Source of the DNA: the human T2T-CHM13v2.0 reference genome, Homo sapiens
Assembly (NCBI RefSeq): GCF_009914755.1
Contig: NC_060932.1
Strand: one strand, 5' to 3'
DNA length: 64,000 bases
The notes beneath the pieces are model-generated. The model had not been told where the DNA came from and ran no database searches. It worked only from the letters and a program-made list of their open reading frames with translations. The translations under genes were made by a program, and so were the position numbers. Position 1 is the first letter of the stretch. The number at the start of each line of letters is the position of its first letter. Shown piece by piece: positions 1 through 64,000 of this stretch.

Positions 1-15317: not shown

Positions 15318-15355
15318 CTAGGTGTTATACTGGAACAAAGCAGTATAACACCTAG
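15318..15355. repeat. Perfect 15-bp inverted repeat with 8-nt loop
   Basis: CTAGGTGTTATACTG-gaacaaag-CAGTATAACACCTAG. Confidence 0.95.
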
Positions 15356-16223
15356 AGCTAAGCAGGAAAAGATACTGACTTGTGGAAAGTTCTAATAAGA
15401 AAATTAATGTGTTATACTTTTTACAAGCGTATGATTATCTTTGTAAGATTACCCAAATTTACCTATAATGCCAGGACAAGCTATTATTCACATTGCCTGT
15501 GACTGCTATTCTGATATATATAAAGGAGAAGACAGTATGTGCTACACAGCTGAAATGCATTAGCTTTTTAAAAGTGAAGGAAAAAAAAGTGAAGAAAAAG
15601 TTCAAAGAAGATTCTCTGCAGCCATCCTAGTTGGATGACAGAACAGCTGCTTTACCATCTCAATGTGTAACAAATATTTCCACTCCTTGATTGCTATGAA
15701 ACTCACTTTCAAAACAAAGTTGTCCCTTAAAAGGAGAATGGTGGAGGGGAATGATTCAAACATTCAGCATTCAAGCAAGAGGAGAAAATATATTAAGAGA
15801 TAAGAATGGTCATCGCAAGTCAATGAACCAAGGATATTTTAAACAAAATTATCTGTAAATGAAAAAAAAAAATTTATGTACCCAGGACTGGGGACTGGAG
15901 TAGAACAGTCATAATTCAGGTGAGTAAGAATCCAGTGCCTTTTAAAAATAGCTCATTTGCATTGGGGGAGCGGGGAGAAGTGAAAGAGGAAAGGATAACT
16001 TTAATCTGTTTATTGGAAAAACTAATTACTGTATGAACTTCAGACTATTTTATATTATGTGAAAGGTTAATTTGGTTTGAAAGCCTATTTTTTTGGTACT
16101 TCTCGGCTTACTTGGAGATTACGTGTCTCCAAACTACTAAAAAGAACTTTCTACTTCAGTCAGCAAAGTATGGATTTCTCAGTAACATAAAAACTGTTAA
16201 CTCTAAGAAAAATAACTTCTATT

Positions 16224-16525
16224 GGCTGGGCGCAGTGGCTCACACCTGTAATCCCAGCACTTTGGGAGGCCGAGGGGGCAGATCACCTGAGGTTGGGAGT
16301 TCAAGACCAGCCTGACCAACATGGAGAAACCTCATCTCTATTAAAAATACAAAATTAGCCGGGCGTGGTGGCACATGCCTGTAACCCCAGCTACTCGGGA
16401 GCTGAGGCAGGAGAATCTCTTGAACCCAGAAGGCAGAGGTGCGGTGAGCCAAGATGGCGCCACTGCACTCCAGCCTGGGCAACAAGAACAAAACTCCGTC
16501 AAAAAAAAGAAAAAGAAAAAGAATA
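16224..16525 (+). mobile_element. AluS-like element
   Basis: Full dimer, ggctgggcgcagtggctcac... to A-tail. Confidence 0.92.
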
Positions 16526-18019
16526 AGAACTTATATTTCTATTATAAATTCTAATTTAAAGAATTAATCCTTATATTTCTGGTTTTATCTTTCCCCATTT
16601 CTTATTCAAAAGCAGGTAAGAAGAAACTCTGAAGTATTCTTAGATGAAAGACTTCTCATAAATCCTTTCAACCATATAACCCAGCATTAGAGGGGCTAGA
16701 AAACCGATTATCTTTTTGAACTTTCTCCACTAGGGAGTAGTAAATAAGGAAAAAATAGGAATACCCTCTAATAATGGCATGAGAAAGTAGGAGAGAGGGT
16801 TGTACTTTAAAAAATGTGTACTTTTAAAAAAACTCATCTTCTAAAACACAATGTCCCCTGAAGTTGCATGAAAAACCTCAAGGTGGTTTAAAAACACTTG
16901 TAAAAAAGAAGAATCTTTCAATTACTAGTGAGATTGAATCTATCTGAACCAGAATTACTAGAGTCTTAAAAACACTGACACTTAAAAATAACTATGTTTG
17001 TCAATATTCCTAATTGGCTAATCTTAATTTTTGATGCATGTGGGAACTCACTATAGTAAGATAAAGGAGTTTCTGACACTCAAGGATTTTTTTTGTTTGT
17101 TTTTTAAGGCTTTTTTGTAAAGGCATGAAGAAGCGGCTTAGTGTTTGGTCCTAAAAGGCAAAAGAATGTAAGAAAGAATTAGGCCTGTTAATTAATGAGT
17201 CTATTTGGAAACCTTGTCAAATAATCTCAGAAACAATAGTTCTCAGAAGACTAGCTACATCAGAATTATCTGAGGGTATCTTAATGTAAACAAAACCAGC
17301 ATTCAAGTTTATTAGGTTCCTCAAAGGAGGGAGTACTTAACAAGGCTTTGGTGAAAGAGCTCCTAAGAAGAGAGGAGTTGTGTGTGTAGTAGAATTAATT
17401 TGAGGCAAATAGCACATGTAGAGGTAACAGATGGCAGACTAAGAAACTGAGTATATAATAATAAAGTACTACACTGAATATTTCATAAATAAAACTTTTC
17501 TTGTGTTAAGGATGTTTTTTAGGACAGATTCTCTGAAGTTTAATAACTAAGACAAATGTTTGCTCTTGAATTTTAAGCTTGCTAAATACTGCTAAACTGC
17601 TTCCTTAAAGGATTACACTAACTTGCTACATACCGCCAGCAAGTATGAAAACAATTTTATTCTACCCTTTACTCTCCCCTTCAGTATTGCATTTGTTTTA
17701 TAAAACTCTGCAGATTCAGAAACTGTTTCAAAATCTTAAACTGGTAATTATTTTACTGAGCTGCACTTTTTTGCCTATTTTGTTTTTTATCCTTAAGTAA
17801 CTTTCATAAACGGTTTATTTTTAATAAGCTATAAACATTTCAAAATTTTTTCAAACTTTATAACGATAGTGCTTTAAAGTTAAAGAAGCTGTACATTTTC
17901 ATATAATTGAATGTTTAATTTCTTTGTGATTCCTTTTAAATTCAGAAATTCTTCCTTTCTCCAGAGAGCTGATACCCAACATTGAAAAAAAACATTTTTT
18001 TGGTTATATTTTAAAAATA

Positions 18020-18655
18020 GGCCAGGCGCAGTGGCTCACGCCTGTAATCCCAGCACTTTGGGAGGCTGAGGCAGGCGATCACCCTGAGGTCAGGAGTTCG
18101 AGACCAGCCTGGCCAACATGGCAAAACCCGTCTCTACTAAAAATACAAAAATTGGCCGGGTGCGGAGGCTCATGCCTGTAATCCCAGCACTTTGGGAGGC
18201 CGAGGTGGGTGGATCACGAGGTCAGGAGATCAAGACCATCCTGGCTAACACAGTGAAACCCCGTCTCTACTAAAAATACAAAAAATTAGCCGAGCGAGGT
18301 GGCGGGCGCCTGTAGTCCCAGCTACGCGGGAGGCTGAGGCAGGAGAATGGTGTGAACCCTGGGAGGTGGAGCTTGCAGTGAGCCGAAGTTGCGAAACTGC
18401 ACTCCAGCCTGGGCGACAGCAAGACTCCGTCTCAAAATAAATAAATAAATAAACAAAAATAAAAATAAAAATACAAAAATCAGCTGGGCATGGTGGCGCG
18501 CCTGTAATCCCAGCTACTAGGGAGGCTGAGGGCAGGAGAATTGCTTGAACCCAGGAGGCAGAGGATGCAGTGAGCCTAGATCACGCCACTGCACTCCAGC
18601 CTGGGCAACAGAGCGAGACTTCATCTCAAAAAATAAATAAAAAATAAATAAATAC
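18020..18655 (+). mobile_element. Nested Alus: AluY-like element inserted in the A-rich linker of an AluS-like element
   Basis: Left arm ~18020-18153, complete second Alu ~18154-18470, orphan right arm ~18480-18655. The linker aaaaatacaaaaat is duplicated. Confidence 0.88.
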
Positions 18656-19008
18656 AAATACTGAACCCACAAGAAATATTTTATGCAGTGAAAATATTCC
18701 TTCTCCAAAGGATTACAGATTTTCCAAGATGATTACTTACTAAATAATCCTTCCCCTTATCACTGATTTGTAATGCCTTATCATATATTCAAATGTTATA
18801 TTCAACTGGGCCTAAATAAGAGGAACTGTATTTCAATGATCTGTTCTTCTATTAGTATTTTTAGTGTCCTGTCTGGTAGATTAATTCTCCATTACCTTTA
18901 TGGCTCAAAATTCAAACTTTGTTCTTCTCATCTACTATTTTTTTCCCAAACTTTTCAAACACCTATCTCCCTTCCCACCCCCACAATCATTCACTGGATT
19001 TGTAATGA

Positions 19009-22152
<3,144 letters not shown>

Positions 22153-23649
22153 CTAGATTTGTTGGGAGAAGTATAGCAATGTACAAACCTCCACAAAGAA
22201 CTGTTTTTACTGTAATAGAATACCATCAAAGATAGACCAGAAGATTCAGTTTCTAAACAATATTTAAGAGAAAAAATGGGAAAAATATATATTGGCATTT
22301 CTACTATAATTGGCCTTTCTGCTGAACATATGCCCTGACTAGAACAATATATGAGAAACATATGGCAGCTCCGCAAGGGAGCTACCGCAGATAAAGTGAT
22401 GCCAACAACACTGAAGATATATTATGGAAGAGACTTTTCCTGAAATTTGTTGCATACTGCCTAGACAAAAGAAAATGTTACCCTCTACAAAGACTTGGAA
22501 ACATCAAATTTATATTAAAGCTATATTAAAGTTTATAGATACTATGATAGATATCCTTATCCTTTAGTCTCCTTTATGCCTTTCGGAATCATTCCAATAA
22601 CTTGATTATTTTCCTATCATTAAATATTGTATAGTGTATATGCAGGATTTATTTTCAGACTTAAATCTGCTTAGCTAAGCTAATGAAAATGAGAGATTAA
22701 GGGAATCCTCTCCTCTACCTGAGGCTAATGAAAATAAGTGAATTTGGTATGACATCATTTAAGGAAAGTCTAACCAGAAAGCAATCGTGAGTAGGACTCT
22801 GTGATAGCAGGAAGGAAAACAGTTAGTCCATTTGGCACTTCTAAAACTCATATATGTAACTATCAGTCTAGTTGAGCCTCACAATGCTCTTATGTGTTAA
22901 TATTAGTAATTTCATTTAACAAAAAGAAACATTAGAGCATAAGACAGTCAAGACATTTAGGTATTCCAAGTCAATCTGTGGACACAATTTGAGAAAATTC
23001 CTAAAAAATGAATATTATGAAATTAGATGCCTGACTACTTCAAGGAAGGGATGATTCTACAAAGTTAAATCTATGTTCATATGGAATTGGTACTACTAGA
23101 GCAGATACTTTCACAAACTCATTTTATGTATATGTTGATTAGAACCCAAGAATCATCAGAAAAGTCTTCAAAAAATACATATTTAGAAAAAAGAAATACT
23201 CAATTCTATTTGCTTAAATCATTTATCTCCCTGACAAATGATCAGGGAGATACAGTTCTTGGAAAAGAAACTATACAAAAGAAGTCTTACGAAATTGTTT
23301 TAGGAATGGGATACAAACTGAAAAGTTTGAACAATGTAAATATATTACAAAGGCATGCAAATAAAGTGGAATTTACTGAAAGTCCTGTGATCTCAATATC
23401 AGAAATTATCTTTAATCCACTACAATCTAATGACATACTGGATTTAAATACCTTCAGTTTATGGAACCACTCCTGACTGTGTAAAAGGAAATTGGAATAG
23501 AAGAATTATGACTAAAGTCCCAAACACCTAAAGTAAAATATTTAATAGTAGTAGAATTAACAAAGTAAAGCCCATAGAACCATGTCCACTACGGAATAAA
23601 ATTTACCCGTTTTAATAATAATAAAACGTGTAGATGGGTATTTAAAATA

Positions 23650-33225
<9,576 letters not shown>

Positions 33226-33539
33226 TGATGGAGATGGGCCATCCCTCCTAATACCTATGATAGAAACGTCAAACTTCTTTCACACTGCAAGACCCTTTTT
33301 GATGAGCCCCAAAATAACCTTCCACTCTCATCTCCTGCTGTAATCCCCCATGTATCGACACATAAAACTACAAGAGCCCATGCTCACAAATGTAAGGAGG
33401 CCAAGTCCTTTCACACCTTGCCCTATACTTTTCACATAAACTCTTTTTGTCCTTTAAGGCCCAGTTCTACCAGTTCAAATAGGTTTTTCTTTGCCCCCTT
33501 AGAATATTCTAAATTGGTTGCTTTCCCTTTTACCCCCAA

Positions 33540-34810
33540 AGCATACAATTCACACTTCAGTTGTCTGTACAGTTGCATATGCCAAAAATCATGGAGTCTT
33601 CCTTGACTCCTCCCCTCCTTCAATCATACTCCAAATTAATCCATTAGCAAATCCTGTTGATTTCAACCTTTAAAACAGGTCCAAAACATGACCACCTTCC
33701 AAAACGTCCACTGCTACCCTTCTGGTGCAAGTCACCATCATCTCTCACCTGGGTTACTTTAACGGCCTATCTGATCTCCCTGCACCTTTATGCCCTGAAC
33801 GGTTTATATGCCACACAACAGCCAGACTGTTCCTTTTAACTTTAAATAGGACTATATCGTTCCTCTGCTCAAAACCTTCCAAAGGCTTCCCCATCTCACT
33901 AAGAGTAAAAAGTCAAAATTCTTACAAGGGGCTATAAATGTCCTATATAATCTGTGATGACCGCTCCAGCCCAAATGATCTCTCTGACTAATACAGTTTG
34001 GATGTTTGTCCCCTCCAAATCTCATGTTGAAATGTAACCCCCAATGTTGGAGGTGGGGCCTGGTGGGAGGTGTGTGGGTCACTCTGGGTGTGTGCTCTCA
34101 TGAATGGCTTGGTGATGTCCTCGACAGTGAATGAGTTCTCTTGAGATCTGGTTGTTTCAAAATGTGTGGCACCTCGCCACTGACTCTTGTTCCCACTCTC
34201 GCCATGTGAGACACTGCTCCCTCTTCACCTTCTGCCATGATGGTAAGCGTCCTGAGGCCAACACCAGAAGCAGATGGTGGCACTATGCTTCTTGTACAGC
34301 CTGCAGAACTGTGAGCCAATTAAACCTCTTTTCTTTATAAATTACCCAGCCTCAGGTCTTTATAGCAGTACAAAAATGGCCTAATACACTGACCTAAGCC
34401 TTACACTCCCCTTCCTGTTTATACACCACTCCAGGGACCCGTCCTACATATTCCAGATTTAGAGCCTTTGCATTTTGTCTTCATCTGTTCTTTCTCTCAA
34501 CCCTTTCAAATGGCTTACTCCTGCACATCTTTCAGATCTCTCCTCCAATGTCACCTTCTCAGTGAAATCTTTCCCAGTGACTCTATCCAATATTTCAACA
34601 CCCTCATCTCCCCTTCTGTACTTTTCCCTCACCATCTTCCATACTATATGTATTCTACTCGTTGCTTACTGTCTCTCCCCACAAGAATGCAAACTCCATA
34701 TAAGCAGGGTTTTTGTTGCTGTTGCAGTTTTGGTCATCATTGAATCACCAGCACCCAGCACAGTGTCTGTCCCATGACACATCCTCAAGAAATACGGAAT
34801 GAATATTTAC
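33540..34810 (+). mobile_element. L2 LINE 3' remnant, interrupted by an MST LTR
   Basis: L2-like motifs (ggagtcttccttgactcctc; caccatcatctctcacctgg; ccaatgtcaccttctcagtga) and a gaatgaat end. Confidence 0.7.
33989..34388 (+). mobile_element. MaLR solo LTR (MST family)
   Basis: taatacagtttggatgtttgtcccctccaaatctcatg...ggcctaataca, with perfect 5-bp TSD ctgac (33984-33988 and 34389-34393). Confidence 0.88.
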
Positions 34811-35969
34811 CTATCCAAATACTAAACAGATTATAAACTGTTTAAAGGCAGGCCCAATGCCTTTTAAAACTCTGTACTCTCTCCCCTCTCTCAAGAAACA
34901 GTATTTGATACATAATTCATGCCCAATACATGTTGAATTAACCAACCATTTACCTGTATCCTAGCATAAAAAAGCAGAATATGTACATAGAAAGCTATTT
35001 TCTGTATGGCTGACAGTAAGTGTACATTAGCGGCAAGCAGTGATGAAAAGATGCCTCATCTCTGTTTCCATATTAACAGACAAATTGTTTGTTGTTATTC
35101 TTTCTTTTAAGGCAAATGACTGAGCCAAACATATTTTAGAGAGGTAACTTTTTCATTATAAGGCAGGACACAACATGAGACATAAAATATAACTGGCAGG
35201 AAGAAAAACACAACAAACCATAATGGTGTGTGACAGTCTTACTGATCTCATTTACAGGTACAAAAGCAGTAATTTCACAATGAGATTCATCTATTCTAGA
35301 AATATTTTCCAAATTCTACTCTTGTAACTAGTGATAAACTCAGTACTGTTCATTGCATAGAAAGATGAAAGACTTTTCTTTCTTTTTTTTATTAGAGATG
35401 GGGTTGCCCTACGTTGCCCAGGCTGGTCCCAAAACTCCTGGGCTGCCTTGGCCTCTCAAAGTGCTTGGATTACAGGCATGAGTACCATGCCCAGCCAGAA
35501 AGATGAAAGACTAATTTAGGTAACAAGTGCTAATGCTACAGAGTTTCATCAAATAAAATTTTGGGGGAATTTTACTGCCCTAGAGGACTGGTTCTAGCCA
35601 CTTTCCCAGGGCAGTGGATCTCTGCAAAGTTTCAGTTATTGGAAAAATCTTGAAGTCTATAAGCACATCAAGCATTGATGTTTGACCCATTATAATTATG
35701 TTAAAACTATATAGATTATGTATAAATACATTTTAAAAAATTTTAACGTATTACTGGCCTCAGAGTAGTTCTGCCATTTTCCCAATCAATGGATATTAGA
35801 ATATACAACCTCTATGCCATGTGAGGGACTACAGAATTAACTGATATTAAAAAGGAATCCTCACTGGGCGTGCCTATGATCCCAGTACTTTGACAGGCCG
35901 AGGCGAGCAGATCACTTTAGGACAGGAGTTCAAGACCAGCTGGACCAACATGGTGAAACCTTGTTTCTA

Positions 35970-36230
<261 letters not shown>

Positions 36231-36884
36231 CTACTCTGGAGGCTGAGGTGGAAGGATCACTTGAGCCCAGGAGTTGGAGGCTGCAGTGAGCTATGATTAC
36301 ACCACAGCATAGGTAGATGACAAAGGGAGACTCTGTCTCCGCACCCCCACCCCACCAAAAAGTAAATTAAAAAAGGAATCCTTATATTTCAAAAAGAGTG
36401 AGAATAACTGACCTAGAGCTTTCAAAGGTACCATTCATTCCACATATAATCTTTCACTTTCAGAGAGAAAATTACTACATAGATAAATAGGCATTTTTTC
36501 CACACCGGTACTCGCATCTAATTGGCAGTATGGCAAAGGAGGAAAGGAAAGACTTGGGTTTGGGTCTTGACTGTCCTATAAACTAGGTATTAAAACGTGA
36601 ACAAGGCACTTCACTTCTACAAGTTTCAATTTCTTCACATATAAAATGAGGATGAATCTACCTCCCCTAACCACTTCATTAAAAGATGTTAGAAAACAAA
36701 ATCAGAATGGAAGTTAAATTATGAAGTACTATATAGAAATATTACCATACAGAATGCATGCAGGTGCAGAAAAAGTTAAGTTTGGATGTGACTATACAGG
36801 GACTTGAATGCCAGGCTAAAAACTTGATTCCATAGGAAATAAACATTAAGAGGTTTTACTGTCAGGGGGTGAGGAATTCTGGGG

Positions 36885-36990
36885 ATGGTGGAGTGAGACA
36901 GAGTGTGTGTGTGGTGGGGGGGTGGAGTGGGGTGTGGGAGTGTGTGTGTGTGGGGGGGGGGGGATGTGTGTGCATGTCCATGTGTGTGGT
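36885..36990 (+). repeat. GT/G-rich low-complexity microsatellite
   Basis: (GT)n mixed with several G-runs, the longest 12 nt. Confidence 0.85.
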
Positions 36991-37109
36991 ATGTAACCAG
37001 TGAGATAACTGTGCCTTCAAACAAATCTATTGGCACCGTGAAAGGATGTAGGAATTCAAAGAACTAAAGGCTACTGTAATGGTTCAAATAAAAGATAAAA
37101 ACCTGGACT

Positions 37110-38229
<1,120 letters not shown>

Positions 38230-39942
38230 TTAAGAAAAGAATGGGCTACCTTTCAAATGTAGGAGGGAGGAGTGTGGAAAAGAGAAAAACTGAGCACAAA
38301 AATAGACAGGTGGACAGTAACCCAGGATAAAGAAAAACAAAATGTTCTTTGTTATTGGAAAGATCAAGTTTAGTTGTGTTAAATTTGAGATGTCTGGAGG
38401 TACTCAAGTATTTCAACAAGGGTGTGAAATTAAGCCTTAAAAAAAGAAGTGTTCCCAGAGCTGTAGATCTGGGAGTTAGCTGCTTAAGGTGACTGAAGGT
38501 GAAAGAAGAGTGAGAAGAGTAACACAGTGCTGAATAAAGAACCTGGATAACACCAATGTTAGAAGAACAGACAAATAAAATCAGGGAAGGAGGATAAAAT
38601 GAATTTGAAATAGGACAATAGGGAGAATTTATTACAAATGCTGTAACTTACAGAAATATTAAAGAAGAAATTCAACATAATGTTTAAGTTTGATATTTGA
38701 TTTAGAATTAAATATTAAGGAAAGAGTTTAGAGAACACATTTTTGACTTGGTTTCATGCTTACAGAAATATTATTTTCCTCTGGTGAAAAATCTGTAAGC
38801 TCCCAGAGTAAGCCTTCCCCCAATATCTCCCTAGTCAAAAGCTTTTGAATTGGTGTGAAATATTCTTCCTTCCCATACCATCATTGAACTTAGTTGAAGG
38901 TAGACAAATAGGCTGATGATGAAAACAGACTGAGATCCTGTTGTCTCCACACATTTACAGTCAGAAATGATGCTGGCCAGCCAGAAAGCAACAAAAGTGA
39001 TGACAATCTTCTGGAGAGAAGATGTTTGTTCTTTTTATTATAGTCTACAAATGCTTATTGTAGACATCTAGAGGTCACAATAGCACATACCCTTTCACTT
39101 TAACTTTTATGAAAATGATAAAAATAAGTCCTAAAAGTCTTGGTAGTTTTCTGCTCATATGAAAATTTTAGAACTTAAGGAGTCAGTATCCATTTAAATC
39201 TATGCTTTAAAACAATTATCTCTTTACTTATAGCATGATACAATAACTGACTTTATCTCTTCTCTTACATAACTAAGAAAAGATTAAGCTGTGTTTGGTA
39301 TATTGTTTAAAGTGACAATGAAATATGATTTTCCTCCAAATAGTACATTTCAGCACCCAACAAGCAAAATTTTCAGTATCTGGGAAATATTTCAGGTATT
39401 TGGTTGTATTTTCCAGAATAGCTCATTTGCTAGCAACACTAGAGAGAGCTGGCATCATGTCTTACCATTTTAGCCAACGGATCTCACAAGCCTCAAATTT
39501 TAAAAATGAAGTGCTTTGTTATAATTCTCTGAAGAATAAGTAATTATAGTAACTCATTTACTTATCTTACCAAGCCAGAAACCTGGAAGTCATCCTAGAG
39601 TCTTCCTTTCTCTAACCTGATTAATCATTTACTATAGTTAAATAGCTCTCAAAAAACATTTCTCTACCACCATTATCCCTTGTCTAAGTATTAAGCTATT
39701 AACTAAACTCACTGGGCATCAAATTATAATAATCAGACTTTGTGCTGATGTTTAGATATTTAACATCTGATGATGTACTCTGCCCTTCCTGTACTAAAAG
39801 GCTGCAAGGACAGCATGTCAATGCAAAATCATAGTACTCCTTCCAACAGAGAACTTTTCTCTTCACCATGTGATTCTACCATCTGACCTAGGAGAAGTGC
39901 CTCCAGTTATTCCAAAATGTCAACTTCTCCGATGGCCTAGAG

Positions 39943-40270
39943 CAGTGGTCCCCAATCTTTTTGACACAAGGGACCGGTGTGATGGAAGACAATTTTTCCA
40001 TGGATGGGGTTGGGGATTGGATGATGGTTTTGGGATGGAACTGTTCCATCTCAGATCATCAGGCATTAGATTCTCATAAAGAGCGTGCTATCTAGATCCC
40101 TCACATGTGCAGTTCACAATAAGGCTCGTACTCCTATGAGAATCTAATGCCATCGCTGATCTGACAGGAGGCAGAGCTCAGGCAGTAATGCTGCTCACCT
40201 CCTGTGTGGCCCGACTCCTAACAGGCCATGGACCAGTACTAGTCCACAGCATGGGGGTTGGGGACCCCTG
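39943..40270. mobile_element. MER1 (hAT-Charlie) non-autonomous DNA transposon
   Basis: TIRs cagtggtccccaa...ttggggacccctg and perfect 8-bp TSD gcctagag (39935-39942 and 40271-40278). Confidence 0.9.
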
Positions 40271-40539
40271 GCCTAGAGGCCTGGTTAGATTTCTATTCCC
40301 TTTTCTGTTAGCATTTATGGATAAGCAACAAATGAAACAATTTTAGAAGCAAAATGCAGTAAAGCCCTAATCCCAATAAAGTGTAATGTTCATATCTTGA
40401 TTATATGACAAATAAGATAATGAAATAACAAATCCATCTACATACGTATAACTGATTTATATGTTTTTACTGAGTCAAACATCTCTGGCATTTAGCTATC
40501 TAAAAATACAAAAAAAAAAATTTAAAGCAAGGCAATTAC

Positions 40540-40642
40540 CTGAGGAGAGTCAAAAGGATATCGACTACTAAATTTAAATAGAAGTTGAAATTTTTCCCCT
40601 TCATATAAGGTACCTGGTGCACCTTCCATGTCTACAATCCAC
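40540..40642 (-). CDS. UBE2W: UBE2W coding exon 3 (103 bp; G + WIVDMEGAPGTLYEGEKFQLLFKFSSRYPFDSPQ)
   Basis: ttctag|G TGG ATT GTA... CCT CAG|gtaatt. Contains UBC-fold motifs GAPGTLYEG and YPFDSP. Frame is consistent with exons 2 and 4. Confidence 0.97.
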
Positions 40643-40914
40643 CTAGAATAGAAAAGGCAAATTAAAAACTTAAGATAATAGAGACTGGGGTAAGGAGGAG
40701 AAAAGAGGACACCAAGTACTTCCTATACACTAAGCACTAGGACAAGAGTTGGTTATGTGTAACAGCACATGCCAGCCTCCCAATAACTCTCTTACTGTTA
40801 ATTCTCATGACCTATCCCCTTCTCTGACACTCAGCGGTGAAATAACCAGATCAAGGTCAGACAGCTAGCAAAAGACAGAGCCAGGTCTAAAAAAGCAAAC
40901 TAAATAAAACCCAA

Positions 40915-43237
<2,323 letters not shown>

Positions 43238-44029
43238 TAATAAGTTTGTATTAGTTAAAAAAGTTAAGATATGTTCATTGTAGAAACTTCAGAAAAGTAT
43301 AAACAAAAATCACCCAGTGATAACCACTGTTAAAGTTTTTGGGGGTATATTTCATTCTAGTCATTTTGCTGTTTCCTATACCATCGAAGCCTATATGAAA
43401 TGGCAGCCCAGTAGCTGCATTTTGTGCACACTTAAATTACATCAATTTAAACCATCAGGGTTTATGATTCCAATCACAAGCATATGCCCCAGAGTAAGGA
43501 TGCAATGAGACTACACGTGTTGTTCTCTCAATTAGTCTCAGTTCTTTAACACCCGTGAGTACCTAGTACTCTGTAATTCTAATGTTTAAGCATTAGAATT
43601 TTTTTTATTTCTTCACACATCATGGTTCTTAATCAAAGACACAACCATCTATTCCACTCTGGAGGAAAAACTGGCTTTGGTGGATTTATTAAAAGAGGAT
43701 ACATACCAGTAAGGTCTTCCTAAAGGATTTTTCAAAGGTAATTATAACTATACAAAATTTTTACCTTACATGCTGACTACAGACTATAATTCAAGTGATG
43801 CCATTTCACTGCACTGCCTTGACAAACCTTTTCCATATTATTGACATTTACACTATTCCCAAATTATCCCTAGAATTAGCAATGTCGAAATGAGTATAGT
43901 TAGTTCTAAGTCTTTTTCTAGATCTGTTACTTTCCTAGGATGGTGTATGGTAGGTCAAACATGATAGTATTCATATTTTTTAAGGTCTCAATATATGCTA
44001 CCAAATTTCTTCCAGAAAATTAAAAAAAT

Positions 44030-44278
44030 TGTTTTTGTGGGTACAAAGTAGGTGTATATATCTTTGGGGCACATGAGATATTTTGATACAAGCACACAAT
44101 GCATAATAATCACACCAGGGTAAATGGGGTATCCATCACCTCAAGCAGTTATCCTTTCTGTTACAATCCAATTATACTTTTAGTTATGTGAAAATGCACA
44201 ATAAATTATTGTTGACTATAGTCACCCTGTTGTGCTCTCAAATACTAGATCTTCTTCATTCTATTTTTTGTACCCATC
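44030..44278 (-). mobile_element. L1MA-like 3'-end fragment
   Basis: gtgggtacaaagtaggtgtatat...ggggtatccatcacctcaagca...ttgactatagtcaccctgttgtgct resembles the reverse strand of an L1MA 3'UTR. Confidence 0.75.
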
Positions 44279-45772
44279 AGAAAGCTTCTTAATGTGCTTT
44301 CATCATCCTCGTTATGGATCTTCCACATCCATATCCACATTTCATATACTCTTAACAATCTGATTCTTTATAAGACTATTTTATAGCCTAGAAGATGGCA
44401 CAAAGGTAAAAATTTTATGGTTCATTTACAATAAATTATTTTAAAAGAAAAATTCTTGCCTGACCAATATCTCGATATAATAGGATTTACTCTACAACAA
44501 AGGTATTGTTGCTTTGGCTGTTATAATTTGTGGTATAACTACCTGGTAATCTATTAAAATGTTTCTATTTGTAAAAATTTAAAACAGTCCTTTAACTTTT
44601 TATAAATTATTGTGTTGTGTGGTTTCCCCATCCTCCCAAAAAAATAAACGATGAAAGAAGAAGTAATCTCATTATTATCACTTTCCTTGAGAACTATAGG
44701 GACAGCTGTTACAGGATACTCTGAGGTAGGTTAAGAAAAGGAGAGAGGAAAAAGATTAAAATGGGATATAATCTGCATCAGGATGAAAAAAGAGTCAGTT
44801 TCATTTGTTTAATAATATGCAACAAATGCCACTCTAAATGTATGCTCCATTTTTGGTTGTTTTAGAACAAGAGTTTAATATTTTCTATGTATGATATATA
44901 CAAAAAATCAGTTTAGAACTCAACAATATTTTTAAGTGATTGTTACAGAGTTAAAGATGTGTATTACATTTTTTTTTTTTCCAAAAGAGTCTATACATCC
45001 ATTCGTAATATGCTTGTTCTTAAAGCTTTGACCCCTGTCTTAGGTACTGATACAAATGCCAAAGTCAAAGGTACCCAAAACTGTTTCCTCTGAAAGGGTA
45101 AGTTATATGAATTTTGGTCACTTTCACTCCCTGGACCTAGACTACACTAAATATTTGAATTGGCTCATTTGTCCTACAAGTTGGTTTACAATCAATTTTT
45201 ATCTTATTGGCCACTTTTCCTTTTCTTTTTAGAGGTTTTTTTTAAGTGGAGGATAAATTATTTTAGATTTCTCCATGATTTCAGAACATTTACCACTGTC
45301 TAATAAAATTATTAAATGACTGCTGAGAGTCACACTTTCACTTTGTTGCCCTTCTGTACAGGACGCAATTGATGTTTTTAGGGCATGGGATACCTTTTGA
45401 CTATTACTCTCTTCATATGCCTAAATAGATACATATTTTTAATTTGATAAAACCTCACACCAAACAGTTCTTTAATATTATAGATGAGAATCACTTCATA
45501 AACAAAGTCAGTGCTACTCAGTTAAACAAAATTTTTTAAAAATGTACCAAAGATAGTTTAAAAACAGCTTTACAAATTATGCAACAATGTTTATAATGCC
45601 GTAAAACAAAATTGATTATATATATAAATGCACAGAATAAGATCTGTTTACTCTATTTACCTCTTGGTGAAAGAATGAAATGTGAAAATAATTTTGTAGT
45701 TTTAAAAAGCGGGTGAACATTCATACATTATTGGTAATAAAACAAAGAGCCCTTTTAAAATTAAATACTTAC

Positions 45773-45864
45773 TGTGTAATTGAATTTTGAACACTCTTCT
45801 CATTTAAGGTCATTCCAGGAGGTGGGTCATTTTGCAAAGCCAACAGTTCTTTCTGTAGTCGTTT
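45773..45864 (-). CDS. UBE2W: UBE2W coding exon 2 (92 bp; KRLQKELLALQNDPPPGMTLNEKSVQNSIT + CA)
   Basis: Minus strand ttctag|AAA CGA CTA CAG... ATT ACA CA|gtaagt. The translation matches the UBE2W N-terminal helix. The phase-2 end joins the next exon to make Gln. Confidence 0.97.
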
Positions 45865-45894
45865 CTAGAAAAGAACATCAATAATAATTTGTCC

Positions 45895-46178
<284 letters not shown>

Positions 46179-46375
46179 GCACTTTTAAAAAAACAACATA
46201 ACATCTTTCCAGTTATCCTTGATAATATCCTTCTACAATCTGAAATCATTAAATTTCCTCCAAATGTTCATACCTTTCTCTTTACTAGCCCCTTATATAT
46301 TCTATATACATATTGCTCAAAATTTGAATAGCCTGTCCTATAATTCACAATCTATTGTCAAACTATTTCAACACT

Positions 46376-46515
46376 AGAGCTTCCAGGCAGCTGAATGTAT
46401 GGAGTTTCCTGGAGGGTGGCACATCTGGAACGAAACATGGAAACTCCACATCCCTTCCCTCATGTACTTCTTCATCTGTATGCATTATAATATTCTTTCC
46501 TATAAACCAGTAAAT
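46376..46515 (+). mobile_element. MER21-like LTR segment (140 bp) forming the 5' end of the RGS10 retrocopy
   Basis: agagcttccaggcagctgaatgtatggagtttcctggagggtggcac...catggaaactccacatcccttccctcat...cttcatctgtat...taaaccagtaaat resembles the recalled MER21 consensus. Confidence 0.75.
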
Positions 46516-47930
46516 ACATCTATGGCAGTAATAGTAGTTCTGGCAGCAGCCACCAGAGCCTCAAGAGCACAGCCAAATGGGTGGCTTTCCTGGAGAATCT
46601 GCTGGAAGACCTAGAAGGCATGAAAAGATTAAGGAAATTTTTTAAAAAGATATTCAATGAAGAAAATATTTTGTTTTGGCTAGCATGTAAAGATTTCTTT
46701 TTTTAATGCAAGATAAGCAGATGCAAGAAAAGGCAAAGGAGGTCTACATGACCTTTCTTTCCAGTAAGGCCTCGCCACAAGTCAAAAAGAATATATTTTC
46801 ACTCAACAAAAGATCTTTTCACTCAACAAAAAGATCCTGGAAGAACCACATCCTCTGATGTTCCAGGAACTCCAGGACTGGATTTTCAATCTCACGAAGT
46901 ACAACAGCTACAGTAGCTGCTTAAAGTTTGACTAGGTTTGTTGTTGTTTATTTTTTAAGAGACAGGGCCTCACTCTGTCACTCCAGCAGGCATGCAGTGG
47001 CACAATCCTAGCTCACTGCAGCCTGGAACTTCTGGGCTCCAGCCGTCCTTCTGCCTGAGTCTCCTGAGTAGCTAGGACTACAGGTGTTCAACACCATGCT
47101 TGGCTAATTAAAAAAAAAAATTTTTTTTTTGTAGAGACAGGGTCTCACTATGTTGCACAGGCTGGTCTTAAACTCCTGGCCTCAAGTGCTCCTTCCACCC
47201 TGCTTTCTCAAAGGATTACAGGTGTGCGCCACTGTGCCAGCCCTGATTTGCTTTTAAAATACAAGCAAACTGCAAAAGAAGAGAAAGTTCAACCTGATGC
47301 TCAAACTACAGCTAGAAAAGCTTCTAGAATTTTTAACACGAGTTCCCAAAGACTGGCAGATTTATGAAGGAAAGAAAGTAGGCTACGTGTGGTGGCTCAT
47401 GAATACAATCTCAGCGCTTTGGGAGGGAGAGACGGGGAAAATGCTTGAGCCCAGCAGTTTGAGACCAGCTTGGGTAACATAGTGAGACCCTGTCTCTACA
47501 AAAACAAACAAACAAAAAAAATAAATAAATATATATATATATATATTAGCCAGGTGTAGGGGCATGCACCTGTACTCCCAGGTACTTCAGAGGATAAGGT
47601 AGGAGGATCTTTTGAGCCCAGGAGGCCAAGGCTGCAGTGAACTATAGTTGTACCACTGCACTCCAGCCTAAGTTACAGAGTGAGATTCTGTCTCAAAAAT
47701 AAAACAAAAATTAGAAAAATCATAACAAAAAGAAGCAAATAAACTTTCAGGGTTTCTAATTGCCTTGTTATGTACAAAAACTGAATGGGATATGTGTATT
47801 CTCTTCAATGGGATACGTGTATTTTATTAACTGCTTGACCAGTAAGTTTTGCATAATGGCTAATCTTACATTAAAAAAATAGCTTTGAAGTTTCGGTTCA
47901 CAAAACGAATCGATTTCTTCCACACTGGAA
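46516..47930 (+). pseudogene. RGS10P1: RGS10 processed pseudogene, antisense in UBE2W intron 1 and interrupted by two Alus (~46935-47243 -, ~47382-47712 +)
   Basis: Translates as [51 protein letters not shown] (stop TAA 46704-46706), then [35 protein letters not shown] and, after the Alu, [15 protein letters not shown]. This is RGS10 without introns. UTR-like sequence continues to ~47930. The pseudogene symbol is from memory. Confidence 0.92.
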
Positions 47931-48019
47931 AAAATATTTCAACACTGATGCTGTAAAGCAGTTATGACGAATAGGCAGTTACCTATACAACATCAAGACA
48001 TCATAGCTACTATATTGAG

Positions 48020-48215
48020 GTTGTAGGTCGAGTAGCCATTATCTGAACTGCTTGTGACCAGAACTGTTTCGGATTTACTGGTTGAGCATCCCAAATCTAA
48101 AAAGCCAGAATCTGAAATGCTCCAATGAACATTACCTTTGAGTGTCATGTTGCTACTTAAAATGTTTCAGATTTTGGAGCATTTCACATTTCAGATTGGG
48201 GATGCTCAACCTGCG
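48020..48215. mobile_element. Tigger4a/MER46-like DNA transposon fossil
   Basis: ggttgagcatcccaaatct...gaaatgctccaatgaac...ttttggagcatttc...attggggatgctcaacctg, internally palindromic. Confidence 0.75.
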
Positions 48216-48320
48216 TAAGGTCTTAACAGCTTGAGTTAAAAGTGCTTAAAAGTTTTAGCAGTGCTTCCTTTGCTGCTTTCTAATTATAAAACCCATAGTT
48301 CGGCTGGGCGTTGTGGCTCA

Positions 48321-48665
<345 letters not shown>

Positions 48666-49159
48666 CTAAAAGTAACCCTTTATGCAAAAAGCCTTTCAAA
48701 AATTTTATGCCTTGTGACGAGAATGAAATAAGAAAAAAGAAAAGAAAATATTAATAAAATTTTAAATGATTTTATATGTATAATTTTTAAAAAATTTTAA
48801 AGTAATTTTAATATATAATGATCACCTGCACAGTTTAATATTTCAAGGTTATTGTTAATGAACATCGTTTATAGTAGAACATCAGAATACAACATATTAT
48901 GATCTGAGATATGTTAAGGTTTTCTTCCTACATATTAGGTATCCTAAAATGGCTACGTATTTTGCACGCTTATTTGTACAGCTTTTATTGTACACCTCTT
49001 CCCTTGTTATCATCAGTGGACATACTTTTTCAGTGTACAACCAGGCAAAAACAAAACAAAACAAAACAAAACACAGTAGTCCCTAATTTATGAATTTTAA
49101 AACCAAATAACTAATGTTATTAAAATTGCATGCAAGATTATAAAGGGTCTTAATATGAC

Positions 49160-49438
49160 TTTTTTTTCAGAGACAGGGTCTCGCTATGTTGCCCAAGCTG
49201 GAGTACACAGGTGCAATCCCACTACTGATTGGCATGGGAGTTTTGACCTGCTCTGTTTCTGACCTGGATCGTTCACCCCTCCTCCTGAGACAACCTGGTG
49301 GTCCCTCGCTCCCGAGAGGTCACCATATTGATGCCGAACTCAATGTGGACACCCAATCAACATAGTGCATGACAGCCCAGAACTCCTGCCGCAGCTTTCC
49401 AAATAGCTGGGACAACAGGCACCTACACTACACCCAGC
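49160..49438 (-). pseudogene. 7SL (SRP) RNA retropseudogene
   Basis: Reverse complement includes the 7SL S-domain that Alus lack (cccactactgat...ggagttttgacctgctc...ttcacccctcc...caacctggtggtccc...ggtcaccatattgatgccgaact), plus a T-tail on +. Confidence 0.88.
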
Positions 49439-50691
49439 GTAAGTCTTTTCTTAAAGTGAAGAAGACAAGTATGGATATCTGTTCATTTCTTAAGAGTACT
49501 CTGCTTAAAAATTGGTTTCTGTTTTTTCTGGACAATGAAATATTACTATCAGTAAGTAATGTTTCTACGTCTTTTCAATTTATGTCACTTAAAATAAGCT
49601 TAGCCATCCAACACCACTACAGATAGAAAACTGTGTTGTGAATCACTGTAATGGACTTTAAATTTGCTTAAATAATTTGTTTTGAATAAAGACAAATTTA
49701 TGCAAATTTCTGTTTGAACAAGGTTTTAATTATTTTCTACTGATATTCACAAATGAGGGTTCTGTGATCACGTACATTTTTTTAAAAACTGGGTCAAACA
49801 AAGAACTGGCTTCTTCAACAGAACTTTCCATATACTAACTTGTACAGTCATTGTCCAAAGGCAAGATGACATAAAGAGGTTTCCAAAAATAGCTGAGCAC
49901 AGTGATGCATGCCTGTAGTCCCAGCTACTCAGGGGGCTGAGGCAGGAGAATTGTTTGAGTCTAGAAGTTGGAGTCCAGCCTGGGCAACACAGCAAGAACT
50001 TGTCTCTAATAACATTAAACAAGGCCAGGCACAGTGGCTCAAGCCTGTAATTCCAGCACTTTGGGAGGTCAAGGAGCATGTAATGCCTGAGGTCAGGAGT
50101 TCAAGACTAGCCTGGGCAACATGGCGAAACCTCGTCTCTACTACAAATACAAAAATTAGCTAGGAGTGGTGGCATGCGCCTGTAATCCCAGCTACTCGGG
50201 AGGCTGAGGCACAAGAATAGCTTGAACTCGGGAGGCGGAGGTTGCAGTGAGCCTAGATCACGCGAATGCACTGCAGCCTGGGCTATAGAGTGAGACTCCA
50301 TCTCAATAAAATAAAATAAACAAAAAACTCCCAACAACAACAAAAAAGAGGTTTCCAAAGATAATAGAACCCTTTGTAGAGCGTCTCAAGCCTTGTTTCA
50401 AGGACCATATTTTGGGAAACACTGCTGCAGAAATCTTCCAGATCTTGAGAACTTTACTAAGTCAAGAAGGATAATCCTTCTTAGTAGGAGAAGCAAGAAT
50501 ATAAAGGAGAATCAATCTGCATAACTACCAAGCGAAACACAAGACAACAAAAGCAAACTAAACTAAAAAAGCGCTTTATTGGTATATCATCCCTGGTCTC
50601 CTGAACATAATGGAAAAGGGTTCTATAGAAAAAAAAAAAAAAGTTTCTCCTTACCCTTAGACTTCTTTCATCTCCACAAAGGAAGGGACCT

Positions 50692-51500
50692 ATGATAGCC
50701 AACTTTCAAGATAATTCCCAACAAACTCTAAAGGTCCTAGTATTCACACCCTTGTGTAGTTCCCTCCCTCAGAGCTGATCTGTGTGACCAATGGAATACA
50801 GCAGAAATGGTGTGTCACTCCCAAGATTAGATTATTTTAAAAACTATGGTTTCTGTGGCCGGGTGCGATGGCTCATGCCTGTAATCCCAGTACTTTGGGA
50901 GGCCGAGGTGGGTGAATCACCTGAGGTCAGGAATTCGGGACCAGCCTGACTAATATGGTGAAAACCTGTCTCTACTAAAAATACAAAAAATCAGCTGGGC
51001 GTGGTGGCATGCGTCTGTAATCTCGGCTACTCGGGAGGCTGAGACAGGAGAATTGCTTGTACCCGGGAGGCAGAGGTTGCAGTGAGTGAGATCAAGCTGC
51101 TGCACTCCAGCCTGGGCGAGAGAGCGAGACTTTGCCTCAAAAAACAACAAAACAAAACAAAACACTATGGTTTCTGTCTTGGTAATTCTCTCTCTCAAAT
51201 CACTTGCTCTGGAGGAATCAAGCTATCATGTTGAGAACAGCCTAATTCAGAGGCCTTCATAGTGAGGAACTGAAACCTCCTACCAATAACCATGTGATGA
51301 TTTGTAGGCAAATCCTTCAATTCAAATCAAGCTTTCAGATGACTACTATCTTAGCCAGTACCTTACCTGCAAACTCAAGAGGGACCCTAAGCCAGAATCA
51401 AACAACTATGCCTCTGATTCCTGACCCTCGGAACTGTGAAATAACATTTGTTGTTTTAAATCGCTAAGTTTAAGGGTTTGTTACGCACTGATAGATAATA
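50692..51500 (+). mobile_element. MLT1 (MLT1F-like) MaLR LTR interrupted by an Alu (~50857-51165, +)
   Basis: gtattcacacccttgtgtagttccctccc...agtgaggaactgaaacctcc...aactgtgaaataacatttgttgttttaa...gataataca. Confidence 0.75.
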
Positions 51501-52449
51501 CAGGACCACTGCTCCATCCTCCCCTCCATCCCAGAAGGGACTGTCATCTACTTCCTCATCAATATCACTAAGTCACAATCTAAGACATTCACTGGACCAT
51601 GCTTTTTTACTGAGGGGGTGGAATTATTACATTAAAAAAAGACAATTCATGCCAGCCCCCAGCCTTCTTAGCTACTAGGCAATAAACTGCCTTGCATATT
51701 CACATCCCCTGAAATAGTGAGAGAGAAGGGCCAGCATTTGGGGGGTTAAATGAGTACATACTACATTCACAAATAAAACATTTTTTAAAAAGATACAAAC
51801 AGTGAAAGGTCAAGCAATGTGTAGTATCTGTTCTGCAGATTCACAAAAACAGAATTCACCCTTAGTTGCATTCTTCCCAGAACAACAGTTCATTAGACAG
51901 GGCAGGAAAAATCCTGAAGTCGTGATTCTAAAAAACTAGTTCTAAGTTTCCCAAATGTAGACATGGAAGAGCTGAAAGAAAATGATTTAAAGAGCTGCAT
52001 GTAAAGATAAATGAAAATTCACATTTTGTTTGTAAATATGAAGAACTAGTATGACCTTTTAGAGGTCACACAATCCAGAAAGCTATAATCACATGAGGCT
52101 GCATTCACCTATAAATGAAGACAAAGTATTAACAAATTTGTTAAGAAACACTAGTATTTAGGACAGAACACTTGCTAAAGGTATGACACCACTGGCTTAT
52201 AAAACCATCATGGCCATACTGGCCTGCTTTCCCAAGTGGTAGGGAAAATGGCAGCTACAGATTGAGATAACTACAAAATGGAAAATAACTGCAGAATGTT
52301 AAGTACTGTAAGAAAAGCAGCAGAAACACCCAGAAACCATGGGGGAAAAGGGAGAAGAGGACATGAGAAATTAGGTTCCAGTGGTTCATAGCCAAATATT
52401 ACCCTTGTCTGTCCCAAAATTGGTGAGGTATGGGAAAATTAACCACAAA

Positions 52450-52875
<426 letters not shown>

Positions 52876-54230
52876 TCAAGCTTGGGCAACAGAGTGAGAC
52901 TCTTGTCTTAAAAAAAAAAAAATTATGAAGTGGTATTAAAGAGTTTAATTTTCCTAAGTCTACTGAAAAATAAAACTTCGAGTATGTTTCTGAGTTAACT
53001 TTTTAAAATTGATTTAAAAATATATACTTTGTAGAGACAGGTTTTAGCTGTGCTGCCTGGCCTGGTCTCAAGTGATCCTCCCACCCCAGCCTCCCAAAGT
53101 GCTAGGATTACAGGCGCAAGCCATTGCACCCCCAGCCCTGAGTAAATTTAATAACTGATTCTTATCTTGGTATTTAACACCTACCCCAAAACACATGACT
53201 TCAGCAAATCTTTAAATATGCACTTTATTCCCAGAATTTGCATAGGAGTGCACAGACATCTATCCTCCCCAGGGCGAAAAGGCCTAAAGTTATTTGCAAA
53301 AGAATCTCATTCCAGAAGAGGCTGTTTCCTTTTTTTTATTCTTCCATCCAAAAAAGCCAGTCAGGTCCAGAATGTAAATGTTTTGAAGCATCTCAAATCT
53401 GGAGAAAACCTGAAAACTCTAGCCCTTACCTTGTGTTGGTTCAAGTCTGCAAAGCACCCAAGAATCTGAGCTCTTCTAAGATACCCAAGGTTTACAAATT
53501 CAGTAAGAAGGATTCTGATACATCTAAATACCAATAATGGTATGTAAATGATTACATACTTTCAGAACTGGCTCGGCTTTTCAGTGATTTTATAGTCCAG
53601 CTAGCAGCCAGCTCCCTTTCTCTCCTTCCTCATCATAAAAATAAATGATATGAAACCACACTAATTTATTCTTTTTTTTCCCCCCGGTAAGAAAACCATT
53701 GACAAATTCCATAATTAACTATTGTCAATGTATTGGGACATACCACAAAACGGAATGCCAGATCTGTATGTCATAATACCTTGGTTGAAAATCTCTACTC
53801 TAGATCACTACAACAGCCTGCGATATGCGACCCTAAACTTAAGAGTGACACCAGCCCAGGCACAGTGGCTTACACCTGTAATCCCAGCACTTTAGGAGGC
53901 CAAGGCAGGAGAATTACTTAAGCCCAGGAATTCGAGACCAGCCTGCACAACAGAGTGAGACCACGTCTCTAGGGAAAGAAAAAGAGATGACACGGGTTCA
54001 GTTCCTAAAACTTTTTTCTGCTTGAATGCATGTGAAGGATTATTCCTGAAATTTACTCTCCCCTATGACTGGGAGTTACTACAGGGGTTGAGGTGTAAAT
54101 TTAAGTTAACATCAAAAGGATGCTCAAGAGATTAATATACCCACTTCTCCCTATTTTGCACTGTCACCTCTCCAAGAATCACTGTAAAGGTTGCTTCACA
54201 TCAAAGGTCAATCAGATGTTTGCACAGGAC

Positions 54231-54546
54231 TGTAACCTTTGTAACATCACTTCAGCCTCTGATTGACTGCTTTCTGCAACTAATCAGACTGATTGTGGGC
54301 CACCACTTCATTTACATGAAGTGAACACCAAGTGGCCAATGGGAAACCTCTAGGGGGTATTTGGACCCAAGAAGATTCTGTATCTGGGGCCCTTGAGCGG
54401 CTGCTCTGGCCACTCCAACCCTGTGGAGTGTACTTTCATTTTCAATAAAGCTCTGCTTTTGTTGTTTCATTCTTTCCTTGCTTTGTGCATTTTGTCCAAT
54501 TCTTTCTTCAAAATGCCAAGAACCTGGACACCCTCCACCGGTAACA
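54231..54546 (+). mobile_element. ERV1 LTR, MER51-like (3' portion)
   Basis: Contains cacttcatttacat...ccaagtggccaatgggaaacctctagggggtattt, AATAAA at 54444-54449, and the end ggacaccctccaccggtaaca. Confidence 0.75.
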
Positions 54547-54740
54547 AATGCCCATATTTACATATTAGTTTAAGTTTGCTATTTCAGAGAGCTGCGATGA
54601 TAGGTACATCAGTACTGAAAAAGCACTACTACTTGGTTCTTCAGTAGGGAACATTACTGTTTAGAATGAATACTACTACATCAAATGAAATGATCCTGGT
54701 TATTTTGAATCATGGAAGACATTTTTTTAAAATGCTCCTA

Positions 54741-55094
<354 letters not shown>

Positions 55095-56026
55095 CTAAAA
55101 AGCTCATTCATTTCTTTTTTGGTTTTTTTTTTTTTTTTTTGAAACAGAATCTTGCTCTGCCACCCAGGCTGGATGGAGTACAGTGGTGCAATCTCTGCTC
55201 ACTCAGCCTCTACTTCCCGGGCTCAAGCGATTCTCATGCCTCAGCCTCCCGAGTAGGTGGGACTCCAGGCATGCATCACCACACCTGGCTAAATTTTGTA
55301 TTTTAAACATGGTGAGATGGGGTTTCACCATGTTGGCCAAGCTGGTCTCGAACTCCTGGCCTCCAGTGATCCACCTGCCTTGGCCTCCCAAAGCACTGGG
55401 ATTACAGGTGTTGAGCCACCGTGCCTGGCCAAAAGCTCATTCATTTTTCTTTTCTTTTTTTTCCCCCCAAGAAGGAGTCTTGCTCTGTCGCCCAGGCTGG
55501 AGTGCAGTGGTGCGATCTCGGCTCACTGCAAACTCTGCCTCCAAGGTTCACACCATTCTCCTGCCTCAGCCTCCTGAGTAGCTGGGACTACAGGTGCCTG
55601 CCACTACACCTGGCTAATTTTTTGTATTTTTAGTAGAGACAGGGTTTCACCATGTTAGCCGGGATGGTCTCTATCTCCTGACCTCGTGATCCGCCTGCCT
55701 TGGCCTCCCAAAGGGCTGGGATTACAAGCATGAGACACCACATCCAGCCAAAGCTCATTCATTTCTAAATTAGTCTGGCTTCTAAGCTAATTCATTTCTG
55801 AAAGTATTATCCCACATTAACACATTTTGAAAATTAAAGCACAAAAAATTCAAATGATACTCTTGTGGTTATGAATCAAAACTGGAAGAACAGAATATAT
55901 CCTTCTGAGATGCTAATAATGGCAAAATATCAACCAAGAAATTGATAAAATTCCTTACTTTGTAAAAAACTTACTTTCCAGTGAGGGAAGAGATAGTCAA
56001 TAAATAAAAACAAAGCAAGTAAGTAT

Positions 56027-56232
56027 CCAGTTGTTCTTCTGTATCCTCAGGAGCTTGATTCCAGCCCTGCCCCTTTTGCATACCAAAATCCACATATCCC
56101 AGGGGCTGAACCCGCATACAGGTAAGTCAACTCTCCGATACTCAGGTATAAAATGCTGGCAATTGGAGGAAAAAAATCTACATAGAAATGGACACACAGA
56201 GTTCAAACTCGTGTTGTTTCAAGGCTCTACTG
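56027..56232. mobile_element. MER2-like (Tigger-derived) DNA transposon fossil
   Basis: cagttgttcttctgtatc...ataccaaaatccaca...agttcaaactcgtgttgtttcaaggctctactg, with TA at the right end. Confidence 0.65.
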
Positions 56233-57640
56233 TACTATATGATATATTAAAATATGAAGAAAAATAAAGCAAATTAAGGGGATGGGGGAGGTATAGAGGT
56301 CTCACATTTTGTAAAGTTTTATCTCAACTTGACATTTTGAGAAACTATCCTAAAGGGTAGAAATCCTCATTCAGGGAAGTTAAAAGTACAAACAAGAGAA
56401 GAAAAAACATTAAAAAATGTGGGAATATATAATGGTTGCTAATACAACTGTATATAAAATGACCAAGAATGTTTTCTCCAATTTCATCTAACAACCAACT
56501 AAAGATGGAAAGTTAAAAATAGGAGGGTATGATGGAAAAAACAGAAACACCATTCACATTAATATTAATAGCACTGCACTAATAAGTAGATATTATTTTT
56601 CCCTAACAACATTAAGAAACAGAATTCTAACAGTGGCCACTTCTCCTTTCAGAGGGAAATGTGAGGCAATGTATTAAATTTACTATTTTTTTTTTAAAAC
56701 AGAACTAAACTCAGGCTGAGTAAGGAAGCATTTTCCCTCCTACTGAATTCTGATGACATTTCTAACAGTTACTTATTAAAACTGTTTTCCCTTTCAGGAA
56801 AGAGAATGCAATGTAGGTATTCATTCTTAGTTTAAGCTAAACTTTTTAAAATTCTGACAAATGAAAAAGTGTCAAGACTTAATGATTTCTGCTCTTAAGA
56901 GCCCACAGCCCACAAAAGGAGACAAATGTGCCAATAATTTCTCCATGCTTTCAGAGTACAGTAGTGTCCAAAAGAAGAGTGGTAAGAGGAGAAAAACCAG
57001 GACTGTGGTATGCACAAAGCCAAGGAAGAATATGTTTCAAGGACTAACCAGACTTTCTTTTCCAGCACAATGGCAGAGTATATACCCCGGATAATTACAG
57101 AGAAAACAAAGACAAAGTGAACGCAGGAACTCTGAAATGTAAGGATTAGGACTGGATTTTGCCGTGGAGATTTCAAACAAATCCAATAGCAAAACCAAAG
57201 TGAAGATGCTAACAGAGGAGCTACCTGAAACTATGATCCCTCAGTGTAAAGGTGAACAAGAAAATGGGCAAAGAGACAACAATGAAATTTGCCTACTTTA
57301 AACTGAAAAAAATTCTCCCCTGAAATTTCATAACCTCAACCCACATGGATTCATAGCCTGAATTCCTGCTACCTGAGAACATTAAGCAAGGATTTAATAA
57401 AAAGTAGTCCAGGAAGTGGTGGCCTCAAGGCAACCAGCAGAAACGAACACAAATATAAATCCTGGAGAAATCCAAGTTCTGTCCTTTGAGGCAACAATTT
57501 CACTGCTCAGAATCGTAGAAAGATACATATAAAATAGCTTCACTGTAAACAAAATCTAGAAATATATATCCATCAATAGGTAAATTATACAAATTATAGC
57601 ATAGCAAACTAAGACTATGCAACCGTTAAGAATGACGTGG

Positions 57641-58029
<389 letters not shown>

Positions 58030-58239
58030 TCAAAAATACATGTAATTTGTTAAAATAAAAGAGGTGTAATTACACAACATATAAATGCACACAAAGGACC
58101 AAAAACACATTCAATTATTTTGTACTTGGAAATGGCAGTGGAGAAAGAGGACATACTGTTTGCACTACATGCCTTTATATTATTTGGCTGTTTTACAAAA
58201 ATGTAGAAGTGTATTTTTTGTATAATTAAAAAATAACTC

Positions 58240-58740
58240 AATGGATGATGAAAACACATTCACACAAAAACATATATACAAACATTCATAGCAGCATTAT
58301 TCATAATGCCAAAAAACAACCCAAATGCCCACTAACTGAAGAATGAACAAAATGTGACAACCATGCAATGGAATTTTATTTCGCCTTCAAAAAGAATGAA
58401 GTACTGACTCATTTTACAACACAAATGAACCTTGAAAACATTATGATGTTTTTGAATGAAGCCAGTCACAAAAGACCACATATTGTATGATATCACTGAT
58501 ATGAAATGTCTATAACAGTCAAATCTGTAGAGATGGAAGGTAAGCTGGTGATTGCCAGGGGCTGGGGAAAGGAGAATGGAGAGTGACTACTTATGGACAC
58601 AAAGGTTGCTTTTTGGGCATGATAAAGATGTTCTAAAGTCAGATTAAGGGTATGGTTGCACAACAGAGTAAATAAATTTAAATTATCGAGTGTAGAAATG
58701 GGACTATTTTATGACATGTAAATTACATCTAAATAAAAAT
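58240..58740 (+). mobile_element. L1MB-like 3' end
   Basis: acattcatagcagcattattcataat...aaaagaatgaagtactga...gaaccttgaaaacattatg...gaagccagtcacaaaagaccacatattgtatga. Confidence 0.78.
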
Positions 58741-59218
58741 TTTTTCACCGAGCACAATGGCTTGTGCCTGTAATCCAAACACTTTGGGAGGCCAAGGCAG
58801 GAAGATTACTTGCAGCCAGGTGTATAATACCAACCTGGGCCACACAGCGAGACCACATCTCTACAAAAAAATAAAAAATTTGCCCGGCATGGTGGTGGTA
58901 TGCACCTGTAGTCCTAGCTACTCCGGAAACTGAGGGGGAAAGATTTCTTGAGCCCAGGAGTTCAGGTTATAGTGAGTTATGATCTAGCCACTGCACTCCA
59001 GCCTGAGTGACAGAGAGAGACCCTGTCTCTTTAAAAGAAAAAAGAAAACCTCAATGAGTAAAGAAACTAAACACAGGTGAAGAAAGAATTTCTACTTAGG
59101 AAGATGGCCTGAAGAAATTACCCAGGATATAACTCAGAGAAACAGATAATGAAAATATGAAAGGTAGAGACACCAAAAAAAAAAAAAAAAATTAGAGAAC
59201 AGAAAGCAACATTTTCTA

Positions 59219-59467
<249 letters not shown>

Positions 59468-59550
59468 TTAATTCTAAGCAGCATAAACAAGAAATCCAAA
59501 CTTAAACATCACTGTGAAAGCATAAAACACCAATTAAAAAGAGCTAATTC

Positions 59551-61171
59551 CCCTCCCCCTCCCCCTCCCTCTTTGCACGGACTCCCTCTGATGCCAAGCC
59601 AAGGCTGGACTGTACTGCCGCCATCTCAACTCACTGCAACCTCCCTGCCTGATTCTCCTGCCTCAGCCTGCCAGTGCCTGGGATTGCAGGCGCGCGCCGC
59701 CACACCTGACTGGTTTTCGTATCTTTTGGTGGAGACAGGGTTTCGCCGTGTTGGCTGGGCTGGTCTCCAGCTCCTGACCGTGAGTGATCTGCCAGCCTCG
59801 GCCTCCCGAGGTGCCGGGATTGCAGACAGAGTCTCACTCACTCAGTGCTCAATGTTGCCCTGGCTGGATTGCAGTGGCATGATCTCGGCTCACTACAACC
59901 TCTACCTCCCAGCCGTCTGCCTTGGCCTCCCAAAGTGCCGAGATTGCAGCCTCTGCCCGGCCGCCACCCCGTCTAGGAAGTGAGGAGCGTCTCTGCCTGG
60001 CCGCCCATCATCTGGGATGTGAGGAGCCCCTCTGCCCGGCCGCCCAGTCTGGGAAGTCACAAGCGCCTCTTCCCGGCCGTCATCTCGTCTAGGAAGTGAG
60101 GAGCGTCTCTGCCCAGCCGCCCATCGTCTGGGATGTGGGGAGCACCTCTGCCCCGCCGCCCCATCTGAGATGTGAAGAGAGCCTCTGCCTGGCCGCGACC
60201 CCGTCTGGGAACTGAGGAGTGTCTCTGCACCGCCGCCACCCCGTCTGGGAGGTGCGGAGCGTCTCCGACGGGCCACCCCGTCTGAGAAGTGAGGAGCCCC
60301 TCCGCCCGGCAGCCGCCCGGTCTGGGAAGTGAGGAGCCCCTCCGCCTGGCAGCCGCCCCGTCTGGGAAGCGAGGAGCGTCTCCGCCCTGCAGCCGCCCCG
60401 TCCAGGAGGTGGGGGGCAGCCCCCGCCCGGCCAGCCACCCCATCCGGGAGGTGGCCAGCCCCCGCCCGGCCAGCCGCCCCATCCGGGAGGTGGGGGGCAG
60501 CCCCCGCCCGGCCAGCTGCACCATCTGGGAGGTGGGGGGCAGCCCCCGCCTGGCCGCCGCCCCGTCTGGGAGGTGGTGGGCGCCTCTGCCCGGCCGCCCT
60601 GTCTGTGAAGTGAGGAGCCCCTCTGCCTGGCCACCACCCTGTCTGGGAGGTGTACCCAACAGCTCATTGAGAACGGGCCATGATGACGATGGCGGTTTTG
60701 TCGAACAGAAAAGGAGGAAATGTGGAGAAAAGAAAGATCAGATTGATACTGTGTCTGTGTAGAAAGTAGTAGACATAGGAGACTCCATTTTGTTCCGTAC
60801 TAAGAGAAATTCTTCTGCCTTGGGATGCTGTTAATCTATAACCTTACCCCCAACCCCGTGCTCTCTGAAACATGTGCTGTGTCCACTAAGGGTTAAATGG
60901 ATTAAGGGCAGTGCAAGATGTGCTTTGTTAAACAGATGCTTGAAGGCAGCATACTCGTTAAGAGTCATCACCACTCCCTAATCTCAAGTACCCAGGGACA
61001 CAAACATTGCGGAAGGCGGCAGGGCCCTCTGCCTAGGAAAACCAGAGACCTTTGTTCACATGTTTATCTGCTGACCTTCCCTCCACTATTGTCCTATGAC
61101 CCTGCCAAATCCCCCTCTCCGAGAAACACCCAAGAATGATCAATAAATACTAAAAAAATTTAAAAAAAAAA
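59551..61171 (+). mobile_element. Near full-length SVA retrotransposon, antisense to UBE2W
   Basis: Short degenerate hexamer head, antisense Alu-like region, GC-rich VNTR (~59950-60650), SINE-R region, AATAAA 61142-61147, A-tail, and TSD agctaattc (59542-59550 and 61172-61180) at a TT/AAAA site. Confidence 0.95.
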
Positions 61172-61514
61172 AGCTAATTCTAATGCCATACACAAAAGAT
61201 AGATTAGCTACAAAGTTATAGAAATTAGAAGGCTACCATTTTAAGAACAATGATGTCAGCACTAGAAATCAGTAAAAATATATTTTATGTAAGTAAAACC
61301 ACCAATTTAAACTCCTATACCAAGCAAAACTAAGTTTAAAAAAAAATGGATGAAATAAAGATATGTGCAGACAAAAGTTTTACTACCAACAGTAACCAAC
61401 AAAAGATTAAACCCTGAATTCCTTCTGGAAAATGATCCCAAGGGACAGATCTGAGATGAAAGAATGGTGGGCAGATACTTAAAGTGTGTACATCTAAACA
61501 ATGAATAAAACAAT

Positions 61515-64000
<2,486 letters not shown>

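What the first reader, a model, noticed from the sequence alone, without database searches (positions are those of the whole stretch)
46360..47946. Fossil of an LTR-driven chimeric transcript: MER21 first exon spliced to RGS10 exon 2 and retrotransposed as one unit
Seen: (a) a direct repeat aaactatttcaacact (46360-46375) / aaaatatttcaacact (47931-47946), 15 of 16 identical, encloses both the 140-bp LTR-like segment and the whole RGS10 copy, with a short A-run at the 3' junction. (b) The junction is ...taaaccagtaaat|acatctatggcagt... Recalled, not searched: the MER21 consensus continues after ...aataaaccRgtaaaY with GTAAGT, a consensus splice donor. RGS10 isoforms (..PPSD-IHDSDG and MEH-IHDSDG) diverge exactly at AC ATC, the exon 2 start. 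Inference: the copied mRNA began in a MER21 LTR at the RGS10 locus, spliced from the LTR donor to exon 2, and was expressed in germline or early embryo of an ancestral primate, before the two Alus inserted. An in-frame TAA at 46503-46505 makes the LTR exon non-coding, so the isoform would be N-terminally truncated or non-coding. MER21A is known to supply the placental CYP19A1 promoter, so LTR exaptation has a precedent. I do not know of a described MER21-RGS10 isoform.
Basis: partly seen in the sequence, partly recalled or inferred. Interest (0 to 1): 0.88.

Follow-up and report, generated by a model that had tools for sequence, protein, structure and literature searches.

The report
Retrocopy of an LTR-started RGS10 transcript
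An old, dead retrocopy of the RGS10 gene in a UBE2W intron carries, in place of exon 1, a 140-base piece of a retroviral LTR that runs from the LTR's start site to its splice donor, so it preserves an LTR-started RGS10 messenger that is not visible at the human RGS10 gene today.

Summary
A 15-of-16 direct repeat (46360-46375 / 47931-47946) brackets a 140-bp LTR-like piece (46376-46515) joined to an intronless copy of RGS10 exons 2 to 5, which two Alu-like SINEs interrupt.

All four boundaries fit one spliced mRNA copied by L1:
- RGS10 homology starts at the exon-2 acceptor.
- Family homology starts and ends sharply at 46376 and 46515, inside a repeat of roughly 900 bp.
- GT follows the piece's end in 15 of 26 related copies.
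- The piece's first base lies 1 nt from the position that matches the annotated CYP19A1 start in its LTR, about 25-30 nt after a TATA-like box. The literature calls that LTR MER21A.

None lies in chr10:120385001-120585000, while the positive control scores 26 of 30. The 3' end is also odd.

Retrocopy and parent are 83% identical (K2P 0.19), which gives roughly 45-85 Myr.

Verdict: a real, well-preserved fossil of an LTR-initiated chimeric transcript. It is a new example of a known kind, and its source LTR is unlocated.

The parts
46360..46375 (.). 5' copy of the 16-bp target-site duplication, preceded by ...ttgtc (an L1-endonuclease-like TC|AAAC site)
46376..46515 (+). 140-bp piece of a MER21-group LTR. 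It runs from the LTR's presumed transcription start to the base before its GT donor, is roughly the R region, and includes a decayed AATAAA 9 nt before its end. It served as the first exon of the copied mRNA.
46516..46635 (+). RGS10 exon 2 copy (parent chr10:120423023-120422904, minus strand), 86.7% identical
46636..46717 (+). RGS10 exon 3 copy (parent chr10:120421716-120421637), 86.2% identical
46718..46880 (+). RGS10 exon 4 copy (parent chr10:120411246-120411101), 82.2% identical, with a tandem duplication of about 20 nt inside
46881..46939 (+). RGS10 last exon, first part (parent chr10:120395854-120395796)
46940..47242 (-). Later SINE insertion. It is Alu-like by recall of the sequence, and it has many similar copies in the RGS10 locus. 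The parent coordinates on its two sides overlap by 12 nt, as its own target duplication would.
47243..47377 (+). RGS10 last exon, second part (parent chr10:120395807-120395664)
47378..47745 (+). Second later SINE insertion (Alu-like by recall) with an A-rich tail
47746..47929 (+). RGS10 last exon, third part (3' UTR; parent chr10:120395663-120395465). It ends 54 nt before the annotated gene end.
47930..47934 (+). Run of 5 A's: all that could be left of a poly(A) tail. It overlaps the start of the 3' repeat.
47931..47946 (.). 3' copy of the target-site duplication (15 of 16 identical to the 5' copy)

Best explanation
This is an L1-made processed pseudogene of a chimeric RGS10 mRNA.

Inferred: in a germline or early-embryo cell of an ancestor, roughly 45-85 Myr ago, transcription began at the native start site of a MER21-group (ERV-L type) LTR. 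It ran about 140 nt through the LTR's R region and past its AATAAA. The transcript was then spliced from a GT donor that lies just before the LTR's poly(A) site to the normal acceptor of RGS10 exon 2, and exons 3, 4 and the last exon followed.

Shown by anatomy: L1 machinery reverse-transcribed this mRNA into a TC|AAAC target in what is now a UBE2W intron, on the antisense strand, and made a 16-bp duplication. The copy was dead on arrival or soon after. The LTR exon has stops in the RGS10 frame, the copy has since gained indels, and two SINEs were inserted.

Shown: the duplication around both parts, loss of the introns, and the exact fit of the four boundaries.

Inferred: the LTR stood upstream of RGS10 exon 2 and has since been lost from the human locus (or lay further off); the tissue of expression; and the age.
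For: 1. One insertion event. The 15/16 duplication encloses the LTR piece and the RGS10 copy. The chance estimate is about 1e-6.
2. Acceptor. Homology to the parent starts at chr10:120423023, directly after ...tttgctttgcag. Exons 2, 3, 4 and the last exon follow in order without introns.
3. The LTR piece is an internal chunk with sharp ends. Homology to 29 related loci starts at 46374-46378 in 25 of 29 and ends at 46512-46519 in 24 of 29. There is none in 46196-46373 or in 47925-48300. Among themselves the copies run on for about 300-400 bp upstream and about 370 bp downstream.
4. Donor. GT follows the piece's end in 15 of 26 aligned copies. The 4 copies with A at that place all have C before it, which is the pattern CpG decay would leave.
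5. Start site.
   - The annotated CYP19A1 gene start (chr15:49146366) aligns with window 46377, 1 nt from the piece's first base.
   - A conserved TATA-like box lies about 25-30 nt upstream in family copies.
   - Three other copies (L011, L020, L030) lose family homology upstream of that same base.
6. Not a polyadenylated LTR end. Copy L010 runs 4 nt past the piece's end and is then followed by 8 A's. The window piece stops before those 4 nt and has no A-run before RGS10.
7. Precedent. ERV-L LTRs carry a promoter, a start site, a poly(A) site and often a splice donor, and they supply first exons (passages of PMC5538554). CYP19A1 is listed as regulated by MER21A (passages of PMC4419796).
Against: 1. 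No copy of this LTR family lies in chr10:120385001-120585000. That span covers 10 kb downstream of RGS10, the whole gene and 147 kb upstream.
   - The 140-bp query gave no HSP at E<=1e-3 in the first 100 kb.
   - At most 9 of 29, 4 of 30 and 6 of 30 family queries hit any one bin, and the best hits shown for the top bins fall in the SINE flanks of those queries.
   - The CYP19A1 control bin was hit by 26 of 30.
2. No hit is near RGS10. Only 40 of 162 candidates were scored there.
3. The 3' end is atypical. It lies 54 nt before the annotated RGS10 end and 24 nt before that site's ATTAAA, and at most 5 A's remain.
4. 11 of 26 copies do not have GT today.
5. The piece is less like the 26 copies (mean 73.4%) than they are like each other (80.2%), so its subfamily is unsettled.
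6. The CYP19A1 LTR itself lacks most of the piece's counterpart. The start-site match therefore rests on the first 30 nt or so and on the upstream block.
7. There is no transcript evidence. The searches RGS10 + MER21, RGS10 + LTR + alternative promoter, and RGS10 + chimeric transcript + retrotransposon each found 0 papers. Supplementary tables, where such lists usually sit, were closed.
Confidence: 0.8

Rival explanations
1. A spliced chimera whose LTR never stood at the RGS10 locus. The first exon came from a distant LTR through a very long LTR-started transcription unit that ran over upstream genes, or through trans-splicing. L1 then copied the product as in the main reading.
For: No family copy lies in 200 kb around human RGS10, including 147 kb upstream. 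TIAL1 lies upstream on the same strand, so an LTR beyond it would have to skip its exons.
Against: LTR first exons normally splice to the next downstream gene in cis (passages of PMC5538554). The RGS10 region is packed with SINEs, which makes later deletion of an LTR plausible; that is inference. Nothing here points to a particular distant LTR: the best non-self hit is 76% identical and the next are 74-72%.
Confidence: 0.1
2. An L1 template-switch chimera. Reverse transcriptase copied an RGS10 mRNA, then jumped to a short LTR-derived RNA (start site to poly(A) region) and copied that to its 5' end. No splicing between the two took place.
For: The piece is nearly the whole R region, from the start site to 4 nt short of the poly(A) site marked by copy L010. 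Chimeric retrocopies made by template switching are described (passages of PMC5470649).
Against: The jump would have had to leave RGS10 at the first base of exon 2 and land on the base before the family's GT. No A-run and none of the 4 further R bases lie at the junction. Two exact coincidences are needed where splicing needs none.
Confidence: 0.06
3. Two unrelated events. A resident LTR fragment already lay in the UBE2W intron, and a 5'-truncated RGS10 retrocopy later landed beside it.
For: Old LTR fragments are common, and retrocopies are often 5'-truncated (general knowledge).
Against: The duplication brackets both parts rather than the RGS10 part alone. No LTR homology lies upstream of 46374 or after 47925. 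The fragment's ends coincide with the start site and the donor, and the truncation point coincides with an exon start.
Confidence: 0.02
4. LTR-mediated retroposition. An ERV's own reverse transcription picked up RGS10 mRNA by template switching, and integrase inserted the product.
For: The mechanism is described in other animals and in plants (passages of PMC5470649; PMC5131818 seen in a search listing only).
Against: LTR sequence lies on one side only and covers 140 bp. No family homology follows the RGS10 part. The duplication is 16 bp at an A-rich L1-type site, not the 4-6 bp that integrases make (the integrase figure is recalled).
Confidence: 0.01

Closest known systems
LTR-initiated chimeric host transcripts, such as the placental CYP19A1 promoter and first exon in a MER21A LTR, and the ERV-L/MaLR first exons of oocyte and zygote transcripts
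   Same: The start site lies inside the LTR and a donor lies inside the LTR, spliced to the ordinary second exon of a host gene. The start position here matches the annotated CYP19A1 start to within 1 nt. ERV-L LTRs are described as mobile promoter-plus-first-exon platforms (PMC5538554 passages).
   Different: Here the transcript is known only from its retrocopy. No LTR is found at the human parent locus and no RNA evidence was available. The CYP19A1 LTR lacks most of the segment used here.
Processed pseudogenes as fossils of old transcript isoforms (Shemesh et al. [quoted passage not shown]
   Same: An L1-made retrocopy preserves the exon structure, including an alternative first exon, of an mRNA present in the germline at the time of insertion.
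   Different: The preserved first exon is LTR-derived and has no counterpart at the parent gene in the human reference.
'Pseudogene recycling' by ERV-L LTRs (PMC5538554, section of that name, passages read)
   Same: An ERV-L-type LTR and a processed pseudogene lie side by side in the same orientation.
   Different: In recycling, the LTR and the pseudogene arrive separately and the LTR drives the pseudogene in place. Here a promoter-less 140-bp LTR piece arrived within the retrocopy, inside the same target duplication. It lacks the upstream (U3) part, so it cannot be expected to drive anything.
L1 template-switch chimeric retrocopies
   Same: Two unrelated RNA-derived parts lie in the same orientation inside one target duplication.
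   Different: Both sides of the junction sit on splice-site positions, which template switching does not predict.

Membership tests
L1-mediated processed pseudogene | Exons of a multi-exon parent gene joined without introns | tested here: met
   Exons 2, 3, 4 and the last exon of RGS10 are colinear in the window, while in the parent they span chr10:120423023-120395465.
L1-mediated processed pseudogene | Target-site duplication of about 7-20 bp at both ends, at an A-rich L1-endonuclease-type site | tested here: met
   16 bp, 15 of 16 identical, starting AAAC after TC. The endonuclease preference is recalled knowledge.
L1-mediated processed pseudogene | Poly(A) tail at the parent's polyadenylation site | tested here: inconclusive
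   At most 5 A's remain. The copy ends 54 nt before the annotated gene end.
MER21-group LTR (ERV-L type) | Dispersed multi-copy repeat of LTR length that holds the piece | tested here: met
   39 non-self matches scored, 69-80% identical, on many chromosomes, out of 162 candidates. Homology among copies spans about 300-400 bp upstream plus about 370 bp downstream of the piece.
MER21-group LTR (ERV-L type) | Homology to a copy that the literature names MER21 | tested here: met
   26 of 29 family loci align to the CYP19A1 5' LTR at chr15:49146050-49146762. CYP19A1 is listed under MER21A in PMC4419796 (passages). The 140-bp piece itself aligns there only through its first 30 nt or so, by way of the family alignment.
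MER21-group LTR (ERV-L type) | Assignment to a subfamily (A, B or C) by a curated repeat library | not testable with these tools
   No Dfam or Repbase library was on hand. The piece is not in the list of masked stretches of 100 bases or more.
MER21-group LTR (ERV-L type) | LTR pairs flanking ERV-L internal sequence, terminal dinucleotides, short integrase duplication | not tested
   Not needed to date or name the piece. No viral gene is part of this feature.
LTR-initiated chimeric transcript | The transcript starts at the LTR's own start site | tested here: met
   The piece starts 1 nt from the position matching the annotated CYP19A1 start, about 25-30 nt after a TATA-like box. Three other copies begin at the same base.
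LTR-initiated chimeric transcript | A splice donor in the LTR joined to a normal acceptor of the host gene | tested here: met
   GT follows the piece's end in 15 of 26 copies. The RGS10 part starts right after ...tttgctttgcag.
LTR-initiated chimeric transcript | The LTR is present upstream of the host exon on the same strand | tested here: not met
   None in chr10:120385001-120585000 of the human reference. Other species could not be examined.
LTR-initiated chimeric transcript | RNA evidence for the junction | not testable with these tools
   Reads were off. Three literature searches found 0 papers, and supplements were closed.
LTR-mediated retroposition | Retrocopy flanked by LTR sequence on both sides | tested here: not met
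   No family homology in 47925-48300.

The most novel reading that the evidence does not exclude
The retrocopy is the only surviving record in the human genome of a lost regulatory exaptation. A MER21-group LTR once served as an alternative, germline-active promoter and non-coding first exon of RGS10, and it has since been deleted from the parent locus. The pseudogene would then preserve both the isoform and the start site, R region and donor of an LTR copy that no longer exists.
Probability: 0.5. Interest if true: 0.6.

Novelty: new member of a known kind. Interest (0 to 1): 0.5.

Why it matters
Retrocopies sample the germline transcriptome of their time. This one records, base for base, that an ERV-L-type LTR was starting and splicing a host-gene transcript tens of millions of years ago. 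It used the same start position that the placental CYP19A1 promoter uses today.

It also shows that LTR-driven isoforms can come and go. The parent locus in the human reference keeps no trace of the LTR. Such fossils could be mined across the genome to map old LTR promoter use and LTR start and donor sites without RNA data.

For RGS10 biology the weight is small. The isoform would have been non-coding or N-terminally truncated, and the copy is dead.

Tried and rejected
- Source LTR. I looked at and upstream of RGS10 with three sets of queries: the 140-bp piece, 29 family loci with 450-bp flanks, and 30 core queries, over 200 kb. Only SINE noise came back. The same scan found the CYP19A1 LTR (26 of 30), so the scan was sensitive enough.
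- Spurious alignment. A direct BLAST of the piece against the CYP19A1 5' region gave one weak hit (E=0.014) in a shifted register. I rejected it because the alignments through family copies are colinear on both sides.
- Misplaced bases. In alignment A2 MAFFT misplaced the window's first three bases because I had included the non-homologous flank. I repeated it without the flank.
- Other RGS10 retrocopies. None was found: 4 candidates, namely the window itself and 3 parent exons. Closed regions are not shown.
- Annotated exons. No chr8 exon lies over the family copies on chr8 or over the piece.
- Resident LTR plus separate retrocopy, and ERV-mediated retroposition: both rejected on the anatomy.
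- Subfamily naming and SINE dating were not attempted, because no library was on hand and no consensus may be made.
- The 10-nt identity between the parent's 3' UTR end and the target duplication is unexplained. I could not fit it to a priming model.
Full report
**What is there.** Window 46360-47946 lies in a UBE2W intron, on the strand opposite to UBE2W. It reads: a 16-base repeat (46360-46375), a 140-bp non-RGS10 piece (46376-46515), RGS10-derived sequence interrupted by two SINEs (46516-47929), five A's, and the second copy of the repeat (47931-47946). The two repeat copies match at 15 of 16 positions. They are the only two matches in the window with up to 2 mismatches. A composition-based estimate for such a match within 10 nt of the 3' end of the RGS10 homology is about 1e-6. 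The 5' copy begins AAAC after TC, which fits the A-rich targets of L1 endonuclease; that preference is recalled knowledge.

**The RGS10 part.** BLAST against 100 kb around RGS10 (chr10:120395411-120438320, minus strand) maps the window as follows:
- 46516-46634 to chr10:120423023-120422905
- 46636-46717 to 120421716-120421637
- 46718-46878 to 120411246-120411103
- 46881-46939, 47243-47377 and 47750-47929 to the last exon, 120395854-120395465

So four exons that span 27.6 kb in the parent are contiguous here. Two insertions break the last exon (about 46940-47242 and 47378-47745). They have many look-alikes in the RGS10 locus and are partly masked as repeats. I call them Alu from recall of the sequence. 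A whole-genome search with 420 nt of the RGS10 part found only the window itself and three parent exons, so this is the only such retrocopy shown. RefSeq names no RGS10 pseudogene. Over 714 aligned bases the copy is 83.2% identical to the parent (74 transitions, 46 transversions, 10 gap events covering 47 nt, K2P 0.19).

**The junction.** In the parent, the base that aligns with window 46516 is the first base after ...tttgctttgcag, a pyrimidine tract plus AG.

**The 140-bp piece.** It is a repeat. Of 162 candidates in the genome 40 were scored: the window itself and 39 others at 69-80% identity on many chromosomes, none near RGS10.
- With 29 of these loci as a database, homology starts at 46374-46378 in 25 of 29 and ends at 46512-46519 in 24 of 29.
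- There is no family homology in 46196-46373, and a SINE occupies about 45895-46195. Nor is there any in 47925-48300.
- Among themselves the copies stay alike for about 300-400 bp upstream and about 370 bp downstream of the piece.

The piece is thus an internal cut from an element of roughly 900 bp, and both cuts are sharp.

**What the cuts correspond to: the 3' cut.**
- In an alignment of the piece with 26 copies (A1), the two bases after the piece's end are GT in 15, GC in 3, AT in 3, CA in 2, and AC, AA and TT in 1 each.
- The four copies with A there are all preceded by C, as CpG decay would leave. Two of the others are cut by later insertions.
- The piece holds the family's AATAAA (TATAAA in the window) 9 nt before its end.
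- Copy L010 runs 4 nt beyond the piece's end and is then followed by 8 A's. That marks the likely poly(A) site of the LTR.

**What the cuts correspond to: the 5' cut.**
- Family loci align to the 5' end of CYP19A1 (chr15:49146050-49146762, minus strand) in two blocks, for 26 of 29 loci.
- In the clean alignment A3, the annotated CYP19A1 gene start (chr15:49146366) falls on the column of window 46377, one base after the piece's first base.
- A TATA-like box shared by the copies lies about 25-30 nt upstream.
- Three other copies (L011, L020, L030) lose family homology upstream of that same base.

The piece therefore runs from the LTR's start site to the base before a donor-like GT. It is the R region minus its last 4 nt or so.

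**Name and family.** Passages of PMC4419796 list CYP19A1 among genes regulated by MER21A. Its table gives MER21A as 'Primates' (1,921 copies) and MER21C as 'Eutherians' (5,501 copies). Since the family copies align to the CYP19A1 LTR, the piece belongs to the MER21 group. That MER21 is an ERV-L LTR is recalled, not tested. The CYP19A1 copy has only about 92 bp where the family copies have about 260 bp, and so lacks most of the piece's counterpart. The piece may therefore come from another subfamily, which I could not decide without a repeat library. No viral gene is part of the feature.

**Mechanism.** The simplest account of four exact boundaries inside one target duplication has four steps:
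1. Transcription started at the LTR's own start site.
2. The donor just before the LTR's poly(A) site was spliced to RGS10 exon 2.
3. The rest of the mRNA was normal.
4. L1 copied the mRNA into this site.

[quoted passage not shown] That U1 binding at a donor next to a poly(A) signal suppresses cleavage is general knowledge and inference here.

**What speaks against it.**
No copy of the family lies in chr10:120385001-120585000, a span that reaches 147 kb upstream and passes TIAL1 and BAG3.
  - The largest number of queries hitting one bin was 9 of 29, 4 of 30 and 6 of 30.
  - The best hits shown for those bins fall in the queries' SINE flanks.
  - The same scan hit the CYP19A1 LTR with 26 of 30. 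The fetched stretches hold no N.
  - Either the LTR was deleted later, or it lay further away, or the chimera arose otherwise. Deletion is plausible in this SINE-dense region, but that is inference.
- The copy ends 54 nt before the annotated RGS10 end and 24 nt before that site's ATTAAA, and it keeps at most 5 A's.
- The parent's last 3' UTR bases before that end share a 10-nt identical stretch with the target duplication. I cannot explain this.
- The piece is 73.4% identical on average to the 26 copies, while they are 80.2% identical to each other. The copies were picked as best hits, which favours little-decayed ones, so I draw no date from this.

**Age.** K2P of 0.19 between copy and parent, with a recalled neutral rate of about 2.2e-9 per site per year, gives about 43 Myr if both lineages changed equally and about 86 Myr if only the copy changed. 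The coding exons of the parent are constrained, so the truth lies between. The two SINE insertions came later. This sits near or before the base of primates and is compatible with either taxon label in PMC4419796. Only outgroup genomes can settle it.

**Rivals.**
- A distant LTR or trans-splicing (0.10) fits the missing source but has no positive evidence.
- L1 template switching onto a short R-region RNA (0.06) needs two exact coincidences and should leave A's or the last R bases at the junction. It left neither.
- A resident LTR fragment plus a separate retrocopy (0.02) and ERV-mediated retroposition (0.01) are contradicted by the position and length of the duplication and by the lack of LTR homology in the flanks.

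**Novelty.** LTR-started host transcripts are known, and so are retrocopies that act as transcript fossils. The combination with base-exact start and donor, and with no LTR left at the human parent locus, is a neat new example and not a new kind. Three searches for RGS10 with LTR terms found nothing in print. Supplementary tables were closed and could hold such an entry. Interest 0.5.

Noticed in passing
window 47909-47949, and parent chr10:120395465-120395480: The parent's 3' UTR bases just before the retrocopy's end share a 10-nt identical stretch with the target-site duplication. In the window one base of the RGS10-derived copy has since changed. No priming or deletion model that I tried fits it.
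   Followed up: partly
window 47929-47934: The RGS10-derived part ends 54 nt before the annotated gene end and 24 nt before that site's ATTAAA, with at most 5 A's left. This could be an old alternative poly(A) site or an unusual priming event.
   Followed up: partly
L010 (chr8:128730200-128730350, minus strand): This LTR copy has its upstream (U3) part, stops 4 nt after the position of the window piece's end, and is then followed by 8 A's. It looks like a retrocopied LTR transcript end, and it marks the family's poly(A) site.
   Followed up: partly
L011 (chr1:91769620-91769768), L020 (chr1:101061592-101061741), L030 (chr1:199165719-199165861): Three family copies lose family homology upstream of the base that matches window 46376. 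They may be further copies of LTR-started RNAs. L020 is also cut about 13 nt after the piece's end.
   Followed up: partly
L041 (chr15:49146246-49146338): The CYP19A1 5' LTR has about 92 bp where the related copies have about 260 bp, so most of the segment used as exon here has no counterpart there.
   Followed up: no
window 46874-47086: RefSeq lists a 'silencer' fragment that overlaps the exon 4/last-exon part of the retrocopy and the first SINE.
   Followed up: no
window 46376-46515: The LTR piece is not in the annotation's list of masked repeats of 100 bases or more, although it has many relatives in the genome.
   Followed up: no
window about 46796-46836: A tandem duplication of about 20 nt lies inside the exon-4 part of the retrocopy. 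It accounts for most of the 17 gap bases there.
   Followed up: no
window about 48079-48215: Seen by eye: two inverted arms of about 40 nt (...ggttgagcatccc... / ...gggatgctcaacc...) about 100 nt apart, like a small DNA-transposon remnant.
   Followed up: no
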